A stretch of DNA of 64,000 bases, taken from a virus (taxonomy: Duplodnaviria; Heunggongvirae; Uroviricota; Caudoviricetes). Under the pieces are notes generated by a model that was given only the letters and a program-made list of their open reading frames with translations, searched no databases and was not told where the DNA came from. This document shows, one piece after another, positions 1-64,000 of this stretch; position 1 is the first letter of the stretch, and each line of letters begins with the position of its first letter. Made by a program: the position numbers and the translations under genes. The DNA is taken from the IMG/VR virus record IMGVR_UViG_3300047393_000100; one strand, written 5' to 3'.

Positions 1-180
1 ACTGATTTCAATATCCATAATAGTAGATTTATGGAATTACTCACAATGGTAGATGCTGATTTATCTGACGTAACCATATTCGAAGAGATAAGAAAATTAT
101 TAGATAATCCAGTGTACTTGCCTGAAACATACCTTAATATCGAAACATATCGAAAATTACGATATAATAGAACAATATAA
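1..180 (+). CDS. 3' end of a gene truncated by the window edge (hypothetical protein)
   Basis: Frame 1 is open from base 1 (TDFNIHNSRFMELL...RKLRYNRTI) to TAA at 178-180. Confidence 0.6.
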   Translation, partial: TDFNIHNSRFMELLTMVDADLSDVTIFEEIRKLLDNPVYLPETYLNIETYRKLRYNRTI

Positions 181-209
181 ACTAAAATCATTTTTTTAAT
201 ATAATAAAT

Positions 210-1139
210 ATGGCAGATATAATTAAACATCAAACACGAATATATGGAACTTATGCATATATTGACGAAGTAAAATCTGTAAAATCTAAATGGGATTTTA
301 CGGGTTGGATATGTTCAACCGAACATGAAATTGAAGATATTTTAATAGAAGGAGTTTCTTTGAATCCTACGTTTTCTCCAAGAAACGATGTAGTTTCAGT
401 ATACAATCCAATTGGATTTAACCATGGATTAAAGGTTTCCATAAAGAAAACAGATATTAAAAAACCTATTCAAATAAAATTTAAAGGAGCTGACTCTTTA
501 ATAGAAATGGAATCATTTTCGAAATGGATCGCATACTATTCAGGATTCGCTAATGTCGATAAAGGAGTAATCGTAGTCGATAATTTTTATGCTAATCCTG
601 ATTTTATTAGAGAATGGGCAATGAATGAAATTAATTTCTCACCATCGGATTATCACAAAGGAGAAAGAGCTACTGAAAGATTTTCAATATTTGGAATGAA
701 AGAAAAACTTGAAGAAATTATTGGAAAACCAGTATACAACTGGAACTATGACGCATACGCAAATGGAATATTTCAATTCTGTACAGCGGATCAACCCATT
801 GTTTATCATGTCGATAATCAGACATATGCTGGAATCGTATTCCTAACACCTGACGCTCCGCCATCCACTGGAACTGCGTTCTATAGAAGTAAAGTCACAG
901 GTGACTATAAATTTGATGATGAAAAAAGACAAACAATTAACTATGTTAGGGCATTTCAAGGTAAAAGCGCAGAGATGAATTTTTATGATGGCACTAATTT
1001 TGAAAAAATAGATGAAGTTGGAAATGTATATAATAGATTAGTATTATTTGATGCTAAAAATATACATGCTGCAACACAGTATTTTGGAGATGGAATAGAT
1101 AATGCTAGATTTTTCCACATGTTTTTCTTTGATGTATAA
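210..1139 (+). CDS. 2OG-Fe(II) oxygenase (DUF6445-like) with an N-terminal Ig-like 'RxDV' domain
   Basis: VIVVDNFYANPD start, HxD (YHVD), YLTP-like FLTPDAP..GT, NRLVLFD..H distal His, terminal R-x-F-x-x-F-F. Confidence 0.75.
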   Translation: MADIIKHQTRIYGTYAYIDEVKSVKSKWDFTGWICSTEHEIEDILIEGVSLNPTFSPRNDVVSVYNPIGFNHGLKVSIKKTDIKKPIQIKFKGADSLIEMESFSKWIAYYSGFANVDKGVIVVDNFYANPDFIREWAMNEINFSPSDYHKGERATERFSIFGMKEKLEEIIGKPVYNWNYDAYANGIFQFCTADQPIVYHVDNQTYAGIVFLTPDAPPSTGTAFYRSKVTGDYKFDDEKRQTINYVRAFQGKSAEMNFYDGTNFEKIDEVGNVYNRLVLFDAKNIHAATQYFGDGIDNARFFHMFFFDV

Positions 1140-1157
1140 TATATTAATATAATAATA

Positions 1158-3008
1158 ATGAAAATTCACATAATTACAAGAAGTACAAGACTTCAAAACT
1201 TAAGAACCGTTAAAGAGTCGGTTTTTAAAAACATACCAACTGATATGGAAATTGAATGGCATGTTGTATTTGACACTGCAACCCTTAAAGATATTGATGC
1301 AGAATTGTTAAGCGATTTAAAGGACAATTCAACTAATTATTATTTTAAAAAAGGAGATGCTATAGGAATGTTATACCCTCAATGTTCTGATATAATTTCA
1401 ACATTAAAAGATGGTTGGATTTATTTTGCAGATGATGATAACATTATTCATGAAAATTTTTATGATTATGTTTCAACAATATTAGAAAAAAATCCTAATA
1501 AAAAAATACATGTAGTATCACAGGGGGTTGAAGGAAAGGATTTTACCAATTTACAAAAAAGAATTGCAGGGCCATCTAATATGTATGTTGGAGGAATTGA
1601 TTTAGCACAATATATTACTAAGATTGATGTCTACAACAAATATGGATATAAGTTTTTACCAGACTATTGTGCAGATGGGATTTTAATAAACAAAGTTTAC
1701 AAAGAACATTCAGATTGGTTCACATTCACTAAGTTAGAATTATCATACTATAATTATTTGCAAAAAAAATCAACTGCAAATGTTCCTAAAATTTTATACA
1801 TTGGAGAAGATGAACCTGAATTAAAATCTTTAAAAATATTAGAGTATGAAGCCGATAATTTAAATGTTAAATATTTAACATCTGACGAAAATATTACAAC
1901 GATTCTTGCTGAATTTAAGCCAGATTGTATAATTACAAAAGGAGAATCATGGCAGAAATTTCCAACATTAGCTAGCATGCCACTTCAATTTCGTAGAAAA
2001 TGGATAAATGTTACTAATGATAATTCAATAAGTGATATAGGTCAAATAGCATATCAATGTGCAATGACATCAATGTTAGACACAGATTCACTTGAGGATT
2101 CAGAGATGATTTCATATACCACACCAATATATAATACTGGTAAAAAACTATATGAAACGTATGAATCCCTAAGACATCAGACACATGCAAATTGGGAATG
2201 GGTTTTACTTAATGATTCAACAGACGGAGGAAGAACTCTTAAAATAGCAGAAGATATTGCAAAAAGGGATCCAAGGGTTAAGGTTTATGATTTTAGAGAG
2301 AAGAGTGGCGGAAACATTGGTGAAGTAAAGTGGAGAGCAAATTGTATGGCTAAAGGATTTATTTTAGCAGAATTAGACCATGATGATTTATTAGTACCAT
2401 GGTGCACTGAAGATTTATATAAAGCAGCAAAGAAACATCCAGAAGCAGGATTCTTTTTTAATGATACAATGGAGGTTGATGAAAATTGGAATTCTTTACA
2501 ATACCCTGATGGATTTGCATTTGCGTATGGATCTTATAGAGATGAAGAGTATAATGGTAAAATTGTGAAAGTTGCAAACCAACACAATATTAATCCTAAA
2601 ACAATTAGGCATATAGTTGGTGTTCCAAACCATGTAAGAGCATGGAGACGTTCCACTTATTTTGAAATAGGAGGACATAACCGAAATCTTGCAATTGCTG
2701 ACGATTATGAATTAGTGGTAAGAACTTTTCTAAAGACGATAACATGTAAAATTCCAAAATTAGGATATGTCCAGTTCTTGTATAATAACGCAAGTGGGCA
2801 AAACACACATGATATGGCCAGGGCAGATATTCAACGAAGAGTAAGAACTATTGGCTATTATTACAATGAACAAATTAAGAATAGATTTGAGGAACTTGGT
2901 CTTACCGATTGGGCATACGAAGAAAATCCAAATGCTCCTCTTAATTCTGCGCCAAGATATGGTAAAGATGAAATGGCCGCAAACATTATCTATAATGAAA
3001 ATGAATAA
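1158..3008 (+). CDS. Two-domain GT-A (family 2) glycosyltransferase
   Basis: N-domain has YFADDDN. C-domain has TPIYNT, WEWVLLNDSTD, ELDHDD and ADDYEL. Confidence 0.85.
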   Translation: MKIHIITRSTRLQNLRTVKESVFKNIPTDMEIEWHVVFDTATLKDIDAELLSDLKDNSTNYYFKKGDAIGMLYPQCSDIISTLKDGWIYFADDDNIIHENFYDYVSTILEKNPNKKIHVVSQGVEGKDFTNLQKRIAGPSNMYVGGIDLAQYITKIDVYNKYGYKFLPDYCADGILINKVYKEHSDWFTFTKLELSYYNYLQKKSTANVPKILYIGEDEPELKSLKILEYEADNLNVKYLTSDENITTILAEFKPDCIITKGESWQKFPTLASMPLQFRRKWINVTNDNSISDIGQIAYQCAMTSMLDTDSLEDSEMISYTTPIYNTGKKLYETYESLRHQTHANWEWVLLNDSTDGGRTLKIAEDIAKRDPRVKVYDFREKSGGNIGEVKWRANCMAKGFILAELDHDDLLVPWCTEDLYKAAKKHPEAGFFFNDTMEVDENWNSLQYPDGFAFAYGSYRDEEYNGKIVKVANQHNINPKTIRHIVGVPNHVRAWRRSTYFEIGGHNRNLAIADDYELVVRTFLKTITCKIPKLGYVQFLYNNASGQNTHDMARADIQRRVRTIGYYYNEQIKNRFEELGLTDWAYEENPNAPLNSAPRYGKDEMAANIIYNENE

Positions 3009-3222
3009 TACATTTGTTAAAATATGGGTCCATAACATGGAAGTTGATCGTATGGTCGACTTCCTACTTGGACGTATCGAAGACGCTCCTACTTATTTCA
3101 TATGCGAAACATATCTTCCAGAATCGATTACAGGGGGATGGATCGAATTATCTATAACTTTTGAAAGATATTTAAGACTTAGACAAGTACGTATTTATAC
3201 CGATTTGATATCGCTTAAATAA
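3001..3222 (+). CDS. Hypothetical protein (73 aa; start reassigned to ATG 3001)
   Basis: ATG overlaps the stop of the upstream GT gene, as is typical in this window. Confidence 0.6.
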   Translation: MNNTFVKIWVHNMEVDRMVDFLLGRIEDAPTYFICETYLPESITGGWIELSITFERYLRLRQVRIYTDLISLK

Positions 3223-3246
3223 ACTTTTTAAAATATCCATATATAA
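3221..3246 (+). promoter_or_regulatory. Putative phage promoter, class AAAC-N15-TATATAA
   Basis: AAAC 3221-3224 and TATATAA 3240-3246. The same spacing recurs at 7875, 12973, 13737, 53986 and 55245. Confidence 0.6.
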
Positions 3247-3252
3247 TATTAT

Positions 3253-3489
3253 ATGGCAAAGAATAAAAAACCACAAGAAATTTATGTTGTTAAACCAGTA
3301 ATAGGAGAAAGATACTATTTTAGATTTGCAGGTACTCTTATGTATGGGCCTATTTTATCAATGTGTGATAGTTTAACAAAAATGAATGGACATGCATGGT
3401 ATTGGTTCACATGTGACAAAGAAGGTATAAAAACATGTAAATATCCAGTATCTATTTATAATATTTCTAAAAAATTGGAAGATGTATAG
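3253..3489 (+). CDS. Hypothetical protein
   Basis: ORF follows a promoter motif and overlaps the next gene. Confidence 0.7.
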   Translation: MAKNKKPQEIYVVKPVIGERYYFRFAGTLMYGPILSMCDSLTKMNGHAWYWFTCDKEGIKTCKYPVSIYNISKKLEDV

Positions 3490-4204
3490 TATATCAAATT
3501 TAAAATCGATGTTATTTATAGATATCGAAACTACCTCGGAATATAAATACTATAGTGAATTTCAAGAGGCAAGACCTGGGGCAATAATTCATTGGGAAAA
3601 GAAAGCAGATAATTATAGAAGAACTGAAGATGACCTTAAGGATTTAAGTAACGCAGATCTTTATATGAAAAATGCGGCATTACACCCTGAGTTTGCAAAA
3701 ATCATTGTAATATCGATTGGACAAATTCAATTTAATGAAGATGGAATTCCAATTGTTGAAAAAATCAAATCATTTTATGGTGACGATGAAGCAACATTCC
3801 TACAAGAATTCATGGGAACTGCTCAGGCAATATTTAATAAAAATTCAAATATCCAATTTACTGGACATAATATAAAGAACTTTGATTTTCCATTTCTAAT
3901 TAAGCGTTCAATTATTAATGGTGTAAAAATTCCGCAGCAACTGCATTTACAAAATAAAAAACCATGGGAAAATTGTCTTTTAGATACTTATGAGGTTTGG
4001 AAATTCGCAGGATGGAATAGTGCATCCCTTGACCTGATATGTGATTCATTAAGTATTCCTTCTCCTAAATCTATCATGAAAGGTAGTGAAACGACTGAAG
4101 AATATTGGAGTGGAAATCTCGAAAAGATTAAGAATTACTGTGAGGCAGATGTAAAATCAACAATGAACGTTATGTTAAAGCTTTCATATTTACCAATACT
4201 TTAA
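3482..4204 (+). CDS. DnaQ-like 3'-5' exonuclease (PolB-exonuclease-like)
   Basis: ExoI DIET, ExoII GHNIKNFDFPF and ExoIII YCEAD motifs. Confidence 0.9.
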   Translation: MYSISNLKSMLFIDIETTSEYKYYSEFQEARPGAIIHWEKKADNYRRTEDDLKDLSNADLYMKNAALHPEFAKIIVISIGQIQFNEDGIPIVEKIKSFYGDDEATFLQEFMGTAQAIFNKNSNIQFTGHNIKNFDFPFLIKRSIINGVKIPQQLHLQNKKPWENCLLDTYEVWKFAGWNSASLDLICDSLSIPSPKSIMKGSETTEEYWSGNLEKIKNYCEADVKSTMNVMLKLSYLPIL

Positions 4205-4208
4205 TATT

Positions 4209-5036
4209 ATGAGAATATGGGCATATGTTACTGTCTGGAATGAGGAGAAGATACTCCCATACTATCTAAGACACTATTCTCAGTTTTGTGAAAGAATAAT
4301 AGTCTTAGATAATAATTCAACAGACAACACTCGAGATATTTGCAAGCAATGGCCTATGGTAGAAGTTAGAGAATATAATACTAACAATACATTTAATGAT
4401 TATGTGCATTTAGATTTAAAACACAAATGTATTGAAGAGTCTAAGGGAAACGCAGATTATGTTATAATAGGTGACTGTGATGAATTTATATACCATCCTA
4501 ATATTATTCAATTTTTAAAAGAAAATAATCATCCTGTAATATTTCCCGCTGGTTTTCAGATGGTTTCATATTCATTTCCAACAGGGGAAGGACAAATATA
4601 TGATGAAGTAAAACATGGAGTACCAGATCCATGGTATTCTAAACCTATTCTTATTAATCCAAATAAGGTAAAATCATTAAAATGGATAGAAGGTTGTCAT
4701 GAGGTAGAATTAGATTTAAAGATAGATGGAGAAATACTACATCCAGTTCCAATACAAATTAGGCCAATTGGAGAATGGAATGGACATCCATGGGGAAGAT
4801 GGAAAATGCAATTTGAAATATTAGATACGTATAATGATTTTCCTATAAAACTATTGCATTATAAATTTATGGGTTCAGAATATGTTAGATCTAAATATAT
4901 TCAATATTCTTTTAGAAATAGTAAACAAAATAAAGAAGCTGGATTAGCAAATCATTATGATATTGCAATTGAAGGAAATAATATTGAAAAAGAAATAGAT
5001 ACACTAACAAATAAATCTATTATAGTAAATTGTTAA
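4209..5036 (+). CDS. Glycosyltransferase family 2-like (GT-A)
   Basis: VWNEE..LPY.LRHY, DNNSTD and DxD (DCDEF) motifs; C-terminal LLHYK. Confidence 0.85.
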   Translation: MRIWAYVTVWNEEKILPYYLRHYSQFCERIIVLDNNSTDNTRDICKQWPMVEVREYNTNNTFNDYVHLDLKHKCIEESKGNADYVIIGDCDEFIYHPNIIQFLKENNHPVIFPAGFQMVSYSFPTGEGQIYDEVKHGVPDPWYSKPILINPNKVKSLKWIEGCHEVELDLKIDGEILHPVPIQIRPIGEWNGHPWGRWKMQFEILDTYNDFPIKLLHYKFMGSEYVRSKYIQYSFRNSKQNKEAGLANHYDIAIEGNNIEKEIDTLTNKSIIVNC

Positions 5037-5098
5037 TAACTTTTATAAAAATAATTAGCCAAACATTTTTTTGTTTGGCTTTTTTTAGTTATATTTAC
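5031..5098 (+). promoter_or_regulatory. Host-RNAP (Bacteroidota sigma-A type) early promoter with upstream TGTTAATAAC box
   Basis: TATATTTAC at 5090 resembles the -7 consensus TAnnTTTG; TGTTAATAACTTTT lies 59 bp upstream. Confidence 0.6.
5057..5086 (+). terminator. Rho-independent terminator overlapping an early promoter (near-identical copy at 8922-8950)
   Basis: AGCCAAACA / TGTTTGGCT 9-bp stem followed by a T-tract. Confidence 0.75.
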
Positions 5099-5122
5099 AT
5101 TATAATTAAAATAGATAAAAAT

Positions 5123-5407
5123 ATGGAAGACTTTGATTCTAATGAATTATTTGAAGAAAATAATGAAATTGAAACTATGAAAAAAGAAGCACAAATGGAA
5201 GAAGCGATATATGATTTAAAGTTAAAACTCGCAAATGAGAACTATGTAATGATCGTAGACAATGGTATCGATGTTGCATCCATGCGAAAAAACGGTCTAA
5301 ATATAGATGCATTATTAGTAACCCTTAATGTTATGTTAGATTTATTCATTGAATTAGAGGAATATGAAAAATGTGCAAAGATTAGAGATGTTATTGAACA
5401 AATCTAA
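5123..5407 (+). CDS. Small protein with C-terminal UVR (UvrB/UvrC-like) motif
   Basis: LFIELEEYEKCAKIRDVI. Start reassigned to ATG 5123, downstream of the promoter. Confidence 0.7.
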   Translation: MEDFDSNELFEENNEIETMKKEAQMEEAIYDLKLKLANENYVMIVDNGIDVASMRKNGLNIDALLVTLNVMLDLFIELEEYEKCAKIRDVIEQI

Positions 5408-5441
5408 AATATATAATATATTAATAAATTAATCAAATAAT

Positions 5442-5576
5442 ATGAACGAGGAAATATTAAAAAAAATAGCTGAAACTCTTGATAGAATCGCAGTGTGTAT
5501 GGAAAATAAACAGGCAAGAGACGTAGCTGAAAATAAGAAAAAGTTACAGGAGTCTAAAAAACCATCTACGAAATAA
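5442..5576 (+). CDS. Hypothetical 44-aa helical protein (not in the ORF track)
   Basis: MNEEILKKIAETLDRIAVCMENKQARDVAENKKKLQESKKPSTK fills the gap between a late-type motif and dnaJ. Confidence 0.6.
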   Translation: MNEEILKKIAETLDRIAVCMENKQARDVAENKKKLQESKKPSTK

Positions 5577-5578
5577 AT

Positions 5579-6364
5579 ATGAATTACTATGAAACGCTTA
5601 ATGTTTCACGAGATGCAAGTCAAGAAGATATTAAAAAATCATATAGAAAATTAGTAAAGCAATATCATCCTGATAAAACAGGAGGAGATGATAGCCAATT
5701 TAAAAAAATATCGGAGGCTTACGAAATTTTAAGTAATCCTATTAGCAGGAAAAATCACGATGGACCATCACATCATTCAAATTTAAATGATGCATGGCAA
5801 GATATTTTTAATAGATATGATTTTTCTAATGTATTTGACCAATCATTTGGTAATAATGCAAAGGGCAATGACGTTAGAGTTTCAATAAATATAACAATAG
5901 AGGAAAGTTATGAAGGAACAAGAAGATACATCGATGTCGGTACTGGTGGATTTAATATTAATATACCTAAAGGAATTCAGAATGGCACAAAACTTAAAGT
6001 CCGTGAAAAAGGGCAAAGTCACCCAATTAACTCAAGTGCACCGAAGGGAGATATAATATTTACTGTTAATATTATACACGATATAGATCTAATAGTAAAT
6101 GGACATGATATTTATGTTGACCTTTATTTAGAATGGATTGATATGTTATTAGGTGGAGAATTTGAAATTAAAACTAAAGTACATACTGTTAAAATCAAGG
6201 TACCAGAAGGTTCTCATGATTCTAAAATCCTCAGAGTAGTTGGCAAGGGAATGCCAATATATAACCAAGAAGGATTTGGTAATCTAATGGTAAAACTTAG
6301 AAGTTTACCAGTTAATTTAACAGAAAACCAAATAGAATTACTAAAAAAGATAAAAAATTCATAA
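5579..6364 (+). CDS. dnaJ: DnaJ/CbpA-type co-chaperone (J domain plus C-terminal domain, no zinc finger)
   Basis: NYYETLNV..ASQEDIKKSYRKL..YHPD, KISEAYEILS and C-terminal GKGMP...GNLMV. Confidence 0.92.
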   Translation: MNYYETLNVSRDASQEDIKKSYRKLVKQYHPDKTGGDDSQFKKISEAYEILSNPISRKNHDGPSHHSNLNDAWQDIFNRYDFSNVFDQSFGNNAKGNDVRVSINITIEESYEGTRRYIDVGTGGFNINIPKGIQNGTKLKVREKGQSHPINSSAPKGDIIFTVNIIHDIDLIVNGHDIYVDLYLEWIDMLLGGEFEIKTKVHTVKIKVPEGSHDSKILRVVGKGMPIYNQEGFGNLMVKLRSLPVNLTENQIELLKKIKNS

Positions 6365-6615
6365 TGGATGAATTAGAAGATCACGAATATGACGAAACAA
6401 AATTCATTAAAAAATTACAAGAATCATCGAAGGATGAAATGATGGATTTAATATATAATTCTATAGTAAATGAAAGAATGGGAGCGTTAAAGCATAACGC
6501 ACCTGTCGAGGATAAAATAGAAGGAGTTCAAAAGATTTTAGATTTTTTCAAAGAAAGAGAAGAATATGAAAAGTGTATTGAACTTAAAAAAATAATAGAT
6601 AAACTATCATGTTAA
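6364..6615 (+). CDS. Small protein with C-terminal UVR motif
   Basis: LDFFKEREEYEKCIELKKII. Confidence 0.7.
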   Translation: MDELEDHEYDETKFIKKLQESSKDEMMDLIYNSIVNERMGALKHNAPVEDKIEGVQKILDFFKEREEYEKCIELKKIIDKLSC

Positions 6616-6788
6616 TATCGAAAGTAGAAAATGGAAATATAGAAAAAGCACTTAAAAATCTTAAGCGTAAAGTTTTTTCAACTAAACAAACTCAGGAACT
6701 TAGGGAAAGAAAGGAATTTATAAAACCATCTATTAAAAAAAGAGAAATAATGACAAATGCAAAATACAAGCAGCAGAATATAATATAA
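6609..6788 (+). CDS. rpsU: Ribosomal protein bS21 (not in the ORF track, 59 aa)
   Basis: MLISKVENGNIEKALKNLKRKVFSTKQTQELRERKEFIKPSIKKREIMTNAKYKQQNII matches the S21 pattern IExALxxxKRK...LRxRxxFxKPSxxxR with a Bacteroidota-type MLI start. Confidence 0.92.
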   Translation: MLISKVENGNIEKALKNLKRKVFSTKQTQELRERKEFIKPSIKKREIMTNAKYKQQNII

Positions 6789-6886
6789 TAACATTTTTAT
6801 CCCTGGGAATTAATTCATATATCCATCTAAATATATAATAAAGATAAAGTACGTAATACATTATCTACTAAAAACAAGCAAGAAAG

Positions 6887-7144
6887 ATGGAAGAAGTTAC
6901 AAGAGATGAAAGAGACTCTTTAATGAGATCCAGCTACTACATAATAACTAGAAATTTTACAAAAACTGTTAACAGATTTATTGTATATCAAGATAGCAAA
7001 AATACAATAGATATTCCACATGGAATTGGACAGAGAAGTATGTTTATAGATCTTCTTATAGAGTATTTTGTAGGGTTGGAAGAATACGAAAAATGTGATA
7101 CCTTAAAAAAGTTAAAGGAACTTGTCACTATGGCAGGTGATTAA
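6887..7144 (+). CDS. Small protein with C-terminal UVR motif
   Basis: LIEYFVGLEEYEKCDTLKKL. Confidence 0.7.
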   Translation: MEEVTRDERDSLMRSSYYIITRNFTKTVNRFIVYQDSKNTIDIPHGIGQRSMFIDLLIEYFVGLEEYEKCDTLKKLKELVTMAGD

Positions 7145-7158
7145 ATATACTTAAATTT

Positions 7159-7872
7159 ATGCAACAAAAAAAGACGAATTCAGATCAGACACAGAGCATT
7201 AAAAAAATGTCAGTCAAAGAAGAGGATATTAAACACGTTAATTTAAAAAATAATCAACACGAATACGTCAATCAAATATTAAAAAACGATATAACATTTT
7301 GTTCTGGACCCGCTGGAACTTCAAAAACGTTTACAGCATGTTATACATCACTAAGGTTATTAGCTGAAAAAAAGGTTAAAAAGATAATTTTATGTAAACC
7401 TATCCAAGAATCTGGAGAAAAACTTGGATTCCTTCCAGGCGATATTGCAGATAAAATAGATCCATATATGCAATCATATATTTCTAACTTTAAAAAAATA
7501 GTTGGAAATGAATTAACTGAAAGTTTAATCCACCATGGATTAATAGAATTCAAACCTCTTGCGTTTATGAGAGGTGATACATTTGATGACGCATTTATGA
7601 TTCTTGACGAGGCACAGAATGCAACGTTTAAGCAACTTATGTTATTTACTACAAGAATGGGTAAAAGTTCAAAGGTACTTGTTACTGGAGATATTAGTCA
7701 ATATGATATTCCAAAGGCAAACGCAGGTTTAACTGGATTTATTGAATTAATGCAAGGTATTAATGGTGTTGGACATCATAAATTTTCAAATTCAGATATT
7801 GTTAGAGCTAAAATTCTACAAGAAGTAGTAGGACGATATGATAAATGGATGATCGATAATCCTAATAAATAA
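7159..7872 (+). CDS. phoH: PhoH family ATPase
   Basis: GPAGTSKT, LGFLPGD, AFMRG, ILDEAQN, TRMG and GDISQYD motifs. Confidence 0.95.
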   Translation: MQQKKTNSDQTQSIKKMSVKEEDIKHVNLKNNQHEYVNQILKNDITFCSGPAGTSKTFTACYTSLRLLAEKKVKKIILCKPIQESGEKLGFLPGDIADKIDPYMQSYISNFKKIVGNELTESLIHHGLIEFKPLAFMRGDTFDDAFMILDEAQNATFKQLMLFTTRMGKSSKVLVTGDISQYDIPKANAGLTGFIELMQGINGVGHHKFSNSDIVRAKILQEVVGRYDKWMIDNPNK

Positions 7873-7920
7873 TGAAACTTAAGGTCCATCTATTATATAA
7901 TACTTATAAAAATATAATAG

Positions 7921-8553
7921 ATGGAAACAAGACAAATATTACTTAAATCAAGTTATACTGGAAATGAAGATACCATAGAAATTGGTGTCGATGAGGCAGG
8001 AAGAGGAGCACTCGCAGGTCCAGTTACAGTCGCTGCATGCATTATGCCATTTGGATTTCAACATGAATTAGTTAAAGATTCAAAGTTACTTAATGAACAA
8101 CAACGAAAGGATGCTAGAAAAATCGTTTTGGAAAATGTAATTGCATATAGCATTGTTCATATTTATCCAAATCAAATAGAATCAACTAACATATTAAGAG
8201 CAACATTGCAAGGAATGAATGAATGTCTAGTTAATGTTAAAAAAACACAAGATTTCGATTTTATTCTTATAGATGGAGATCAGTTTCATGGATTTGAAGG
8301 AATTCCATTTGAAACAATAATAGGTGGAGATAATAAATACACATCTATTGCCGCAGCTAGCATTTTAGCAAAAACAGAAAGAGATGCAATGATGAAGGAA
8401 TTAGATATTCAAACACCAGGATATGGTTGGAATTCTAATAAAGGATATGGAACTGCACAACATATTAAAGCGATTAAAGAAATTGGACCAAATGAAGTGC
8501 ATCGTCCCAGCTTTATATCACATTTATTAACCGCAACAGGATCTTTGTTTTGA
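7921..8553 (+). CDS. rnhB: Ribonuclease HII
   Basis: GVDEAGRG, DSKLL, LIDG, SIAAASILAK, NKGYGT and HR.SF motifs. Confidence 0.95.
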   Translation: METRQILLKSSYTGNEDTIEIGVDEAGRGALAGPVTVAACIMPFGFQHELVKDSKLLNEQQRKDARKIVLENVIAYSIVHIYPNQIESTNILRATLQGMNECLVNVKKTQDFDFILIDGDQFHGFEGIPFETIIGGDNKYTSIAAASILAKTERDAMMKELDIQTPGYGWNSNKGYGTAQHIKAIKEIGPNEVHRPSFISHLLTATGSLF

Positions 8554-8894
8554 GAAATTTAATATATGGAATAATCCTATTCATAGTAGGTCAATCGATG
8601 ATATGGTTTCAAACAAATGGACAATTCGTTTGGCCATGGTTTAAAAGAAATCCAGTTCTAATTGCATTAATAGGAGGATCTACAATATCTTATATGTTTA
8701 TAATTGCAACCAAGTATGTTGCCGAATATTATGATGGTCAACTATGGCCAGGGAGATTTATTGGATTCGCGATGGGCATGGTATCATTCGGAATACTAAC
8801 ATATTTTATAATGGATGAACCATTAAATCAAAAAACAATAATATCATTATCACTTTCAGTATTATTAATATGCGTCCAGTTGTTTTGGAAATAA
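8550..8894 (+). CDS. Small four-TM membrane protein (DMT/SMR/EamA-like)
   Basis: Four hydrophobic segments and a 'DEPLN.K.I' loop before the last helix; TTG start. Confidence 0.6.
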   Translation: MRNLIYGIILFIVGQSMIWFQTNGQFVWPWFKRNPVLIALIGGSTISYMFIIATKYVAEYYDGQLWPGRFIGFAMGMVSFGILTYFIMDEPLNQKTIISLSLSVLLICVQLFWK

Positions 8895-8921
8895 ATTATT
8901 AAAACTTTTTTAAAAATAAGT

Positions 8922-8961
8922 AGCCAAACATTTTTTGTTTGGCTTTTTTTGTTTATATTTG
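8922..8961 (+). terminator. Terminator plus overlapping early promoter (-7 element TATATTTG)
   Basis: Same AGCCAAACA/TGTTTGGCT stem as 5057, T-tract, then a perfect TAnnTTTG at 8954-8961. Confidence 0.75.
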
Positions 8962-8997
8962 TATAGTAATTAAATAACAATATTAAAATATAGAAAT

Positions 8998-9198
8998 ATG
9001 AGCGAATTAAAATTAGATTATAGTAAAATTAGTGACATCGAGGTAGATGGAATTGATATGGGAGATTATCCTGATTTTTGTGATGCATTTATTACATCTG
9101 CAACATATGGCGATCGTGAAATGAATGATGAAGAGTTAGAAGTATTAAACAATGATGGAGAATCTGTATACAATGCAGTTCAGAAATTCCTTTATTAA
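8998..9198 (+). CDS. Small very acidic early protein
   Basis: DIEVDGIDMGDYPDFCDAFI..., directly behind an early promoter. Confidence 0.75.
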   Translation: MSELKLDYSKISDIEVDGIDMGDYPDFCDAFITSATYGDREMNDEELEVLNNDGESVYNAVQKFLY

Positions 9199-9200
9199 AT

Positions 9201-9268
9201 TGTTAATAACTTTTTTGAAAATAGTTGCATAAAAGTTTTCATATATCATGGAAAATGATTAGATTTAC
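9201..9268 (+). promoter_or_regulatory. Early promoter with TGTTAATAAC box
   Basis: TGTTAATAACTTTT at 9201 and TAGATTTAC at 9260 (59-bp spacing, as at 5031/5090). Confidence 0.6.
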
Positions 9269-9303
9269 TTATAATTAAAAACAAACAATTTAAAACAAAC
9301 ACC

Positions 9304-9573
9304 ATGAGTTACACAAAATTTGACAGACACGAAAACATGAATGAAGATGTTAGACATGAAATTATGAATCTTATTAAAGATATTAGATATGATGAAACAT
9401 TGGATGATAATGACAATATGTTCCATTTAGAAAATATGTTGTACGGAATGTTTGATGGATATCTTTATGAAAATGTTCAAATGTACGCATTAGAATTACC
9501 TAGTAACTTAGAAGAAAGAGTAATGACAGTTTATAACACATGTAAAACATACCCTAAATTAAAACAAGCATAA
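9304..9573 (+). CDS. Hypothetical acidic early protein
   Basis: ORF follows an early promoter and has an A-rich leader. Confidence 0.7.
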   Translation: MSYTKFDRHENMNEDVRHEIMNLIKDIRYDETLDDNDNMFHLENMLYGMFDGYLYENVQMYALELPSNLEERVMTVYNTCKTYPKLKQA

Positions 9574-9575
9574 TT

Positions 9576-9983
9576 ATGAAAGTATCAGATATCAAATGTA
9601 ATGGAATTGGTCCTTTTAATCATAACCATCCATCTCGTCAACAAATACAAACTGCAATTTCTTTGTTTAGAATGAGAATTTCAAAAGAAGAAATATTTGA
9701 AAAATTTCCAAAAGGTCATGATTATTATGCAGGATCTAGATTTAATTCAGATAATGATGTGACTATTAGGATAATGTCAGCAATTACTGATAGCGTATTT
9801 GTAACTCATATCAATAAACGATCATTCGATATAACAGATGACGATAATTTATTAGTTATAAAAATAATAGAATCCTTTGTTAATTCATTAAAAGGATCTG
9901 AAATGGATGAATTAATAATAGATGGAATGCGTGATTGTGCAGGTGCAGACCATTGGTATGCTTTTGAAAAAGAATGGGAGTAA
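9576..9983 (+). CDS. Hypothetical protein
   Basis: Operon-spaced ORF. Confidence 0.7.
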   Translation: MKVSDIKCNGIGPFNHNHPSRQQIQTAISLFRMRISKEEIFEKFPKGHDYYAGSRFNSDNDVTIRIMSAITDSVFVTHINKRSFDITDDDNLLVIKIIESFVNSLKGSEMDELIIDGMRDCAGADHWYAFEKEWE

Positions 9984-9987
9984 TATC

Positions 9988-10218
9988 ATGATATCGTTTC
10001 AGGAAAGAAAGGAAAGAATTATTAATACAACACATATTGTATTAATTGATGATTCTACAGTGTATGTGGTTGACTCAGTTGAACAAATAGGTAATATTGT
10101 ATTTGTTAATGTAGGTAATGGCCTTTTATTCCAAGATATGATGGTATTAACACTAGAGGAAGCGGGTATCGCTGCTAAACTAATATTAAACATTAATAAA
10201 TATTTAGATATAAAATAA
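9988..10218 (+). CDS. Hypothetical protein (start reassigned to ATG 9988)
   Basis: Fills the gap between neighbours without a long overlap. Confidence 0.6.
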   Translation: MISFQERKERIINTTHIVLIDDSTVYVVDSVEQIGNIVFVNVGNGLLFQDMMVLTLEEAGIAAKLILNINKYLDIK

Positions 10219-10219
10219 T

Positions 10220-11140
10220 ATGGGAGCAAATTATGGATACTGTTGTATCAATCTAACATTAGATAAACAAAAGGGAATCAAAATCGGTAGAGGAATGATT
10301 AAAAAAACATTCCAAGCAAAGGGTATTAAATACGCAGGTGAGTTAGCAGAAGCTAATCTCAAGGATATGATTGAAATTCTTAAATGGAATAATGCAAATG
10401 GAATTACTATGTATCGTATGTCATCTAGTATGTTTCCGTGGAATTCAGAATATGATATCGAAGAATTACCTAACTATATTGCTATCAAATCTTTATTGAA
10501 AACCGCAGGCGATTATGCAACTAAAGTAGGTCAAAGACTTACATTCCATCCAGGTCCTTTTAATATTCTTGCAAGTCCAAATCCAAAGGTAGTTAATGAC
10601 GCTGTATGGGAATTAACACAACATGGAAAGGTATTAGATTTAATGGGATTACCTAGAACACAATATGCTGCGATGAATATTCACGTTGGTGGAACTTATG
10701 GCGATAAAGATTCTGCAATTAAAAGATTTGCAGAAAATTTTAAACTATTACCCGAATGCGCAAGTTCTCGTCTTGTTTTAGAAAATGACGATAAACCAAG
10801 CCAATATGGCGTATTAGATCTTTATGAGATTTACAAATTATGTGGCACTCCAATTACATTTGATTTCTTTCATCATTTTTGTTATGAAGATTCTATGACA
10901 GAAAAGGATGCATTAGAATTATGTGCAACAACATGGCCTAATAATATTAGGCAATTATGTCACTATTCATCCTCCAAGAAACTACACGAAGATAATACGG
11001 TAATCCTAAGAGCACATGCTGATTATCTATATGAATTTATCGAAACATATGGAATGGACCTAGATATCGAAATAGAGGCCAAGGCAAAAGAACTTGCTCT
11101 TATTAAATATCACAAAGAATTTTCTATGATATATAGTTAA
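10220..11140 (+). CDS. uvsE: UV DNA damage endonuclease (UvsE/UVDE)
   Basis: GYCC, YRMSS.MFP, RLTFHPG.F, IHVGG, LVLENDD, DFFHH, HYS, HAD and EAK.KE motifs. Confidence 0.93.
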   Translation: MGANYGYCCINLTLDKQKGIKIGRGMIKKTFQAKGIKYAGELAEANLKDMIEILKWNNANGITMYRMSSSMFPWNSEYDIEELPNYIAIKSLLKTAGDYATKVGQRLTFHPGPFNILASPNPKVVNDAVWELTQHGKVLDLMGLPRTQYAAMNIHVGGTYGDKDSAIKRFAENFKLLPECASSRLVLENDDKPSQYGVLDLYEIYKLCGTPITFDFFHHFCYEDSMTEKDALELCATTWPNNIRQLCHYSSSKKLHEDNTVILRAHADYLYEFIETYGMDLDIEIEAKAKELALIKYHKEFSMIYS

Positions 11141-11670
11141 TGAATATATTTGAATCAAACGAAACATATAACGATTATCCAGCAGCGGCCAAGGCAAATG
11201 CAAAGAAGGCAATCGAATGGAAAGAAAAGTACGGTAGAGATGAAGTAACTGCTGGAACTGCAGTTGGTTGGACTAGAGCACATCAATTATCAAGTGGTGA
11301 GAATCTTTCTGCAGAAACAGTTGGTAGAATGTCTGTGTTTAATAGACATAGAAAAAATTCTAAAATAGCTCCTGAATTTAAAGATACACCATGGAAAGAT
11401 AATGGATATGTTGCATGGCTTATTTGGGGAGGTGATGAAGGTGTTGATTGGGCTATGTCTAAAATGAAACAAATAAAAAATGAAAATAAATTAATATCTA
11501 CGATGAAACATGTTAAATTATTTGAAGAGTTCTTAGAAGAAAAGAAAGGACTATGGGATAACGTATGGGCAAAAAGAAAACGTGGTGAAAAACTCGCAAA
11601 ACCAGGTGATGAAGATTATCCGGATGAAGATGCATGGGATAGCGCGCAAGGTAAAAAGAAGGATAAATAA
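11140..11670 (+). CDS. Conserved phage virion-associated protein; apparent fusion of two units (internal MKHVKLFEEF at 11503)
   Basis: N-part GTAVGWTRAHQL...RMS.F.RH...VAWLIWGGD; C-part GLWDNVWAKRKRGE..KPGD.DYP. Confidence 0.7.
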   Translation: MNIFESNETYNDYPAAAKANAKKAIEWKEKYGRDEVTAGTAVGWTRAHQLSSGENLSAETVGRMSVFNRHRKNSKIAPEFKDTPWKDNGYVAWLIWGGDEGVDWAMSKMKQIKNENKLISTMKHVKLFEEFLEEKKGLWDNVWAKRKRGEKLAKPGDEDYPDEDAWDSAQGKKKDK

Positions 11671-12128
11671 TGAAGTACATTAAACTGTTTGAGGAATTTT
11701 CAGCCAACCAAATTAAATGTAATAATTGTGAATGGACATGGAAACTAGAAGACGGTGGAAACGATATGTATATTTGCCATAAATGTGGATATGATAATTC
11801 TCCAATACTCGGTGAATCATATGTTTTAAAGGAACTTGAACCTAAATTTAATGTAATATTAGATTTATACAACAATGGTAAATTTTTAGAACTTACTCGA
11901 ATAGTTATTCCTAAAGAAAAAAGAGGAGAAGGTATTGGTTCCGAAGTAATGGATAAAATTAATGAATACGCAGATCAAAATGGTCTTAAAATATATTTAA
12001 CTCCATCTAAAGATTTTGGTGCAACTTCAACGTCACGTCTAGAACAATTTTATAAGCAACATGGATTTATAAAAAATACTGACAAAAGCGAAACTAGAAA
12101 TACAATGGTACGTTTTCCTAAGAAATGA
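11670..12128 (+). CDS. GNAT acetyltransferase with N-terminal capsid-targeting-like motif and CxxC..CxxC zinc ribbon
   Basis: MKYIKLFEEF; CNNC/CHKC; acetyl-CoA loop RGEGIGS; LEQFYKQHGF. Confidence 0.8.
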   Translation: MKYIKLFEEFSANQIKCNNCEWTWKLEDGGNDMYICHKCGYDNSPILGESYVLKELEPKFNVILDLYNNGKFLELTRIVIPKEKRGEGIGSEVMDKINEYADQNGLKIYLTPSKDFGATSTSRLEQFYKQHGFIKNTDKSETRNTMVRFPKK

Positions 12129-12442
12129 AAATAAACATTAACCAATTACATTTAGATGACATATTAGCAAACTTTAAGAAATTTATTAATGCATTAAAAC
12201 AGGAAAGTAAAGAAACCAAAACAGCCTTTAAGATGTTATATAATCATGCAATAAATACAAGAAAGATGAATGATATTGAAAAGGAATGGGTAGGAACTCA
12301 AATGAGCAATGTTTTAAAAACAATAGGACTTACTACAATTGCGTTAATGCCAGGTGGAATGATTGTTGCTTTATTAATAAAAGCTCTTAAATTACAAAAA
12401 TATATACTTCCTTCTAGTTTTGAATATATGAATAAAAATTAA
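12125..12442 (+). CDS. Small membrane-associated protein, possibly LETM1-like
   Basis: ETK.AF..L...E...V..QM..VLKT.....I.LMPGG followed by ILPSSF. Confidence 0.45.
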   Translation: MKININQLHLDDILANFKKFINALKQESKETKTAFKMLYNHAINTRKMNDIEKEWVGTQMSNVLKTIGLTTIALMPGGMIVALLIKALKLQKYILPSSFEYMNKN

Positions 12443-12483
12443 GATATATAAAATTCAAGTAATCATATAAAAAAAAGAACAGT

Positions 12484-12960
12484 ATGGCAAATATTAAATC
12501 ATTTGAAACCTTTGTTAACGAAATGGACAGAGCAGAGGAGATAGAAACTAAATTAAATAAGGTTGGAGAACCTGATGAAAAGGATGTAGAAGAAACCGAA
12601 GAAGAAGCTGAAGAAGTTCAAGAAGCCGAAGATGTTACTCCAATTGGAATTAAAGAACCGGATGCAAATAAGCAAAAACTTCCAGTATATGCAATGCTAG
12701 AAAAATGCTATGAAGAAGTTATTGATGAAGCTAAGGTATGGGAATCTGATGCACACGACGATCACACGATAGAAACATATATGGCTGAAAATTCTGCGTT
12801 AGTTGCAAAGATGGCAGTTAACTCGCTTACTGAAATGAAAGGTGATATGCAAACTGAAGCGTTTGAAGCATGCTTGAATAAAATGTCAGAAGCTTATACT
12901 AAAAAAATAAATGAGTGTAAAGAAACTAAAGAGGCAGTTGATGCTGAAGATGTAGAATAA
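12484..12960 (+). CDS. Acidic putative internal head protein
   Basis: MANIKSFETFVNE N-terminus, Glu-rich, late-type GATATATAA motif upstream. Confidence 0.65.
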   Translation: MANIKSFETFVNEMDRAEEIETKLNKVGEPDEKDVEETEEEAEEVQEAEDVTPIGIKEPDANKQKLPVYAMLEKCYEEVIDEAKVWESDAHDDHTIETYMAENSALVAKMAVNSLTEMKGDMQTEAFEACLNKMSEAYTKKINECKETKEAVDAEDVE

Positions 12961-12972
12961 TACAACTCAATT

Positions 12973-13023
12973 AAACTAAATAAAAAGTCTATATATAATA
13001 TTAAACATATATAGACTTTTTTT
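12973..13023 (+). terminator. Terminator hairpin containing an AAAC-N15-TATATAA promoter
   Basis: AAAAAGTCTATATAT (12982-12996) / ATATATAGACTTTTT (13007-13021); the T-tract abuts ATG 13024. Confidence 0.65.
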
Positions 13024-13542
13024 ATGCCTAAAATTCCGATTGAAATTATATACATGCAAGTAGCATACCAATTTGCAAAACTAAGTTATGCTACCAGACG
13101 TAAAGTAGGGTGTGTCATAGTAAAGGAAAATCAAGTTATATCATTTGGATATAATGGAACCCCTAAAGGATTTAATAATGATTGCGAGGAGATTAAAATA
13201 GAAACGCAATACTATGAAAATCCAGATGCGGTAGTAGTATTAGAAGATTATGGATTTTCATGTAGTAATGGATGTTGTACCAAAGAAACCCAAATCACAA
13301 AGAGAGAAGTATTACACGCAGAATCAAACGCAATAATGAAAGTTGCAAAATCAACAATGAATTGTGAAGGAGCGACATTATATACAACAACATGTCCATG
13401 TTTTGATTGTGCAAAGCTAATCATACAGGCAGGAATTAGTAAAGTATACTATACTGAAGATTATAGAGATATGAGTGGTGTCGAATTATTGCATACTGCA
13501 AATATTATTGTTGAACAAGTAAATACATGGAATGAGTATTAA
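13024..13542 (+). CDS. dCMP deaminase
   Basis: KVGCVIV, GYNGTP.G, HAESNAI and CPCFDC zinc motifs. Confidence 0.93.
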   Translation: MPKIPIEIIYMQVAYQFAKLSYATRRKVGCVIVKENQVISFGYNGTPKGFNNDCEEIKIETQYYENPDAVVVLEDYGFSCSNGCCTKETQITKREVLHAESNAIMKVAKSTMNCEGATLYTTTCPCFDCAKLIIQAGISKVYYTEDYRDMSGVELLHTANIIVEQVNTWNEY

Positions 13543-13735
13543 TAAATTAATAGTACCTGGAAAAAAGACTCTTAATGAATTTCTTAAATACAATGGAAGT
13601 ACTTTATTTTATATGAAATATGTAAAAAAAATAGACGTATTAATAGGAGACGATGACGCAGTGGATTTTATAGAAGATTTCGAAAATAAGTATTATGATA
13701 CCACAAGTAACATGGAGTTTCATTCGTTGGATTAA
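13532..13735 (+). CDS. Hypothetical protein
   Basis: Overlapping operon ORF. Confidence 0.6.
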   Translation: MSINKLIVPGKKTLNEFLKYNGSTLFYMKYVKKIDVLIGDDDAVDFIEDFENKYYDTTSNMEFHSLD

Positions 13736-13781
13736 GAAACAATTTTATAAAAAGGAATATAATTATGAAAATATACAAATA

Positions 13782-14315
13782 ATGGAAGCAGTGAAAGACT
13801 CGGTTAAAAAATATCAATGGAAAAAAGGAGAAAACTTCGGTAAAGTTGTTGAAGTATTAGAACAAGATGAAAAATTCACAAAATTCACAGATGGTTCTCA
13901 AATATTTAATAATGCAATACTAGAATTTTTAGAAGAAGTAGTTGGAGATAAATTACCATTTCCAGGGGCAGATTCGTTAAATATGCTATCTAAAGGCGAG
14001 GTACCTAATAGTATCAAAAAAAATCAAACTAAAACTAAAGAATCTATTATAGAAATTCAACAAGAAATTTCACCATTAGAGGAATTAGTTGGTAAACTTT
14101 CTAAAAAGAATATCGAACCGCTTTCAACGGTTATCAACTTAAATATACCGAATAGACAAATATTTAATATGTTAATCGAATCAGCAGATGAAGATAGAGA
14201 TAATCTAATTGAAACGATTGCAAGGGTAGCTGTCTCGCAAATTGAGATAAATAAACTACAAGAATATTTAAAAGAAGAAGTAACAAAATTTATCAATAAT
14301 TATTACAATGAGTAA
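13782..14315 (+). CDS. Hypothetical protein (start reassigned to ATG 13782)
   Basis: Follows the promoter-like AAAC-N15-AATATAA at 13737-13762. Confidence 0.7.
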   Translation: MEAVKDSVKKYQWKKGENFGKVVEVLEQDEKFTKFTDGSQIFNNAILEFLEEVVGDKLPFPGADSLNMLSKGEVPNSIKKNQTKTKESIIEIQQEISPLEELVGKLSKKNIEPLSTVINLNIPNRQIFNMLIESADEDRDNLIETIARVAVSQIEINKLQEYLKEEVTKFINNYYNE

Positions 14316-14700
14316 AGGAACATCACCATCAAGAAAACAATCAAGGTCCCAGTTCGGATCAATGGGTTATTTAAAAGTTAAAAATATGTTTGGAAGATTT
14401 TCGGAAGAAGGCCAAGCATGGTATAATAAAATGGCTGAAAATGGAAAAACAGTCCACGATGCAAATACTAATAGAACATTAGATAATATTGAAAATCAAT
14501 TACAAACCAAACTGACTTCTATAAAAGAAGTATGGCTTGAAATGGGACATAACGATGATGAAATCAAATTATTAGAAGAGGCATGGTTATTAATGAATAT
14601 TAAAAATAAAGAAACATTTAAACAAGATAAAAAGGAAGCCAAAAGACTTATAAAAGAAGCCAAAGAATCTTTAAATTCTAGATTAGATGCAAACAATTAA
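14308..14700 (+). CDS. Hypothetical basic helical protein
   Basis: Overlapping operon ORF. Confidence 0.7.
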   Translation: MSKGTSPSRKQSRSQFGSMGYLKVKNMFGRFSEEGQAWYNKMAENGKTVHDANTNRTLDNIENQLQTKLTSIKEVWLEMGHNDDEIKLLEEAWLLMNIKNKETFKQDKKEAKRLIKEAKESLNSRLDANN

Positions 14701-14998
14701 AATAACATTAGCGGATAACGGGGTTATCAAAACAGTATTAGATGATAATATTAATTCTGCTGGAGAAAGTTTCGAATCAACTACAATATATGATTTCGAT
14801 AACAAGGAAAGCAAAGTTAAATTTATCAAAGAACTATGTATTGACATTGGATTATCCTTTGGCAATTCAAAGAATAAAAAACAAATAAAAATTATCGAAG
14901 ATTGGGGAGTAGATTATATACCTAGCCAATCTGAGAAATTAGAAAAAATAGATAAACTTAAAATTCAATTAAAGGAATTAAGTGCGTCATCTAAATAA
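14687..14998 (+). CDS. Hypothetical protein
   Basis: Overlapping operon ORF. Confidence 0.7.
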   Translation: MQTIKITLADNGVIKTVLDDNINSAGESFESTTIYDFDNKESKVKFIKELCIDIGLSFGNSKNKKQIKIIEDWGVDYIPSQSEKLEKIDKLKIQLKELSASSK

Positions 14999-15001
14999 TT
15001 A

Positions 15002-15406
15002 ATGAATAATTTAACAATTGAATGCGTATGGTGTCCATCAAGGCGTGAATTTAATAAGTTTATAAAGGATATAGATAAAGTGTCAACTAAGGTAATTGAC
15101 TATGCATCTATCAAGAGTAAACTTATTAAGGCAGATCCCTATGGACAAGAACCTAGCGACTCAGTGGTTGGATTAACTATAGTAAATGAAATTACGCGAC
15201 ACGTACATATCTCTAATGAAAATGTAAATCGCGTAATTTACTTATTTAAAAATCTTGAATATGATGTGGCTATTAATTTTACAAATTTAATAGAGTCAAA
15301 GTCAGAAAGAGAAACAATAATCATATTAACAGTTATACATAATAATGTAAAGGTGGATACTCGACTAAACGATTTATTTTACCAAGTTAATATTATTAAA
15401 ACATGA
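15002..15406 (+). CDS. Hypothetical protein
   Basis: Operon ORF with alpha/beta pattern and no intact Walker A motif. Confidence 0.65.
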   Translation: MNNLTIECVWCPSRREFNKFIKDIDKVSTKVIDYASIKSKLIKADPYGQEPSDSVVGLTIVNEITRHVHISNENVNRVIYLFKNLEYDVAINFTNLIESKSERETIIILTVIHNNVKVDTRLNDLFYQVNIIKT

Positions 15407-15990
15407 TTAGACATAAACTTTTCTCAAAGGGAGAACATATTCATGTTCTTATTTCCAATAATAGGTATAACAATATAGTATTTCCAGTAAAGGCAATTAT
15501 ACATGATGTGGAATTTAATGATAAAATGCCACGATATCAAATACGTATTACTAAATTCTATGACGATTTAGATTTTTTAAAACGATATATGTTTGATATG
15601 AAATTTGATAGAAATTTTGAAGGTGCTTTAACATCATTTAGAATATCTAGACAAAAATTTTCAAATGTAAAGGATTTTCAAAATTATATAGATTCTAAAT
15701 GGGAAACATATTTAATAGTAGTAGATTCAGTTATGTGTGTTAAGACACATAAGGAAATAAACGAATTATATAATAATATACAAGACTTCTTTATTGAAAA
15801 AACCATAAAGGATTTATATGAACTTTCCACTCGAAATACTTATTCAAATGGTTCATATTATTATGGTAGTAAAGGCATATTCGAAGCGCACATCAGGAAA
15901 TTCCTAGGGGATAGGGCAGGAACATCAAAAGATTATTTTGAAAAATTACTATTTAGACCTAGGACAGTTGATTTGGATAATCTAGAGTAA
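15403..15990 (+). CDS. Hypothetical protein
   Basis: Operon ORF. Confidence 0.7.
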   Translation: MIRHKLFSKGEHIHVLISNNRYNNIVFPVKAIIHDVEFNDKMPRYQIRITKFYDDLDFLKRYMFDMKFDRNFEGALTSFRISRQKFSNVKDFQNYIDSKWETYLIVVDSVMCVKTHKEINELYNNIQDFFIEKTIKDLYELSTRNTYSNGSYYYGSKGIFEAHIRKFLGDRAGTSKDYFEKLLFRPRTVDLDNLE

Positions 15991-15996
15991 CTTTGG

Positions 15997-16035
15997 TTTT
16001 ATAGATATATAATAAAATAAATATATCTAATAAAA
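15997..16035 (+). promoter_or_regulatory. Late-type promoter GATATATAA in the 5' arm of a hairpin covering the translation start region
   Basis: TAGATATAT (16002-16010) / ATATATCTA (16021-16029), extended by TTTTAT/ATAAAA up to ATG 16036. Confidence 0.55.
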
Positions 16036-17838
16036 ATGCCAGATGCAACCAAAGGTTATTTTGATAAAATAAAGGAATCTATTTCTAAAACATCTAAATC
16101 CGGATTTGAATATGCAAATAAATCAAGTTTGGGTAAAGGATTTATAAGTGCAATCAAAAGCGTAACAGGGTATGACCCATTAGGAACTGATGGCGCTAAT
16201 TCTGATGGAGTACATACTGGAGTTAGGAGAGGCGGTATTAGAATTAAAAGTACCGGTACTCCTGATCAAACTGCAAATCGCGCTAAAGCTTCCGATGAAC
16301 CATTTACCATAATATCATCATCAAAATCTAAGTACTATACTGAAGAAATTGAATCTGAGAAATATACCTCTACACAAGCAGGCGCAAATAAGGGTAAGGT
16401 TATTACCGTAGGTAAAAGACCCTATTCTATTTTCAATAAATACTCACTCGTTAATTATAGAGGGAATCCATTAGATCTTAGTGTCGATGGACTTAATGTA
16501 GGCTCGGGAAGATACTCTAAAATAGATCCTTTAACTTTAATTAATCCAACTGCTTCTAAAATTATAGAAATCACAGGAAAGGTTGAGGGCAATTTAGGAT
16601 ATCGATATAATTATTCCGATTTTGCATTAACTAGATATTTTGGAAAAATTCCAAATAATATGCTTATAACCTTAAGACGATTTGCATATCCATGTACTGA
16701 TGATATTATTACACCTAAAGGATTATCTGCAGATGGTAGTAAGTTAGAAGCAATTGGACAACCCGATATTGCGAGGGCAGTAACATGGCTAGGAGAAGCT
16801 CCTGGAAATTCAATGGCTGAAATATTAAAATTTTCGCATGGGTTTGAATGGAAAGATGCAGAGGCTGCAGTGCAAACATTACAATCGAAAAAAGGTGCTG
16901 CGAGTGGAAGTTTTGGAAATCTAGTAAATAGCAACAAATTTTTATCTGCTGCGGCAAACGCAGCGTCTGGAAAGGATGCAGTTTCATCAAATGCACAAAA
17001 ACAAAATGCAGGTTATGATGCATTTTCAGATACATATCCAAATCATGTATTTGGACCATTAAATGTTATCAAAAATACATTGGTAAGGGAACAAGGACTT
17101 AAATTCTCTAATGAATTTAAACTTAAATTTGAATATGAACTTAAGAGTTTTGAAGGAGTTAACCCAAAGGTGATGATGTTAGACCAATTATCAAATATTC
17201 TTGCGCTTACCTATAATAATGCTCCATTTTGGGGAGGTAGTGTTAGATATATTAGCGATGGATCTGTTGCAAAACCCCTAGGGGATTTGGCAAAACTTAG
17301 ATCTGGCGATTACGGTGGATTTTTAGGATCTATAGTTTCAGATATGGGTAAGTTATTTCAAGGAGTTGCTGACCCTGCTAATTGGAAAAACTTAGCAAAT
17401 AATAAATTATTGAATAATTTAATAGGTGGTAGTTTAATGGAAATGTTTAACACACCACAGGGAGGTCAAGCCGCTGCAGCTCTTTTAACTGGAGATCCTA
17501 CGGGGCAATGGCATGTTACTGTTGGAAATCCATTAAATCCTATAATGGTTTGTGGTAATTTAGCAATGACAGATTGCGAAATTAATTTTGAAGGTGCAAC
17601 TGCTCTTCAAGATTTTCCTGAGAGAATGGTTGTAAGTATTACATTAAAACCAGCAAGACCCCGCGATAAGGCTGAAATCGAATCAATGTTTAATTCAGGC
17701 AGAGGAAGGTTTTACGTTCAACCTGATGATGTTGCAGATATTAATAAAACAGAAGATGTTAGTGCTTATGGAAATAGAGATGGTAAAAGAACCGCTAGCG
17801 AATTTGTGAATGTATTTAGAAAAATAAGTAATGGATAA
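16036..17838 (+). CDS. Putative baseplate/tail-tube initiator protein (gp48/gp54-like)
   Basis: First gene of the baseplate cluster, just before the gp53-like gene; C-terminal beta-rich tube-like fold (WHVTVGNPLNPI...FPERMVVSITLK). Confidence 0.5.
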   Translation: MPDATKGYFDKIKESISKTSKSGFEYANKSSLGKGFISAIKSVTGYDPLGTDGANSDGVHTGVRRGGIRIKSTGTPDQTANRAKASDEPFTIISSSKSKYYTEEIESEKYTSTQAGANKGKVITVGKRPYSIFNKYSLVNYRGNPLDLSVDGLNVGSGRYSKIDPLTLINPTASKIIEITGKVEGNLGYRYNYSDFALTRYFGKIPNNMLITLRRFAYPCTDDIITPKGLSADGSKLEAIGQPDIARAVTWLGEAPGNSMAEILKFSHGFEWKDAEAAVQTLQSKKGAASGSFGNLVNSNKFLSAAANAASGKDAVSSNAQKQNAGYDAFSDTYPNHVFGPLNVIKNTLVREQGLKFSNEFKLKFEYELKSFEGVNPKVMMLDQLSNILALTYNNAPFWGGSVRYISDGSVAKPLGDLAKLRSGDYGGFLGSIVSDMGKLFQGVADPANWKNLANNKLLNNLIGGSLMEMFNTPQGGQAAAALLTGDPTGQWHVTVGNPLNPIMVCGNLAMTDCEINFEGATALQDFPERMVVSITLKPARPRDKAEIESMFNSGRGRFYVQPDDVADINKTEDVSAYGNRDGKRTASEFVNVFRKISNG

Positions 17839-18347
17839 TGAAATTTAGTACATTAGAACTTAAGCCATTTTCAATAGATGGAAGTAAAATAATTTTAACA
17901 ACACCGACTGTTGTTTTTGCAAGCGATACTAGAGTAATCGCAGAACATATTATTACAGAGGATCAGATTGGTAGAATGGATTTAATATCTTTAAAGTATT
18001 ATACCGATGAAAATTATGTTGATTTTATTTTAAAATGGAATAATATATCAAATCCATTTATACTAAATATAGGAGATGTGATTGAAATTCCATATAATAA
18101 ATCTGCTTTACAAACAATTATTCCTGTTAAAATTCTACAAATATCTAATATAAATGCGTCTAATGCATCAATTCGTAATCAATTCATTGATACTAAACGA
18201 TTACCTATTAAAGATGCAAAGAGAATTGAATACCTACAGCGAAAAGCAACTCAAAAATCCAATGGATCCAAACAAATATTACCTCCAAACGTATTAAAAG
18301 AAGGCGAAAATCATATATCAATCGGAAACGGTACAATAATTATATAG
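17838..18347 (+). CDS. Baseplate wedge protein gp53-like (LysM)
   Basis: RMDLISLKYY...ILKWNNISNPFILNIGDVIEIP. Confidence 0.8.
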   Translation: MKFSTLELKPFSIDGSKIILTTPTVVFASDTRVIAEHIITEDQIGRMDLISLKYYTDENYVDFILKWNNISNPFILNIGDVIEIPYNKSALQTIIPVKILQISNINASNASIRNQFIDTKRLPIKDAKRIEYLQRKATQKSNGSKQILPPNVLKEGENHISIGNGTIII

Positions 18348-18350
18348 TAA

Positions 18351-20144
18351 ATGGCATCAATAGACAATCATATATTAACAATAACAGAACCTACCATTAA
18401 GTTAGATAAACTTGAGTTTGCTTCCATGGGAGAAGGTGAAGGTAATGATAACGCTAATTTATCCAAGGGAATGAATTTAATAGTAATGATTAATCGATAC
18501 ATGTTTAATATGGAAAATATTAAAAGTATGTTAGTCGATTGCATGGGAACTTTACCTACAATCGATTTAGTACTTATAGATACCAATGGACAGTTTAGTG
18601 TTGATACCTTTCCAAGGGATGGCGACGTAATAAATTTAAGAATAGGTTCACTTGACAAAAAGACATATAAGGATATTAGAATGGATTTCGATATTGTAAA
18701 TGTTGAAACACCGCAACAAGGTTCAGATATGAAAGGTGGTAAATATATTTTCACAGGAAGACTTAAAGTGCCTGGATTATACTCTGAAGATTGTAAATCG
18801 TATGGAAAGGGAAAATCAATAGACCATGTTGAATCTATTGCAAATGATTTAAAATTAGGAGTTGCTACTAATATCGATTCATCTGACGATGAAATGAATT
18901 TAGTAATACCATTTAATTCAATGTACGATACATTAGAAGATCTCGTAAGACACTCTTATATAGATGAAGATAGTTTTCAAACATTTAGTATAGATCAATA
19001 TTATTATGTTAATTATGTTAATTTAAATAAATTATTTGATTCTGAAGAAACTTTAGAAGATGCAATTTTAGCATATGGTCCAGATTTTACAGATATGCCA
19101 TCCGCCAATATTAAAGATGATGCAATAAATCAGGCTAAATTACCTCTTGTTTTTTCAAATCATGTTAGAGATGAAGGTACAAATAGATTTATATCTTCAC
19201 AATCTTTAAAAAATAGAGCAGGTGCTTCTTCTAAAAAAAATGGATATAAAAGAGTTTTACAATATTATGAAAATGATTCTGAAGAAGGATTAGTTTCACA
19301 TGAAATTGAACCACTCGCAAGTAAGAACATGAAGGATATTGATGAACCTATGAGAGGTAGAAGAGATGAAGATCGATATAAAAATGAAATTAAATATAAA
19401 TATGTTGGCAGAAAGTCAGGAGATCCCGATACTGCAAATGTACATCTTAACTATGAATATGCTGCAATATCGAATGCGCAAAATATTGATGAAGTTAAAA
19501 AGATGTCGTTAGATATAGAATTACCAACGTTTAATCCAGCGATACATAAATATCACAAAATACCAGTATTTATTTATAATAATGATATTGATAGAATGCT
19601 AGCAGAAAAGCAAATAAATGATGCAAAAGATAAAGGTGGATTTGAAAGTAAAAAGATAGAAGACTCAAATTTAGGAAATCCGTCAGTATATGTTGTTGAT
19701 GAATTTTTAAGTGGATATTATATAGTTGGGGGAATTCAATATATCTATAAGTCTGGTAATGCGTCGGTTTCACAAAAGGTAAATTTACTTAGAAGAGAGT
19801 GGCCAAGTAGGGTTAATAATATTAATGAGGAAACAGTTGCCCCTACTTCTAAACCTAAAGAGACACCACCAACTCCACCTGCAGTTGAACCACCAACTCC
19901 TGAGCCACCTCCGACTCCAGTAGCAGAACCTGCTCCTACGTCAGAACCAACCCCGGAATCATCCGAATATTCATATGTATTTGTAGAGAGAGGCCCTTTA
20001 ACACGAATAAAAGTATTTAAAGCTGGGGTATTGATATTTACAGGAAATGAACTAATAGGAGTAACCGATGATGATTTAAAACGAACTGCCATTTTAGGAT
20101 TACAGGATAGTTATCCTGGCGTTGAAAAAATGCAAAAAGGTTAG
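18351..20144 (+). CDS. Baseplate hub protein (gp27-like) with Pro-rich linker and extra C-terminal domain
   Basis: Lies between gp53 and gp5; FLSGYYIVGGIQYIY...LLRREW hub-type C-terminus. Confidence 0.6.
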   Translation: MASIDNHILTITEPTIKLDKLEFASMGEGEGNDNANLSKGMNLIVMINRYMFNMENIKSMLVDCMGTLPTIDLVLIDTNGQFSVDTFPRDGDVINLRIGSLDKKTYKDIRMDFDIVNVETPQQGSDMKGGKYIFTGRLKVPGLYSEDCKSYGKGKSIDHVESIANDLKLGVATNIDSSDDEMNLVIPFNSMYDTLEDLVRHSYIDEDSFQTFSIDQYYYVNYVNLNKLFDSEETLEDAILAYGPDFTDMPSANIKDDAINQAKLPLVFSNHVRDEGTNRFISSQSLKNRAGASSKKNGYKRVLQYYENDSEEGLVSHEIEPLASKNMKDIDEPMRGRRDEDRYKNEIKYKYVGRKSGDPDTANVHLNYEYAAISNAQNIDEVKKMSLDIELPTFNPAIHKYHKIPVFIYNNDIDRMLAEKQINDAKDKGGFESKKIEDSNLGNPSVYVVDEFLSGYYIVGGIQYIYKSGNASVSQKVNLLRREWPSRVNNINEETVAPTSKPKETPPTPPAVEPPTPEPPPTPVAEPAPTSEPTPESSEYSYVFVERGPLTRIKVFKAGVLIFTGNELIGVTDDDLKRTAILGLQDSYPGVEKMQKG

Positions 20145-20183
20145 TTAATATTACATTCATAATAAATAAAAAATATATAATAC

Positions 20184-21440
20184 ATGTCAGATTTTAAAAA
20201 TGTATCGGATTTTAGAAAAGGTTCGCTTAAGAAATATCCATATCAGGATCCTACGTACCTTTCATTTGCCCTTTTATTTGACTGGTATAATCCAGAAGAA
20301 TCTCCATTGCTCGCAGGTAGTGGTGATATTACTAAACCAGATACACTGGGTCCTGCTGAATTATTCTTATACAACTTAGGACACGCTGACGCAGGTGAAA
20401 CTGACGCAGGAGTTTTACGTCAATATTATAGAGATCGTTTTGAAGATCTTATTAATTTTAAGAAAGCTCTTAAAGTAATTAATGATGAAATGCCATGGTA
20501 TTGGCAGTCCCTAAAGGGATTGGACAGAGTTAAACAACATGACCCTATGAATGCATATTTAGGAGGAGATGACGCAAAATTAGAAATAGAAACATTAGAA
20601 TCTCTTAATCTACCTATTGCAGGTTTAATGCATTTATATCGTAGCGCTATCTTTGATGAAACAAAATGGACATATATATTACCCATTAATCTTAGAAAAT
20701 TTAAAATGTATATTTATGTTACTGAGGTCAGAAGTATTCAGACGAATGTTAGTACTAAAATGAATGGAATTCCTTCTAAATTAAATAAAGATGCTGTTAG
20801 CGGGTTTCCTGGTAACTTTAAACCTACGATTGATTCACAGAATGAAAACGCTGGAATAATGGGAACAACTAGAAGACCATATTTTATGACAGGATTGGGA
20901 TATTGTGAATTCGATATGACAACCGGTACTGCTATTTTTGCAGATCTTTCGAAAAATCCAGAAATGGCAACTAACTCAATTACGTTAAAATATGAAACAT
21001 TGGAAAAGGTAGAAGCAAGGGTACTTAATGGAATTATAGAGGAATCTCCATACGCAAAAAATAATGTATCTCCATCGCCTGATTCTGAATTTTTTGAGAA
21101 TTCTAGTAAAACTCCACTTGAGTTAGCTAAAGAAAAAGCCACCGGAAGAATTGTCGATATTGCAGGTAAAGGGGTTGATGCTATAAAAAAATTAGCTGAA
21201 GATAAAAAGAGGGAGATTGTACAGGAAATTAGAACTAGAACAGTTAATAGAATTCCATCAATGGAAAATGTATTCTCTAATATAGTTAGAAAGCTAGATA
21301 ATGCAACTGATGTAACTCAACAAAAAAGAAACATTGGAAATGCAATTCAATCAAATGTTAATGGAAATGTAGTTGGAAGCACTATTAAACAAGGATTAGA
21401 TATAGCTGCTATTAAAAACCTAGGAAATGTATATAATTAA
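20184..21440 (+). CDS. Putative tail-tube-fold baseplate protein
   Basis: QDPTYLSF, PWYWQSLKGL, ETLESLNL and LP.NLRKF.M; baseplate context. Confidence 0.5.
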   Translation: MSDFKNVSDFRKGSLKKYPYQDPTYLSFALLFDWYNPEESPLLAGSGDITKPDTLGPAELFLYNLGHADAGETDAGVLRQYYRDRFEDLINFKKALKVINDEMPWYWQSLKGLDRVKQHDPMNAYLGGDDAKLEIETLESLNLPIAGLMHLYRSAIFDETKWTYILPINLRKFKMYIYVTEVRSIQTNVSTKMNGIPSKLNKDAVSGFPGNFKPTIDSQNENAGIMGTTRRPYFMTGLGYCEFDMTTGTAIFADLSKNPEMATNSITLKYETLEKVEARVLNGIIEESPYAKNNVSPSPDSEFFENSSKTPLELAKEKATGRIVDIAGKGVDAIKKLAEDKKREIVQEIRTRTVNRIPSMENVFSNIVRKLDNATDVTQQKRNIGNAIQSNVNGNVVGSTIKQGLDIAAIKNLGNVYN

Positions 21441-22159
21441 TGGCAACCGATAAAGAGTTAGATAAAGATAATATTAGAGAAACCCACTGGATTGGTGAGG
21501 TTGTAGATAATAATGACCCTAAATTTTTAGGAAGATGTAAGGTAAAGGTATTTGGAAAATTTGATAAATTACCAAATGATTCTATTCCATGGGCAACTCC
21601 AATGACTAGGGATTTTGTTGGTTCTCATCACACTCCTAATATTGGTACTATTGTTGCAGTACGATTCGATAATGGAAACATATATCATCCTGAATACTGG
21701 TTTCAAATAGATCAAAGCAAATCATTAAAGAAAGATATTTTAGATGCATCTACCGCAGCGCATGATGTTGTTTCATTAGTATATGATGAAGTAAGAAATA
21801 TTAGAATCTATCACTCACCTGAGGATGGATTGGTAATTACAAGAGGTAGTGGAGCTAAAGAAAGACCATTGATTCAAATTGATGAAAAGGGTTATATTAA
21901 AATATCAACCACCGAAAAAATATTTCTAGACTCTGGAAATATATTTTTAAGTAATACCGGCGAAGGGTCAGAAGATGAAAAAGAACCAGCGGTTCGCGGA
22001 GTTTCTTTAGAAAAATGGTTAAATAAATTGTTGGATGATTATCAAAAGCATATACATCCGACACCTACAGGTCCTTCAGGTCCACCATCTACTCCAACAC
22101 CTTTAACCATTTCAAGTTTAAAGAGTGCACATATTGATTACCAACAAAAAGGAAAATAA
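21440..22159 (+). CDS. Baseplate central spike (gp5 OB-fold / gpV-like) with HxH tip
   Basis: WIGEVVDNNDP..LGRCKVKVFG, IPWA, P.IG..V.V.F.NG...P; C-terminal HIHPTPTGPS. Confidence 0.85.
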   Translation: MATDKELDKDNIRETHWIGEVVDNNDPKFLGRCKVKVFGKFDKLPNDSIPWATPMTRDFVGSHHTPNIGTIVAVRFDNGNIYHPEYWFQIDQSKSLKKDILDASTAAHDVVSLVYDEVRNIRIYHSPEDGLVITRGSGAKERPLIQIDEKGYIKISTTEKIFLDSGNIFLSNTGEGSEDEKEPAVRGVSLEKWLNKLLDDYQKHIHPTPTGPSGPPSTPTPLTISSLKSAHIDYQQKGK

Positions 22160-22191
22160 TAAGAATATATAACTTATTAAAACAATAAAGT

Positions 22192-23826
22192 ATGCCTGCT
22201 CAGTGGCCAACATTCATATATAATCTTTCAAATAAGCTGATCAGTAGAGATTCTACTGGGCCAGATCACATTGGCATGTTCGTTGCTAATGAATATTTTA
22301 ATGCCGTTAAAACATCACAAACGTTATTCAACAATACACATAAATCTGGTCAAAAGAAGATATTAGAAGAAGGATTTAAAAAAGCCTTCAATATGTTATA
22401 TACTTCAAAAGAACCTACTTTAATTGATAAATTTGGAAATGAATTGTACGATGATATGTTCGAATCTTTTCCAGAGATAGACCCAAAAATTGATCCATTA
22501 TGTGATATGGAAAATTGGATCCTTGAAAATAAGGATACGATTGATCCTTTCCTGTTTTATCAATTTTTTCCATCAACATGCCCAATTAAATTGCCTGGAG
22601 CTCCGCCTACTGAAATTAATGTATTTGGAGAAATAGATATAACACTAGAAAATTTATCTGAAGTTATTAAAAATACACCTCGAAATGAAGTTACTATGAA
22701 GGTAACAGGGGGTGACGGTGAAGCACCTTATATAATTACATATAAACTAAATGGAGTTGTATTTAATACTACCACTGATTCACAGAGTGTCTCTAGTGTT
22801 AAAATACCAACAGAACCAGGGTTTTATGAATATGTATTTGAAAGTGCAATAGATTCTACTAAAAAAATAGAATTAAAAAACGTTAATCAAAGAGCTTCGA
22901 TCGAAATAACCCCAGATGGAATTCCACGCATTATTAGTGTTGACCAAGGTCCAGAGAGACAAATAGTAGAAGACGTTAATGTGAATTCAAGGGTAGAATA
23001 TGTTACCAATAGGATCTTAATGCAAAATGATGGAAGTGAATTCTTTAGAAGGTGGATTGAAAACATAGATATTAATAGCTCGGATCCTTTTCTTAAAATG
23101 GTAAAGGCCCGCGTATTAAATAGTATGCAGTCTGGAACATTGTTTAATCGCAATTTACATGATAGGTTTTTTCAAGAGGAATACAAATTACATGTCAAAC
23201 GTTTACCAAAATGGCTTACTGTTGAATTTATAGTACGATACGTGTATGATCCTACTAACATGTACATGGGATTATCTGATTATAAAAAATCAACTAATGA
23301 TTTCGTAGGTGCGTTTTATACTAACTATAAAAAGAAGGCGGATAAGGATGCGTTGGAGGTTAAACTAAATAAATATAAAATAGAACAGGAAAGATTTAAC
23401 GAATTAAAAAGAAGATGGATTAATGAAATTTCTGAAAAGGAAAAGGAAAATGAAGGAACTTTGGATGAAAATGATCCGTACTTTGTAATGGCAGATTGTA
23501 TTATTAAATACTGGATGTCAACTGGCCCAGCGCCATTCACAAATGCTCCTCCAATTCCTCCATGTAATGTTCCTGATCCAGGTGTTTTTTTACCAATATC
23601 ATACGGAAATACCCGTATTTTAGCGAATGACTTACGAAAGGCATGGAATTCTGGTAAAAGGTTTCAATTAGATTATTTAAATAGACCTGCTGCACGAATA
23701 GTTTCAACTGCGATTGCAGTATCATGCGCTAGACATTTACTAAAATTAAAATTTACATATATCGGTAAATTAACAATGGGAACTGTTACGGTTCCGATGG
23801 TAGGATTTAGTAAACTTGCATTCTAA
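22192..23826 (+). CDS. Putative baseplate-associated structural protein with an internal Ig-like domain
   Basis: Follows the spike gene and has a late motif upstream; VTGG.G.APY.ITY Ig-like segment. Confidence 0.5.
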   Translation: MPAQWPTFIYNLSNKLISRDSTGPDHIGMFVANEYFNAVKTSQTLFNNTHKSGQKKILEEGFKKAFNMLYTSKEPTLIDKFGNELYDDMFESFPEIDPKIDPLCDMENWILENKDTIDPFLFYQFFPSTCPIKLPGAPPTEINVFGEIDITLENLSEVIKNTPRNEVTMKVTGGDGEAPYIITYKLNGVVFNTTTDSQSVSSVKIPTEPGFYEYVFESAIDSTKKIELKNVNQRASIEITPDGIPRIISVDQGPERQIVEDVNVNSRVEYVTNRILMQNDGSEFFRRWIENIDINSSDPFLKMVKARVLNSMQSGTLFNRNLHDRFFQEEYKLHVKRLPKWLTVEFIVRYVYDPTNMYMGLSDYKKSTNDFVGAFYTNYKKKADKDALEVKLNKYKIEQERFNELKRRWINEISEKEKENEGTLDENDPYFVMADCIIKYWMSTGPAPFTNAPPIPPCNVPDPGVFLPISYGNTRILANDLRKAWNSGKRFQLDYLNRPAARIVSTAIAVSCARHLLKLKFTYIGKLTMGTVTVPMVGFSKLAF

Positions 23827-23880
23827 GAAAAACATATATATATAACATATTATAATTATTAATACTTAAAAACAAAAAAA

Positions 23881-25071
23881 ATGTCAAAAAAACAGTTAGT
23901 AACGGAAGGGATTATTGGATTTGATTGGGACGCGCATTTGGCGGATTGTCCATCATCATATAAAAGACCAAATTCACATGTAAAAACAAAGGATGGTCAC
24001 AAAGTATATTCTAGAGAACCTTATGCTCAAGAACTTTATGACTTAATGGAAAATTCATTTTCACAAACTACATTAGTATTTGCAGTAAACGTTGGAGAAA
24101 CTTATACTGGAAAAGTGTATTCAGTTGATACCGAATGGGCATCCATTGATATAGGCCATAGAGAAATGGTTTATGTAAATATGTCAAGAGAATCCGATAT
24201 TTCAAAATTAAAATTAATACCAGGAACTGAGGTATCTGTTGAAATTACAGGAGATAGAAATGTTAAAGGATTTGTTATTGGATCAGTTGAAGCTGGAATT
24301 AAAGCTGCGATTCTTAGAGAAATTTTAGCATCAATTGAAGATGGAAATACAGCTTATATTGGAACAGTAACTGGAATGATTCCAAACGGCGGTTATTTCG
24401 TAAATGTACAAGGTATCGATTGTTTTATGCCAGGTTCTCTTGCTGGAATTAATAAACTTGCAGAATTTGAGTCTATTTTAAATACACAAATGTATGTAGT
24501 TCCTATGAGTTACTCTCCAGAGAGAGGTACTGTAATTGTTTCACATAGAAAATACTTACAAGCCCTAATTCCTGGTAAAGTTGAAGAACTTAGAAACAGT
24601 ATGGGAGAAACTAAAACCGGAAATGTTACAGGTTCTGCTAAATACGGAGTATTTGTTGAATTCGATGGTTGTTTAACTGGAATGATTCATGCAAATGATT
24701 TAACTTTAGAAATGGCTAAGAAACATAAATCTAGAGAAATTCAACCAGGTGATGAAATTGAATTTAAAGTGAAAGAAATTATTAGCGATACTAAAATTAC
24801 TTTAACACAATTAGAATACGCTGAAACTGTAGATCCTTGGAAAGAAATAATTGGAAAATATAAATCGTTTCCAACAGAAGTACAAGGTTCTATTAAGTCT
24901 GTTAAAGATTATGGAGTATTCGTTGATATTGGAGATGGAATTGTAGGATTATTACATGTATCTGAATTACCTGAAGGCATGGAAGTTGAATCACTTACTA
25001 AAAATAGTCCAATCACAGTACAAGTTATACGAATCGATATTGATACGCGAAAAGTTTTCTTAAAACTGTAA
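23881..25071 (+). CDS. rpsA: Ribosomal protein bS1 homologue (four S1 domains)
   Basis: Four OB repeats (G.V...., GYFVNV..IDCFMPGS, YGVFVEFDG..GMIH, YGVFVDIG.GIVGLLHVSEL); N-terminal FDWDA as in Bacteroidota S1. Confidence 0.88.
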   Translation: MSKKQLVTEGIIGFDWDAHLADCPSSYKRPNSHVKTKDGHKVYSREPYAQELYDLMENSFSQTTLVFAVNVGETYTGKVYSVDTEWASIDIGHREMVYVNMSRESDISKLKLIPGTEVSVEITGDRNVKGFVIGSVEAGIKAAILREILASIEDGNTAYIGTVTGMIPNGGYFVNVQGIDCFMPGSLAGINKLAEFESILNTQMYVVPMSYSPERGTVIVSHRKYLQALIPGKVEELRNSMGETKTGNVTGSAKYGVFVEFDGCLTGMIHANDLTLEMAKKHKSREIQPGDEIEFKVKEIISDTKITLTQLEYAETVDPWKEIIGKYKSFPTEVQGSIKSVKDYGVFVDIGDGIVGLLHVSELPEGMEVESLTKNSPITVQVIRIDIDTRKVFLKL

Positions 25072-25072
25072 T

Positions 25073-25139
25073 TGTTAATAACTTTTATAAATTAATTTAC
25101 CCGAGATTTTTTAATCTCGGGTTTTTTGTTTATATTTAC
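25073..25139 (+). terminator. Terminator/early-promoter composite
   Basis: TGTTAATAAC at 25073, stem ACCCGAGATT/AATCTCGGGT (25099-25122) plus T-tract, TATATTTAC at 25131. Confidence 0.7.
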
Positions 25140-25166
25140 ACTATAATTAAAACAGATAAATATAGT

Positions 25167-25970
25167 ATGAGTAAACTAATGAAATACAACGAATTTATTA
25201 ATGAATCAAAACAAAATAATATTGTTAATATTATTTTAGATTCATTAGAACCGACAATTGTTGAAATGCTAGCTGCAACCGAAAAATGGTTTGTTGAAAC
25301 ATTTAAACAGGAATTTACCAAGTATGATAGAGAAAGTGCTAGGTTAAACTTAATATATGACATGGTTAAATCTATTGAGATATACACAATGCCATCAGAT
25401 TCATTAATTTCACTTAATGTTAGGAAAAGTGCCAAAGGAAATATTGAAATTTCTTCTCAAATTCAAAGAGATGGAATTACATATAATTTTAATACTGAAG
25501 CTATTTACGCAGGTGGACATAATATTCAAAGACTTCATTATCGATATATTGTTAAAACAACAATTCCTAAAACAGGGGTTAGTGAAATAACAAAAGAGTA
25601 TACTGAGAAAATTAAGAAAATGTCTAAGCTTGAAAAACTTAATAAAGAAATTAATAGCTATGAACAACGTATCAAAACTGCTGAAGAAAAGGTTGAAGTT
25701 AATTCTAAAGTAACGGATGCTGAAATATTAAAAATCTTAAAGTCTAAAGAAGATTGGCGTGAATCTCCTACATGGGAAGAAATAATAAAAAGAGATGCTG
25801 CTAAAAATTATAATAATGATGAGGCGCATTATTACAAAGAACAAGAAAGATATTTAAATTCTAGAATAGATCATTGGAAATATTTAAATGTAAATTCAAA
25901 TAAATCGTGGTTGATAGGTGCTACTAAAGAACTTAAAAAACTACAAGCAAAACGAGATTCTATGGTGTAG
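25167..25970 (+). CDS. Hypothetical protein with capsid-targeting-like N-terminus and coiled coil
   Basis: MKYNEFINES N-terminus; AGGHNIQRLHYRYIVK motif. Confidence 0.7.
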   Translation: MSKLMKYNEFINESKQNNIVNIILDSLEPTIVEMLAATEKWFVETFKQEFTKYDRESARLNLIYDMVKSIEIYTMPSDSLISLNVRKSAKGNIEISSQIQRDGITYNFNTEAIYAGGHNIQRLHYRYIVKTTIPKTGVSEITKEYTEKIKKMSKLEKLNKEINSYEQRIKTAEEKVEVNSKVTDAEILKILKSKEDWRESPTWEEIIKRDAAKNYNNDEAHYYKEQERYLNSRIDHWKYLNVNSNKSWLIGATKELKKLQAKRDSMV

Positions 25971-25974
25971 TTTT

Positions 25975-26020
25975 TTACTAAGATATATAACTTAATAAGT
26001 AATATATCTATATAGTAATG
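25975..26020 (+). promoter_or_regulatory. Late-type promoter in a hairpin that sequesters the amidoligase start codon
   Basis: GATATATAA at 25982; AGATATAT/ATATATCT and TTACTA/TAGTAA pairs, the latter including the A of ATG 26018. Confidence 0.55.
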
Positions 26021-27310
26021 AATAATCTAAATGATGCAAATATTTTACAAAATGCCTTAGTTGGTGTTGAATTTGAATTTTATTCAAATTTATCAGCAGA
26101 AGAAACTGCAGATCAGATTGCAAAAATGCTTGGCAAAAAAATACATGTTGAGAAAAAAGCACACAGCGATTTTGAAGTAACTCAAGATGAATTTAAAATA
26201 GAACCTGATATGTCAGGTGGAGCTAAGCTTTTAGAATTAGTTACAGGGGCGTTACCTTATTTCGCAGCAAGATTAATGATAATCAAAGTATGTGATTGGA
26301 TAGAAAAGAATGGATATACTAATGATCGTTCGTCAATTCACCTAAATCTTTCTTTTGATAAATCTAAAATAGAAAATAAATATAGAATCTCTAAAATGAA
26401 TACTCTTAAATTCATTTTAGATTTTAATGAAGAGCAGGTGTTTAAATTCTTTCCAAAGAGAGAAAATTCAGCGTATGCAAAATCAATTAAATTTGTTTTA
26501 CCTAAAGAAGATACCTATTTCTTTGATGGTAAATATATCAATCAACAAAACTTCATATTTCCAGATACTAAATATTATGGTATCAATTTTGAAAAGAGGC
26601 ACAAAAACTATCTTGAATTTAGATATGTTGGTGGCGCAGATTGGGAAAAGAAAACAACTACAATTCTACATCTAGTCGACAGCTTTCTATTGCAGGTATG
26701 GAAATCAACTGAAAATACTGAATTCTCAGAATTAAACGCAATTGAACTTAAAAAAATAATTTCTAAAAATCAAAGAATAATTGATGCAAGAAAGGATTGG
26801 AAAACACTACAGGACAATTGGAAAAATGTTAAATTTACAGTTGATTTAAAAGACAATCCAAAAATAGTAGATCTTTATTGGCCAAGTGTTAAAGACCGTG
26901 TTATGAAATTATTTACACATGGAACTTTAACAAAGGGGCATATTAATTACGATTCAGATAATGGTAAAATTCAAGTGGCTGATGGTAAATTAGAATATTG
27001 TGTAGATTTGCATGGATATGAATTTATCGGATGTTTCTTGAGAGGAGAATTTTCAGAATGTGATATGTATGGTTGCGATATTAGTGGATCTGATATTCAT
27101 TACTGTAATTTTTATTCAAGTACTCAAATAAATTCAAGTAAATTAGATTCATCATATGTGCATGGTTCATGTGTTACGTCAGATTGTTATATATATGGAA
27201 AAGGAATATTTAAAGGTACCATGCATGGTGGTATTTTTAGAGAAGGAAGTTATGACAAAAAACTTGCGAAATTTAATGATGTTGAAATCATTAAATATAA
27301 ATTAATATAA
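26018..27310 (+). CDS. Putative amidoligase (COOH-NH2 ligase, Amidoligase_2-like) with C-terminal beta-solenoid repeats
   Basis: GVEFEF, IEPD.S, LELVT, SSIHLNLS, KYYGINF and YLEFRY motifs. Confidence 0.75.
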   Translation: MNNLNDANILQNALVGVEFEFYSNLSAEETADQIAKMLGKKIHVEKKAHSDFEVTQDEFKIEPDMSGGAKLLELVTGALPYFAARLMIIKVCDWIEKNGYTNDRSSIHLNLSFDKSKIENKYRISKMNTLKFILDFNEEQVFKFFPKRENSAYAKSIKFVLPKEDTYFFDGKYINQQNFIFPDTKYYGINFEKRHKNYLEFRYVGGADWEKKTTTILHLVDSFLLQVWKSTENTEFSELNAIELKKIISKNQRIIDARKDWKTLQDNWKNVKFTVDLKDNPKIVDLYWPSVKDRVMKLFTHGTLTKGHINYDSDNGKIQVADGKLEYCVDLHGYEFIGCFLRGEFSECDMYGCDISGSDIHYCNFYSSTQINSSKLDSSYVHGSCVTSDCYIYGKGIFKGTMHGGIFREGSYDKKLAKFNDVEIIKYKLI

Positions 27311-27326
27311 AAATAAAAATAGTATA

Positions 27327-28157
27327 ATGAGTAATATAATTATAGGAAACGACGATTTATTAAATGATCCTACATGGGGAAGTGATTGTTTTAATAACTT
27401 TGTTAACGAATTAGCTGATGAAATTACAGGTTCTTGCATGATTCCTATGAATCTTCCAAGAAAAGAAGTGCAAAATATAGTGTTAAGGGCTAAGAAATGG
27501 TTTTATAAAAATTATGAATATTCGGTTAGAGAGAATTTTATGGTTTTACCTGTTGAATTATTCAGTTCAGACCACTTTAAAAATAAAAGAAGTTTTACAC
27601 TTCCTAAAATGGATATAGTAACTGGAGGAAATGAAGTCTATTCAGTTTATGGATTATTTGAAGTTGGTGCAAATTGGGGAGGTTCAATGGATATCAACTT
27701 TACACAAGGAGATTTTTCTATTGAAAGAATGTTAATGAGCGGAATGAGCGGAGGATCTAGAACGGCTGATGCTGCTGAAAATTTACAATACTATGTAATT
27801 AATCAAAGTTTCTTTGACCTTGCCAGACAAATTATTCAAAATCCAATAGGATATCACTATAATCAGTTAACGCATGAATTAAGATTTACAGGAGAAACTC
27901 CAAAGAAAAATGTTATTCTTAACGTTTATGAAACAATTCCAGAATGTGCACTTTTCGATGATGAAATCTTCTTTAGATATTGTGCAGCAAAAATTAAAAT
28001 TTCTTTAGGACAAAAATTATCTATATTTGGGTTTTCTCTTCCTGGAAATATTGAAGTAAATGCGGATGCGATCAAGGGTCTTGGTGAAGATGAATTAGAT
28101 AAAGTAATTGAAGAAATAAAAGGAGATGAGGGTGTAGATTGGATGATGCATTCTTAA
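27327..28157 (+). CDS. Neck protein (gp13-like)
   Basis: C-terminal FFRYCAAKIKISLGQKL..F...LPGNIEVNAD.I...G..EL..V.EE. Confidence 0.75.
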   Translation: MSNIIIGNDDLLNDPTWGSDCFNNFVNELADEITGSCMIPMNLPRKEVQNIVLRAKKWFYKNYEYSVRENFMVLPVELFSSDHFKNKRSFTLPKMDIVTGGNEVYSVYGLFEVGANWGGSMDINFTQGDFSIERMLMSGMSGGSRTADAAENLQYYVINQSFFDLARQIIQNPIGYHYNQLTHELRFTGETPKKNVILNVYETIPECALFDDEIFFRYCAAKIKISLGQKLSIFGFSLPGNIEVNADAIKGLGEDELDKVIEEIKGDEGVDWMMHS

Positions 28158-28173
28158 ACAAATATATAATACT

Positions 28174-28527
28174 ATGGAACTATACATAAAAACCCTAGGG
28201 GATCCTAATTACAGAGATGACCAAATGCAGTCGGATGAGGAAATTCAAATGATGTTAACTCAAATCGAAACATTAGTATTTACAAATAAGGGAGAGGTAA
28301 TGGGAGATCCTGAATTTGGATTAAACTTAGAAGATTATGTGTATTCATTCATGTATAATGATGACATGTTAATGGGAGTAGTAAATAATGCAATATCACG
28401 TTATATTCCACTGTCTGCAAAGTATCCGGTGAGCGTTGAAGTATCATATACCACACAGTCCGATAGGAATGCAGTTTACATCGATATTACTATTGATAAT
28501 AGATATGGATTAGGACTATACATATAA
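28174..28527 (+). CDS. Baseplate wedge subunit gp25-like
   Basis: LVFTNKGEVMGDPEFGLNL..Y.Y...I.RYIP. Confidence 0.88.
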   Translation: MELYIKTLGDPNYRDDQMQSDEEIQMMLTQIETLVFTNKGEVMGDPEFGLNLEDYVYSFMYNDDMLMGVVNNAISRYIPLSAKYPVSVEVSYTTQSDRNAVYIDITIDNRYGLGLYI

Positions 28528-28541
28528 AATATATAAAAAAA

Positions 28542-30362
28542 ATGGCAGAATTAAAATTTTTATCAACCGCTAGAATAAAGGCTAGTGAAATGTTAGCAGA
28601 CACTAGGACATATATCAGTAGATTATATGGAGTAGGTGGAGAATTATTTACAAGGGCTTCTCCATTTTCACAAATACTAGAAGTATTAACAGAGCTTTCT
28701 AATTTAATATTCTTTTATATAGAGGATGCAACCGTTGAACAAAACATATTAACCGCACAGAATAATGAATCAATATATGGTCTTGCTAGATTAGCCGGAC
28801 ATGATGCATATAGAGGAAGTTCTGCGATTGGAGAAATAAAAATAAGATTGAATACTAGTGCATTTAATGATATCGCAGGAGATGCTATTAATATTCCAGC
28901 AAATACAATAATTAAGGCTAATAAAAATAACTTATATTATTTATTAAAAACAAGTAATGATCAGTTTAGAATTGAAAAAAGTAATCCTGAATATTTGTAT
29001 ATTCCAATAATGCAGGGTAAAATAGAAAATCAAACTATAACTGGAACTGGTGAAAAACTGCAATCATTTAATCTTATTATTAAAAAGAATACTGACCACC
29101 ATTCTATTAAACTGAGTGTGAATAGTGAGCCATGGAGCAAATACGATTCTTTATATGATATGAAGTATGGCACTAAAGGGTATATTGTAAAAACAGGTAT
29201 TACTGGTGGTTTAGATATTTATTTTGGAAATGGATCATTTGGAATGATTCCAGTTGAAGGAGCTACCATTGATGTAGAATATATGATAACGGATGGGAGC
29301 AAAGGTAATTTGACAGGTTCTAAAGATCTTAATTTTACATTTGAAACCGAAGGATACGATTCTTTAGGAAACTCGTATAATTTAAATAAATTACTAGAAT
29401 CTTCATTTACAACAGCACCGGTAATGGGAACAGATCCAGAATCGATTGAACTTACAAAATTAATAGCACCGATGCAAAGTCACTCATTTGTCTTGGCAAC
29501 TCCTGAACACTATGAGGCCTTTCTTTCGAGATACGGTATGTTTTCATATTTAGATGCATATAACACAACAGATGATGGATATATTGACGATGACAATGTA
29601 ATATATTTATTTATGTTACCTGATACTGCGAAAAAACTTTCAAAAAATAATGATTATTTTAATCTTAATAGAGAAGAATTTTTCTTTTCTGAAGATGAAA
29701 TAAATGGAATACTATCTAATATAGAAAAATCAGGACAACAAATGGTTACAACTGAGGTAAAAGTGGTTGATCCTAAGGTTCAATTTTTTAGAATGGATAT
29801 TAAAGTTAGATATTTTGAAGGATATGATAAAACAAATTTATATACTGCAATTCGTTCTAAAATTTCAAACTATTTAATTAATATAACAAGAAGAGACCGT
29901 TTGCCAAAGTCTGATATTATTGCACTGTTGGAAGGTGTTGATGGAATAGATTCAGTAAATGTTAGATTTGTTTCAGAGGCTGAGGAAACTGCTAGACGAA
30001 ATGGATATTATACAAGCGAAACAGTTACTGTTACACCGAGTACTCCAATACTTGAAGATATTGGTAATGGAAAATCTAAATATGTTTTCTTTAAGAGAAC
30101 AGTTACAAAAACAAATATTAATTTTGAAGCAGGAGCCGCTCTTCCAGAGAATGTAATTAACTTAGATTCATTTGGAGATATTCTTTTAGATAAAGAAGAA
30201 GTTGCATTATTTAGAGGTGGATGGCAAGACAGAGAAGGGATAACAGTATTAGATGATGCAAAGATGGGAGAAATGGCAGCACTTTCAATTTATTTTGATG
30301 AACCTGCAGTCCCAAATACAATATTCAGTAGAGTACAATCGCAAAATAGAAAAGCATTATAA
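28542..30362 (+). CDS. Baseplate wedge subunit gp6-like
   Basis: LTAQ..ESIYGLA..AG, YFGNG.FG.IP..GA.I.VEY..TDG..GN, G.DPESIE...A and LEGVDGIDSVNV. Confidence 0.88.
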   Translation: MAELKFLSTARIKASEMLADTRTYISRLYGVGGELFTRASPFSQILEVLTELSNLIFFYIEDATVEQNILTAQNNESIYGLARLAGHDAYRGSSAIGEIKIRLNTSAFNDIAGDAINIPANTIIKANKNNLYYLLKTSNDQFRIEKSNPEYLYIPIMQGKIENQTITGTGEKLQSFNLIIKKNTDHHSIKLSVNSEPWSKYDSLYDMKYGTKGYIVKTGITGGLDIYFGNGSFGMIPVEGATIDVEYMITDGSKGNLTGSKDLNFTFETEGYDSLGNSYNLNKLLESSFTTAPVMGTDPESIELTKLIAPMQSHSFVLATPEHYEAFLSRYGMFSYLDAYNTTDDGYIDDDNVIYLFMLPDTAKKLSKNNDYFNLNREEFFFSEDEINGILSNIEKSGQQMVTTEVKVVDPKVQFFRMDIKVRYFEGYDKTNLYTAIRSKISNYLINITRRDRLPKSDIIALLEGVDGIDSVNVRFVSEAEETARRNGYYTSETVTVTPSTPILEDIGNGKSKYVFFKRTVTKTNINFEAGAALPENVINLDSFGDILLDKEEVALFRGGWQDREGITVLDDAKMGEMAALSIYFDEPAVPNTIFSRVQSQNRKAL

Positions 30363-30631
30363 TGGACTTATTAAGTAATTTATTTAAAGTTCGTAAAGTT
30401 AAATTATACGATACTAGATTATCCGCAATGGATGATAGGAAAAATGTTGGAAATAATTACAGAAATAATATTTTAATTAATTCAATTTCGCAATATATTC
30501 AGAGAAATGATGCAGTAAATGACTTTATAATTATGATTCAGCATGTTATTGCAGATTTAGTAGATTCAGTTACATATTTAAAATCATATAAGTCCTTTAC
30601 CCTTAAAAAGGGAGACAAAAAAGTTAAATAA
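30362..30631 (+). CDS. Small baseplate-cluster protein
   Basis: Coupled between gp6 and the next structural gene. Confidence 0.65.
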   Translation: MDLLSNLFKVRKVKLYDTRLSAMDDRKNVGNNYRNNILINSISQYIQRNDAVNDFIIMIQHVIADLVDSVTYLKSYKSFTLKKGDKKVK

Positions 30632-30633
30632 TA

Positions 30634-33396
30634 ATGGCATATAATAAATTAAGATTCTTTGATAGTGAATCAAATGACCTAAACCTTCTATATAATTCAG
30701 ACACGAATATATGGGAAGGTGTTTGTTATTTACCAAAGGTTTCAACCGGTCTTTATGAAACTCTTACTATTTATATATTAGAGGAAGTTCAAGGGGAGTT
30801 GGGAAATACCAAATACATTACACCAATTGCAGAAAATGCAAATCCTACTTCATTTAAATTTAAATTCTTTAATGGATATGAATTTAGTGAAGATATTTTC
30901 ATGTATGGCGCTGAAAATATAGGTGGTAATTTAGAGATTAAAAAAATCGAAGAACAAACCTTTGATTTATTAGATGCAACCTTAAGTATAGGAATAAATT
31001 CAGATGGATTTAAAATAATTGGAGGAAACCTTCCATTATCTCCGATGAAATGTAATATTGCTCTTATGAGTAATATTGACAACTATCATACTAGACTTCT
31101 TGATATTACTGAAATTACAGATGGAGTTGAAACTCTAGTGGCAACCATCAGAATTTACGGAGAAACTGAAGAAGAAGATGAAAGACTTGCAGTCCTATTA
31201 TCAAATATAGGAATGACTCTTACTCCAGAAGATTATATGATACTTAAAGATGCAGACATTAAGGAGTTATCTCCTGACTGGCTGTTAATGAATCAAAAGC
31301 GTAAAGAATTACTTTTACAGGCAAGCACTATTAAACCGTTTGTAGGAACGTATAAGGCTCTATTAAATGCAATAGATTTTTTCGGTTATGACAAAATAAC
31401 TCTTAAAGAATATTGGTTAAATATCAATGAACAGTCTGAAAATTTTGGAAAATTAAAGGCAGTTGCTATTCCAAATCAAGAGGTTACTGGATTTTTAGCA
31501 GATAAAAATAAAGGACACGAACTTCCAAGTTCAAATCTTAAAAAGACAAGTAGGTTTTCATTAGTTTATAGATTAAATGAGGCAGATGGCGGTGTAGACG
31601 AATGGGATATCCCAACTGTTAAAGAGTCTATTGATTATTCCCCTGATGAAGTATTGATTAAATTGTACGGATTAAAAAATAAACTACAAAAGAATTTTTT
31701 ACCATTACAGGCTAAAATTGTAGATATCACGGGAGAAGGCGATTACTTTTCTCAATTTAATTTAAATGTATGGAATAATCAACATTCAATAAAGGTGCAA
31801 AATGCAGGAGTTGATGTTACATTCCACAGAATACCTGAGAAAAGACAGGTATTTATTGAAGATCTTAGAAAGGTAGATTATAGGCTTACTGGAATTAATC
31901 AAGATTTTAATGTATTAACAGATTCTGACAGAGAAGAAATTACGCAATCAATTATAAATTTTTATAATGGGTATTATAATGATGATCTATCGTCCTTTAA
32001 TACGCTACAGGGTATACCTGTAGGTTGTCCTATTGTATTAAGTGCAGATTCATTTATACATATGTGGGATTCAGCTGAATTCACGTGGATGGATGCAAAC
32101 GATACAGGTAATCATTTATTGACATGGAACAATTGGTGGAAACAAGGAGTCTATGAAATGGAATGGATAGTAAAGGGACCTAATAATTATTTAAAAACAT
32201 TTAGAGGTGGTGTAGGTTATTGGGATAACACTGGAATATTTCATCCGGAGTATCAGCAATTTCCATTAGTATTGCCATTTGATGGAATGTACTCGGTAGA
32301 ACTTGCAATATTTGATTTATATAATGTAAGAAGTTCATGGAGAGAAGAGAATTATTTTGAAGTAAAAAATAAAAATGTTGAAGTATATGGATTATTTCAA
32401 CGTATGCTTCCTAAATTAAATTGGAACCAATATAAATATGATTGGCAAGATACTGGAAGCGACTGGGATTGGGCTAGAGAAAATACCGCGAATTTAGATA
32501 GTATAATTGCAACATATTATTTAACATTAGATAGAGCAAATTATGTACACGACGGTGATGATGGAGAGGAATTCTCAACAGTTAGAAGATATTTAGATAG
32601 TAGTACACCTACTGGATTTAATGAAACTCCAGGTCCATATCAATGGAAAGAATTAAGAACCCAGGAATGGAATGACGGTGCAGAAGTTAATTGGGATATG
32701 ATGAGAGTAGGCGCTGATATTACGTCTTCATTTAAATTTGATATTAGACAATCAGGAGGGTATACTAATGGATATGAATTTTTTATAAAACAGGTAGATC
32801 CTGGGACTAATATTGAAATAATAGATTCATATAAAATAATATCAACATATCCTACTGATAAAAATGATTTAGTAGCATGGAGTAATGTCGCAAATGAACT
32901 ATCATCCTTAGATCCAACTGAACATCCTATTTTAACTAGATTTAATTATAATGCGATATTAAAGGATAATGGTGGAGATGGAATTGAAGATGAATGCACC
33001 TATATTTTGGTAGTTGGTGAAGAACCTTCTAGAACAAACGATTTTGAAATTGCAGGATTTTTAAATCCTACTGGCGGAATTATAGTGCCCGGATCTGAAG
33101 TTCACTTTACAAGTTACAATCCGGATTTTAATGATATATGTATAATTGATACACATATGGAAGTGAATAGATTAAACCATGTTACATTTTCATATGATAT
33201 TACAAATATGCCAGGTATTATTTCGCAAAAATGGACGTTAAAAAACAATAGTGAAAATGTTAATGATATATATTATAGTAATACGTGGCTAACATACTTA
33301 TTCAAGTATAAGGGTGATTACACTATAGAGCTTGAATTAACAGATGTTAACGGAAATAAAAACAAAATAAATAAAAATATATTAAAAATCATTTAA
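30634..33396 (+). CDS. Large baseplate protein (gp7-like wedge; PKD-like C-terminus)
   Basis: KP.VGTYKAL.NAI.FFGY...LKEYW motif; G.Y.V.L...D..GN PKD-like segments. Confidence 0.6.
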   Translation: MAYNKLRFFDSESNDLNLLYNSDTNIWEGVCYLPKVSTGLYETLTIYILEEVQGELGNTKYITPIAENANPTSFKFKFFNGYEFSEDIFMYGAENIGGNLEIKKIEEQTFDLLDATLSIGINSDGFKIIGGNLPLSPMKCNIALMSNIDNYHTRLLDITEITDGVETLVATIRIYGETEEEDERLAVLLSNIGMTLTPEDYMILKDADIKELSPDWLLMNQKRKELLLQASTIKPFVGTYKALLNAIDFFGYDKITLKEYWLNINEQSENFGKLKAVAIPNQEVTGFLADKNKGHELPSSNLKKTSRFSLVYRLNEADGGVDEWDIPTVKESIDYSPDEVLIKLYGLKNKLQKNFLPLQAKIVDITGEGDYFSQFNLNVWNNQHSIKVQNAGVDVTFHRIPEKRQVFIEDLRKVDYRLTGINQDFNVLTDSDREEITQSIINFYNGYYNDDLSSFNTLQGIPVGCPIVLSADSFIHMWDSAEFTWMDANDTGNHLLTWNNWWKQGVYEMEWIVKGPNNYLKTFRGGVGYWDNTGIFHPEYQQFPLVLPFDGMYSVELAIFDLYNVRSSWREENYFEVKNKNVEVYGLFQRMLPKLNWNQYKYDWQDTGSDWDWARENTANLDSIIATYYLTLDRANYVHDGDDGEEFSTVRRYLDSSTPTGFNETPGPYQWKELRTQEWNDGAEVNWDMMRVGADITSSFKFDIRQSGGYTNGYEFFIKQVDPGTNIEIIDSYKIISTYPTDKNDLVAWSNVANELSSLDPTEHPILTRFNYNAILKDNGGDGIEDECTYILVVGEEPSRTNDFEIAGFLNPTGGIIVPGSEVHFTSYNPDFNDICIIDTHMEVNRLNHVTFSYDITNMPGIISQKWTLKNNSENVNDIYYSNTWLTYLFKYKGDYTIELELTDVNGNKNKINKNILKII

Positions 33397-33397
33397 A

Positions 33398-33961
33398 ATG
33401 GCAAGTATAACAACTATCTTAGGAACCGACAGTGTTTCCTCATCAAGAATTGTAATTAACAATAATTTTAGTGCATTAAATACCCAACTTGGTAACTTTG
33501 CATCAGTGTTAAATACAACAAATCAAACATTATCATTAACTGGCGAGATTAAGGGAGGTACCCTTAGAACAAACAATGGTACAATAGACACGTTGGTTGT
33601 TTCTTCAACTGATATTACGGCAAACGTTGCATCTATTTTCAATGCAAAGGTAACTTTACAAAATGCATTAATTTTGAATATAGAAACTGGGATTACTACT
33701 ATTCCAACAGCTGGATATCTAGCATCTACATATATTTTGGGTGCATTTAGTTCTCCAATTGTACTTCCAAATGCGGAAGATGGCCAATTAATCACATTAA
33801 TTGCGGGAAATGGAGTAATAAATTTAAATGTTAGTAAACTTCAAGGTCCTACTGTTGTTACAATTAAGGCATCAGGATCTATTACATTGATGTATTCTAG
33901 TATAATTTCAAAATTCTATGTAGTTTCAGCAATTAACGCAACAGTAACATATCCTACATAA
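33398..33961 (+). CDS. Short fibre/baseplate-attached structural protein
   Basis: TILGTDSVSSSRIVINNNFSAL N-terminal anchor, similar to the 44029 and 45428 proteins. Confidence 0.55.
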   Translation: MASITTILGTDSVSSSRIVINNNFSALNTQLGNFASVLNTTNQTLSLTGEIKGGTLRTNNGTIDTLVVSSTDITANVASIFNAKVTLQNALILNIETGITTIPTAGYLASTYILGAFSSPIVLPNAEDGQLITLIAGNGVINLNVSKLQGPTVVTIKASGSITLMYSSIISKFYVVSAINATVTYPT

Positions 33962-33981
33962 TAAATATAAACATACATTAA

Positions 33982-35913
33982 ATGGCAACACCATTAATAA
34001 GAATACCTCAAGAACAAGGAGGAACTATGTATGCATTTTCAGGTGCAGCTAGGGACTTAACGAGAGCATACTATAATCCAGATATTAATTTTGAATATTC
34101 TAAATTTGCGCTCGTTGATATTCCGGTAGTTGCTGCTCCTTCAAATGGTGAAAATTACATCCAATTCGAAAATTTATTCGAAGGGGGAGCTTCACCCGCA
34201 TCATCATATATTCCAAATGCCGATGCAAACGTTAGTTTTGCAGAAACGTTGCAAAACTACGCACTGAATTTTGAAAACTTCATTTTGACTGATGACGATT
34301 TTGATCCTTCAATATATGCGTCGGATGCTGAGAAAGTTTTCTTTAAATGGTTACATCACTTAGGTGCATTTGAAGTTAAACCTGCAACCACACAGGAGGC
34401 CATTTCTGGATATTCTAGAGTGACTGAGAATGAAGATACCACCGATACTGGTAATAATTATAATAGAGTTGTAAAGTACCTTGGAAACATTGATGTATCT
34501 AATGACAAGAATTATCAAGGAAATACTTACAATGAAATATTTGTAAATGTTCCATCATATGCTGGATATAGTCCAGACATTTTATTTAAATCTTCAAATT
34601 ATAATACAACTGCCTCAAATTATTTACCAGGATCAGAGATAAATGGAAGAGGTGGTCAATCACATCCGGATATTAATCTAACGTTAGACTCTCTTGCTGA
34701 CAATGTTGATGGTACTATAGACTTGGATCCAGGAACTTCGTATAATTATGGAATTGAATGGAACTCATCCATATATGCTAAAATAGTAAATGATCCTACA
34801 TTAAATAATTTTGGAGATTATTCTAAAAGAGGTGGAGATTTTAGATTTAATGCAATTTTAGTTTACTATGATTTATATTCTAAATCGAATGTAGTAAATA
34901 GATCAACAAATCTATATGGTATAATCCTTTTAGATAATTTTAAAAATGATCCTAATTCAACTGGATGGTATATTCCAGAATTGACAAAATATAAACCAAA
35001 CGATGTTACTGGATTAAATGGTAATGCGTTTGCATTAAAGCTTAATGTTAAATTTAATTCCTCATTGGATAATGTAGGAGTTGAGTCTAATATTAATGAC
35101 TTTACCACATTTTCAATGGACATTTTCTTAGACACAACCACTGCTTTAGAAAATGCTGCGAAATTAATGGTTGAAGCTAATAATAGATATGCAAGTATCG
35201 TTGATAGATTAGCAACCGTTGAAGATTTATTAATGACATCGGGCGAAGCGGCTGATCTATCGGTTAGGGTGAGTGCACTAGAGAAATCCCTAGAGGATGC
35301 CACTCTTAATTATGCTAATTCTACATCTATTTTAGATATGATTACCTCAGTTAACTCTAGATTAAACCAAGTAATCAATGGACAGATACCAACAGAAGTA
35401 CAATACAATACTGATGTTTTATCAGGTGGTGATGGAATGACAATAGATAAATCAACACAGTCTTCTATAAAATTAGTAAACACTAATTATGGATATACAT
35501 TGAATGATATCTTTGAATATGATTTTATTTCTGCGATTACTGGAAATTTAATTGGATCTTCTAATTTATTCAATATGACATTAACTGCATCTAAAGGCCT
35601 TATTACAAGAGTAAGACCTTATGAAAACTTAATAAGAATTCATACCAATACTGGAGTGTTATCAGGAGATTTGAATATATACCTAGATGATAGTATTAAT
35701 AATTGGAAAAAAGGACAAATAATTAAGTTCTCTTTTAAAAATTTACTACCATCACTGGGAACTAATAAAATTAACATATACACTGATAAACAAAATGGAT
35801 GGTTATTAAAGGCAACATTAGATACATCAAATCTATTAAGCCTAAAACCATATATTGAATTAATATGTGTAGACCAAACAAACAAAACGTTTGAACTTGA
35901 AATTATAAGATAA
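33982..35913 (+). CDS. Virion structural protein
   Basis: Structural cluster; FNAILVYYD...NLYGI.L motif; central coiled coil. Confidence 0.55.
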   Translation: MATPLIRIPQEQGGTMYAFSGAARDLTRAYYNPDINFEYSKFALVDIPVVAAPSNGENYIQFENLFEGGASPASSYIPNADANVSFAETLQNYALNFENFILTDDDFDPSIYASDAEKVFFKWLHHLGAFEVKPATTQEAISGYSRVTENEDTTDTGNNYNRVVKYLGNIDVSNDKNYQGNTYNEIFVNVPSYAGYSPDILFKSSNYNTTASNYLPGSEINGRGGQSHPDINLTLDSLADNVDGTIDLDPGTSYNYGIEWNSSIYAKIVNDPTLNNFGDYSKRGGDFRFNAILVYYDLYSKSNVVNRSTNLYGIILLDNFKNDPNSTGWYIPELTKYKPNDVTGLNGNAFALKLNVKFNSSLDNVGVESNINDFTTFSMDIFLDTTTALENAAKLMVEANNRYASIVDRLATVEDLLMTSGEAADLSVRVSALEKSLEDATLNYANSTSILDMITSVNSRLNQVINGQIPTEVQYNTDVLSGGDGMTIDKSTQSSIKLVNTNYGYTLNDIFEYDFISAITGNLIGSSNLFNMTLTASKGLITRVRPYENLIRIHTNTGVLSGDLNIYLDDSINNWKKGQIIKFSFKNLLPSLGTNKINIYTDKQNGWLLKATLDTSNLLSLKPYIELICVDQTNKTFELEIIR

Positions 35914-35914
35914 T

Positions 35915-38900
35915 ATGAGCACTAGCAATTCAATATCACAATTACTTGAACAGTTTTTGGAGTTAAACACTAACTCATTAGAAACTTTTAATAGAATTAA
36001 TGAAGCAATAACCACCAATAAAGAAACGGTGGTTATTGATCTTTATAATAGCAAGACAGGGTCCATGGAGACCATTCAAATTCCAGCGTTTGGATATTTG
36101 AAAAGAGAAATTGAAAGATTAAATAATAATATTAATTCAATCAGTGGTCTTGAAGGATCTGATGCAAACGTAAGATTAAAGGATGGTTCATATAGAACTA
36201 TCCATACTGCAAGATTAAAAGGTCCATCTAAGGATATTACATCACTTGCAACTCCAACAACGTTCACTACTAAATTAAATGAATTTTTCGAGGATTTTCT
36301 TAATCCATTACTAACAATAAACCTTGATGTCACTGGTCAAATTCCAGTTGAAACAGAAAAGGTTTATGTTGAAAGATTTATTTTTGATTACGAAGATGCT
36401 GCAACTAGTACTGCATTTGATGAAATTTATAAAGGTGGAAGTGAAATTGACTATATCACATTTAAAACTGCAATACTTGATAATGCATATAAATATTATG
36501 TTGACGCTGAGGTTTTAGATATGCCGATGCGATTAATACAATATAGTGGAGCCTTTGACGTTACTAAAATAGATAATGCTGAAAAGAATTATATTATTGA
36601 TGGGGTATCTCAGACTAAAACCATAAAATTATATACGGTTAATAAATTAACATATACTGATTCAGCAAAAGCGCTTAAAGATACGGAAACATTAAAGGTT
36701 AGCGATTCACTAATTATTAATTCTGGTAATTATAGAACACGATACCAAATCGTTTCTATAGATAATTCAACTTCACAATTAGAACTTTTATTATTAGAAG
36801 GTTCAGAGGTTGTAAAACTTGGTGCAAATCAACTTGGAATCTATAAAGACGTAGATACCAATTTAGATATTGAAGTTAAAGTTGGATATAATGAAAGACA
36901 AGTTGTCTTTGTAAAACCAATCGATCCTAACTCTAAAATCCCAGCGGAGAACTTTTCGCCTGGGATTGCATTTTATTCAAATGAATTAGAGATTACAGAT
37001 ACAACTGGAGTCTCTATGACATTAGCACAATATTATAGAGATCAAGTTTCTGACTTTGGACAATTTATTAAATCACTAAAGGTAGATTATATTCCACCTA
37101 GTTCAGTTGGAATTGTACCAGATTCACCTACGATTGATGCAACAAATTTTAAAGTTGTTCAAATTAATAAACACCTTACTGATAATACAAACACAGATAA
37201 GATTAAACAACTAAAATCTGACAAGATTGCAACAGAACAATCTTTAAAGAAATTAGATGAATCTATTAAACAAAAAAAATCTTTAGTAAATACTAAGAAG
37301 TTTTCTTCAAGTGCAGAAAAGGATACGCATATTAATGAGCTTAGTTCATTAATATCACAGAGAGAATCTGAATCAAAATTATTCTCATCTATTGTAACTG
37401 AGATTAAATCGTCAGCAGAGTCTGCAGATTTACAGACAGTTGCTCCAAAATTTAGAGTTAGAGGATTTTGGTCTATTCCAGAACCAAAGAAAATAGGTAA
37501 TGAAGTTTCACAAGAAGTTGTTCAATTTAAAATTAGATATAGATATGTTTCTACTTCTGGTAAAACTGCTTCTGTTGACCAAATTAAATTTACAGATTCA
37601 ACAAATCAAACTGAAAAAACAGCAGCGTTTTCGAACTGGACTGAAGTATTAGGACCTGTTAGAAAAAGACAGATGAATACTGAAGGAAAATATGTATGGA
37701 TTATAGAAGGAGAAGAAGATGCGGATGCAGTTAACTTTAATTCATTTGATCTTCCTATAGTTCCTGGTGAAATCGTTGAATTTATGGTTAAGTCTATTTC
37801 TGAGGCAGGATTTCCAGCAAATCCAGTTGAGTCAGTATGGTCAGATATTAATAAAATAGAATTTCCAGTTGCTGAGATTAATACTGATGTATTAAGTGAT
37901 ACAATAAAGTCAAATGAAATGGATGCGTTAAAGGTATCTATTAAGGCAGATTTAGAATCGGCGGGTGTTTATAAACATGTTGAAGATTCATTTACCACAG
38001 GTGATACCACGTATTCCCACAACGCTAATTCAATTGCTTCTGGGTTTTTAACAGACCAACAAGCTCCTATTTCAGTTTATGAAAAGTTATTAGCTCTTCA
38101 AAATGAAGTATTGAGTTTACGTGCCGTTATTGAAAAAACTACTGGAGAATTATTAGTAAAAATTATTGATGAAGATGGTAACGTAACACCAGTAACTAAT
38201 AATACAACAGTTCAATTATTTGCAGGATATTATGTTAATGAGATTCCTACAACAAATGGTAAAGGTGCTATCGTTACTAAAAACTTTAAGATAGAATTAT
38301 CAAATACTAAAGCATCTGATCTTGAACTAATAAGCAGAATAGTGGGTGATATTACGCAACCTGCTCCAATTTCTACAACTAATACCAGGTTTGGTATTGG
38401 AACTGGAACACCAGATCCTGTGTATAACAGTGATTATTACAGACAAGAAGCTAGATATGACTTAGTTCCTATTGTTTATCAAAACATCACAGGAGCTACT
38501 GACGCTACCTATTTTAATAATGGACCAGATCAGTCAATTCAATTAAAGGGACAATTCATTTATTCAAGATTTAGAAATATTGCAAACGATGATAATTTAT
38601 ATGTTATAACAGAGGGAACTAATGGAGATATTGACCCTAATTCAGGATATGGGTATGACTCATATGAATATGGACTTAAATTCAATTATACTACAAATCC
38701 TATAATTTCAGGAGCTGGAATTTCAAATTTTGATAACGCCGTTATAACTAATTGGACTTCTGACAACGGTTCTACTGATTTTATATGGTCAGGTTCTTTT
38801 TCAGGAACTACCCCTCAAAGGACAGCAGTATCTACTGTTACTAATTCAAATTATGATGCTGGAATATTTATGCATTCTTCACATCCATTATTGCAAAATG

Positions 38901-39553
38901 GTGCTAAAACTCCATTAGAAATCATTAGTTATGGAATGGTAGGTATGCCAAAAACCGCGCCTAGAAGATCTACTGATATTCATGGAATTAAACAAACTCC
39001 ACTTAGAATAATAAATACTATAACGAATAATGGTACAGTTGGTCCTAGATCTACTATTAAAAATGGATTTGCGCCAGAAGATCAATATTTACTAGGAGGA
39101 AGATCATGTGGATCTTTCTTATATATGTCTCCTCTTAATATAAATTCATTAGTAGTTTCATCTTCTAATAAAAATGGAAAGAAAATAATTCCAGGTGGAT
39201 CTGCAAATGCAATCACAGTTGATTTAATATTTCAATATAGAATGACAGATTATTATGGAGTTGGAGATACTGGAACGGGTAGAGTTGGTGGTGTACTTGC
39301 AAATACTCTTACTAATTTAACGTATTCCAAGAAAATAGGTATTGATATTTTAGATTTTTCAAATATGGATTTTCAATTTGATATTGAAGTTTACTCAAAA
39401 TATACAACGCAAGGTAAGAACATAAATAATATTACCAGTTCTATGTTAACTAATTATAATACTAATGTAATCGGTGGTACCTCTGGGGGTAGAAGAAAAT
39501 ACCTAAGTGATAATACTATAAACTATTCATTCCCTGAGATAACACAATGGTAG
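35915..39553 (+). CDS. Large virion structural protein (coiled coil plus Fn3-like segment)
   Basis: 1212 aa, beta-rich; FRVRGFW...QFKIRYRY...SISEAG.P.NP.ES.WS. Confidence 0.55.
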   Translation: MSTSNSISQLLEQFLELNTNSLETFNRINEAITTNKETVVIDLYNSKTGSMETIQIPAFGYLKREIERLNNNINSISGLEGSDANVRLKDGSYRTIHTARLKGPSKDITSLATPTTFTTKLNEFFEDFLNPLLTINLDVTGQIPVETEKVYVERFIFDYEDAATSTAFDEIYKGGSEIDYITFKTAILDNAYKYYVDAEVLDMPMRLIQYSGAFDVTKIDNAEKNYIIDGVSQTKTIKLYTVNKLTYTDSAKALKDTETLKVSDSLIINSGNYRTRYQIVSIDNSTSQLELLLLEGSEVVKLGANQLGIYKDVDTNLDIEVKVGYNERQVVFVKPIDPNSKIPAENFSPGIAFYSNELEITDTTGVSMTLAQYYRDQVSDFGQFIKSLKVDYIPPSSVGIVPDSPTIDATNFKVVQINKHLTDNTNTDKIKQLKSDKIATEQSLKKLDESIKQKKSLVNTKKFSSSAEKDTHINELSSLISQRESESKLFSSIVTEIKSSAESADLQTVAPKFRVRGFWSIPEPKKIGNEVSQEVVQFKIRYRYVSTSGKTASVDQIKFTDSTNQTEKTAAFSNWTEVLGPVRKRQMNTEGKYVWIIEGEEDADAVNFNSFDLPIVPGEIVEFMVKSISEAGFPANPVESVWSDINKIEFPVAEINTDVLSDTIKSNEMDALKVSIKADLESAGVYKHVEDSFTTGDTTYSHNANSIASGFLTDQQAPISVYEKLLALQNEVLSLRAVIEKTTGELLVKIIDEDGNVTPVTNNTTVQLFAGYYVNEIPTTNGKGAIVTKNFKIELSNTKASDLELISRIVGDITQPAPISTTNTRFGIGTGTPDPVYNSDYYRQEARYDLVPIVYQNITGATDATYFNNGPDQSIQLKGQFIYSRFRNIANDDNLYVITEGTNGDIDPNSGYGYDSYEYGLKFNYTTNPIISGAGISNFDNAVITNWTSDNGSTDFIWSGSFSGTTPQRTAVSTVTNSNYDAGIFMHSSHPLLQNGAKTPLEIISYGMVGMPKTAPRRSTDIHGIKQTPLRIINTITNNGTVGPRSTIKNGFAPEDQYLLGGRSCGSFLYMSPLNINSLVVSSSNKNGKKIIPGGSANAITVDLIFQYRMTDYYGVGDTGTGRVGGVLANTLTNLTYSKKIGIDILDFSNMDFQFDIEVYSKYTTQGKNINNITSSMLTNYNTNVIGGTSGGRRKYLSDNTINYSFPEITQW

Positions 39554-39557
39554 GACG

Positions 39558-39604
39558 TTGTTTAGATTAGTCCCAACTATACAAGGGATATATAATCTAA
39601 ACAA
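39558..39604 (+). promoter_or_regulatory. Intergenic inverted repeat enclosing a late-type promoter
   Basis: TTGTTTAGATTA / TAATCTAAACAA plus TCCC/GGGA; GATATATAA at 39587. Confidence 0.5.
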
Positions 39605-39618
39605 AAAGAGTCTTATAC

Positions 39619-42600
39619 ATGGCTAACATTAATACTAATATTGAAAACAGTTCAATAGATGATAAATCATTTGCACTTTTAAGAACAAACCCTAAGTTAA
39701 CAAGTAACGCAAAGTTACTTGTTAACAATGTTGGTGATTTATTCTTAAGTTCTTTTAGAGCAAATAAGGAACTTTCCAAAATAGAATATCAAAAGTATGC
39801 AGTATCATCAAGCGGAAGATACTCAGACGATATCGCTAAATTTTACAAAGGTCTTCCTTCTACCCAAAAATATCAAGTACTTAGATCTAATTCAGATACC
39901 ACAGTATTCTCAGACTATAAATTTCAGTATGAGGATCAGTATCAATATGGCGCTATTCATAATGTTACTAAATTATACGATGAGCAATATAAGATTTTTG
40001 CGCCATTGTGGCTTGATAAAAAAATTCCAACAAATTTTATCGTATATAGAATAGAGGATGTTGATTATTCTGATACATTTACTGAAAATGTGCAAGGTCA
40101 AAATTCAAGAATAAAGGAATTATTAAAGAATGCTACAATTGTAAAAACTTTTGACCTAAGCAAAGGTTCAAATCTCGGTACATATTTAAACAATCACATT
40201 AACGATAAATTATTTCCTGAATCATCACTTACTGTTAATTTTGCGGAAGGATCTCAGACAACGTTTAATGGAATTGATTTAAATAATGGTGGATTTATAA
40301 GCAAAGCTGAGCAATTAGATAAGTATTACACACAAGTAGATTATCCAGAAATATTTAGCAATGAAATAATAACGCAAGGGTTTGAGAGAAATGAAATAGC
40401 AATCGCTAATATAATTAATCTTGAATTTTTATTCGACGATATTAATGCTGATGATTATAAAATATATAGATATTTTGGATTATATGCAGATTCGCACGAC
40501 GAAGGATATTTTGATAGTGAAGGAATGAGTATATCTGGAATTATTAATGTAAATTCAAATAGTTATTCAAGCTCTTATAATCCAATTGGAACAATTACAC
40601 ATTTAGATATGTTTCCACGCGCATCTGATTTCGATATTCCACAATTAAGATGGGTTAAAGATAAGAATAGTAATTTTTATAATTTAAAGAATGCAATAAC
40701 AATTCCAAACCACAGATTGATTATTTCTCCTAATAAAACAGGAGCAGATATGTTTACTGGATTTGCGAAGAATGGCAAGATTGTTACAGCATCTTCAAAT
40801 ACTCCTAATTCTAGAGGATTTATTAAGTTTACAGTAATTAACGTGCCTAATCAAAATGATAGACTTTTTATATGCGATAAAACTGAATTAGGGATTTCGC
40901 AATATAATTTAGGAGATTATATTGTTATTGCAGATCCTTCTATTTTACCAGGAAGAGCAAGCGGTAATAAATTTTCAAATCAGGGGAGTTTACAACAAAT
41001 TGCCATGGCAATTTCATCTGCAATACAAAATGGAGAAATTATAACATATGAAGTTACAGTGGATGGTACCTCTGTTATTATTGAAGATTATTCAGCAGGA
41101 AATAGAAGAAGGCAAAATGCATTTGGTGTTTATAATTTAAATTTTGTTGATTTTGTTACAATAGATTCAGGAGAGTTAAACGATGTTGGTTTAGTGGATT
41201 CATTAGTCCCTATTACAACAAACACAGTATTTAGTCACTGGAGCATATATACAATGATTGGAGGTTCAAATGAAGGACAATCAATACTCGTTGATAAAAA
41301 AGAAATAGGAAATGTGATATCCGGAGAATGGGTAAAACAAAAAGATTCAAATATATTTGTTCAAATAATTGAAATAGAAAAAGATCCATTCAATATTGAT
41401 TTTTATAGAGTAGTTTTAAATACTCCAGTTAAATTATCTAATGATAATACATTTGAAATATATGAACCATATAGAGTTTCACATGGTTTATTTTCAGCAT
41501 ATGATTTTAAAGATTTTGATTTTGATTTTTATTCTACAAAAAATTCAAAACTAGGAGATTTGGTATATGATAACGATATGATTTCGTTGGCGTCGTACGA
41601 TGGATTAAATGGAGTGCTAGAGTCTGAGACTATATATAAAGATAGTGTACAACAAATTATAGAAAGTGAATACGATCGACTTAATGAAAATCAGTTAAAG
41701 GAAACTGCAATATTAAGTAGAATCGTTCCTACTATTTGTAAATTTGAATTAAAAAATGCAACTAACGCTAGAAATCTTCCATATGTATTAAATGTAAATG
41801 AAGCATTTGGTGAAGATAATCTTTCTCCAAATATTGAAATAGAATCAGGAAGAAAGGTAGAATTAATGAATATGGAGCACTTTCATATCAATAAAATACC
41901 ATTTAGATTATATGGAACTGGCAAATTAGATTTTAATAATTATTTAAATTTTAATGCGGATGAAGGAATAACAATGGATAGATTAAAAGATACTAATTTT
42001 AATTATTTTGATGTTCACTTTAATTGGAATGGATATTATGATTCTGTTGATGATGCGTGGTATGACAATACCTATAAAAAACTTTGGAGCAAATTTGATA
42101 TTGGAAACTCCGAGAGAAATTCATCTGCAGTATTTAGAGGACTTAGGTACTCTTATTTAAAAAGAAAAGAAAATCAAAAAGAAGTACCTTCTGAATTTAT
42201 AGCAGACTCAAATGTTAATGATTATAAATTTGGTGTGGTATTCAATTATAATAGTGGACCAACTATAGAAAATAATACTGTTAATTTCAATGTTGTTAAA
42301 AATGATATTTTTAAATTTATATGTGTTATCGTAGAAATTAATGTAGTAGAAAATGATGTTGAATATATTGATAGATACCAAATGTATTCTTTATCAGATA
42401 TTGAGGTTAATAATACTGTGTTAGATACTAATATACCATTTTTCATTGATTTTGATAATTCAGACTTTCACTCAACTAACATGGATCAAGAATCAATTCT
42501 GAAAGCTTCGCAGTTTTCAATCCTGGATGGTACTGCTCAATTTAAAAAAGTTATTACGCGTGATGAGTTTGGAGAATATTCATGGATATATTTCGAGGCG

Positions 42601-44025
42601 CTTGGTAGTATTTATGCGGTAAAGGTACTTGAGGTTATTAATGATATAAGTGTTAGGGTAGGCGGTTGGCCGTGGAAATTTGATATAATTAATGGAGAAA
42701 CTACAGTTCCTTCTACCAGACTAAATCCATCAAACTTTTCTCTTATTGCAATTAATGGAGAATTTAAATATTCAAAGGGAGGTAGAAACGGGTTTACGGA
42801 TATATTGAATGAAGTAAATGCATATAACTTTACAAAAAGATTTAATCAGTTTGGAGATATAACATACACTACAATTAATATTGATTCTAGTGTTACTCTT
42901 AATGATTTTGTATTAAATATAGAATCAGGCGTTGATATTATTAAACCATCGCTAATAAGGTCAGAGACTGACCCATATAGACCCAAAGCATATCAATTGT
43001 CATCAGGAGAGATTGGTAGTATAATAACAGATAGAGCCGATGGTGGTTATATAACATTATTACGAAGAATGAATGGAGCGTATAATCCATCATTTAATAA
43101 TATTATTACATTTTCTGATATCTATACAAATAATAAAATTATATTGGATGGAGAAGTTATTAATGAAAGAACAAATTTAATTTATAATAAATTTAATAAT
43201 ATTTCAATTGCATTTGATTCATATAAAGAAGTCAATGCAAACTATGGATATATTGATAACTATTTTTTCCATAAAACAAATGCAGAGGATTCTAAAAATA
43301 TATTAAAACTTTCTCAAACATCTGATAAGTTACCACTATATCCTAAAATCGGAGAGGTGGCAATTGATAAGAAACAAATTAATATGTTTAAATCCAAGTA
43401 TTCTATCGATTATTTTACAAAATCACTTTCAGGAGGAGGCAGTGAATCAGTAACTGGAACATTAAGTCCAGTTGAAAAGAAAACGTTTTTATCCTCTACT
43501 ATAATGAAAGTTAAAAATGAGTATGATATTACAAATTATACAAATACTCAAGAATTTTCATTAGACGCGCTGGACAAGGTTAGATTAAATTTATTGAATA
43601 CCTCTTCAATACACTGGTATGAGGATGATTCACAAATTATTGCAGATATTTATTTACCAGATGCTATTTTATCAGAATTAATAGAAGATGGAATTACTTC
43701 AAAATTTGAAAAGTATGTAATACCTGAAAACTCGTATGGCGATAAAACAAGTCTAGATGATGATTTAAAAATATATGCAGATTACAATATTTCTCCAAGA
43801 TTTATTATAGATGCAATTACAATATATGGAATAGAGGGTAAAGATTTAAAAACTGAATTCTATTCTACTAAATATGTATCGGAATTAACTGATAATGGAT
43901 TTAAACCATTGACTAATTACAATATTCAAAGTTATCAAAACGATGGATTGAGTTTTAGATTAATATATAATAAGAGAAGTGGATATTTTTATAATTTTAA
44001 AATACACGTTAAAATACAGGCTTAA
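39619..44025 (+). CDS. Large virion structural protein
   Basis: 1468 aa in the tail cluster; LLRTNPKLT, APLWL..P and NIINLEFLFDD..RYFGLY segments. Confidence 0.55.
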   Translation: MANINTNIENSSIDDKSFALLRTNPKLTSNAKLLVNNVGDLFLSSFRANKELSKIEYQKYAVSSSGRYSDDIAKFYKGLPSTQKYQVLRSNSDTTVFSDYKFQYEDQYQYGAIHNVTKLYDEQYKIFAPLWLDKKIPTNFIVYRIEDVDYSDTFTENVQGQNSRIKELLKNATIVKTFDLSKGSNLGTYLNNHINDKLFPESSLTVNFAEGSQTTFNGIDLNNGGFISKAEQLDKYYTQVDYPEIFSNEIITQGFERNEIAIANIINLEFLFDDINADDYKIYRYFGLYADSHDEGYFDSEGMSISGIINVNSNSYSSSYNPIGTITHLDMFPRASDFDIPQLRWVKDKNSNFYNLKNAITIPNHRLIISPNKTGADMFTGFAKNGKIVTASSNTPNSRGFIKFTVINVPNQNDRLFICDKTELGISQYNLGDYIVIADPSILPGRASGNKFSNQGSLQQIAMAISSAIQNGEIITYEVTVDGTSVIIEDYSAGNRRRQNAFGVYNLNFVDFVTIDSGELNDVGLVDSLVPITTNTVFSHWSIYTMIGGSNEGQSILVDKKEIGNVISGEWVKQKDSNIFVQIIEIEKDPFNIDFYRVVLNTPVKLSNDNTFEIYEPYRVSHGLFSAYDFKDFDFDFYSTKNSKLGDLVYDNDMISLASYDGLNGVLESETIYKDSVQQIIESEYDRLNENQLKETAILSRIVPTICKFELKNATNARNLPYVLNVNEAFGEDNLSPNIEIESGRKVELMNMEHFHINKIPFRLYGTGKLDFNNYLNFNADEGITMDRLKDTNFNYFDVHFNWNGYYDSVDDAWYDNTYKKLWSKFDIGNSERNSSAVFRGLRYSYLKRKENQKEVPSEFIADSNVNDYKFGVVFNYNSGPTIENNTVNFNVVKNDIFKFICVIVEINVVENDVEYIDRYQMYSLSDIEVNNTVLDTNIPFFIDFDNSDFHSTNMDQESILKASQFSILDGTAQFKKVITRDEFGEYSWIYFEALGSIYAVKVLEVINDISVRVGGWPWKFDIINGETTVPSTRLNPSNFSLIAINGEFKYSKGGRNGFTDILNEVNAYNFTKRFNQFGDITYTTINIDSSVTLNDFVLNIESGVDIIKPSLIRSETDPYRPKAYQLSSGEIGSIITDRADGGYITLLRRMNGAYNPSFNNIITFSDIYTNNKIILDGEVINERTNLIYNKFNNISIAFDSYKEVNANYGYIDNYFFHKTNAEDSKNILKLSQTSDKLPLYPKIGEVAIDKKQINMFKSKYSIDYFTKSLSGGGSESVTGTLSPVEKKTFLSSTIMKVKNEYDITNYTNTQEFSLDALDKVRLNLLNTSSIHWYEDDSQIIADIYLPDAILSELIEDGITSKFEKYVIPENSYGDKTSLDDDLKIYADYNISPRFIIDAITIYGIEGKDLKTEFYSTKYVSELTDNGFKPLTNYNIQSYQNDGLSFRLIYNKRSGYFYNFKIHVKIQA

Positions 44026-44028
44026 TTA

Positions 44029-45384
44029 ATGAAAATCGATATAAAAGAAATATTCAAAAGTGACATGGATGCGAATGGTCCAGGATGGTGGTCAGTTCCG
44101 AAGGTAGATAAAATTAATTATAATTTTTATCAATTAAGGAATGGAGGTATGCCAGGCCCTGATGGTCGCATTGGCCCTGATGGTAATTTTGGGGCAGTTG
44201 GAAGGAAAGGATTCCAGGGTGCTATTGGGAACTCTGGATTTCAGGGAGCACAGGGTGTTTCTGCGGATACTGATTGGATTTATTTTCAAACAGATACTCA
44301 AAAACCTGGATATTTATTTCCAAAAAAAATAAGTTCAAGTGGAGTTCAATATGCTCCTACTCCTGTAAATATTGGAATTAAATGGAATGATAATTATGGT
44401 GGTATAAATAGATATACAACGCCCGTAGGATATGGTGATTATGTTGTATTATCTAATGTAAATTCAACTGCAACCTCAGGGAGTGTAAAGTCAAATCTAA
44501 GACTTAGTTATAATAGTAAGGTATGTGATTTTAAATTAGATGAAAATAATAATCTGCACATCGGTAAATTTGTTACAAGTGACCCTAATTTTTCAATAAT
44601 ACAGAATGTATCAAAATCTACTATAAAGACATGTGATTCTACTGGTATAATATATCCAGGTCATGTCATCGAACAGATTAGCGGAGTCTATATTTCAATG
44701 ATAAGCGAGATAGGACTAACAAATAATGTGATTCTTTCAAATAGTTCGACCGCTACAACTACGTCGAATAACGTATTTAACTATAATGTTGGCGCAACTA
44801 TAGGTTATGTGTTATCATCTAATAACTCCACAGGTAATGTAAGTTGGAGAAAAAAACGTGAAGTATTTCCAAGTTTTCCAATTGGTTCTATAATTTCAAT
44901 AAAGGCTTCCGATTTAAATAGCACTTCCTTTTATTTGAATGAAACAATCACACAGACTATTAATGGTTCTCTACCATTGTTGGATATTAGATGGGGAAGA
45001 GGTAAATTAAATACACAATATTCCGGTTGGTATATATGTAATGGAAAGGAATGGAAACCAAGTGGATCTGCTACTCCATCTTATTTAGTACCTAATTTAA
45101 ATTCGTTTGATTATTCTATAGCATCAAATGGGGCTGGGCAGCACACAGTGACAGGTGCTGGTGATAATTCTCCAATATTAATAGGAGGATCCGATATTTT
45201 ATTAAATGCAACCCAGTCTGCTGGTATATACAATATTTCATATGCAAATACAATACCTGCAAATGATAATGGAACATCGATACTGTTACCTAGTACTCCA
45301 ACATTGAATGTATATGTTACAAAAATGATACATATTGTTTATTTGGAAAGAGATGATTTAATTTGGCAAGATCCAGGTGTCTAA
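44029..45384 (+). CDS. Tail fibre protein with collagen-like repeats and tail-collar domain
   Basis: 13 G-X-Y triplets (GMP...GVS); PIGSII...GWYICNG...VPNL collar motif. Confidence 0.75.
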   Translation: MKIDIKEIFKSDMDANGPGWWSVPKVDKINYNFYQLRNGGMPGPDGRIGPDGNFGAVGRKGFQGAIGNSGFQGAQGVSADTDWIYFQTDTQKPGYLFPKKISSSGVQYAPTPVNIGIKWNDNYGGINRYTTPVGYGDYVVLSNVNSTATSGSVKSNLRLSYNSKVCDFKLDENNNLHIGKFVTSDPNFSIIQNVSKSTIKTCDSTGIIYPGHVIEQISGVYISMISEIGLTNNVILSNSSTATTTSNNVFNYNVGATIGYVLSSNNSTGNVSWRKKREVFPSFPIGSIISIKASDLNSTSFYLNETITQTINGSLPLLDIRWGRGKLNTQYSGWYICNGKEWKPSGSATPSYLVPNLNSFDYSIASNGAGQHTVTGAGDNSPILIGGSDILLNATQSAGIYNISYANTIPANDNGTSILLPSTPTLNVYVTKMIHIVYLERDDLIWQDPGV

Positions 45385-45427
45385 TAATATTTAATGGATA
45401 TATAGTAATATAAATATAGAATAAGAA

Positions 45428-48238
45428 ATGGCAATTAATTTAAAACAAATTAGTGTTTCTGATAGTGATAATATTAAATTAGATAAAACTAATTATAATT
45501 TTGACCAATTAGTGGCAAATGGTGGAGGACCTCAAGGTAATGTTGGACCTAAGGGAGAAACTGGGCCACAGGGTGTTACTGGAGCAACTGGAGAAAAAGG
45601 AAATCAGGGATATCAGGGTACACAAGGTCCACAGGGATCTAATGATACTGCGTCTTGGAGGAGAATTCAAGGATCCGGCGCAAATCTAACAACAGATACC
45701 ATCCTACCTATTCATAATAATACTATGTTATATCCTCCTGTTGTTAGCGTAGGGTTTTTAGAAACAGATCCAGAATATAATACGGCGCAACCATTTGATG
45801 GAGCTAATTCTCCATATCAGTGGATAATTAATAGAAAAAATCATTTCAAATCAAATTTAAGATTAACCAATGCAGGTATATCTAATTATTTTGATTTTAT
45901 AATGAACTATGATTCTGTAACACTACAAAATAATTTAACAATAGAATCTAAAAACGGAGTATCTTCTACCATTACTTGGTATGCACAAAATCATATATTT
46001 AAAAGTAATGTTACTGGGGCAACATTATTAAATATATCAGATTCGTCAATAACATATAATACTGATACTATTTTTAATAGACCTGTTACTATTAATAGAA
46101 ACTTAATAATAGGAAATTCAAGTGCAGGTGCAAATAAAATAGCAGTTGCGGCAGATGACACTGGTAAAGTTACATTTAAAACTGCATTAGAAATAGGTGG
46201 AATAGTTCCAGTAGGTACTATAATTTCTATCTTGCCTTCTATCTTTACTGATTCTGCCAAATTTATTAATAGTCAAATTTATAATGCGGCCAATTCTCCT
46301 GAAAAAGATTTACCGATTCCTATTAAAGTAGGTGGAGGTATTGGAGATTATACCGGTTGGTATTTATGTAATGGAAAAACATGGACAAATGGAACTACCA
46401 ATTATGTATTACCTGACTTAAATTCATTTTCTTATTCCATTGCAGATAACACAACATCTACCTCATCAACGAGCCAAGGAGTTGCAAGCATTACAAATAG
46501 TGAAATAGCATTAATAGGTGGTGCTGATGCTAGTTTAACAGCAACCACATCATCTCCTGGAATTTATTCTATCAGTGGTACAGTGCAAACTACTAGTGTA
46601 TTATTAAATGCAAATGGTAGTGGTACATCGCTTACAATTAAAAAATTACCGCAAATTATATATTTAGGAGTTGCCGATTTATATTGGAAAGATGGAGGTG
46701 TTTTACCACAAGCAATAAATACATATACGTTTGATGATTTAAATAATACGGCGACCGGATGTGTAACTACAACTAAGACAGATACTCGTGCCGAAGGAGC
46801 CGTTTCTCCTGCGATTACATTTACTCAGACAATAACAGCGCCAAGTTCTTATTATTTCCAAACAATACCGACGGCTGCTTCATTTACTGAAGTAAATTCA
46901 GGATATACTGTAACTAATGTTGTTTCAGGAGGTGGAACATATCCTACATCTATAATTGTTACAGTGAGTGTATCAACTCAAGGTATTAATGGTACACAAC
47001 GAAGTATAACGTATAATACAACAAGTAATATTGCGACAATTCCAGCGTATACCATAACTTATAAATTTATAGATGAGAATACAAACAATGGAGTTCCGAC
47101 TGTTCAAATAACAAATACAGGTGTTCAAGGTTCTAATACTATACCATTAGGTAATGTATTAATTAGTGCAGCGTCACTTAGTCCAGGAATGCATTGGACT
47201 TCTGTTCCATCACTTACAATACCAAGTGGAAGTGGATTAAGTGCAACACCTTCATTATATGTGACAGATACGACAGATAAAACGATTATAGTAAATATGA
47301 GTGTTACATCTCAACCCGCAGATGGAGCATTTACTAATAATATAGTAGAGATCAAATACAATTCGTTAGCGCATAAGGCATATGATACAATATCGTTATC
47401 TCTAGTTAGAGCGAATTCGCCATCGTATGTATCAATCACAGTTCCTCCTGTTACTAATTCAATAACTAACTGGCATTATCAAAATGGATGGACCGGAGAT
47501 GTTGTAATTAATGCTAACACTGGATATACATATAGTAGCCCTAACGATGTTAACATGTATAGTAATGAGACATATCAACCTGGAGATACTTATTCAAATG
47601 GAACAGAATGGGCATCTTTTGTATATACGATTAATTCTAGAGGATGGACACCAAGTACTACAGTAGGAAAATCAATTACTATGAATATTACTATTAAAGG
47701 AAATGCAACTGCTGGTTCAACATATTATTATGGAATATCAGGAAACCCTGTATTGACATCAATATTTACGTTTGTTTCACATGTTGGTGATCCTGTTACT
47801 TCGGGTTCAGGTCCTATCATTTCAGCAGGGGCAAATGGTGGTAGTTATTCATACACTGGAACTAATATTGTCGATATGAATGGAACGACAAATCAGTATG
47901 TACACCTATTACTAGATGGATCATTACCATCAGGTATTACAGGTGGAACTAGATCTGGATCTCTTAATATAACTGCGGAACCAGGATATGGAGGTAGTGT
48001 AACAGTGATACCTACAGGTACACCTACTCCATTCACTATATCAGGTGAAATAATAAATGCGTCGCCAACTGCATCAGTAGGATCTTTCCTTCTAACGCCT
48101 GGAAGATATCGCATAAGTATGATTGTGGCAGTATCTAATACGTCTACTAGTCAATATGGACAATCATCGACTGCGATAGCATATTTATATAGGTCAACTA
48201 ATAATACAAATCCATGGACACTAATTGGAACTTGGTAA
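45428..48238 (+). CDS. Tail fibre protein (paralogue of 44029) with extended Thr/Ser-rich C-terminal region
   Basis: 13 G-X-Y triplets (GPQ...GSN); PVGTII...GWYLCNG...LPDL; about 500 extra aa of Ig-like beta repeats. Confidence 0.78.
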   Translation: MAINLKQISVSDSDNIKLDKTNYNFDQLVANGGGPQGNVGPKGETGPQGVTGATGEKGNQGYQGTQGPQGSNDTASWRRIQGSGANLTTDTILPIHNNTMLYPPVVSVGFLETDPEYNTAQPFDGANSPYQWIINRKNHFKSNLRLTNAGISNYFDFIMNYDSVTLQNNLTIESKNGVSSTITWYAQNHIFKSNVTGATLLNISDSSITYNTDTIFNRPVTINRNLIIGNSSAGANKIAVAADDTGKVTFKTALEIGGIVPVGTIISILPSIFTDSAKFINSQIYNAANSPEKDLPIPIKVGGGIGDYTGWYLCNGKTWTNGTTNYVLPDLNSFSYSIADNTTSTSSTSQGVASITNSEIALIGGADASLTATTSSPGIYSISGTVQTTSVLLNANGSGTSLTIKKLPQIIYLGVADLYWKDGGVLPQAINTYTFDDLNNTATGCVTTTKTDTRAEGAVSPAITFTQTITAPSSYYFQTIPTAASFTEVNSGYTVTNVVSGGGTYPTSIIVTVSVSTQGINGTQRSITYNTTSNIATIPAYTITYKFIDENTNNGVPTVQITNTGVQGSNTIPLGNVLISAASLSPGMHWTSVPSLTIPSGSGLSATPSLYVTDTTDKTIIVNMSVTSQPADGAFTNNIVEIKYNSLAHKAYDTISLSLVRANSPSYVSITVPPVTNSITNWHYQNGWTGDVVINANTGYTYSSPNDVNMYSNETYQPGDTYSNGTEWASFVYTINSRGWTPSTTVGKSITMNITIKGNATAGSTYYYGISGNPVLTSIFTFVSHVGDPVTSGSGPIISAGANGGSYSYTGTNIVDMNGTTNQYVHLLLDGSLPSGITGGTRSGSLNITAEPGYGGSVTVIPTGTPTPFTISGEIINASPTASVGSFLLTPGRYRISMIVAVSNTSTSQYGQSSTAIAYLYRSTNNTNPWTLIGTW

Positions 48239-48252
48239 AATAAATATTTAAT

Positions 48253-49089
48253 ATGAATAATATTAATCAATATATAGAATATTTAAGAGTTATAAAATCT
48301 AAAATTTCAAGAACAACCCTAATTTTTATTGGGGTTGTTCTTCTTGTTTTATTATTATTACAGCAGTGCGACTCGAATGCTTCTCTTAGACAAGAAATTA
48401 AACAGGTTCAATTAGTTGCAGATAGAGAACTTAATAATTATAAAGCAAGTTTAGATACTATTAAGATTGAAAGAAATAAAAATAATGATTTAGTTGCAAT
48501 TAAAAAAGCATATGAATTTGATATAAATACATTAACCAACGATAATAAAAATCTAATTAAAAATTATCAAAGTGCTCTTAATCTTTCAAAGGATTTTAAA
48601 GGTATTAATTCATTGTTAAAAATAGAAATTAGAATTAAGGATTCAATTATTAATTCTAAATCAAATATATTATATGTTAATGATACTTTAAGCATTATTA
48701 ATTTTACTGATGAAAAAAATTGGGATAAATATAATTGGAGACGATTCAGTGGCAACGTTGGAGTATTTAGAAATAGTAAAACAAACATCTTATCAATTGG
48801 ATCTAGTCAATTTAATCTTGAAGAAGGAATTGAATTAAAGGCTGCAATATTAAAGGAAAATGGAGTAAGTAAATTAAAAATAAGTACACCATATCCTGGA
48901 GTTACTTTCACTAATATAGAAAATATAAATTTAGTTAATGACAAACTAAATGAAAAATACGAAAAGAAGGCTGGATGGTCAATTGGTATAGGGTTAGGTT
49001 ATGGAATAAATCTTGGAAATGGAGTATTAACACCCGGACCCTCACTTAATGTTGGTATAATATGGTCACCAAAATGGCTTAGATTTTAA
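48253..49089 (+). CDS. Membrane-anchored coiled-coil protein, possible spanin-like lysis protein
   Basis: Hydrophobic N-terminal helix ending LLQQC, coiled coil, C-terminal amphipathic beta-hairpin ending in Phe. Confidence 0.5.
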   Translation: MNNINQYIEYLRVIKSKISRTTLIFIGVVLLVLLLLQQCDSNASLRQEIKQVQLVADRELNNYKASLDTIKIERNKNNDLVAIKKAYEFDINTLTNDNKNLIKNYQSALNLSKDFKGINSLLKIEIRIKDSIINSKSNILYVNDTLSIINFTDEKNWDKYNWRRFSGNVGVFRNSKTNILSIGSSQFNLEEGIELKAAILKENGVSKLKISTPYPGVTFTNIENINLVNDKLNEKYEKKAGWSIGIGLGYGINLGNGVLTPGPSLNVGIIWSPKWLRF

Positions 49090-49103
49090 AAAAGTATAAA
49101 GAA

Positions 49104-51167
49104 ATGGCAAAATCATCTAGATTCTTAAGAATAGACGAAGATGTATTATTAGAATTCATCTATCACGATCAATCAAATGCCGATCAGGTTAAGATTGAAA
49201 ATGATAATAATGGAACTCAAATTAAATACCTAAATACGGTTGATGGAGACAATAGTGCTTCAAGATTCTTGATTAGTGAACTTGGTGCAGATGTTGTCGA
49301 GTTTACAGTTACTACCGATAGCGGATATATTGTTGTAAATAGTTTTGCAAGTAGACAACTTTTACTTAGAAATGGTAAAACATATAAATTTGATTTAACA
49401 GATTCAAGTATTAATAATGTATCAGAATTTATAATTCCGGGAGGTGCTGGTTATTTAAATGGTCAAATATATATTTATACACCAACTACTAATGGGACAT
49501 TCCAATATGAATACACCGATTTAGATGGTACTAAATTTATTGGAGGTCAAATTGAAGTTTCAAATAGAGCAAGTTCTCTTTTTTCAGTTCCAGAAGCGCA
49601 AACTGGAAACGATATTAAAACAGCACCTGGGGAATCCGGTAGATATTATGCAGTTCCTACTGAAACAAGTGGAACATTGGCATTATTAAATAATTCTTTA
49701 AATTATTTAGATTCAACCGAGTGGTTAGGAACAAATTCAAGTTCTCTTAGTGTAGTTTCCACTGCAACTGTTAATGCAGTATGGTATGATACTATAAGAC
49801 TTCACCTAAGAACTGGTTATTCTTTTTCAGGAAGAGGATATGATGGGTTTTTATTTCAAACAAAGATTAAAAGACATTCAGGTGTTTATAACTATTTTAA
49901 CTCTACTGTTTACTTAAACTCTTCAAGTTTTGAACTTCAAAATCCAAATCCATTTATTTTAGGAGATACATCATATTCAAAATATATTGAGATTAAAATA
50001 CCTACTCTAGTAAGTATGTATGATCCCACAAGAAATCTAGAATTTGAAGAAAGTTTCTTTGGAACTACAGGTTCTTTAGATGCAATTAACCCTTCGATAA
50101 ATTATGAAATTGATTTTAAATTAATTAATGAAGTAGTTACGATTGGAGGATATGATTATATTAGAGTATCTGACGGTAACTCTCTTACTCTTTCTCAAGA
50201 AGACGAGTATGTTGATATTTCAGTAAATGTAGAACATTCAACTGAAGGAGATTATTTTGAAATATATGGAACTAAAGATGGTTCTACTGCTGGATTTGAA
50301 AGTTATATTAATGGAAGAATGCAAACATCCGGCGATGATTTAACTATTTTTTATGAAGTACAGGTAAGTGAACAGTTAGGTCTTAATTATATTAACACAT
50401 TCTCAAATACATTTACACAAACATCACAATTTGATCAGCCTATTGTATTTAGACCAGTGATTATGAACTCATCAATTTCAAATAACTTTACAATTACGGT
50501 AAATATGAGAATTTATAATGAGACAGATAATACACAAATATTAAAAGTAGCATCATTAATTTATAGTCAACCTAAAAAATATGGTAAAAAATTATTAAAG
50601 TTAAATTTAAACTCAAGTTTTTCGCCTACTATTGTTTATAATACATTACCAAATACATCAGTTAACAGAGAGTTAAATCAATTTGTTAATTCAATAAGAC
50701 CATCAGTCGGAGAAACTAAATATGTTCCAGTTGCTTTAGATACATACGGGATTGTTGCATCAAACAGTAAAATTGCGACAGATGGAGCAGATGTAACTTC
50801 TACTTCTAATATTAAGTATGATATAGAAGGAGCAGGAATTATTACACTGTCTAAGGTATCAGATAACTTTATTAAATTTAAAGTTGCAAAACCAGGGGAT
50901 GGAGTTCTCAATGCAGTAAGTCTTGTGAATGCGGAAGACATGATTTTAATAATTAAAAGTGGAACAATAGAAGAAAGAATTTCACATGACCCTTCATTTC
51001 CAGGAGTGGATATGGGTAATGGAGAAGTTTTCTTTAAAATTGCAAAAAGTACAGCAGTTAGATTTGACCAATCAGATACAAATCAAAACACTGATAAATT
51101 TTATATTAACATAAAAAATGGTGGTACTGAATCTTTATTGTACTACGGAAACGTTAACATTATATAA
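49104..51167 (+). CDS. Virion structural protein
   Basis: 687 aa, beta-rich, translationally coupled to the gp3-like gene. Confidence 0.5.
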   Translation: MAKSSRFLRIDEDVLLEFIYHDQSNADQVKIENDNNGTQIKYLNTVDGDNSASRFLISELGADVVEFTVTTDSGYIVVNSFASRQLLLRNGKTYKFDLTDSSINNVSEFIIPGGAGYLNGQIYIYTPTTNGTFQYEYTDLDGTKFIGGQIEVSNRASSLFSVPEAQTGNDIKTAPGESGRYYAVPTETSGTLALLNNSLNYLDSTEWLGTNSSSLSVVSTATVNAVWYDTIRLHLRTGYSFSGRGYDGFLFQTKIKRHSGVYNYFNSTVYLNSSSFELQNPNPFILGDTSYSKYIEIKIPTLVSMYDPTRNLEFEESFFGTTGSLDAINPSINYEIDFKLINEVVTIGGYDYIRVSDGNSLTLSQEDEYVDISVNVEHSTEGDYFEIYGTKDGSTAGFESYINGRMQTSGDDLTIFYEVQVSEQLGLNYINTFSNTFTQTSQFDQPIVFRPVIMNSSISNNFTITVNMRIYNETDNTQILKVASLIYSQPKKYGKKLLKLNLNSSFSPTIVYNTLPNTSVNRELNQFVNSIRPSVGETKYVPVALDTYGIVASNSKIATDGADVTSTSNIKYDIEGAGIITLSKVSDNFIKFKVAKPGDGVLNAVSLVNAEDMILIIKSGTIEERISHDPSFPGVDMGNGEVFFKIAKSTAVRFDQSDTNQNTDKFYINIKNGGTESLLYYGNVNII

Positions 51168-51718
51168 TGATTTTAAATAGTAGAAATAATTTATTCAATT
51201 TTAAATTCCCTAGGACTTTTATTCCTAAGGAAGTTGCTGACAAATATCGAAAGTATTTGAATAGAATGCCAGGTAATTTAATTTCAGAACCAATTGATTT
51301 TATAAACTACTCAATCCAGGGTGTTAATTTACCAGGGATAACATTTGATCCAATTGAAGTATCTCCAAATGATGGAACAATAACATATCATAGAGGTTCT
51401 ATTCCGATACAAAATACAATTGATAGGCAGTTTAAAGTTACAATGCAACTTTTAGATGGTTATATTAATTATTGGATTATGCAAGATACTTTACTTTATT
51501 ATTATTCAAAAACAGTAAGGGAACCATGGTTAAATGATATTAAACTTCAAATAATGGATGCTGAAGGAATTCATATAATGAGTGCTGTATTTGAAAAACC
51601 AATTATGAACTCTATATCTGAACTTGATTTAAATATGAGTTCAAATATTGCAGAGTTTACTACATTTGATTTAAACTTCTATTATAACAAGTTTAATATT
51701 CAATTAGAAATAGATTAA
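51167..51718 (+). CDS. Tail completion/terminator or tube-fold protein (gp3/gp19-like)
   Basis: IQGVNLPGITF, F.VTMQLLDGYINYWIM and ELDLN....FTTFDLNFYY. Confidence 0.65.
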   Translation: MILNSRNNLFNFKFPRTFIPKEVADKYRKYLNRMPGNLISEPIDFINYSIQGVNLPGITFDPIEVSPNDGTITYHRGSIPIQNTIDRQFKVTMQLLDGYINYWIMQDTLLYYYSKTVREPWLNDIKLQIMDAEGIHIMSAVFEKPIMNSISELDLNMSSNIAEFTTFDLNFYYNKFNIQLEID

Positions 51719-51730
51719 GATATATAAAGT

Positions 51731-52036
51731 ATGAAAACATTTGATGATTATATAAACGAAGGAAAGGTTAATATAGATAACCTAACATTTACATTACAAA
51801 CTATTGTAGATAGAAAGGGATTAGCTATAACATTTATACCCGATTCAAAAACATTAGATACGATTCATGTTAATGGTAAAAACACTATTGTAGATATTAT
51901 TGAAAAGAAAATGGCTAAAAGTTCTCCACTAATATCAACATGTATGTGGTTTGAAGCTGGACATGACGCTGCAGGATTTACATTTAGAATTGATCCTACT
52001 GAATTAACTGACGAATTAACTAAAGCATTTAAATAA
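51731..52036 (+). CDS. Putative internal head protein
   Basis: MKTFDDYINE N-terminus; late motif upstream. Confidence 0.65.
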   Translation: MKTFDDYINEGKVNIDNLTFTLQTIVDRKGLAITFIPDSKTLDTIHVNGKNTIVDIIEKKMAKSSPLISTCMWFEAGHDAAGFTFRIDPTELTDELTKAFK

Positions 52037-52404
52037 TGAAAACATTTTTAGATTATATTAAAGAGGAAAATATATCAGATAAGGAATTAGCGATATTAAC
52101 TGAATCCTTGCAAACTGAGTGGACTGAAGAATTGGAAGCTAAAGTAGATGCTGCAATTGAAGAGTTCGCATCAACATATAAGAATACAGATGGTACTTAT
52201 AATATCCATGCATTTAATGAAGAACTTACAAATGAAGGAGTATTAGGAAGTATATTTGGTGGATTGGCAGGTTTTGCACTTGGTAAAACTATTGGTAAAA
52301 CTATAGCAAATATTCTTGGAATTACCTCCGGAATTATGTATGATATGTTAACTTCAAGATTAGTAGGAGCCGCTTTAGGTTCTTCACTTGGTAGTAAAGT
52401 ATAA
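52036..52404 (+). CDS. Putative internal protein with glycine-zipper membrane segments
   Basis: MKTFLDYIKEE; GSIFGGLAGFALG...GAALGSSLG. Confidence 0.65.
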   Translation: MKTFLDYIKEENISDKELAILTESLQTEWTEELEAKVDAAIEEFASTYKNTDGTYNIHAFNEELTNEGVLGSIFGGLAGFALGKTIGKTIANILGITSGIMYDMLTSRLVGAALGSSLGSKV

Positions 52405-52406
52405 TT

Positions 52407-53054
52407 ATGAATTTTGTAACAATTGACTTTTCACTTAATTCCCCTGGTATCTGCGTATTTAAAGATAATAAATACAATTTTATTGGTTATTTAAAACCAA
52501 AGACAGGAACTAAAAAGGAACAAATATTACAGGAGGAACTTAACCTTCTGACCGATACTCAAATCTCGCATCAACCTGACTGGACAAATAACGAATCCTA
52601 TTCAAAGAGCGAGATGATTAAAATCCAAAGACATACCCAGACTGCAAAGGACATTATTGATATGATTATAGAAATCACAGGTAATGATTCTCCCTTTGTT
52701 ATTGCGTTTGAAGGATCCTCTTATGGTTCTTCTGCCGGAACTAACAACATAATAGATATGGCCGCTGGTGCTGCAATTCTTAAAATGGAAATGATGTCTA
52801 GACTTGAAGTCTTAGAAATGATGACCATCGCACCTTCAACTATTAAAAAATTCATACATAAAGGAAATATGAATAAAAATGATATTTGGCCTTTTTTCTT
52901 AGATGATATTGATAGGGATAATATTCCATTAATTAAATATTGTAATAAAAATATTGGAAAAGATATTAAAAACGTTCCCAAGCCATTAGATGACCTAGTT
53001 GATGCATATTTTATGTTAAAATATGTAAAATCATTTTTTATTAAAGATATATAA
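52407..53054 (+). CDS. RuvC-like Holliday junction resolvase
   Basis: IDFSLNSPGI, AFEG.SYGS, APSTIKK..KGN..K and DDLVDAY acidic motifs. Confidence 0.82.
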   Translation: MNFVTIDFSLNSPGICVFKDNKYNFIGYLKPKTGTKKEQILQEELNLLTDTQISHQPDWTNNESYSKSEMIKIQRHTQTAKDIIDMIIEITGNDSPFVIAFEGSSYGSSAGTNNIIDMAAGAAILKMEMMSRLEVLEMMTIAPSTIKKFIHKGNMNKNDIWPFFLDDIDRDNIPLIKYCNKNIGKDIKNVPKPLDDLVDAYFMLKYVKSFFIKDI

Positions 53055-53056
53055 AT

Positions 53057-53143
53057 AAAATAATATAAGGACAATGGGTTCGAACCCACTTTAACAATTA
53101 GTCTGTTAAATTACTTATATTATTTTTTAAAAATAGACTAATT
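53057..53143 (+). ncRNA. Structured 5' leader RNA (three-way junction plus pseudoknot) of the homing endonuclease gene
   Basis: P1 53057-69/53114-26 (13 bp); P2 53075-88; P3 53090-96/53104-10; the P3 loop pairs with 53136-42, just upstream of ATG 53147. Confidence 0.6.
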
Positions 53144-53146
53144 ATT

Positions 53147-53836
53147 ATGTTATACCATTACGTATACCGTGTTACCTCTCTAGTTGAGAATAAACACTAT
53201 TATGGATTAAGAACTTCAAAAATTAAACCACAATTAGATTTAGGTATTAAATATTTTACATCTTCATGCGATACTGTATTTCGAAATGACTTCATACAAA
53301 ATACACATAATTATAAGTGTATAATTGTTAGGGTTTTTAATAATAGAATGGATGCTTCTCTGTTTGAAATATTTTTACATAATAAATTCAACGTTGGAGT
53401 GTCTACTAAATTTTATAATAATGCCAAATCAACCGAGACAAGTTGTGACATGACAGGTTTTAAACATACTGAAATTAGTAAACAAAAAATGTCAGATGCT
53501 AGGAAAGGTAAAGAGCCATGGAACAAAGGATTAATTAATCCTTATAATAAGATTACTTTAACTAAAATGTCAGATGCTAAAAAAGGTAAAGAGCCTATAA
53601 ATAAAAATAAAAAAGGAATGTGGAAACCTTCTACTGAAAACCTGATAAATTTATCAAATTCAATGAAAGGAAGAATACTAAGCGAAGAACATAAAAATAA
53701 TCTTAGCAAGCCAAAGAAATCAACTGAAAATTATTCATATCCAAAAGAAAGAGTTACTTGTCCGTTTTGTAACAAGTCCGGAGGAAAACCTTCAATGTCT
53801 AGATTCCATTTTGATAATTGTAAAAAGAGACTTTAG
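53147..53836 (+). mobile_element. Free-standing GIY-YIG homing endonuclease with NUMOD3 repeats and a C-terminal zinc-knuckle motif
   Basis: HYVYRVT...KHYYG.R, YFTSS, FYN; HTEISKQKMSDARKG / SEEHKNNLS repeats; CPFC...RFHFDNCK. Confidence 0.88.
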
Positions 53837-53892
53837 ATTTCTTAAATCATTTAGCTAGAAGTTTATTTTACCCTCAGGCTTAAAGACATAAG

Positions 53893-54011
53893 TTATATTG
53901 TCAGGTTACTGGATTGTTTCAGAAAAACTAAAAATAAATTAAAATAGTTTTCAAGTACCTATAAAAAGAATTAAAAATAGTACTGAAACTAAATTAAATA
54001 AAGATATATAA
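53893..54011. promoter_or_regulatory. Divergent pair of AAAC-N15/16-WATATAA promoters
   Basis: Minus strand: TGAAAC (53921-53916), 16 nt, AATATAA (53899-53893). Plus strand: TGAAAC (53984-89), 15 nt, TATATAA (54005-11). Confidence 0.5.
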
Positions 54012-54043
54012 TACATGTACTAATATTTAAAAATGTATCATAG

Positions 54044-54232
54044 ATGAATTCTTTCAATACGACCGAGCACTTTAATTTATTCAAAGCTCTAAGTAAACTA
54101 GTAACGTTAGGTAAAATCTCTAGAGATGAAATGGAAAACTTACTTACTAAATCAGGTCTATCTAGAATAGATAAAAACCAATATAAAGATGATTCAGGTA
54201 ATATTTTAACTATAGGTCGTGAAACATTTTAA
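54044..54232 (+). CDS. Hypothetical protein
   Basis: ORF follows a promoter motif and precedes the SSB gene. Confidence 0.6.
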   Translation: MNSFNTTEHFNLFKALSKLVTLGKISRDEMENLLTKSGLSRIDKNQYKDDSGNILTIGRETF

Positions 54233-54253
54233 GGGTATCAGTATATAATTAAC

Positions 54254-54284
54254 AAATTAAAGTATTAACAAAAATTAAAGTATT
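54254..54284 (+). repeat. Tandem 13-nt repeat AAATTAAAGTATT in the SSB leader
   Basis: Copies at 54254-54266 and 54272-54284. Confidence 0.7.
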
Positions 54285-54290
54285 TAAGAC

Positions 54291-55211
54291 ATGGCAGAAT
54301 TTGACATTTTTAACTTAGGTGTAGCAGATGTAGACACACATGAAACACAGGCTTCTTCAGGAAGTGACCTTTACAAACCAACAGCAGACGATGGTAAAGA
54401 CGGAACTTACAAAGCAATTATTCGTTTTGTTCCAAACCCATCAAATCCCCGAAACTCTTTAGTAAAAAAATACGTACACTGGCTTACAAATGCAGGCGGT
54501 GATGGTAAAATGGTAGATTCTCCTTCAACGGTAGGTGAGAAATGTCCAATTGCAGATGTATTTTTTAAATTACGTAAAAGTGATTCAGCAGTGGATAGAA
54601 AAATGAGTGATAAACTTAAAAGACGTGAGCAGTACTTTGCACTAGTTAAAGTTATTAAAGATCCTCAGAATCCAGATTTAGAAGGACAATACAAAATCTT
54701 TAAATTTGGTTATAAAATCAAAGAGAAAATTGATGAAGAATTAAAACCAGCGTTTGGTGAACCAACTCAAGTATTTGACCTTTTTGCAGGTAAAAACTTT
54801 GAATTGATTATTTCTAGACAAGGAGACTTTAATAACTATGATAAGTCTAAATTTTCTTCTTCAACTAGCGCTATCGATATGGCAGGTTCTCCAGCAGAAC
54901 GAACTAAAGAAGTTATGGCAACTATCAAAACTCAATTAGATGCAGCCCCTTCATTAGAACCATACGAATACAAAACATGGGATGAAGAAACTAGAGACTT
55001 TGTTAATAACATTTTAAGAAATTATTTAAATCCAGGTGATTCAATGGACTCTGTTATTTCAAAACCAGCAGCTAAAAAACCAGCAGCCAAGACTGAAAGT
55101 GCATCTCCATCATCAAGTGATTTTGAATTTCCAACAGAAATGACATCAAGCCCAAATGATTCTAGTGATGCAGATGATTTAGATGATTTTCTAAATGATT
55201 TAGGAGTTTAA
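54291..55211 (+). CDS. Single-stranded DNA-binding protein (T4 gp32-like)
   Basis: YKP..D..G...AIIRFVP, CPI, VIKDP.NP..EG...FKFG.KI, FD...G.NF.L, NYDKSKF and acidic tail DDLDDFLNDL. Confidence 0.92.
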   Translation: MAEFDIFNLGVADVDTHETQASSGSDLYKPTADDGKDGTYKAIIRFVPNPSNPRNSLVKKYVHWLTNAGGDGKMVDSPSTVGEKCPIADVFFKLRKSDSAVDRKMSDKLKRREQYFALVKVIKDPQNPDLEGQYKIFKFGYKIKEKIDEELKPAFGEPTQVFDLFAGKNFELIISRQGDFNNYDKSKFSSSTSAIDMAGSPAERTKEVMATIKTQLDAAPSLEPYEYKTWDEETRDFVNNILRNYLNPGDSMDSVISKPAAKKPAAKTESASPSSSDFEFPTEMTSSPNDSSDADDLDDFLNDLGV

Positions 55212-55230
55212 TTAACATATATTTAAATTT

Positions 55231-55270
55231 AAAGGGCCAGGTTTAAACTTGGCCCTTTTTTTCTATATAA
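55231..55270 (+). terminator. Terminator after SSB, overlapping an AAAC-N15-TATATAA promoter for primase
   Basis: AAAGGGCCAGG/CTTGGCCCTTT plus T-tract; AAAC at 55245 and TATATAA at 55264. Confidence 0.7.
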
Positions 55271-55276
55271 TAATAT

Positions 55277-56401
55277 ATGGCAGGTCAAAAAATCACAGAA
55301 GAATTAAAGGCTAAGATTAGAAGCTTAGTTAAAGAGGCAATTGTAAAAGCGCACAATGAGCCTTCTAAACATATGCTTAAGGAAATGCCAGGTAGAATTA
55401 CAATGGCATGTCCATTTTGCGGTGACTCAAGTTCAGATCATAAAAAGAAGAGAGGTAATTTATATTGGGACACACTACAATACCACTGTTTCAACTGTGG
55501 CACTCACTCCAACGCATACCAATTACTTAAAGAACATCATGTAAAATTTAAAAATACAGATGATTCAATCCAAGTTATTGATTATATTCAAGAACATAAA
55601 ATGGAAACAAATCATGTTGAAGTTTTAGAACATGATGTATTTAAATTAGCATACGATTTATCACCAACACGTACAGAACTCAAAGAATGGTTTGACTTTC
55701 ATGAAATAGAACCAGGAGATCCTGCATTTTTCTATTTAAAGAATAGATTATTATCTTCAAAATTAAATAGGTTTATGTATTCTCCAAAGGATAAAAGAAT
55801 TGTAGTCCTTAATCTTGCGCCAAAGGACAAGGTTATTGGATTTCAAACACGTTCTCTTATTAAGAAAGCAAATTCAAGATACTTAACATACGACCTTGAA
55901 AAAATATATGAAGAGACAGGAAAGGAACTTATAATATCCGAAGAAGAATTAGTAAGTGTTAAGAAGGTTTCGACATTATTTAATGTGATGATGGTTGATT
56001 TTGAAAGAGATGTAACTATGTTTGAAGGACCTATTGACTCGATGTTTATTCCAAACTCTATTGGACTTGCAACTGCAGGTAGATCTACAGAGGAGTTCGA
56101 TGAAATTCCAACAATTAGATATATGTTTGATAATGATACTACTGGTAAAAAGAAGATGATGGAAAAATTAAGAAGAGGTAGAAAGATATTTATATGGGAA
56201 AAGTTTTTAAAAGAAACTGGAATCGAAAGAGATTGGGATAATTTCTTAAAAAATATTGACAAAAATAATAGAGATAAATATCCTAAACAAATAGGTGATT
56301 TAAACGATTTGGTTATAGCATCATGGCTTACCAAAAATAAATGTTTAAACAAATTGATGGATTATTTTACTAACTCTAAACTTGATGCATATCACCTATG
56401 A
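55277..56401 (+). CDS. DNA primase (T4 gp61-like)
   Basis: CPFCGDS...KKRG..YHCFNCG zinc finger; FEGPIDS, FDND and DLND TOPRIM motifs. Confidence 0.92.
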   Translation: MAGQKITEELKAKIRSLVKEAIVKAHNEPSKHMLKEMPGRITMACPFCGDSSSDHKKKRGNLYWDTLQYHCFNCGTHSNAYQLLKEHHVKFKNTDDSIQVIDYIQEHKMETNHVEVLEHDVFKLAYDLSPTRTELKEWFDFHEIEPGDPAFFYLKNRLLSSKLNRFMYSPKDKRIVVLNLAPKDKVIGFQTRSLIKKANSRYLTYDLEKIYEETGKELIISEEELVSVKKVSTLFNVMMVDFERDVTMFEGPIDSMFIPNSIGLATAGRSTEEFDEIPTIRYMFDNDTTGKKKMMEKLRRGRKIFIWEKFLKETGIERDWDNFLKNIDKNNRDKYPKQIGDLNDLVIASWLTKNKCLNKLMDYFTNSKLDAYHL

Positions 56402-56616
56402 TAAAAAAAGAATTTTTACAAATGATCGAAGAGCAATTCGAGGACTTTGAAAATGAGAGAAGCAAGAGAAAAAATCTAAAGATGATTATAGATTTCACCT
56501 CAACTAGTATCTCGCATGAGGGCAAGGAATTTACAATGACAAAACCAAAACTTAAAGCTAAGTTTAAAAGTTCAGTGTATATTAAAGACAATAATAAAGG
56601 AACATCATTATTTTAA
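56398..56616 (+). CDS. Hypothetical protein
   Basis: Overlapping operon ORF. Confidence 0.6.
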   Translation: MIKKEFLQMIEEQFEDFENERSKRKNLKMIIDFTSTSISHEGKEFTMTKPKLKAKFKSSVYIKDNNKGTSLF

Positions 56617-56627
56617 ATAAGACAAGT

Positions 56628-57056
56628 ATGTCAGAAACAATTGATAAAATACAACAGTTAGATGATTACCTAAGTAAACAACGTACTGATTGGACTTCTA
56701 AAATAAAGACATTAACTGAGGAACTAAAATTAGGTAATAATCTAGAAGAGGTTAGTGCATATACATTAAGTTATCGTCAAATATTAGTAGAACACTTAGC
56801 TACTATGGGAAACCGTATTAAATCACAAAAAGCAACAGTAGATAAAAAGTATAGAGATAAATGGATCGAATACTTTAGCTATGATTATAAGCTTACTGAT
56901 AAGATGCGCGAAAAATTTGTTGAAGCTGATATTTCAGATGATACACAAATCCTTGAGTTATTGATAACTCAAAAAGGTTTTATAGAGGGATCTGTAAAAA
57001 CACTCGACAATATGGGCTTTGCAATAAAGAATCGCCTTGATATGAGTCGTTTATAA
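56628..57056 (+). CDS. uvsY: Recombination mediator UvsY-like
   Basis: Helical 142 aa directly upstream of uvsW; FVEAD and LDNMGFAIKNRLD C-terminus. Confidence 0.7.
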   Translation: MSETIDKIQQLDDYLSKQRTDWTSKIKTLTEELKLGNNLEEVSAYTLSYRQILVEHLATMGNRIKSQKATVDKKYRDKWIEYFSYDYKLTDKMREKFVEADISDDTQILELLITQKGFIEGSVKTLDNMGFAIKNRLDMSRL

Positions 57057-57073
57057 AAAAGATCACATGAAGT

Positions 57074-58582
57074 TTGATTTTAACATTAACGGAAGATAAT
57101 CAATTTTTAAGAATTGATGAATCAACTGAACTTGAGTTAGAGCAGATTAGAATTTCTTTAACAAAACGAATTGACTCTTGGAGATTTAATCCTTTAGTCA
57201 AAAGAGGTGTGTGGGATGGTTATGTAACATATATTAAAGATGATAAATGGATTCCGGCAGGTCTATGGCGATATGTCATGGGAGTATGTAAAGACTATCG
57301 TTTTGAATTAAAAATTAATGGAATTAAGAGATTAATAGATCCAGACATAAACGCTGAAACATTCGAAAAATGGGCATACGACCTATTTGAAGGTTCTAAG
57401 ATAACACCTAGGGACTATCAAGTAGATGCGGCTTATAATATATTAAAATTTAGAAAGTGTCTTGCAGAGCTTGCAACATCAGCAGGTAAGACCTTAATAA
57501 GTTTTCTTACAATATCATATATGTTAGAAAAGGGAACAGCATCTAAGATATTATTTATAGTACCTAACGTTTCATTGGTAGTACAGGCGCATGAAGATTT
57601 CCACGACTATAACTTTAAAAATAGAATTGACTTAAGAATCCAACAAATTTTTGCAGGACAAAAAATCAAATCTAATAAAAATATAGTGATAGGTACTTAC
57701 CAATCATTAATTAAAAAGGATAAAGAATACTTTGAACAATTTGACGCAGTAATAGTTGATGAAACTCATAAGGCAAAATCTGCAAGTATTAAGACAATTC
57801 TACAAAAATGTACTAACGCTAAATATCGATTCGGGCTTTCAGGTACAATCCCAAAGGATGGAACTTTAGATAAATTAACGTTAATGAGTCAGACAGGTCC
57901 TGTCATTGCAGAGGTTAAAGCAAGTTTTTTACAAAACGAAGGACACATTGCAAAATGTGCAGTTAAAGTAATCGAAATGGATTATGCAACTGACAAACAA
58001 AAAACAGCTTTGATGGAATTAGCACAAAATAAATACGAGAACAAAGATGTATTTGCATTGGAACAGAACTTCGTTATCAATAATGCAGCAAGACTTGATT
58101 TTATTTCAAATGTAATTGGTAGAGTACCAAAGAATAGTTTAGTGCTTTTTCATAGAATAGAACATGGACAAAGACTTTATGAAAAACTTAGACAAGAAAC
58201 GAATAAAAGAGTATTCTATGTAGATGGTGGAACTGCAACTGATATTAGAGAGGAATATAAAAAGAAAATGGAAGCCGGCGAAGAAATAGTTATTGTTGCA
58301 AGTTATGGAACGTTCTCAACTGGTATATCAATTAAGAAAATTCACAATATATTTTTTACAGAATCCTTTAAATCAGAAGTGATAATTAGACAGTCAATTG
58401 GACGTGGACTTAGACAACATGAATCAAAGGACAAGGTGTTAATCGTTGACTTTGTAGATAATATTAGAACACTAGAATGGGATAATTATCTGTATCGACA
58501 TGGTAAAGCAAGGCAGGCAATTTACAAACAAGAGAAATTCGACTACACTATAAAGAAAGTCAATTTTGAAGGAGATATATAA
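57074..58582 (+). CDS. uvsW: SF2 DNA helicase UvsW
   Basis: WDG, RDYQ, ATSAGKT, TYQSL, VDETH, GLSGT, SYGTFSTGISI and QSIGRGLR motifs. Confidence 0.95.
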   Translation: MILTLTEDNQFLRIDESTELELEQIRISLTKRIDSWRFNPLVKRGVWDGYVTYIKDDKWIPAGLWRYVMGVCKDYRFELKINGIKRLIDPDINAETFEKWAYDLFEGSKITPRDYQVDAAYNILKFRKCLAELATSAGKTLISFLTISYMLEKGTASKILFIVPNVSLVVQAHEDFHDYNFKNRIDLRIQQIFAGQKIKSNKNIVIGTYQSLIKKDKEYFEQFDAVIVDETHKAKSASIKTILQKCTNAKYRFGLSGTIPKDGTLDKLTLMSQTGPVIAEVKASFLQNEGHIAKCAVKVIEMDYATDKQKTALMELAQNKYENKDVFALEQNFVINNAARLDFISNVIGRVPKNSLVLFHRIEHGQRLYEKLRQETNKRVFYVDGGTATDIREEYKKKMEAGEEIVIVASYGTFSTGISIKKIHNIFFTESFKSEVIIRQSIGRGLRQHESKDKVLIVDFVDNIRTLEWDNYLYRHGKARQAIYKQEKFDYTIKKVNFEGDI

Positions 58583-58614
58583 ATATAATAACGTAATAAA
58601 AAAACAAATTAAAA

Positions 58615-60546
58615 ATGGCAGAAGTTAATAGAATCTCATCATTTAAAAGTTTTTCAGAGATTAAATCTCAAGAAAATGAAATGAAATTGAGAGAAGAAAA
58701 CAGTCTAAAGAAACAAGAGACACTATCTAAAATTGAAGAAATTTTAGATGAGATGGGATTAACAAATCTATCTGAAATCGATGAAGATTCCCAGTCAGCT
58801 TTCATATCTAAATTGTTAGGTAAAGAAACAAATGAGGGTAATGCATTTGTGTACGCTGCAGGTAAAGCTAAAGCAGATGGAAAAAAGGAATTTGAATTTA
58901 ATGGTAAAACTTATAAAGTAACTATTAAAGATACTGGCATCAAAGAAGATAATGAGATTATTGATGAAGCAATTAGTAGAAGTGAATATGATAGAATGGA
59001 TGGACTTCATAATATGAAAGCTATGAAATCTTTAATTGATTCTGCAAAAACAATCTTTGATGATTTATCTGAAGAAATGTTTGAATTTGATGAAATTTGC
59101 GATTTCATTGTTATGAAAATTAAGAAGAGCAAATTAGCAGGAATGTATGAATCTGTTAATGAGGCTAGGATTAATGCAACTAAAGCTTTACAAGAAATTG
59201 TTGATGGTAATACATCTGCAGCCGAAGGTTTAAAAATTTCAAAAGAATTAGCACAACATTATATTGATTGGATTAGAACTTCTCCATATGGAAAAAGAAA
59301 TGCAACCCTACCATTAAACATGTTAGTTAAGGCATCATTTAATTGGGGAATTGAACGACAATTAGATCCTAAATTAAAGACAGAATTAGATACATTAAAG
59401 GGTAGTATTAAAGAATCTATAATTAATGAAGCGGTTGCAAAGCAATTTGACAAAGACATGCAGACTTTAATTAAAGATATTAAATCAGGTTATGGTTGGA
59501 TTGATCCAGAATTCGTATCAGATACTTGGGAAAATTCAAGCGACTCTATTGATTTTGAATTAGTTAAAGGAGAAATCTATAAAAGATTAATCGCTGCTAA
59601 TTTATTAGCATATCCTAATCCAGATGATGAAGAAAAGAAAGGTGTACCTGTTAGAAAATTACAAGAATTAGGAATTAAAGAATCTGTAATTACTGAAGGA
59701 AAAGATGATTATATGGCTAAATTCGGTAGCGCAACTATAAACCTAAAGAAAGGATATAAACACCATACTGAAGATGAATTGAATGATTTATATGATAAAT
59801 TAGGAGATTTAGTTAAAACTCTTAATGTTAAAGATGTTACATTAGTATTTGAGGCAAATTCTGAAGAATCTGCAACAAATGAAGCAACTGTAGAAGTAGA
59901 TGCAGTAGATCCTAAAGATAAAAATCTTGCAAAATTATTAAAGAAGTATAAAGTTTCGCTAGAAGTAATTAATAAAAATGGGCCATCAGGATATCCTGAA
60001 GTTAAATTAACAGGAGATGTTAAAAGTCTTAAAGCTGTTTTAGCGGATGATGAATATGGATGGGATGATGCGGATCTTGCAGAATATATTGAAGAAGCTA
60101 TTGTTACTGAAGCTGAAATTAAATCTGATGATGAATTTAAAGAATATGCAATGACCGTTTTGAAAAAAGCATTTGGATCTGACTTTGAAGAAGCAAAGGC
60201 TGGAGATACAATTGATGGAATCCTTAAAAAATGTGATGGTGACTATGGTGCTGCAGTTGGAATGTTAACTAGTTCTCTAGGAGAATCTGCCACTAACGAA
60301 GCGTTTAACGCAAAATATTGGGAAGATTACCATGAAAAATCTACAAAAATAACTTCAGCATCTAAAGTTGCAAGAGCAGTAGAAGACGAAGTTGAAGAGT
60401 GGAACGATAACAATGAAGATGGTGAAGACAATGAAGTTACTAATGCTGGAGAAAAGAAAGTAATGAACTTAGCTCATGATTTTTTTAAAGCAACTGGATG
60501 GATATCATCAGATGTTATCCAGGCAATGATCGCACAAGAATCTTAA
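58615..60546 (+). CDS. Acidic modular internal head polyprotein with repeated putative prohead-protease sites
   Basis: Eight linkers ETNE/G, EIIDE/A, ESVNE/A, ESIINE/A, ESVITE/G, ESATNE/A, EAIVTE/A and ESATNE/A separate unrelated 45-90 aa modules. Confidence 0.65.
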   Translation: MAEVNRISSFKSFSEIKSQENEMKLREENSLKKQETLSKIEEILDEMGLTNLSEIDEDSQSAFISKLLGKETNEGNAFVYAAGKAKADGKKEFEFNGKTYKVTIKDTGIKEDNEIIDEAISRSEYDRMDGLHNMKAMKSLIDSAKTIFDDLSEEMFEFDEICDFIVMKIKKSKLAGMYESVNEARINATKALQEIVDGNTSAAEGLKISKELAQHYIDWIRTSPYGKRNATLPLNMLVKASFNWGIERQLDPKLKTELDTLKGSIKESIINEAVAKQFDKDMQTLIKDIKSGYGWIDPEFVSDTWENSSDSIDFELVKGEIYKRLIAANLLAYPNPDDEEKKGVPVRKLQELGIKESVITEGKDDYMAKFGSATINLKKGYKHHTEDELNDLYDKLGDLVKTLNVKDVTLVFEANSEESATNEATVEVDAVDPKDKNLAKLLKKYKVSLEVINKNGPSGYPEVKLTGDVKSLKAVLADDEYGWDDADLAEYIEEAIVTEAEIKSDDEFKEYAMTVLKKAFGSDFEEAKAGDTIDGILKKCDGDYGAAVGMLTSSLGESATNEAFNAKYWEDYHEKSTKITSASKVARAVEDEVEEWNDNNEDGEDNEVTNAGEKKVMNLAHDFFKATGWISSDVIQAMIAQES

Positions 60547-60562
60547 AATAATTTAAATAAAT

Positions 60563-60608
60563 AATATGGCCTAGATTTTTCTAGGTCATATTTTTTTATT
60601 ATATTTAC
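60563..60608 (+). terminator. Terminator/early-promoter composite
   Basis: AATATGGCCTAGA/TCTAGGTCATATT plus T-tract, then TATATTTAC at 60600. Confidence 0.65.
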
Positions 60609-60621
60609 AGTATATTATATT

Positions 60622-61908
60622 ATGAAAACAAAAATCCTTAATTTCAATCAGTTTATAACTGAAAAATATGAAGTAAAATTAAATGAACAACTTTTACTTG
60701 AAGGTGGAGCAGCTGGACATATGTCCCATCCATTTGACGAGAGAGATCTTACATTCGGGGATTTTAAGAAAATAATTGAAGCGGGACTTTCAGGTAATTT
60801 AACATTTGAGGAAGATCCTACTGAAAAAACAGATGGACAAAATGTATTTGCAACAGTACAAGATGGACAGGTTAAATTTGCCAGAAATAAAACTGAACTT
60901 AAGAATCCAATGGATCTTAATACGTTTAAACAAAAATTTGCTGGACATCCAAGTAAAATGGTCGAAGAGACCTTTCAATATGCAGCAGAAGATTTAGCAA
61001 ATGCACTTATTAAATTATCAACTAAAGATTTAGAGGCATTTAATAATGGCAAGAACTTCATGAATATGGAGCTTATTTATTCTAAGAATCCAAATGTTAT
61101 TTACTATGACAGAGACATTATACAGTTCCATGGGATTAAAATAACTGACGGTGATGGTAATATTATCGGAGATGATAATAAATATGCTAGATCTATTGCA
61201 AAGGCCTTAGAAGATGTCAAGGCACACATAGGAAAGGTATTTACTATTATTCCTCCACAGATTATTAAGATCGGTAAAGACGTTGATTTTGATACAAATA
61301 AATCAAAATTTATTAAAAAGGTAGAAGACCTAAAGAATCGTTATAAATTAACAGATGCCGATGAGGTTTCTAGATATCATGAAATGTGGTGGAGAGAATT
61401 AATTGACAAAAATTTCCCAAATTTACCACAAGACCATAAAGAAGGTTTATTATTAAGATGGGCGTATGATGATAAGAAAACTCTTAATCTAAGAAGTTTA
61501 GATAAAGAACTTGGAAAAGATCAAGCCGAACTTATTAAGAAATTTGATAAAGAAGATGTTAAAAAGAAATATAAAGAAAATATTAGACCATTTGAAGATT
61601 TATTCTTGGAATTAGGTAGTATTATCTTGAAGAATGCAAGTAACTTTGTTGCTGCAAATCCGGCAGCAGAAATGCAAAGATTACATACGCAGATTAGAAC
61701 AGAAGCAGATAAAATTAAAGTAGGTGGAGATATTGCACAAATTGATAAAGTAATGTCAGAACTTGAAAGGCTTGATAGAATCGGAGGAATCGATTCAATT
61801 ATTCCAACAGAAGGTATTGTATTTGTATATAAAGGAAAAACAATGAAACTTACAGGAACATTTGCTGCCATTAATCAGTTAATGGGTATTATAAAATATG
61901 GTAGATAA
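60622..61908 (+). CDS. RNA-ligase-fold nucleotidyltransferase (DUF6267-like) with capsid-targeting-like N-terminus
   Basis: LLLE/GGAAGHMSHPF; motif I TEKTDG, motif IV EGIVF, motif V KLTG.F. Confidence 0.75.
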   Translation: MKTKILNFNQFITEKYEVKLNEQLLLEGGAAGHMSHPFDERDLTFGDFKKIIEAGLSGNLTFEEDPTEKTDGQNVFATVQDGQVKFARNKTELKNPMDLNTFKQKFAGHPSKMVEETFQYAAEDLANALIKLSTKDLEAFNNGKNFMNMELIYSKNPNVIYYDRDIIQFHGIKITDGDGNIIGDDNKYARSIAKALEDVKAHIGKVFTIIPPQIIKIGKDVDFDTNKSKFIKKVEDLKNRYKLTDADEVSRYHEMWWRELIDKNFPNLPQDHKEGLLLRWAYDDKKTLNLRSLDKELGKDQAELIKKFDKEDVKKKYKENIRPFEDLFLELGSIILKNASNFVAANPAAEMQRLHTQIRTEADKIKVGGDIAQIDKVMSELERLDRIGGIDSIIPTEGIVFVYKGKTMKLTGTFAAINQLMGIIKYGR

Positions 61909-61928
61909 ATAAAATAAATATAATAGAC

Positions 61929-62246
61929 ATGAAATATACACAAGCATTCGAATCATTTATTAATGAGGCAAAAGATTCGCCATCATTTGACACATCCACT
62001 GGACTTATATATTATTTCGATATTCCATTTACAGTAGAAGATATTGAAGAAATATTATCTTCAAGCAAAGCTATATTAAATGCAAAATTCACACCAAATT
62101 CGCAGTTTGAAATTCAACCAATGATTTTTATTAAGGATAAAGTAAATGGAGGAGAACACACCTTTAGTGTTGCGCAAATTGGAATATTAGGTTCTTTTTA
62201 TAATAAGAACAAAAATAGTGTTGCATCTAGATCAGATTTCAATTAA
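61929..62246 (+). CDS. Putative internal head protein
   Basis: MKYTQAFESFINE/A N-terminus. Confidence 0.65.
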   Translation: MKYTQAFESFINEAKDSPSFDTSTGLIYYFDIPFTVEDIEEILSSSKAILNAKFTPNSQFEIQPMIFIKDKVNGGEHTFSVAQIGILGSFYNKNKNSVASRSDFN

Positions 62247-62260
62247 TATAATTTAATAAA

Positions 62261-64000
62261 ATGGCATTACAAAAATTAAGAGAGTATTTTAACGAAACCA
62301 ATAGAGAAAATTTTATTGAAATGTTAAAGGGTAGAGTGTTAGTGACTGAAAAGATTGCAGCACCATCTTTTCTTTTTAAAAGAAATACAGATGGATTTGA
62401 GTTTTATAAATCTTCAACATCAGATAAATTAAATTTTGTCGATAGGACTGTTATATCATTATATGAAATGGCAATTAATCATTTACAAAGTTTACCGAGC
62501 GATGTAAAATCTCAATTTCCACTAGATTGGAAATTTGGATTTGAATATTTACCAGAAACTAAAGCTTCTAATATAGATTATGCCACAACTCCTACAAATA
62601 GCTTAATTCTTACACATATACAACAATTAAGTGATGGAGGAAAGGTTAGAAAAACTATTAATGATCCATTAATCTTAAATAAATGGGCAAAATTACTTGA
62701 TGTACAATCACCAAATGTTATTTTTGATGCGTACCTTTCTCAACAACAAAGAGAGGAACTCTTAGATTTGTTAGCAATGAGCGATAGAGAATATTCAGAT
62801 TCATTTGATTATGCAATAGAAACTGAAGACAAAACAAGTTTTACTTCGAAGATATTTAAGATGTTTAATCCTAATATCTATTCAACTTCATTAAATCCAG
62901 ATCTTGAAAGTGAGATCGATGGATTAGTTATAAACTTCATAGAAGGAAAAACAATGAAGTCATTTAAACTTGAAGATTTTTTAAGAGCATCTGCTGATAA
63001 AAGAGATTTAAGAGCTTCTAGTCACACTTACCAAATTGCAGTAACAGATTTCTTAGAGTATATAGTACAACAAGATTTAAAAGATATTAATTTAGAAGAT
63101 GAACATGCAGACTATAGATATTTGGAATTGATGTCTGTCTTGTTTAATGGATATATTGATAAAAATTCTTCAAAATATATTGGTGTTAATTTTGAAAGTG
63201 CTGAATTTTCAGAAGCACAATCATTTAGATTAAATACTAAATATATTAAAAACGAAAAAACATTAAAATTTGTAAATAATGAAGTACTTGCCGAATTATT
63301 TAAAATGATTTTAAGTTCTTTTAGAAAGAAAAGAACTAAAGAATCAGACCTAATTGACAAGGACACAATGTCAAGAATGAATGAAATCATAGATGCTATC
63401 AACGAAAAGATATTTGTAGAAAATACAGATGAAAACGCAATTTATGATTATACCAATTTTATGTTACATAATAAGATTAAATCTTCAGTAAATTTAAATG
63501 AAGCTCTTACTGTAAAACACATGGAACAAGGTAAACAACCTGTAAACATGTTTGTTGGAAGATTTCAACCATTTACGCTAGGACATGCAAAGGTATTAGA
63601 AATAATGAATAAGGAAAATGGATTTCCAGTAGTTGTATTTTTAGTTAAATCTAAGGTTAAAAAAGGCGAGGAGTTTAGTAAACCATACGATGAAAAAACA
63701 CAGGTTGATATGTTCAACCAGGTTAAAAAACAATATCCTTTCTTAAAGGAAATATATGTTGTTCCAAACGCTGCAATTGATACATTATATAATGAAATGA
63801 GACCAAAATACGAACCAGTATTATGGGGAACAGGAAGTGATAGAATGAAAGGATATGGTTATATGGTTAATAATGATTCATATAGAGACCAGTTAAATGC
63901 AAGAGCAGATTTTGGATTATTTGAAATTCCAAGAACTGACGATAATATCTCAGCAACTAAGGTTAGAAATGCAATGTTAGATGGAAATGAAAAAGATTTC
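62261..64000 (+). CDS. Ligase-like domain fused to a cytidylyltransferase-like (HxGH-superfamily) nucleotidyltransferase; runs off the window (not in the ORF track)
   Basis: Open from ATG 62261 to the window end. N-domain VTEKI..., EIDGLV, FKL; C-domain FVGRFQPFTLGH, GSDR and ISATKVR. Confidence 0.85.
   Translation, partial: MALQKLREYFNETNRENFIEMLKGRVLVTEKIAAPSFLFKRNTDGFEFYKSSTSDKLNFVDRTVISLYEMAINHLQSLPSDVKSQFPLDWKFGFEYLPETKASNIDYATTPTNSLILTHIQQLSDGGKVRKTINDPLILNKWAKLLDVQSPNVIFDAYLSQQQREELLDLLAMSDREYSDSFDYAIETEDKTSFTSKIFKMFNPNIYSTSLNPDLESEIDGLVINFIEGKTMKSFKLEDFLRASADKRDLRASSHTYQIAVTDFLEYIVQQDLKDINLEDEHADYRYLELMSVLFNGYIDKNSSKYIGVNFESAEFSEAQSFRLNTKYIKNEKTLKFVNNEVLAELFKMILSSFRKKRTKESDLIDKDTMSRMNEIIDAINEKIFVENTDENAIYDYTNFMLHNKIKSSVNLNEALTVKHMEQGKQPVNMFVGRFQPFTLGHAKVLEIMNKENGFPVVVFLVKSKVKKGEEFSKPYDEKTQVDMFNQVKKQYPFLKEIYVVPNAAIDTLYNEMRPKYEPVLWGTGSDRMKGYGYMVNNDSYRDQLNARADFGLFEIPRTDDNISATKVRNAMLDGNEKDF

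What the first reader, a model, noticed from the sequence alone, without database searches (positions are those of the whole stretch)
5123..7144. Three stand-alone UVR-motif proteins interleaved with DnaJ and bS21
Seen: three otherwise dissimilar 83-94 aa proteins end in L-x-x-F-x-x-x-EEYEKC-x-x-[IL] (5123, 6364, 6887) and flank dnaJ and rpsU. Known: the UVR coiled-coil motif (E[DE][YF]ExAAxxRD) mediates UvrB-UvrC contacts and ClpC middle-domain/McsA interactions. Inference: these could be adaptor mimics whose variable N-termini recruit substrates to host ClpC(P), a proteostasis-hijack module together with DnaJ. Alternatively they could be decoys that block host UvrBC while the phage uses its own UvsE (10220). 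The invariant Cys in place of Ala suggests a phage-specific subfamily.
Basis: partly seen in the sequence, partly recalled or inferred. Interest (0 to 1): 0.7.

Follow-up and report, generated by a model that had tools for sequence, protein, structure and literature searches.

The report
Phage EEYEKC hairpin proteins around DnaJ
Three small genes of a large Bacteroidota-type phage end in the same invariant Cys-bearing helical hairpin, a UVR-like module of a very large undescribed phage protein family, and probably serve as docking pieces for the phage's own chaperone and protease machinery, though this is untested.

Summary
Three + strand ORFs (5123-5407, 6364-6615, 6887-7144) carry the exact hexapeptide EEYEKC, and it occurs nowhere else in the six frames of the window. 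They are interleaved with a zinc-finger-less dnaJ and rpsU in an order kept in 75 of 75 related loci.

Each ends in a predicted helix-turn-helix hairpin. No Pfam UVR match was found. Profile-profile comparison with real UVR domains is only suggestive (P 4e-4 to 8e-3). I call the module UVR-like, not UVR.

The module defines about 975 protein clusters, nearly all short proteins. It has no Pfam or PHROG model, and no paper in the library mentions the motif.

New context changes the reading. Related records, and very probably this phage, encode their own N-domain-less ClpC with a genuine UVR middle domain and an IGF loop, plus ClpP. A fourth hairpin paralogue abuts clpP.

A fold of orthologue A from a related record with that phage's ClpC gave weak support (0.39 against 0.00 for controls).

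The most likely role is a docking or regulatory hairpin for ClpC-type unfoldases within a phage proteostasis set. The UvrBC-decoy idea has no support.

Other agents of this scan noted the same system on other genomes.

The parts
5057..5080 (+). Terminator-like hairpin with a T-run between the upstream glycosyltransferase gene and gene A. It suggests that A opens a new transcription unit.
   Evidence: 9-bp stem, 4 GC pairs, T-run; 3 such sites found in the region against 0.4 expected; sequence.
5123..5407 (+). Hairpin protein A (94 aa). A long N-terminal helix packs on the C-terminal EEYEKC hairpin (residues 61-77 and 81-93). It is the most UVR-like of the three (EEYEKCAKIRDVI).
   Evidence: AF2 model with pLDDT 90. 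Orthologues 49-98% identical.
5442..5576 (+). Small conserved ORF 'sm44' (44 aa) between A and dnaJ. It has no EEYEKC module.
   Evidence: Found in the same position in many related loci. Only weak PHROG hits.
5579..6364 (+). DnaJ-type co-chaperone with a J domain and C-terminal domains but no zinc-finger domain hit. Its stop overlaps the start of B.
   Evidence: PF00226 1.9e-22, PF01556 5.1e-28; for the overlap.
6364..6615 (+). Hairpin protein B (83 aa). It appears translationally coupled: its ATG overlaps the dnaJ stop and its end overlaps the start of rpsU.
   Evidence: Detected in 68 of 75 spanning loci.
6609..6788 (+). Phage bS21 (59 aa). It is optional in the module, being absent from 18 of 75 related loci.
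   Evidence: PF01165 2.5e-12; phrog_21469.
6887..7144 (+). Hairpin protein C (85 aa). The N-terminal part is conserved (SLMRSSYY..TRNFTKTVNRF..IPHG) but poorly modelled. The hairpin spans residues 49-63 and 67-82.
   Evidence: AF2 model with pLDDT 70. Present in 75 of 75 spanning loci.
7159..7872 (+). PhoH-like ATPase, the conserved downstream neighbour (context only).

Best explanation
A, B and C are three members of a large, uncurated phage protein family. The family is defined by a C-terminal helix-turn-helix hairpin of about 35 residues with consensus h-I-x-[YF]-[FY]-x-E-x-E-E-Y-E-K-C-A-x-L-x-K-I.

The hairpin resembles a UVR motif, with an aromatic residue where UVR helix 1 has Ala and an invariant Cys where UVR helix 2 has its first Ala. 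It is best read as a common docking element carried by different N-terminal 'heads'.

In this phage lineage (moraphage-like, predicted Bacteroidota hosts) the genes sit inside a phage-encoded proteostasis set. That set comprises DnaJ, often Hsp20, and a ClpC-type unfoldase that naturally lacks the adaptor-binding N-domain but keeps a true UVR middle domain and the ClpP-docking IGF loop. It also includes ClpP and a fourth hairpin paralogue abutting clpP.

The most likely mechanism is inferred, not shown. The hairpin would dock on the UVR middle domain of a ClpC-type unfoldase, the phage's own and possibly the host's. It would then either relieve the M-domain-mediated resting state or deliver or mark the variable head and its clients.

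Shown here: the family, the fold, the synteny, and the ClpC-ClpP genes in relatives. Inferred: binding, its direction (activator, adaptor or substrate tag), and the role of the Cys.
For: 1. Motif and family. Exact EEYEKC occurs three times in 2 kb. It is invariant in 120 of 120 listed homologues, which fall into three orthologous groups. A module-only profile finds 975 clusters at E<=1e-3 among 1.84 billion representatives, and Cys is kept in all 147 new top hits.

2. Modularity. The same hairpin ends about 215-aa proteins (some with DUF3846), an LPD38 protein, and begins about 300-aa proteins in other phages.

3. Fold. The AF2 models give helix-turn-helix with the turn at L-E-E. The UvrB C-terminal hairpin superposes on residues 59-94 of A at Z 5.6, rmsd 1.4 A over 36 residues, but this is not discriminating among helical hairpins.

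4. UVR likeness. hhalign against an alignment of Pfam-verified UVR segments places EEYEKC on xxFEkAA. P is 3.9e-4 for classes A+D+E, with 0 of 100 column shuffles reaching the score. P is 2e-3 for all classes, with 1 of 100 shuffles reaching it.

5. Context. The order Exo-A-(sm44)-DnaJ-B-(bS21)-C-PhoH holds in 75 of 75 spanning loci.

6. Phage ClpCP.
- A 656-aa N-domain-less ClpC has a UVR hit in its M-domain (..DYEKAAKYRD..) and a GAGIGF loop.
- ClpP matches at E 1e-55 to 1e-58.
- Both are present in 10 of 15 trio-bearing records, and 4 of the 5 negatives are cut off just upstream of the trio.
- The ClpC orthologue P0157 lies on a contig of 235,722 bp. That is the same length as the longest contig carrying this window's protein A, and it comes from the same two ENA samples.

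7. Fourth paralogue. A protein of about 100 aa with a Y-E-x-C variant of the hairpin (ENYEMC, EKYERC and others) sits directly upstream of clpP in 6 of 6 lineages examined.

8. Predicted complex. ClpC residues 1-350 of related record G001 were folded with its own orthologue of A. The verdict was 'weak support': score 0.39, best of 3 controls 0.00. That mark was reached by 58 of 80 solved complexes and 2 of 110 mismatched pairs. At 0.60 or under it was reached by only 7 of those 80 and by both mismatches that passed, so the result is more often wrong than right unless the guess was likely beforehand. Runs agree in at least 91% of contacts and the partner's pLDDT is at least 74.

9. Literature.
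- In S. aureus ClpC, F436, R443 and D444 of the M-domain make the head-to-head contacts of the repressed resting state. F436 is also needed for MecA binding. Delta-N ClpC stays repressed until the M-domain is mutated (PMC5699869).
- Five UVR-domain proteins with varied other domains were trapped on plastid CLPC1 (PMC8889267).
- Moraphages carry DnaJ, DnaK, Hsp20 and a core 'ClpA' gene, with predicted Bacteroidota hosts (PMC12619734).
Against: - No Pfam UVR match for A, B or C, or for any of 37 orthologues of A, at E<=10. The UVR model scanned over five related phage records hits only ClpC and one other protein.
- The hhalign probabilities are low (5-36%), and for B and C alone P is 0.03 and 0.2-0.4.
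- A family HMM scored against real UVR segments scores barely above shuffled sequences, apart from one Bacteroidota 194-aa protein at 10.6 bits against a shuffle maximum of 11.2.
- The three genes are glued to dnaJ, not to clpC or clpP, which lie 8-29 kb away in relatives.
- One 170-kb record (G015) keeps A-DnaJ-B-bS21-C but shows no ClpC or ClpP, with 105 kb upstream present.
- The R-D pair of the UVR/M-domain motif is kept only in some A proteins; B and C have K-K.
- The complex score is in the weak band, used proteins from a related record and not the window, and no interface was reported.
Confidence: 0.35

Rival explanations
1. The three proteins are modulators or client-specifying cofactors of the phage DnaJ and the host (or phage) DnaK cycle. 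The hairpin would dock on DnaJ or Hsp70 and not on ClpC.
For: Gene order ties them to dnaJ in 75 of 75 loci. The start of B overlaps the dnaJ stop, so the two are probably co-translated. The trio persists in G015 without detectable ClpCP. Weak fold resemblances of A to BAG and GrpE-type helical bundles appear in the lists: 4hwi_B at Z 6.1 but rmsd 9.3; also 9bls_B and 1hx1_B. From my own knowledge, not checked in a paper here: E. coli CbpM is a small modulator encoded next to the zinc-finger-less DnaJ homologue CbpA.
Against: The same hairpin occurs in hundreds of proteins in other contexts: next to clpP, next to ribonucleotide reductase, and fused to LPD38 or DUF3846. The fold matches are within the noise for helical bundles (note).
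Confidence: 0.2
2. The hairpin is a recognition tag that makes its bearers substrates of ClpCP. They would be phage proteins degraded on a schedule, not adaptors or regulators.
For: The module is appended to many unrelated heads, including domains named for polyvalent early proteins (LPD38, DUF3846). The phage encodes a full ClpC-ClpP. The weak predicted contact of A with ClpC fits a tag as well as it fits an adaptor.
Against: Known ClpC degrons are short unstructured tags or phospho-arginine, not folded hairpins (my own knowledge). Four paralogues in fixed positions next to chaperone and protease genes look more like cofactors than clients.
Confidence: 0.12
3. A, B and C assemble with each other through the identical hairpins, for example as a three-hairpin bundle with the three Cys forming a metal or redox site. 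The complex would have its own function.
For: The three are co-conserved in one transcription direction. The motif is identical in all three, as expected for homotypic contacts. There is one invariant Cys per hairpin. UVR hairpins are known to pair with each other: UvrB with UvrC (my own knowledge), and ClpC M-domains head to head (PMC5699869).
Against: Most family members in other phages occur in other numbers and contexts. Two exact copies and one variant are enough in some relatives. This was not tested by folding.
Confidence: 0.1
4. They are decoys of the UvrB-UvrC contact that block host nucleotide excision repair while the phage uses its own UvdE.
For: Only the loose UVR likeness and a UvdE gene 3 kb downstream at 10220-11140.
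Against: There is no repair gene in the immediate operon. The neighbours are chaperone, ribosomal and PhoH genes, and the fourth paralogue abuts clpP. The best-scoring real UVR segments for the family HMM are ClpC-type or small stand-alone proteins, not UvrB or UvrC.
Confidence: 0.04

Closest known systems
UVR motif (Pfam PF02151): UvrB C-terminus, UvrC, ClpC middle domain
   Same: A helix-turn-helix hairpin of about 35 residues. It has an acidic turn followed by aromatic-E-x-small-small, then a basic residue one turn later. It works as a protein-protein docking element. hhalign puts EEYEKC in register with xxFEkAA. The UvrB hairpin superposes at rmsd 1.4 A.
   Different: It fails the Pfam model. 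Helix 1 carries Y/F-F/Y where UVR has Ala. The first Ala of helix 2 is an invariant Cys. The R-D pair is mostly K-K or variable. E-E-Y-E-K-C is far more rigid than any UVR consensus.
Plastid UVR-domain interactors of CLPC1 (CLPF, EXE1/2, UVR2-4; PMC8889267)
   Same: A short UVR-type hairpin attached to varied other domains, in proteins that associate with a ClpC-type unfoldase.
   Different: Those carry true Pfam UVR domains and bind a ClpC that has its N-domain. Here the hairpin is a divergent Cys form, the proteins are phage-encoded, and the cognate ClpC lacks the N-domain. Binding here is only weakly predicted.
[quoted passage not shown]
   Same: A small phage protein proposed to reprogram a ClpC-ClpP protease during infection.
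   Different: Gp53 is a 25-kDa protein acting on the host's ClpC in a Gram-positive host. No sequence relation to it was seen here. This lineage brings its own ClpC and ClpP.
MecA and McsA/McsB adaptors of ClpC, and the engineered delta-N ClpC (PMC5699869)
   Same: Regulation through the M-domain tip (F436, R443, D444). The phage ClpC is a natural counterpart of delta-N ClpC, which stays repressed until the M-domain contact is broken.
   Different: MecA needs the N-domain, which the phage ClpC lacks. A, B and C have no MecA, McsA or McsB domains. The JGI label 'McsA' on one orthologue (P0089) is not backed by zinc-finger motifs, because the protein has a single Cys.

Membership tests
UVR domain (Pfam PF02151) | Match to the Pfam UVR HMM at or above its gathering score (21.5 bits) | tested here: not met
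   No UVR hit at E<=10 for A, B or C or for any of 37 orthologues of A. In five related phage records the model hits ClpC and one 251-aa protein but not the trio. HMMER filters drop many weak matches, so this shows failure of the model and not absence of homology.
UVR domain (Pfam PF02151) | Two antiparallel helices of about 15 residues joined by a tight turn | tested here: met
   AF2 model of A has helices 61-77 and 81-93 (pLDDT 90). AF2 model of C has helices 49-63 and 67-82. The UvrB hairpin 2nmv_B aligns at Z 5.6, rmsd 1.4 A, 36 residues, which is not discriminating.
UVR domain (Pfam PF02151) | Signature [DE][FY]E-x-A-A-x-x-R-D at the start of helix 2 | tested here: inconclusive
   The aromatic residue and the Glu are invariant. 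The first Ala is replaced by an invariant Cys. The second Ala is kept in classes A, D and E. R-D is kept in only some A proteins; B and C have K-K.
UVR domain (Pfam PF02151) | Profile-profile similarity to verified UVR domains | tested here: inconclusive
   hhalign against 15 cellular UVR segments. A+D+E classes: P 3.9e-4, probability 36%, 0 of 100 shuffles reach the score. All classes: P 2e-3, 1 of 100 shuffles. B alone: 0.03. C alone: 0.2-0.4.
ClpC adaptor or regulator (functional class: MecA, McsB/McsA, Gp53, CLPF) | Physical binding to a ClpC-type unfoldase | tested here: inconclusive
   The predicted complex of G001 ClpC(1-350) with its orthologue of A gave 'weak support': 0.39 against a best control of 0.00. 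The mark was reached by 58 of 80 solved complexes and 2 of 110 mismatches. At 0.60 or under it was reached by only 7 of the 80 and by both passing mismatches. No measurement exists.
ClpC adaptor or regulator (functional class: MecA, McsB/McsA, Gp53, CLPF) | Stimulates or redirects ClpC ATPase activity and ClpCP degradation | not testable with these tools
   Needs biochemistry.
McsA (name given by JGI to orthologue P0089) | N-terminal CxxC zinc-finger repeats plus a UVR motif | tested here: not met
   The A-class proteins have a single Cys and no CxxC. No Pfam or NCBIfam-type McsA domain was seen in the Pfam scans.
ClpC subfamily of Hsp100 (for the phage unfoldase in related records) | Two AAA+ modules, a short UVR-type M-domain, an IGF-type ClpP loop and an N-terminal Clp_N domain | tested here: inconclusive
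   AAA, AAA_lid_9, UVR, AAA_2 and ClpB_D2-small are all hit. A GAGIGF loop is present and the M-domain is short like ClpC, not ClpB. Identity to bacterial ClpC is 45-55%. The Clp_N domain is absent, since the protein starts at the D1 linker, and no split N-domain ORF lies nearby. It is therefore a ClpC-type protein missing one defining domain.

The most novel reading that the evidence does not exclude
The EEYEKC hairpin is a free-standing mimic of the ClpC middle domain. By capping the M-domain tip it would unlock an N-domain-less phage ClpC-ClpP (and perhaps host ClpC) from its resting state. Each variable head (A, B, C, the clpP-adjacent paralogue, and hundreds of others in other phages) would bring a different client set. 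The invariant Cys would act as a redox or metal switch. That would be a new, widespread, phage-specific adaptor system for AAA+ proteases.
Probability: 0.15. Interest if true: 0.85.

Novelty: new variant of a known kind. Interest (0 to 1): 0.6.

Why it matters
Phage control of host and phage protein turnover is poorly understood. Only a few phage factors acting on Clp proteases are known, for example SPO1 Gp53.

Here a whole lineage of large aquatic phages carries a natural 'delta-N' ClpC with ClpP, DnaJ and often Hsp20. It also carries four small proteins that share one rigid hairpin.

If the hairpin is the docking element, two things follow. It would explain how an unfoldase without its adaptor-binding N-domain is switched on and aimed. 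It would also assign a function to an uncurated family of about a thousand protein clusters.

The family also offers a compact, testable system (proteins of about 90 aa) for studying M-domain-based regulation of ClpC.

Tried and rejected
- PHROGs gave no family for A, B or C.
- tblastn of A and C against 50,697 GenBank phage records found nothing. blastn of the region found only the PhoH part in two megaphage records.
- A PDB sequence search with the three-protein profile gave only an insignificant TPR hit.
- Foldseek of model A against the PDB gave nothing at E<=1e-3. The VIA-align wide search gave only generic helical matches with Z at most 6.4. I do not use these as evidence for any fold family.
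- No whole genome is held for the window. Loci from JGI and ENA could not be used as handles.
- The window itself contains no ClpC or 251-aa UVR protein homologue.
- No split Clp_N domain was found in small ORFs around the phage clpC.
- A single weak Clp_N hit (E 0.065, 1 of 37 A proteins) and Rep_fac_C hits (10 of 37, best E 0.015) were judged noise.
- The sigma-70 promoter scan was not above shuffles (22 found against 16.9 +/- 3.0 expected). It is not suited to Bacteroidota-type promoters, so it was not used.
- No paper in the library mentions the motif string.
Full report
**1. Observation**

The region holds seven same-strand ORFs:
- A: 5123-5407 (94 aa)
- a 44-aa ORF ('sm44'): 5442-5576
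- dnaJ: 5579-6364
- B: 6364-6615 (83 aa)
- rpsU (bS21): 6609-6788
- C: 6887-7144 (85 aa)
- phoH: 7159-7872

A, B and C each contain EEYEKC near the C-terminus. A six-frame scan of the 64 kb finds this hexapeptide three times only, all here. From the window's composition 0.0003 are expected, P about 5e-12. Codons under the motif differ at synonymous sites, so this is not a DNA repeat. Elsewhere the three proteins are not alignable with confidence; hhalign between their orthologue alignments rests on the last 25-35 residues. A terminator-like hairpin at 5057-5080 precedes A. The dnaJ stop overlaps the start of B, and the end of B overlaps the start of rpsU.

**2. Family**

A search of 5.8 billion proteins with the three-protein profile returned at least 800 hits, all from metagenomes, on contigs of up to 259 kb. 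The 120 listed hits split cleanly into three orthologous groups (42, 41 and 39 members), and EEYEKC is invariant in all of them. There is no Pfam or PHROG family, no GenBank phage hit, and no paper with the motif.

Longer proteins carry the same hairpin:
- About 215-aa proteins carry it at the C-terminus, some with DUF3846. One sits next to ribonucleotide reductase in a 320-kb phage.
- A 289-aa LPD38 protein carries it.
- About 300-aa proteins carry it near the N-terminus.

A module-only profile of 44 columns, run against 1.84 billion representatives, finds 975 clusters at E<=1e-3. Lengths among the 150 listed hits are 43-313 aa, and Cys is kept in all 147 new top hits, with only rare changes such as EEYERC or EDYEKC. 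The hairpin is therefore a mobile domain of a large uncurated phage family.

**3. Fold and UVR likeness**

AF2 gives A (pLDDT 90) a long helix (6-47), a short helix (51-56) and a hairpin (61-77, turn L-E-E, 81-93). C (pLDDT 70) has the same hairpin at 49-63 and 67-82. Foldseek finds nothing significant. The wide structural search lists the UvrB C-terminal hairpin (Z 5.6, rmsd 1.4 A, 36 residues) among many equal helical matches, which is consistent but not diagnostic.

The Pfam UVR model does not match A, B or C, or any of 37 orthologues of A.

To test remote likeness I collected 21 segments that the Pfam UVR model does hit in bacterial genomes and related phage records and ran hhalign:
- The register is the expected one, with EEYEKC on xxFEkAA.
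- A alone gives P 0.007-0.008.
- All three window classes together give P 0.003-0.004.
- All five architectures give P 0.002.
- Classes A+D+E give P 3.9e-4 (probability 36%).
- The observed scores exceeded all 60 column shuffles in the first control run. In the second run they exceeded all 100 shuffles for classes A+D+E and all but one of 100 for all classes.
- B alone (0.03) and C alone (0.2-0.4) are weak.

A family HMM scored against single UVR segments is near noise, except for one 194-aa Bacteroidota protein ending ..EKEDYEKAAIIRDII...

Verdict: UVR-like, possibly a divergent branch, but not a demonstrated member.

**4. Context in relatives**

In 75 loci that span Exo to PhoH, all have A, DnaJ and C. 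B was detected in 68 of the 75 and bS21 in 57. Some add Hsp20 just upstream. The trio is thus tied to dnaJ, and bS21 is optional.

**5. The phage's own ClpC-ClpP**

Scanning five large related IMG/VR records with the UVR model hit a 656-aa ORF in each. Its features are:
- It contains AAA, AAA_lid_9, UVR, AAA_2 and ClpB_D2-small domains.
- It is 45-55% identical to bacterial ClpC.
- It starts at the D1 linker, so it has no Clp_N domain.
- It has a short ClpC-type M-domain (..DYEKAAKYRD..).
- It has a GAGIGF ClpP-docking loop, which the ClpB homologues lack.

A ClpP gene (E 1e-55 to 1e-58) lies 2-3 kb downstream in all five records.

The orthologue P0157 sits on a contig of 235,722 bp. That is the same length as the longest contig carrying this window's protein A, and both were found in ENA samples ERZ27275068 and ERZ27275042. 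This phage therefore very probably has both genes, upstream of the window.

Of 15 trio-bearing records, 10 have ClpC and ClpP. Four of the five without them are cut off less than 17 kb upstream of the trio. The fifth, G015 (170 kb), lacks both although 105 kb upstream is present, yet it keeps A-DnaJ-B-bS21-C.

**6. Fourth paralogue**

In the window's lineage (L194) and in G001-G005, a gene of about 100 aa directly upstream of clpP ends in a variant hairpin:
- FYIEKENYEMCTRIK
- FFKERENYEKC
- YFLEIEEYETC
- YYKEQEEYEAC
- FYTFHEKYERC

The residues kept in all four paralogues are aromatic...Y-E-x-C.

**7. Binding test**

ClpC(1-350) of G001 was folded with G001's own orthologue of A (49% identical to the window's A), each with an alignment. 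The verdict was 'weak support': score 0.39 (runs 0.39, 0.44, 0.37), best of 3 controls 0.00.

Calibration of that mark:
- It was reached by 58 of 80 solved complexes and 2 of 110 mismatched pairs.
- At 0.60 or under it was reached by only 7 of those 80 and by both mismatches that passed.
- Such a pass is more often wrong than right unless the guess was likely beforehand.

Runs agree in at least 91% of contacts, the partner's pLDDT is at least 74, and no interface was given.

**8. Mechanism**

In S. aureus ClpC, the M-domain tip residues F436, R443 and D444 make the head-to-head contacts of the repressed resting state. F436 is also needed for MecA binding, MecA needs the N-domain, and delta-N ClpC stays repressed until the M-domain is mutated (PMC5699869).

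A natural delta-N ClpC therefore cannot use MecA-type adaptors and would need another way to be unlocked and aimed. A free hairpin whose helix 2 reads E-Y-E-K-C-A-K-I-R-D could cap the M-domain tip.

Plastid CLPC1 traps five UVR-domain proteins with varied other domains (PMC8889267). This is a precedent for the pattern 'one hairpin, many heads'.

I therefore rank 'ClpC-docking hairpin within a phage proteostasis set' first at 0.35. The rivals are:
- DnaJ/DnaK cofactors: 0.2
- degradation tags: 0.12
- a hetero-oligomer of the three: 0.1
- UvrBC decoys: 0.04

The rest is unassigned. The invariant Cys is unexplained. It may pack against the helix-1 aromatic residues, but its absolute conservation suggests a redox, metal or contact role.

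**9. Comparison and novelty**

The lineage matches the 'moraphages', which have DnaJ, DnaK, Hsp20, a core ClpA-like gene, PhoH and predicted Bacteroidota hosts (PMC12619734). That paper does not mention the hairpin proteins or UVR.

The closest functional analogue is SPO1 Gp53 acting on host ClpC (PMC6873191), but it is unrelated in sequence.

I class the finding as a new variant of a known kind: a UVR-type docking hairpin in a Clp context. Other agents of this scan reached a similar reading on other genomes. I re-tested their claims here and did not rely on them.

Noticed in passing
window 5442-5576: A conserved 44-aa ORF between A and dnaJ (..ILKKIAETLDRIAVCMENKQ..). It is found at the same place in many relatives, sometimes extended to 64-69 aa. 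It has no EEYEKC module and no family assignment.
   Followed up: partly
window 5579-6364: The phage DnaJ has a J domain and C-terminal domains but no zinc-finger domain hit. It is a class-B or CbpA-like architecture, not a full DnaJ.
   Followed up: partly
window 6609-6788 and related loci: bS21 is missing from 18 of 75 otherwise syntenic loci, so it is an optional insert between B and C.
   Followed up: yes
L092:844-1596 (IMG/VR record G001): A 251-aa phage protein has a genuine Pfam UVR domain at its C-terminus (..ADENFERAAELRDAI..). It has no homologue in the window.
   Followed up: partly
G012:C1:63273-66876 and L093 (G003): The phage clpC is split into two pieces about 1.6 kb apart in one record, which may be an inserted element. 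In another record it is frameshifted or broken (525-aa open frame).
   Followed up: no
L194:20389-20973 (- strand): A second, small J-domain protein (194 aa, PF00226 1.7e-6) is encoded about 8 kb downstream of clpC in the window's lineage. Thymidylate synthase lies between clpC and the fourth hairpin gene.
   Followed up: no
L207/L208:6001-6645: In a 320-kb phage, a 214-aa EEYEKC protein with a weak DUF3846 match lies between ribonucleotide reductase and a UvrD-type helicase, with Hsp20 nearby. This context is unrelated to dnaJ.
   Followed up: partly
L001:1628-2026, L007:2134-2529: An Hsp20 gene sits just upstream of A in some relatives. It is absent from this window, where a glycosyltransferase (4209-5036) occupies that place.
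   Followed up: no
L191 (Saprospiraceae genome G007:C10:4765-4857): A 194-aa Bacteroidota protein ends in a UVR domain that is the closest real UVR to the hairpin of protein A (EKEDYEKAAIIRDII against ELEEYEKCAKIRDVI).
   Followed up: no

What the first reader, a model, noticed from the sequence alone, without database searches (positions are those of the whole stretch)
53045..53149. Pseudoknotted three-way-junction RNA at the homing-endonuclease start
Seen: right after a late-type GATATATAA lie a perfect 13-bp P1 (AAAATAATATAAG / CTTATATTATTTT), a GC-rich palindromic P2 (TGGGTTCGAACCCA) and a P3 (TTTAACA/TGTTAAA). The P3 loop ATTAGTC is exactly complementary to GACTAAT (53136-42), 4 nt before the ATG, and the pairing extends to 9 bp. 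Known: T4 endonuclease genes are repressed by simple hairpins. This element is more elaborate, and I do not recognise it as a described family. Inference: it may be a translational switch, an autoregulatory site, or an RNA partner of the nuclease.
Basis: seen in the sequence. Interest (0 to 1): 0.72.

Follow-up and report, generated by a model that had tools for sequence, protein, structure and literature searches.

The report
Folded leader RNA throttling a homing endonuclease
The fold is real: it is this phage's copy of a widespread, uncatalogued three-armed RNA leader that heads selfish DNA-cutting-enzyme genes, and one of its loops pairs with the gene's own ribosome landing site, so it most likely keeps the nuclease poorly translated.

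Summary
The element lies between a late-type promoter motif (GATATATAA, 53046-54) and a Seg-like GIY-YIG/NUMOD3 homing endonuclease (53147-53836). That cassette is inserted in the 3' end of a RuvC-like gene of an uncultured T4-like phage whose genes lack Shine-Dalgarno sites.

It is not an orphan. A pattern scan and two covariance models link it to at least 17 distinct leaders in uncultured phages. They share the junction consensus G-GACAR / AUUA-C and precede unrelated nucleases (GIY-YIG, treble-clef/DUF723, REase-like).

Across the family:
- 23 of 24 stem pairs show compensatory changes.
- The P3 loop matches each gene's own ribosome site (permutation p<2e-4).
- The P2 loop is usually a self-complementary hexamer; here it is UUCGAA.
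- The fold favours the mRNA strand.

No Rfam family matches, including int-alpA, tRNA and ribozymes.

Best reading: a cis-acting translational brake, a more elaborate relative of the T4 RBS-masking hairpins. This copy masks an A/U-rich ribosome site that has no Shine-Dalgarno sequence. The role of the palindromic loop, possibly RNA dimerisation, is open. Earlier notes of this scan describe the same architecture on other DNA.

The parts
52407..53054 (+). RuvC-like resolvase gene. Its last 13 codons, about 53013-53054, are supplied by the inserted cassette.
   Evidence: PHROG 159 match. C-termini compared with 40 relatives.
53046..53054 (+). GATATATAA late-type promoter motif. It overlaps the resolvase stop codon. 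An exact TATAAATA lies at 53050-57.
   Evidence: 11 copies in the window, all on the + strand and upstream of genes. The function is inferred.
53057..53069 (+). P1 5' arm. It has 13 potential pairs, but probably only the inner 6-10 are in the promoter-proximal transcript.
   Evidence: P1 is 4-9 bp in most of the other family members.
53070..53074 (+). Junction J1/2, GACAA. The family consensus is GACAR.
53075..53088 (+). P2 hairpin presenting the self-complementary hexamer UUCGAA.
   Evidence: The C53085A variant is seen in two runs.
53090..53110 (+). P3 hairpin. The 7-nt loop AUUAGUC (53097-103) is the anti-ribosome-site loop.
53111..53113 (+). Junction J3/1, UUA. The family consensus is AUUA followed by the closing C.
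53114..53126 (+). P1 3' arm, running into a U tract.
53132..53146 (+). Translation initiation region. A potential mini-hairpin AAUA/UAUU (P4) displays GACUAAU (53136-42), the partner of the P3 loop.
   Evidence: It is invariant in the relatives. P4 is an inference and is not stable on its own.
53147..53836 (+). Seg-like GIY-YIG / NUMOD3 homing endonuclease gene.
   Evidence: Pfam NUMOD3 and PHROG 314. tblastn hits to SegD-type genes.
53837..53883 (+). Displaced original 3' end of the resolvase gene, marking the 3' edge of the cassette.
   Evidence: Identical to the resolvase 3' ends of relatives that lack the endonuclease. A joint lacking the endonuclease is seen in run X6.

Best explanation
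The element is the 5' leader of the homing-endonuclease mRNA and belongs to a portable family of structured leaders. The RNA is transcribed from the cassette's own late-type promoter and folds into a three-way junction (P1, P2, P3).

The 7-nt P3 loop pairs with the 7 nt at -11 to -5 of the start codon. The pairing is either a loop-loop or pseudoknot contact, or, after P3 opens, a 12-bp duplex reaching the AUG. Either form hides the A/U-rich ribosome landing site, which in this phage has no Shine-Dalgarno sequence. The endonuclease is therefore translated poorly.

Shown here: the fold, its covariation, the loop-to-ribosome-site matching across the family, and the strand.

Inferred: the transcription start, the repression itself, and whether and how it is relieved. 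The self-complementary P2 loop probably mediates RNA-RNA pairing between two leaders, but its effect is unknown.
For: 1. Close relatives. Three distinct copies at this site have one compensatory pair in each of P1, P2 and P3 plus two G-U changes, with 97.8% of cells paired against 35-49% when the partners are slid.

2. Conserved island. The leader is 81-91% identical between these copies, against 69-72% for the first 300 nt of the gene and 50-77% upstream. 9 of the 10 substitutions fall in stems.

3. Family.
- The pattern GGACANNGGGTTCGAANCC found 7 further distinct leaders.
- Model R1, built from this site only, detects 6 of the 7 at E 3e-5 to 3e-3.
- Model R2 finds 9 further copies beyond those already held, 7 of them in one 224-kb phage record that carries 9 in all.

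4. Family covariation, on a model-fitted alignment: 89.5% of cells paired against 64.5% when shuffled (0 of 500 shuffles as high). 23 of 24 pairs have changes on both sides.

5. P3 loop against the gene's own ribosome site.
- The mean longest complement is 6.65 nt for the cognate pair against 4.14 nt for non-cognate pairs. No permutation of 5000 reached this (n=17).
- Duplex energy is -13.0 against -7.45 kcal/mol.
- The window's start region pairs well only with its own P3.

6. Strand. The sense-strand fold is more stable in 15 of 19 copies (Wilcoxon p 8e-4). At this site, 97.8% of cells pair on the sense strand and 95.7% on the antisense strand.

7. Only 3 of 52 genes in the window have a Shine-Dalgarno-like word, and their leaders are A-rich. 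An unpaired start region should therefore matter.

8. Folding. The junction and the anti-start duplex are within about 3 kcal/mol of each other. The start region is predicted 18-20% unpaired once the 5' end lies at or beyond 53060.

9. Precedent. RBS-masking RNA structures regulate I-TevI, I-TevII, I-TevIII, segB and mobE (PMC2988022).

10. An RNA-library contig covers 53068-53355 without a difference, joining the leader and the start of the gene. It is a contig only, and DNA carry-over is not excluded.
Against: - No expression or structure-probing data exist. Repression is inferred from complementarity and energy models that cannot score pseudoknots.
- At this site the P3 loop and its target are invariant, so the evidence for that pairing comes from other family members.
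- The single-sequence folding z-score is unremarkable.
- The closest endonuclease relatives at the same site do without the leader (L106, L108), so it is dispensable for the cassette.
- Unlike the T4 paradigm, the promoter lies upstream of the whole inhibitory structure, so no escape route for late transcripts is evident.
- P4 alone is not stable.
Confidence: 0.7

Rival explanations
1. The leader is a concentration-sensing or dimerising RNA. Two leaders pair through the self-complementary P2 loop, as at the HIV-1 dimerisation site. That pairing, rather than simple cis masking, sets the nuclease output, for example through RNase III cleavage or a change in the availability of P3.
For: - The P2 loop carries a palindromic hexamer in 6 of the 9 copies found by the model rather than by the pattern.
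- These copies use five different words (TTGCAA, TTATAA, TCATGA, TTCGAA, ATTAAT), against 0.89 copies expected from shuffled loops (0 of 20000 shuffles as high).
- Two more copies have central 4-mer palindromes, and no P3 loop has a palindromic hexamer.
- Inner loop positions cannot pair within a single hairpin.
- In the commonest form purines flank the hexamer (G-UUCGAA-A; A/G and A/A in two other copies), as in the HIV-1 site (own knowledge).
Against: - The model was trained on UUCGAA loops, which biases which copies it finds.
- Three of the nine lack a hexamer palindrome.
- Only one copy of the leader exists per genome here, so only homodimers are possible.
- There is no experimental sign of dimers.
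- This reading is compatible with the best explanation rather than exclusive of it.
Confidence: 0.12
2. The element is a 5'-end stabiliser or processing signal. The terminal junction would protect the mRNA from 5'-end-dependent decay, or mark a cleavage site, without controlling translation.
For: - In canonical members a TATAAATA motif sits 4-8 nt before P1, so the transcript would begin at the base of a helix.
- The P2 loop resembles a tRNA T-loop (UUCGA).
Against: - It does not explain why each P3 loop tracks its own ribosome site.
- No tRNA or tRNA-like match was found.
Confidence: 0.06
3. The element is a leaky transcription attenuator. P1 followed by a U tract would terminate most transcripts before the nuclease gene.
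For: - The P1 3' arm runs into six U residues.
Against: - The terminator scan does not call it.
- P1 is A-U only, and in most other members only 4-9 bp without a consistent U tract.
- Genuine terminators of this phage are compact hairpins.
- An RNA-library contig runs through the site.
Confidence: 0.04
4. The conserved fold belongs to the opposite strand and encodes a small antisense RNA, as earlier notes of this scan proposed for a different endonuclease cassette.
For: - The inverted repeats are nearly symmetric.
- For the window's copy alone, the antisense strand folds marginally better.
Against: - Sense is favoured in 15 of 19 copies.
- The G-U pairs at this site become A-C mismatches on the other strand.
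- No copy of the phage promoter motif lies on the minus strand anywhere in the window.
Confidence: 0.03
5. The element acts at the DNA level, as a protein operator (like the I-TevI autorepressor site), a cruciform, or a miniature mobile insert bounded by the P1 inverted repeat.
For: - The P1 5' arm abuts the promoter.
- The element is present or absent as a block of about 75 nt between otherwise similar cassettes.
- Palindromic hexamers resemble protein sites.
Against: - G-U wobble changes and the conserved asymmetric G/A flanks of the P2 loop argue for RNA.
- The leaders head unrelated nucleases with different DNA-binding domains.
- There is a single copy per genome and no target-site duplication.
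Confidence: 0.04

Closest known systems
RBS-sequestering RNA structures of T-even-type homing endonuclease genes (I-TevI, I-TevII, I-TevIII, segB; mobE of Aeh1), reviewed in PMC2988022
   Same: - A cis RNA structure upstream of a homing endonuclease masks the ribosome binding region.
- It is associated with a late promoter.
- The presumed purpose is to limit expression of a risky nuclease.
   Different: - The known structures are single hairpins. The late promoter lies inside or after the 5' arm, so late transcripts escape the mask.
- Here the structure is a conserved three-way junction with a dedicated anti-ribosome-site loop and a palindromic loop.
- The promoter precedes the whole structure.
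- The fold is a portable family shared by unrelated nucleases.
- This copy masks a start region that has no Shine-Dalgarno sequence.
HIV-1 dimerisation initiation site (SL1 kissing loop); ColE1 RNA I / RNA II kissing loops (own knowledge)
   Same: - The P2 loop presents a self-complementary hexamer, flanked by purines in the commonest form.
- A 7-nt loop (P3) is fully complementary to a partner segment, as in antisense kissing complexes.
   Different: - Those are a retroviral genome and plasmid replication RNAs. Here it is a phage mRNA leader.
- Dimerisation is untested.
- The P3 contact is intramolecular.
Rfam int-alpA motif (RF02996), suggested as a relative in earlier notes of this scan
   Same: It is a small, multi-stem, phage- or mobile-element-associated RNA with no known function.
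   Different: The covariance model gives no match at E up to 10 in the window, in the relatives' full records, or in canonical family members.
Lariat-capping (GIR1) ribozyme upstream of I-DirI in twin-ribozyme introns (own knowledge)
   Same: It is a pseudoknotted three-way-junction RNA at the 5' end of a homing-endonuclease message.
   Different: GIR1 is a catalytic RNA of about 190 nt derived from group I introns in eukaryotic rDNA. This element is about 70-100 nt. It has no Rfam ribozyme match and no intron context.

Membership tests
Three-armed homing-endonuclease leader family (uncatalogued; defined here from 17 or more copies) | A P1-P2-P3 three-way junction with the junction consensus G-GACAR ... 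AUUA-C | tested here: met
   The window has AAG-GACAA ... AAAUUA-C. R1, built from this site alone, hits six other members at E 3e-5 to 3e-3. R2 scores the window at 89.8 bits, but its training set holds near-identical copies.
Three-armed homing-endonuclease leader family (uncatalogued; defined here from 17 or more copies) | The P3 loop is complementary to the gene's own ribosome binding or start region | tested here: met
   9 perfect pairs, ending 3 nt before the AUG. Family-wide cognate versus non-cognate permutation gives p<2e-4.
Three-armed homing-endonuclease leader family (uncatalogued; defined here from 17 or more copies) | The P2 loop carries a self-complementary hexamer | tested here: met
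   UUCGAA in the window. Among the model-found copies, 6 of 9 are palindromic, using 5 different words.
Three-armed homing-endonuclease leader family (uncatalogued; defined here from 17 or more copies) | It lies between a late-type promoter and a nuclease gene, on the gene's strand | tested here: met
T-even RBS-masking hairpins (I-TevI type) | The RNA structure pairs with the ribosome binding region | tested here: met
   Predicted pairing of -15 to -1. This is a prediction only.
T-even RBS-masking hairpins (I-TevI type) | The late promoter is placed so that late transcripts lack the inhibitory 5' arm and are translatable | tested here: not met
   The promoter motif lies upstream of P1, P2 and P3. 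Only the outer part of P1 could be missing, and truncating P1 favours the masked form rather than disfavouring it. The transcription start is not mapped.
Rfam int-alpA (RF02996) | Match to the family covariance model | tested here: not met
   No hit at E up to 10 in the window region, none in the four relatives' records, and none at E up to 1 in canonical members.
tRNA or tRNA-like element | Cloverleaf or acceptor/T-arm geometry recognised by ARAGORN or Rfam tRNA | tested here: not met
   ARAGORN finds no tRNA in the window. Rfam finds no tRNA here. The T-arm register with a 7-nt loop gives only 2 pairs, and covariation supports the register with an 8-nt loop.
Small self-cleaving ribozymes (hammerhead, twister, pistol, hatchet, HDV-like) | Match to the Rfam models or conserved catalytic cores | tested here: not met
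   No such hit at E up to 10. The junction strands GACAA, C and UUA lack the hammerhead core.
Kissing-loop dimerisation sites (HIV-1 DIS type) | Two RNAs pair through a self-complementary hairpin loop | not testable with these tools
   The sequence prerequisite is met. Dimer formation needs gel, SEC or probing experiments.

The most novel reading that the evidence does not exclude
The leader is a two-input device. A programmable loop (P3) locks each nuclease gene's own ribosome site. A second, self-complementary loop (P2) makes two copies of the message pair tip to tip, so that nuclease translation or mRNA decay depends on transcript concentration. This would be a retrovirus-like RNA dimerisation signal used for gene control in phage mRNAs. 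In this SD-less phage the lock has been retargeted from the Shine-Dalgarno sequence to the A/U-rich landing site.
Probability: 0.25. Interest if true: 0.8.

Novelty: new variant of a known kind. Interest (0 to 1): 0.6.

Why it matters
Homing endonucleases must be expressed, but only sparingly, and the T4 hairpin masks are the textbook solution. This element shows that uncultured phages use a more elaborate and portable answer.

- It is a conserved three-way-junction leader whose anti-ribosome-site loop is rewritten for each gene.
- It also carries a loop that stays self-complementary while its letters change.
- The family is absent from Rfam 15, and I found no paper describing it.
- The window's copy masks a start region that has no Shine-Dalgarno sequence, so the selected target is the ribosome landing site itself rather than the SD motif.
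- Cassettes at the same site with and without the leader offer a natural experiment.
- Sets of orthogonal loop and target pairs could also serve as natural parts for RNA-based translational off-switches.

Tried and rejected
The closest protein relatives P0001, P0002 and P0004 could not be fetched directly; a relative 75% identical to the window's enzyme (L106, a TARA contig) came from the metagenome scan.
- A DNA search of the locus against cultured phages found nothing. A canonical leader gave no significant blastn hit either.
- The looser pattern with fixed loops found only the same four viral contigs.
- In prokaryote genomes that pattern hit a conserved RNA-like gene of marine group II archaea and one unrelated stretch. 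Both are chance matches without the architecture.
- Upstream regions of about 80 endonuclease homologues from the metagenome scan held no further copy of this architecture.
- Leader peptide: a six-codon ORF (MGSNPL) spans P2 in the window and in L063, but its ATG is ATC in L070. The changes are explained by stem compensation, so I rejected it.
- A second TTCGAA inside the gene (53280) is not conserved in the amino-acid context of relatives, and the word is common in this genome. I rejected it as a partner of P2.
- Sequencing runs: the RNA-library run X8 showed no cover over 52700-53067, and its contig begins at 53068. Contigs cannot show transcript ends, and DNA carry-over was not controlled, so I draw no start site from this.
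- Habitat labels of runs holding only a small share of the stretch were not used.
- Cultured-phage Seg-like genes (phiKT1024, Paraglaciecola GD virus 1, VAC66) had short or unrelated leaders.
I redid it from alignment A7 by reference.

Full report
**Observation**

- P1 is 53057-69 paired with 53114-26, 13 perfect pairs.
- P2 is 53075-88.
- P3 is 53090-96 paired with 53104-10, with loop AUUAGUC.
- GACUAAU lies at 53136-42, four bases before the ATG at 53147.
- The loop pairing is 9 perfect pairs (53096-104 with 53135-43), and 12 pairs if one G-U is allowed.

Perfect inverted repeats this long and this close are rare in the window: 4 are observed and 0.21 expected. The single-sequence folding z-score is unremarkable (-1.8), so the case rests on comparison with other sequences.

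**Context**

The window is a T4-like phage. It has a gp32 homologue, a primase and a tail tube, and 30% G+C. No cultured phage is close at the DNA level.

The gene after the element is a Seg-like GIY-YIG/NUMOD3 homing endonuclease. Forty relatives found through the RuvC-like protein show that the endonuclease is a cassette of about 825 bp inserted into the 3' end of that gene.
- Relatives without the cassette end the gene differently.
- Their original ending survives in the window as a remnant at 53837-53883.
- A run from a related sample holds contigs that join across the cassette.

The motif GATATATAR occurs 11 times, always on the + strand and nearly always 12-41 nt before a start codon. 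It is most likely this phage's late-type promoter. The copy at 53046 lies 101 nt from its ATG because the structured element sits in between. Only 3 of 52 genes have a Shine-Dalgarno-like word, and the leaders are A-rich.

**Close relatives**

Only three distinct sequences at this site carry the element: the window, L063 (identical in L066 and L067), and L070.
- They show one compensatory pair in each of P1, P2 and P3 and two G-U changes. 97.8% of cells are paired, against 35-49% for slid partners.
- The leader is a conserved island. It is 81-91% identical between copies, against 69-72% for the first 300 nt of the gene. Nine of ten substitutions fall in stems.
- The endonucleases most similar to the window's at the same site lack the element (L106, 75% identical; L108). 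L107 has a different hairpin, whose loop matches its own leader.

**A wider family**

The pattern GGACANNGGGTTCGAANCC was taken from the junction and P2. Besides tRNA T-arms, it found seven further distinct leaders in viral contigs. All have the same plan:
- a late promoter;
- P1;
- G-GACAR;
- a P2 hairpin;
- a P3 hairpin;
- AUUA-C and the P1 3' arm;
- a linker, the ribosome site and the start codon.

Model R1 was built from this site only. It detects six of the seven at E 3e-5 to 3e-3.

Model R2 was built from eight members. Its search of five records adds nine further copies, seven of them in one 224-kb phage record that carries nine in all.

The downstream genes are unrelated nucleases, several of them decayed: GIY-YIG of different subfamilies, treble-clef/DUF723 proteins and an REase-like protein.

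On the model-fitted alignment of 18 copies:
- 89.5% of cells pair, against 64.5% when shuffled (0 of 500 shuffles as high);
- 23 of 24 pairs have changes on both sides;
- slid controls give 46-54%.

The alignment leans towards the model's structure, so these figures are somewhat generous.

**The loop-to-ribosome-site pairing**

In every member the P3 loop, often with part of its 5' arm, is complementary to the gene's own Shine-Dalgarno or start region, and the letters differ from copy to copy.
- The mean longest perfect complement is 6.65 nt for cognate pairs and 4.14 nt for non-cognate pairs. No permutation of 5000 reached the observed value (n=17).
- Duplex energies are -13.0 against -7.45 kcal/mol.

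At this site the loop and its target are invariant, so the family supplies the covariation that the three close copies cannot. The window's target has no SD. The pairing instead covers -12 to -4 of an A/U-rich landing site, and this start region pairs well only with its own P3.

**Strand**

Earlier notes of this scan read a different endonuclease cassette as an antisense RNA gene, so I tested the strand for this family.
- The sense fold is more stable in 15 of 19 copies (mean 2.6 kcal/mol, Wilcoxon p 8e-4).
- At this site the two G-U pairs become A-C mismatches on the other strand (97.8% against 95.7% paired).
- No promoter motif lies on the minus strand.

**Energetics**

With the full P1, the three-way junction is the minimum-energy fold, and the start region is about half unpaired. 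With a 5' end at or beyond 53060, the 12-bp anti-start duplex wins and the start region is 18-20% unpaired. The two forms lie within about 3 kcal/mol of each other in the window and in L070.

The software cannot score the junction plus the loop contact together. The 7-bp contact alone is worth about -5.4 kcal/mol.

In canonical members TATAAATA ends 4-8 nt before P1, and P1 is mostly 4-9 bp. From T4 late-promoter geometry (own knowledge), the transcript should begin at the base of P1. The window's 13-bp P1 is then probably only 6-10 bp in the RNA.

In either conformer the landing site is paired, which is why I commit to repression. Unlike the T4 paradigm (PMC2988022), the promoter precedes the whole mask, so no escape for late transcripts is apparent.

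**The palindromic loop**

P2 presents UUCGAA. Nine copies were found by the model rather than by the pattern.
- Six carry a palindromic hexamer, using five different words, against 0.89 copies expected from shuffled loops (0 of 20000 shuffles as high).
- Two more have central 4-mer palindromes.
- No P3 loop has one.

The inner loop positions cannot pair within a single hairpin. The simplest reading is pairing between two RNAs, as at the HIV-1 dimerisation site. The model's training on UUCGAA loops biases the sample, and no experiment bears on this.

**What it is not**

- No Rfam family matches the window region at E up to 10.
- None matches the relatives at gathering score, or canonical members at E up to 1.
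- int-alpA (RF02996) finds nothing in the relatives' records.
- ARAGORN finds no tRNA.
- The terminator scan does not call the element.
- I found no paper describing such a leader.

**Verdict**

The element is a sense-strand, cis-acting leader and a member of a widespread, uncatalogued family that heads homing-endonuclease genes. It most likely throttles translation by pairing a dedicated loop with the ribosome landing site.

It works like the T4 masks but fails their defining promoter-escape feature, and it is structurally distinct. Earlier notes of this scan describe the same architecture on other DNA. I re-derived its three traits independently here: the junction, the anti-ribosome-site loop and the self-complementary loop.

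The limits are the transcription start, the repression itself, its relief, and the role of P2, all of which remain untested.

Noticed in passing
L001-L009, L116, L126, L133, L146, L152, L154, L156, L160, L162, L168, L172, L177 (about 90 nt before each endonuclease start): A second structured leader class sits before related GIY-YIG genes. It has TAAATA, then a covarying hairpin with a conserved C(G/A)CG internal loop, then CUCUAG(U/A)C. That last motif covaries with the second codon (AUG-A/U-CCAG) and with GGAG(U/A)C. No Rfam match at gathering score. It may be the 'antisense cassette' of earlier notes; I did not test its strand.
   Followed up: partly
L137, L138, L143, L149, L159, L165 (about 130 nt before each endonuclease start): A third leader class. 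TATAAATA is followed by P1 (AUAAGAG/CUCUUAU), which encloses a long A/U hairpin. The loop of that hairpin pairs with the segment just 3' of it. 9 of the 11 predicted pairs have compensatory changes. The SD region repeats the P1 5' arm, so the P1 3' arm is an anti-SD.
   Followed up: partly
L107:570-802: This is an endonuclease cassette at the same RuvC site (60% identical enzyme). It has a long hairpin upstream of its GATATATAAT motif. The apical loop (UUUGUUUGGC) is complementary to the leader downstream of the motif. The arrangement resembles the T4 type, in which only read-through transcripts carry the mask.
   Followed up: partly
window 53012-53883: The endonuclease cassette replaces the last 13 codons of the RuvC-like gene with its own ending (...KDI, with the stop inside the promoter motif). 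It leaves the original 3' end as a remnant at 53837-53883. Run X6 holds contigs lacking the cassette at higher depth than those with it.
   Followed up: yes
window, 11 sites (e.g. 12443, 16004, 25982, 39587, 45397, 51719, 54003, 58574): GATATATAR is a strand-specific motif 12-41 nt before start codons of structural genes. It is probably this phage group's late promoter. Some copies are followed by ATATATC, forming a short inverted repeat.
   Followed up: partly
window, 52 gene starts: Shine-Dalgarno-like words occur before only 3 of 52 genes, and positions -15 to -11 and -3 are A-rich. This fits a host with SD-independent initiation, such as Bacteroidota.
   Followed up: partly
window 53884-54002, and the same intergenic region in L062-L101: The spacer between the resolvase gene and the 62-codon ORF is conserved across relatives. 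It holds a long-range inverted repeat (UUUGUUUCAG ... CUGAAAC) ahead of the next promoter motif. It may be another structured RNA or a regulatory region.
   Followed up: no
G007 (224-kb viral record; loci L229, L234, L237-L243): One near-complete phage record carries nine copies of the leader family. Several precede truncated endonuclease remnants of 24-34 codons, so leaders seem to outlive their genes.
   Followed up: partly
L186-L193, L195: A conserved, RNA-like stretch of marine group II archaea matched my loose pattern by chance. I did not identify it.
   Followed up: no

What the first reader, a model, noticed from the sequence alone, without database searches (positions are those of the whole stretch)
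58615..60546. Nine-module cargo polyprotein punctuated by a repeated protease-site linker
Seen: the 643-aa protein consists of unrelated 45-90 aa modules separated by eight similar linkers, E-S-[VIA]-[IT]?-[NT]-E followed by A or G (ETNE/G, EIIDE/A, ESVNE/A, ESIINE/A, ESVITE/G, ESATNE/A, EAIVTE/A, ESATNE/A). It starts with a capsid-targeting-like SSFKSFSE and ends in QES. Five linkers share DNA microhomology GAATCT...GA(A/G)G (59149, 59413, 59680, 59866, 60283). Known: the T4 prohead protease gp21 cleaves core and internal proteins after Glu. Inference: one targeting signal loads the precursor into the prohead, where it is cut into about eight small proteins for ejection. The linkers could also act as recombination joints for module swapping.
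Basis: partly seen in the sequence, partly recalled or inferred. Interest (0 to 1): 0.82.

Follow-up and report, generated by a model that had tools for sequence, protein, structure and literature searches.

The report
Shuffled phage head-cargo polyprotein
One gene of an uncultured T4-like phage strings nine unrelated mini-proteins together with short peptides that match the cutting rule of the T4-type head protease, so it is probably loaded into the capsid and cut into separate small proteins, but neither cutting nor packaging has been measured.

Summary
ORF 58615-60546 (643 aa) has eight E..[N/T/D]-E|[A/G] linkers. The strict form occurs 6 times against 0.05 in shuffles. AlphaFold2 gives nine confident, dissimilar mini-domains, and every confidence trough falls on a linker.

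More than 400 metagenomic homologues carry the same linker consensus but 71 different module orders among 120 representatives. Close relatives whose flanking genes are 89-96% identical have lost, gained or re-ordered modules.

Three results tie the linkers to T4-type processing:
- In single-module genes, the same modules sit behind N-terminal leaders that match the T4 capsid targeting sequence in register (aromatic P7 and P4, I/V P3, Glu P1). The junction falls at the same residue as the linker cut.
- Linkers keep P3, P2 and P1 but lack the aromatic pair, so they look like processing-only sites.
- Syntenic relatives encode a T4-type prohead protease, and their capsid protein starts with a matching candidate site.

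Cleavage, packaging, ejection and module function are all untested. I found no published description. This scan reached the same reading on other genomes. I class it as a new variant of the T4 internal-protein system.

The parts
58615..60546 (+). Polyprotein gene, 643 aa (P0001)
   Evidence: 408+ homologues of 472-1116 aa
58615..58836 (+). Module 1, the N-terminal handle (aa 1-74): conserved F-x-x-F pair followed by long helices. Proposed to be the single targeting element.
   Evidence: N-terminal in 142 of 143 copies and in all 79 representative clusters out of 1.84 billion proteins; logo; helices 13-46 and 57-67
58825..58839 (+). Linker 1, ETNE|G (weaker)
   Evidence: pLDDT trough at 70-75
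58837..58968 (+). Module 2 (aa 75-118): helix plus beta hairpin, then a disordered tail
58954..58971 (+). Linker 2, EIIDE|A (atypical, Asp at P2)
   Evidence: lies in the disordered stretch 104-138
58969..59163 (+). Module 3 (aa 119-183), helical
59149..59166 (+). Linker 3, ESVNE|A
   Evidence: trough at 173-185
59164..59430 (+). Module 4 (aa 184-272): helical, the only basic module (pI 9.0)
   Evidence: 120 of 129 copies elsewhere are preceded by a cut motif, 10 of them behind an N-terminal leader
59413..59433 (+). Linker 4, ESIINE|A
   Evidence: trough at 267-270
59431..59697 (+). Module 5 (aa 273-361): helices plus a hairpin
   Evidence: stand-alone form with a leader, P0234
59680..59700 (+). 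Linker 5, ESVITE|G
   Evidence: trough at 357-364
59698..59883 (+). Module 6 (aa 362-423), beta-beta-alpha-beta
59866..59886 (+). Linker 6, ESATNE|A
   Evidence: trough at 415-425
59884..60111 (+). Module 7 (aa 424-499), alpha/beta; weak match to phrog_5922 (unknown function)
60094..60114 (+). Linker 7, EAIVTE|A followed by E-I. Nearly the same as the T4 gp23 maturation site L-T-E|A-E-I.
   Evidence: trough at 493-497
60112..60300 (+). Module 8 (aa 500-562), three-helix bundle, the most widespread module
   Evidence: Glu at P1 in 59 of 59 distinct upstream contexts
60283..60303 (+). Linker 8, ESATNE|A
   Evidence: trough at 558-562
60301..60543 (+). Module 9 (aa 563-643): helical, usually the C-terminal module. 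It ends in ..QES, which is the start of a linker when the module is internal.
   Evidence: Glu at P1 in 34 of 34 distinct upstream contexts, 18 copies behind N-terminal leaders
60622..64000 (+). Three downstream genes (60622, 61929, 62261) that each start with a T4-CTS-like leader; candidate co-packaged cargo
   Evidence: ORF 61929 is 82% identical to the second module of a leader + module 9 + linker + module gene in relative G002

Best explanation
P0001 is a capsid-cargo polyprotein of a T4-like phage.

Proposed mechanism:
1. The conserved N-terminal handle (module 1, with an F-x-x-F pair) takes the whole chain into the scaffolding core of the prohead.
2. There the T4-type prohead protease cuts after the Glu of each linker ([V/I/L/T]-[N/T]-E|[A/G]).
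3. This releases about seven to nine separate proteins of 5-10 kDa, the size of T4 IPI* and IPII*.
4. These stay with the DNA and are most likely delivered into the next host.

The linkers are truncated capsid targeting sequences. They keep the processing half (P3, P1 and a lineage-specific Asn or Thr at P2) and have lost the aromatic targeting half (P7, P4). Because every cassette ends in the same peptide, cassettes can be added, lost or re-ordered without breaking the system. This has produced a hypervariable arsenal.

Shown here: the motif and its enrichment; the beads-on-a-string fold; the leader/linker equivalence; the mosaicism; and the protease in relatives.

Inferred: cleavage, packaging, retention, ejection, and any anti-host function.
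For: Motif and fold
- The strict linker occurs 6 times against 0.05 expected, and the same consensus is found throughout the homologue family.
- AF2 gave pTM 0.30, with modules at pLDDT 80-96 and different secondary structure. All eight linkers lie in segments below pLDDT 50.

Conservation independent of the motif search
- Anchoring on conserved module starts, P1 is Glu in 34/34 (module 9) and 59/59 (module 8) distinct upstream contexts. P2 is Asn or Thr in 31/34 and 54/59.

Leader/linker equivalence
- P0216 is a leader followed by module 9. P0234 is a leader followed by module 5.
- G002_194790 is leader + module 9 + linker + the module that forms window ORF 61929. All are joined at the same residue as in P0001.
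- The leaders align with the T4 CTS (sequence from PMC8442874) at P7, P4, P3 and P1. In T4, residues 4 and 7 target the protein and residues 8 and 10 direct processing (PMC9026906).
- CTS-like leaders occur in 7 of 63 window ORFs against 0.43 expected, and in 27 of 312 ORFs of the complete relative G002, including an array at 193-200 kb.

Protease and capsid protein in relatives
- Syntenic relatives (gene identities 37-79%, colinear apart from cargo-type genes) encode Peptidase_S77.
- Their gp23-type capsid protein starts M-A-x-L-I-N-E|A-E-I.
- The T4 gp23 site is L-T-E65|A-E-I. The gp21 rule is L/I-x-E.

Mosaicism
- There are 71 architectures among 120 representatives.
- Close relatives with flanks 89-96% identical differ in module content and in the order of modules 7 and 8.
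- Module 1 is always N-terminal.
Against: - There is no direct evidence of cleavage, virion association or ejection.
- The window holds no head genes, and its whole genome was not available. The protease is therefore shown only in relatives.
- The polyprotein's own N-terminus is not a canonical CTS: the Glu is not conserved and the register is shifted.
- Eight of nine modules are acidic (pI 4.3-5.3), whereas the T4 internal proteins are basic.
- The gene lies next to replication and recombination genes. The only T4-late-promoter-like TATAAATA upstream (58578) is not statistically meaningful: 19 matches in the window against 23 expected.
- No module has a recognisable function or fold relative.
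- The capsid protein of the relatives has a second candidate site (I-I-E|A at residue 19), so the site actually used is unknown.
Confidence: 0.66

Rival explanations
1. It is a prohead core or scaffold-type filler. The chain is loaded and cut by the prohead protease as proposed, but the pieces are expelled from the capsid or merely occupy space, as with T4 gp22, gp67 and gp68. They would not be delivered effectors.
For: T4 core proteins are cut into multiple fragments by gp21, and most fragments leave the head (PMC9026906). The modules are acidic, as scaffold fragments often are. No effector-like domain was found.
Against: The modules are confidently folded mini-domains with different folds, not coiled-coil scaffold. 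The gene is about 35 kb from the head gene cluster in the syntenic complete genome, which already has a protease-scaffold fusion. Extreme module turnover between near-identical flanks fits an arms-race cargo better than a structural role. The module sizes equal those of the retained T4 IPI* and IPII* (about 8-10 kDa).
Confidence: 0.15
2. It is an uncut multi-domain protein. The repeated peptide would be only a conserved flexible linker, or a scar of cassette recombination, and the protein would act as one chain, for example as a hub of small binding domains.
For: Cleavage is unmeasured. The linkers are disordered in the model, as any inter-domain linker would be. The gene sits among replication and recombination genes.
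Against: A passive linker would not need an invariant Glu followed by Ala, Gly or Ser. It would not be interchangeable at the same residue with a T4-CTS-like N-terminal leader. It would not recur at the N-terminus of the capsid protein or in the protease-scaffold protein. The motif is nearly confined to these protein classes: 9 of 312 ORFs in G002.
Confidence: 0.1
3. It is a cytoplasmic polyprotein cut by another Glu-specific protease, phage or host, to give equimolar small proteins during infection, without packaging.
For: The polyprotein strategy is common in other viruses. The canonical CTS is missing at its own N-terminus.
Against: No second protease candidate was seen near the gene. The motif matches the T4-type prohead protease rule and the CTS register. 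The only established activity of gp21-type enzymes is inside proheads (PMC9026906).
Confidence: 0.05

Closest known systems
Phage T4 internal proteins IPI, IPII, IPIII (and Alt): capsid targeting sequence plus gp21 processing
   Same: Small proteins of 8-20 kDa are targeted to the prohead core by a roughly 10-residue N-terminal leader, which the prohead protease removes after L/I-x-Glu. They are sequence-diverse between related phages and are thought to counter host defences (PMC9026906, PMC3012670). Leaders in this phage group match the T4 CTS at P7, P4, P3 and P1.
   Different: In T4 each cargo is its own gene with its own CTS and is cut once. Here up to 12 cargo units share one chain and one N-terminal handle. 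They are separated by internal linkers that keep only the processing half of the CTS. The modules are mostly acidic rather than basic. There is no sequence homology to the T4 IPs.
Ejection and inner-body proteins of giant phages (SPN3US gp245 substrates, phiKZ-like phages)
   Same: Many head-internal proteins are processed by a T4-related prohead protease after Glu, at a short motif, and are ejected into the host (PMC10052503, PMC5694885).
   Different: In SPN3US, all identified cleavages other than the protease's own remove N-terminal propeptides, giving one mature product per precursor. There is no string of independent mature modules and no cassette shuffling at the sites.
Polyvalent proteins of phages and conjugative elements (Iyer et al. 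2017, PMC5512222)
   Same: Several unrelated conflict domains sit in one polypeptide. They are predicted to be packaged and delivered with the DNA, show extensive mosaicism, and are sometimes processed proteolytically.
   Different: Polyvalent proteins are built from large recognisable enzymatic domains and, where processed, use their own peptidase domain. Here the units are 44-89 aa mini-domains with no Pfam match. They are separated by sites for the capsid maturation protease.
Viral polyproteins (picornavirus or retrovirus type)
   Same: One translation product holds independent folded units, separated by a repeated recognition site for a virus-encoded protease that acts during particle maturation.
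   Different: Those encode the essential structural and replicative proteins in a fixed order. This one appears to be an accessory, hypervariable cargo set in a dsDNA tailed phage.

Membership tests
T4-type capsid-targeted internal protein system (CTS + gp21) | The phage encodes a T4-type prohead protease (Peptidase_S77, PF03420) | tested here: inconclusive
   Present above the cut-off in 3 of 3 related virus records, including one that is syntenic with the window.
T4-type capsid-targeted internal protein system (CTS + gp21) | Junctions obey the gp21 rule: hydrophobic P3, any P2, Glu P1, small P1' | tested here: met
   All eight linkers. P1 Glu is invariant in motif-independent logos. The rule is taken from PMC9026906. 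The T4 gp23 site L-T-E|A-E-I was recovered.
T4-type capsid-targeted internal protein system (CTS + gp21) | N-terminal leader of about 10 residues with aromatic P7 and P4, I/L P3 and Glu P1, removed on maturation | tested here: not met
   P0001 has a conserved F-x-x-F at residues 10-13, but the following Glu is not conserved across the family and the register is one residue short. Canonical leaders do occur on 7 other window ORFs and on stand-alone copies of its modules.
T4-type capsid-targeted internal protein system (CTS + gp21) | Sequence homology to T4 IPI, IPII or IPIII | tested here: not met
   tblastn against 50,697 phage records gave no match; no Pfam family was found.
T4-type capsid-targeted internal protein system (CTS + gp21) | Processed product physically present in the virion and ejected | not testable with these tools
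   This needs virion proteomics of a cultured or purified member.
Prohead scaffold/core proteins (gp22, gp67, gp68 type) | Encoded in the head gene cluster and built of coiled coil or low-complexity sequence | tested here: not met
   The syntenic gene in G002 lies about 35 kb from the protease and capsid genes. The model shows folded mini-domains of different types.
Polyvalent proteins (Iyer et al. 2017) | Contains recognised conflict or enzymatic domains and/or its own processing peptidase domain | tested here: not met
   No Pfam match for the whole protein or for any module, even at E up to 1. Fold searches gave only generic helical matches with Z no higher than 6.3.
Protease-processed viral polyprotein (functional class) | Independent folded units separated by a repeated, conserved protease recognition site | tested here: met
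Protease-processed viral polyprotein (functional class) | Demonstrated cleavage into separate products | not testable with these tools

The most novel reading that the evidence does not exclude
This phage lineage has turned the T4 capsid targeting system into a combinatorial cassette platform. A targeting-only handle and processing-only linkers let any small ORF be captured, duplicated or re-ordered as capsid cargo. The same cassettes move between single-leader genes, two-module genes and polyproteins of up to 12 modules. The released acidic mini-proteins would be pre-made anti-defence or host-takeover factors, injected with the DNA.
Probability: 0.4. Interest if true: 0.85.

Novelty: new variant of a known kind. 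Interest (0 to 1): 0.74.

Why it matters
If this is true, it shows a natural way for a tailed phage to load many different small proteins into its head from one gene, and to reshuffle that set quickly. It extends the one-gene, one-leader T4 internal-protein paradigm.

It defines dozens of uncharacterised mini-protein families as candidate injected factors, possibly anti-defence proteins, in abundant uncultured aquatic phages. It also separates the targeting and processing halves of the capsid targeting sequence in a way that can be tested directly.

The design (one handle with cleavable linkers) is also of practical interest for protein delivery by engineered T4-type capsids, which currently fuse one CTS to each cargo (PMC8442874).

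Tried and rejected
Searches that found nothing useful
- Function of the modules: Pfam on the whole protein and on each module; PHROGs, which gave only unknown-function families; the ESM Atlas on module 9 and on modules 4-5; Foldseek against PDB and BFVD; and VIA-align against 48,161 chains. The only results were generic small helical bundles (Z no higher than 6.3) and one 79-aa uncharacterised phage protein.
- Cultured relatives: tblastn of the protein against 50,697 phage records gave no match. A baseplate protein finds only uncultured huge phages and Lak phages, at 29-41% identity.
- Literature: searches on CTS, internal proteins, polyprotein, polyvalent proteins and ejection proteins found no description of such a polyprotein.

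Steps that could not be completed
- Own head genes: no whole genome is held. The metagenome scan did not return the window's own contig, and its loci cannot be used as handles.

Ideas rejected
- Late-promoter support: TATAAATA lies 30 nt upstream of the ATG, but the pattern is not enriched in the window (19 matches against 23 expected).
- Modules as repeats of one domain: there is no inter-module similarity beyond the linker tails, and the secondary structures differ.
- Strong DNA repeats at the linkers: only 76-92% identity over 21-25 nt, with exact runs of about 12 nt at most, which codon bias explains.
Full report
**1. The observation**

ORF 58615-60546 (+) is open and encodes 643 aa (P0001).
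- The strict pattern E-[SA]-x(1-3)-[NT]-E-[AG] occurs six times. In 5000 shuffles of the protein the mean was 0.05 and the maximum 2.
- Among all + strand ORFs of the window, the strict pattern occurs elsewhere only once, at the N-terminus of ORF 61929-62246.
- GAATCT sits at the five stated coordinates.
- GAA and TCT are the preferred codons, however. The linker DNA copies are only 76-92% identical over 21-25 nt, with exact runs of about 12 nt. The DNA microhomology is real but is mostly the shadow of the peptide.

**2. Anatomy**

AlphaFold2, run with a 59-row alignment, gave mean pLDDT 74 and pTM 0.30.
- Segments below pLDDT 50 fall at 70-75, 104-138, 173-185, 267-270, 357-364, 415-425, 493-497 and 558-562. 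That is one on each of the eight linkers.
- The stretches between them reach pLDDT 80-96 and have different secondary structure: helical bundles, helices plus a hairpin, beta-beta-alpha-beta, and alpha/beta.
- The nine modules show no pairwise similarity except their shared linker tails.
- The protein is therefore beads on a string, not a repeat protein.
- The predicted pieces are 4.9-10.1 kDa. Eight of the nine are acidic (pI 4.3-5.3), and module 4 is basic.

**3. The family**

A word-indexed search found at least 408 homologues of 472-1116 aa and 269 shorter ones. All are metagenomic; none is in 50,697 deposited phage records.
- Every long homologue carries the same linker, with consensus E-S-V-V-[N/T]-E-[A/G].
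- I split 120 representatives at the linkers and clustered the pieces. This gave about 50 module families and 71 different architectures of 3-12 modules.
- Module 1 is first in 118 of the 120. In an exhaustive HMMER search of 1.84 billion representatives it matched 79 clusters, always at residues 1 to about 74.
- Copies of modules 4, 8 and 9 in other proteins are preceded by a cut-like motif within five residues of the extrapolated module start in 93-94% of cases.
- I also made logos anchored on conserved module starts, which are independent of any linker pattern. P1 is Glu in 34/34 and 59/59 distinct contexts. P2 is Asn or Thr in 31/34 and 54/59. P1' is almost always Ala, Gly or Ser.

**4. 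Recent shuffling in a conserved context**

The gene always lies between the UvsW helicase gene and a 428-aa gene. Relatives with near-identical flanks still have very different polyproteins:

| Source | UvsW identity | 428-aa gene identity | Module order |
|---|---|---|---|
| Window | - | - | 1-2-3-4-5-6-7-8-9 |
| L001 | 95% | 89% | 1-2-3-4-5-X-8-7-9 |
| L044 | 96% | 93% | 1-2-2'-4-8 (309 aa) |
| L047 | 92% | 73% | 1-2-X-3-4-X-X-8 |

- In L001, module 6 is absent, a foreign module is inserted, and modules 7 and 8 are in the opposite order.
- All junctions in these relatives again read x-x-Glu followed by a small residue.
- Genes that end after module 8 or module 9 stop inside what is a linker when the module is internal, for example ..QES-stop against ..QEAIGESIVNE|A.

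**5. Link to the T4 capsid targeting system**

The T4 CTS is a ten-residue leader (PMC8442874). Residues 4 and 7 mainly determine targeting, and residues 8 and 10 determine processing. The protease gp21 cuts after L/I-x-Glu (PMC9026906). Counted back from the cut, these are Tyr at P7, Phe at P4, Ile at P3 and Glu at P1.
- Stand-alone genes that hold one or two of P0001's modules start with leaders of the form M-K-H-I-x-x-[F/Y]-E-x-F-[I/V]-N-E. These have the same P7, P4, P3 and P1 register as the T4 CTS.
- The module begins at exactly the residue where it begins after a linker in P0001. Examples are P0216 (module 9), P0234 (module 5) and P0130-P0137 (modules 4 and 9).
- In the complete 256-kb relative G002, one gene is leader + module 9 + linker + a further module. 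That further module is 82% identical to the window's separate 105-aa gene 61929, which has its own leader.
- The linkers keep Glu at P6, the hydrophobic P3, Asn or Thr at P2 and Glu at P1. They lack the aromatic P7 and P4.
- My reading is that leaders are targeting-plus-processing signals and linkers are processing-only signals.
- CTS-like leaders are strongly enriched. In the window, 7 of 63 ORFs have one, against 0.43 expected from the internal frequency of the same pattern. The pattern was chosen after looking, but P is about 4e-7. In G002, 27 of 312 ORFs have one, with a dense array at 193-200 kb.
- Three of the window's seven are the genes immediately downstream of the polyprotein.

**6. 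The protease**

The window holds tail, baseplate and replication genes but no head genes, and no whole genome is held.
- Three related virus records encode Peptidase_S77 above the Pfam cut-off, in a frame of 604-647 aa that continues into a scaffold-like tail. They also encode a gp23-type capsid protein.
- G002 is colinear with the window for the conserved genes compared, at 38-79% identity; small cargo-type genes match elsewhere in G002.
- The capsid protein starts M-A-x-L-I-N-E|A-E-I in both relatives examined.
- Aligning it to solved T4 gp23 chains recovers the T4 maturation site L-T-E65|A66-E-I. Linker 7 of P0001 reads I-V-T-E|A-E-I.
- The relatives' protease-scaffold protein and the protein downstream of the capsid gene also contain V-N-E|A, V-N-E|G and E-S-V-I-D-E|A.
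- In G002 the strict linker is confined to 9 of 312 ORFs. Most of these are the polyprotein, the cargo-array genes and head-cluster proteins.

**7. The N-terminus**

The following Glu is replaced by Ser, Gln or Ala in many members, and the spacing to it is one residue short of the CTS register. I take it as a candidate targeting element that is not cut off at that point. Module 1 as a whole would then be released at linker 1, where that linker exists. This step is inference.

**8. Mechanism and its status**

Because gp21-type proteases are known to act inside assembled proheads (PMC9026906), linkers that are genuine substrates imply that the chain enters the prohead.
- The best explanation is a capsid-cargo polyprotein cut into seven to nine small proteins. 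I put this at about 0.66.
- The rivals are a cut-and-expelled core filler (0.15), an uncut multi-domain protein (0.10), and cytoplasmic processing by another protease (0.05).
- The points against the best explanation are the absence of any direct evidence, the acidic charge of the modules, the non-canonical N-terminus, the position among replication genes, and the fact that the protease is seen only in relatives.

**9. Comparison with what is known**

- The system works like T4 internal proteins but is not homologous to them. It differs in format: many cargo units per chain, one handle, and internal processing-only sites.
- In the giant phage SPN3US, all identified cleavages other than the protease's own remove N-terminal propeptides (PMC10052503).
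- Polyvalent proteins (PMC5512222) are built of large known domains and use their own peptidases.
- Five literature searches found no description of a CTS-linked cargo polyprotein.
- Earlier notes of this scan reached the same reading on other genomes. I re-derived each step on this DNA.
- The lineage has no cultured close relative. A baseplate protein matches only uncultured huge phages and Lak phages, at 29-41% identity.

**10. Verdict**

It is a new variant of a known kind. The decisive tests are virion mass spectrometry and a protease assay.

Noticed in passing
window 12484-12960, 25167-25970, 51731-52036, 52036-52404, 60622-61908, 61929-62246, 62261-64000: Seven ORFs start with a leader that matches the T4 capsid targeting sequence in register (aromatic P7 and P4, I/V/L P3, Glu P1). 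They are candidate packaged proteins. Two are large: the 428-aa protein, and the 580+ aa protein that has a cytidylyltransferase-like domain.
   Followed up: partly
G002 (locus L008 record) 193196-200277, minus strand: A dense array of about 15 small genes, each starting M-K-H-[I/V]-K-L-F-E-[E/Q]-F-[I/V]-N-E. Some have one internal linker. It looks like a greatly expanded version of the T4 internal-protein locus.
   Followed up: partly
L024 1-1905 (-) and G002 51569-53383 (-): In these relatives the T4-type prohead protease domain lies in one frame of 604-647 aa with a long acidic, repeat-rich, scaffold-like C-terminal part. T4 has separate genes 21 and 22.
   Followed up: no
L028 1426-2898 (-), L029 1435-2967 (-): The gp23-type capsid protein of the relatives has two candidate maturation sites very near the N-terminus (after residue 7 and after residue 19). 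T4 gp23 instead loses a 65-residue propeptide.
   Followed up: partly
window 53147-53836: A homing-endonuclease-like ORF (phrog_314, E 1e-18) lies between the RuvC-like resolvase gene and the gp32 gene.
   Followed up: no
window 58578-58585: TATAAATA, the T4 late-promoter consensus, overlaps the uvsW stop codon 30 nt upstream of the polyprotein ATG. Another copy sits 19 nt upstream of the tail-fibre gene at 45428. The pattern as a whole is not enriched in the window.
   Followed up: yes
P0138-P0163, P0170-P0171 (short homologues): Many genes that end after module 8 stop at ..SSLG, and genes that end after module 9 stop at ..QES. These positions are inside the linker that follows when the module is internal, so gene ends also map to linkers.
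   Followed up: partly
window 7159-7872: A PhoH-like gene (phrog_170, E 1e-68), typical of aquatic phages. The window is 30% G+C.
   Followed up: no
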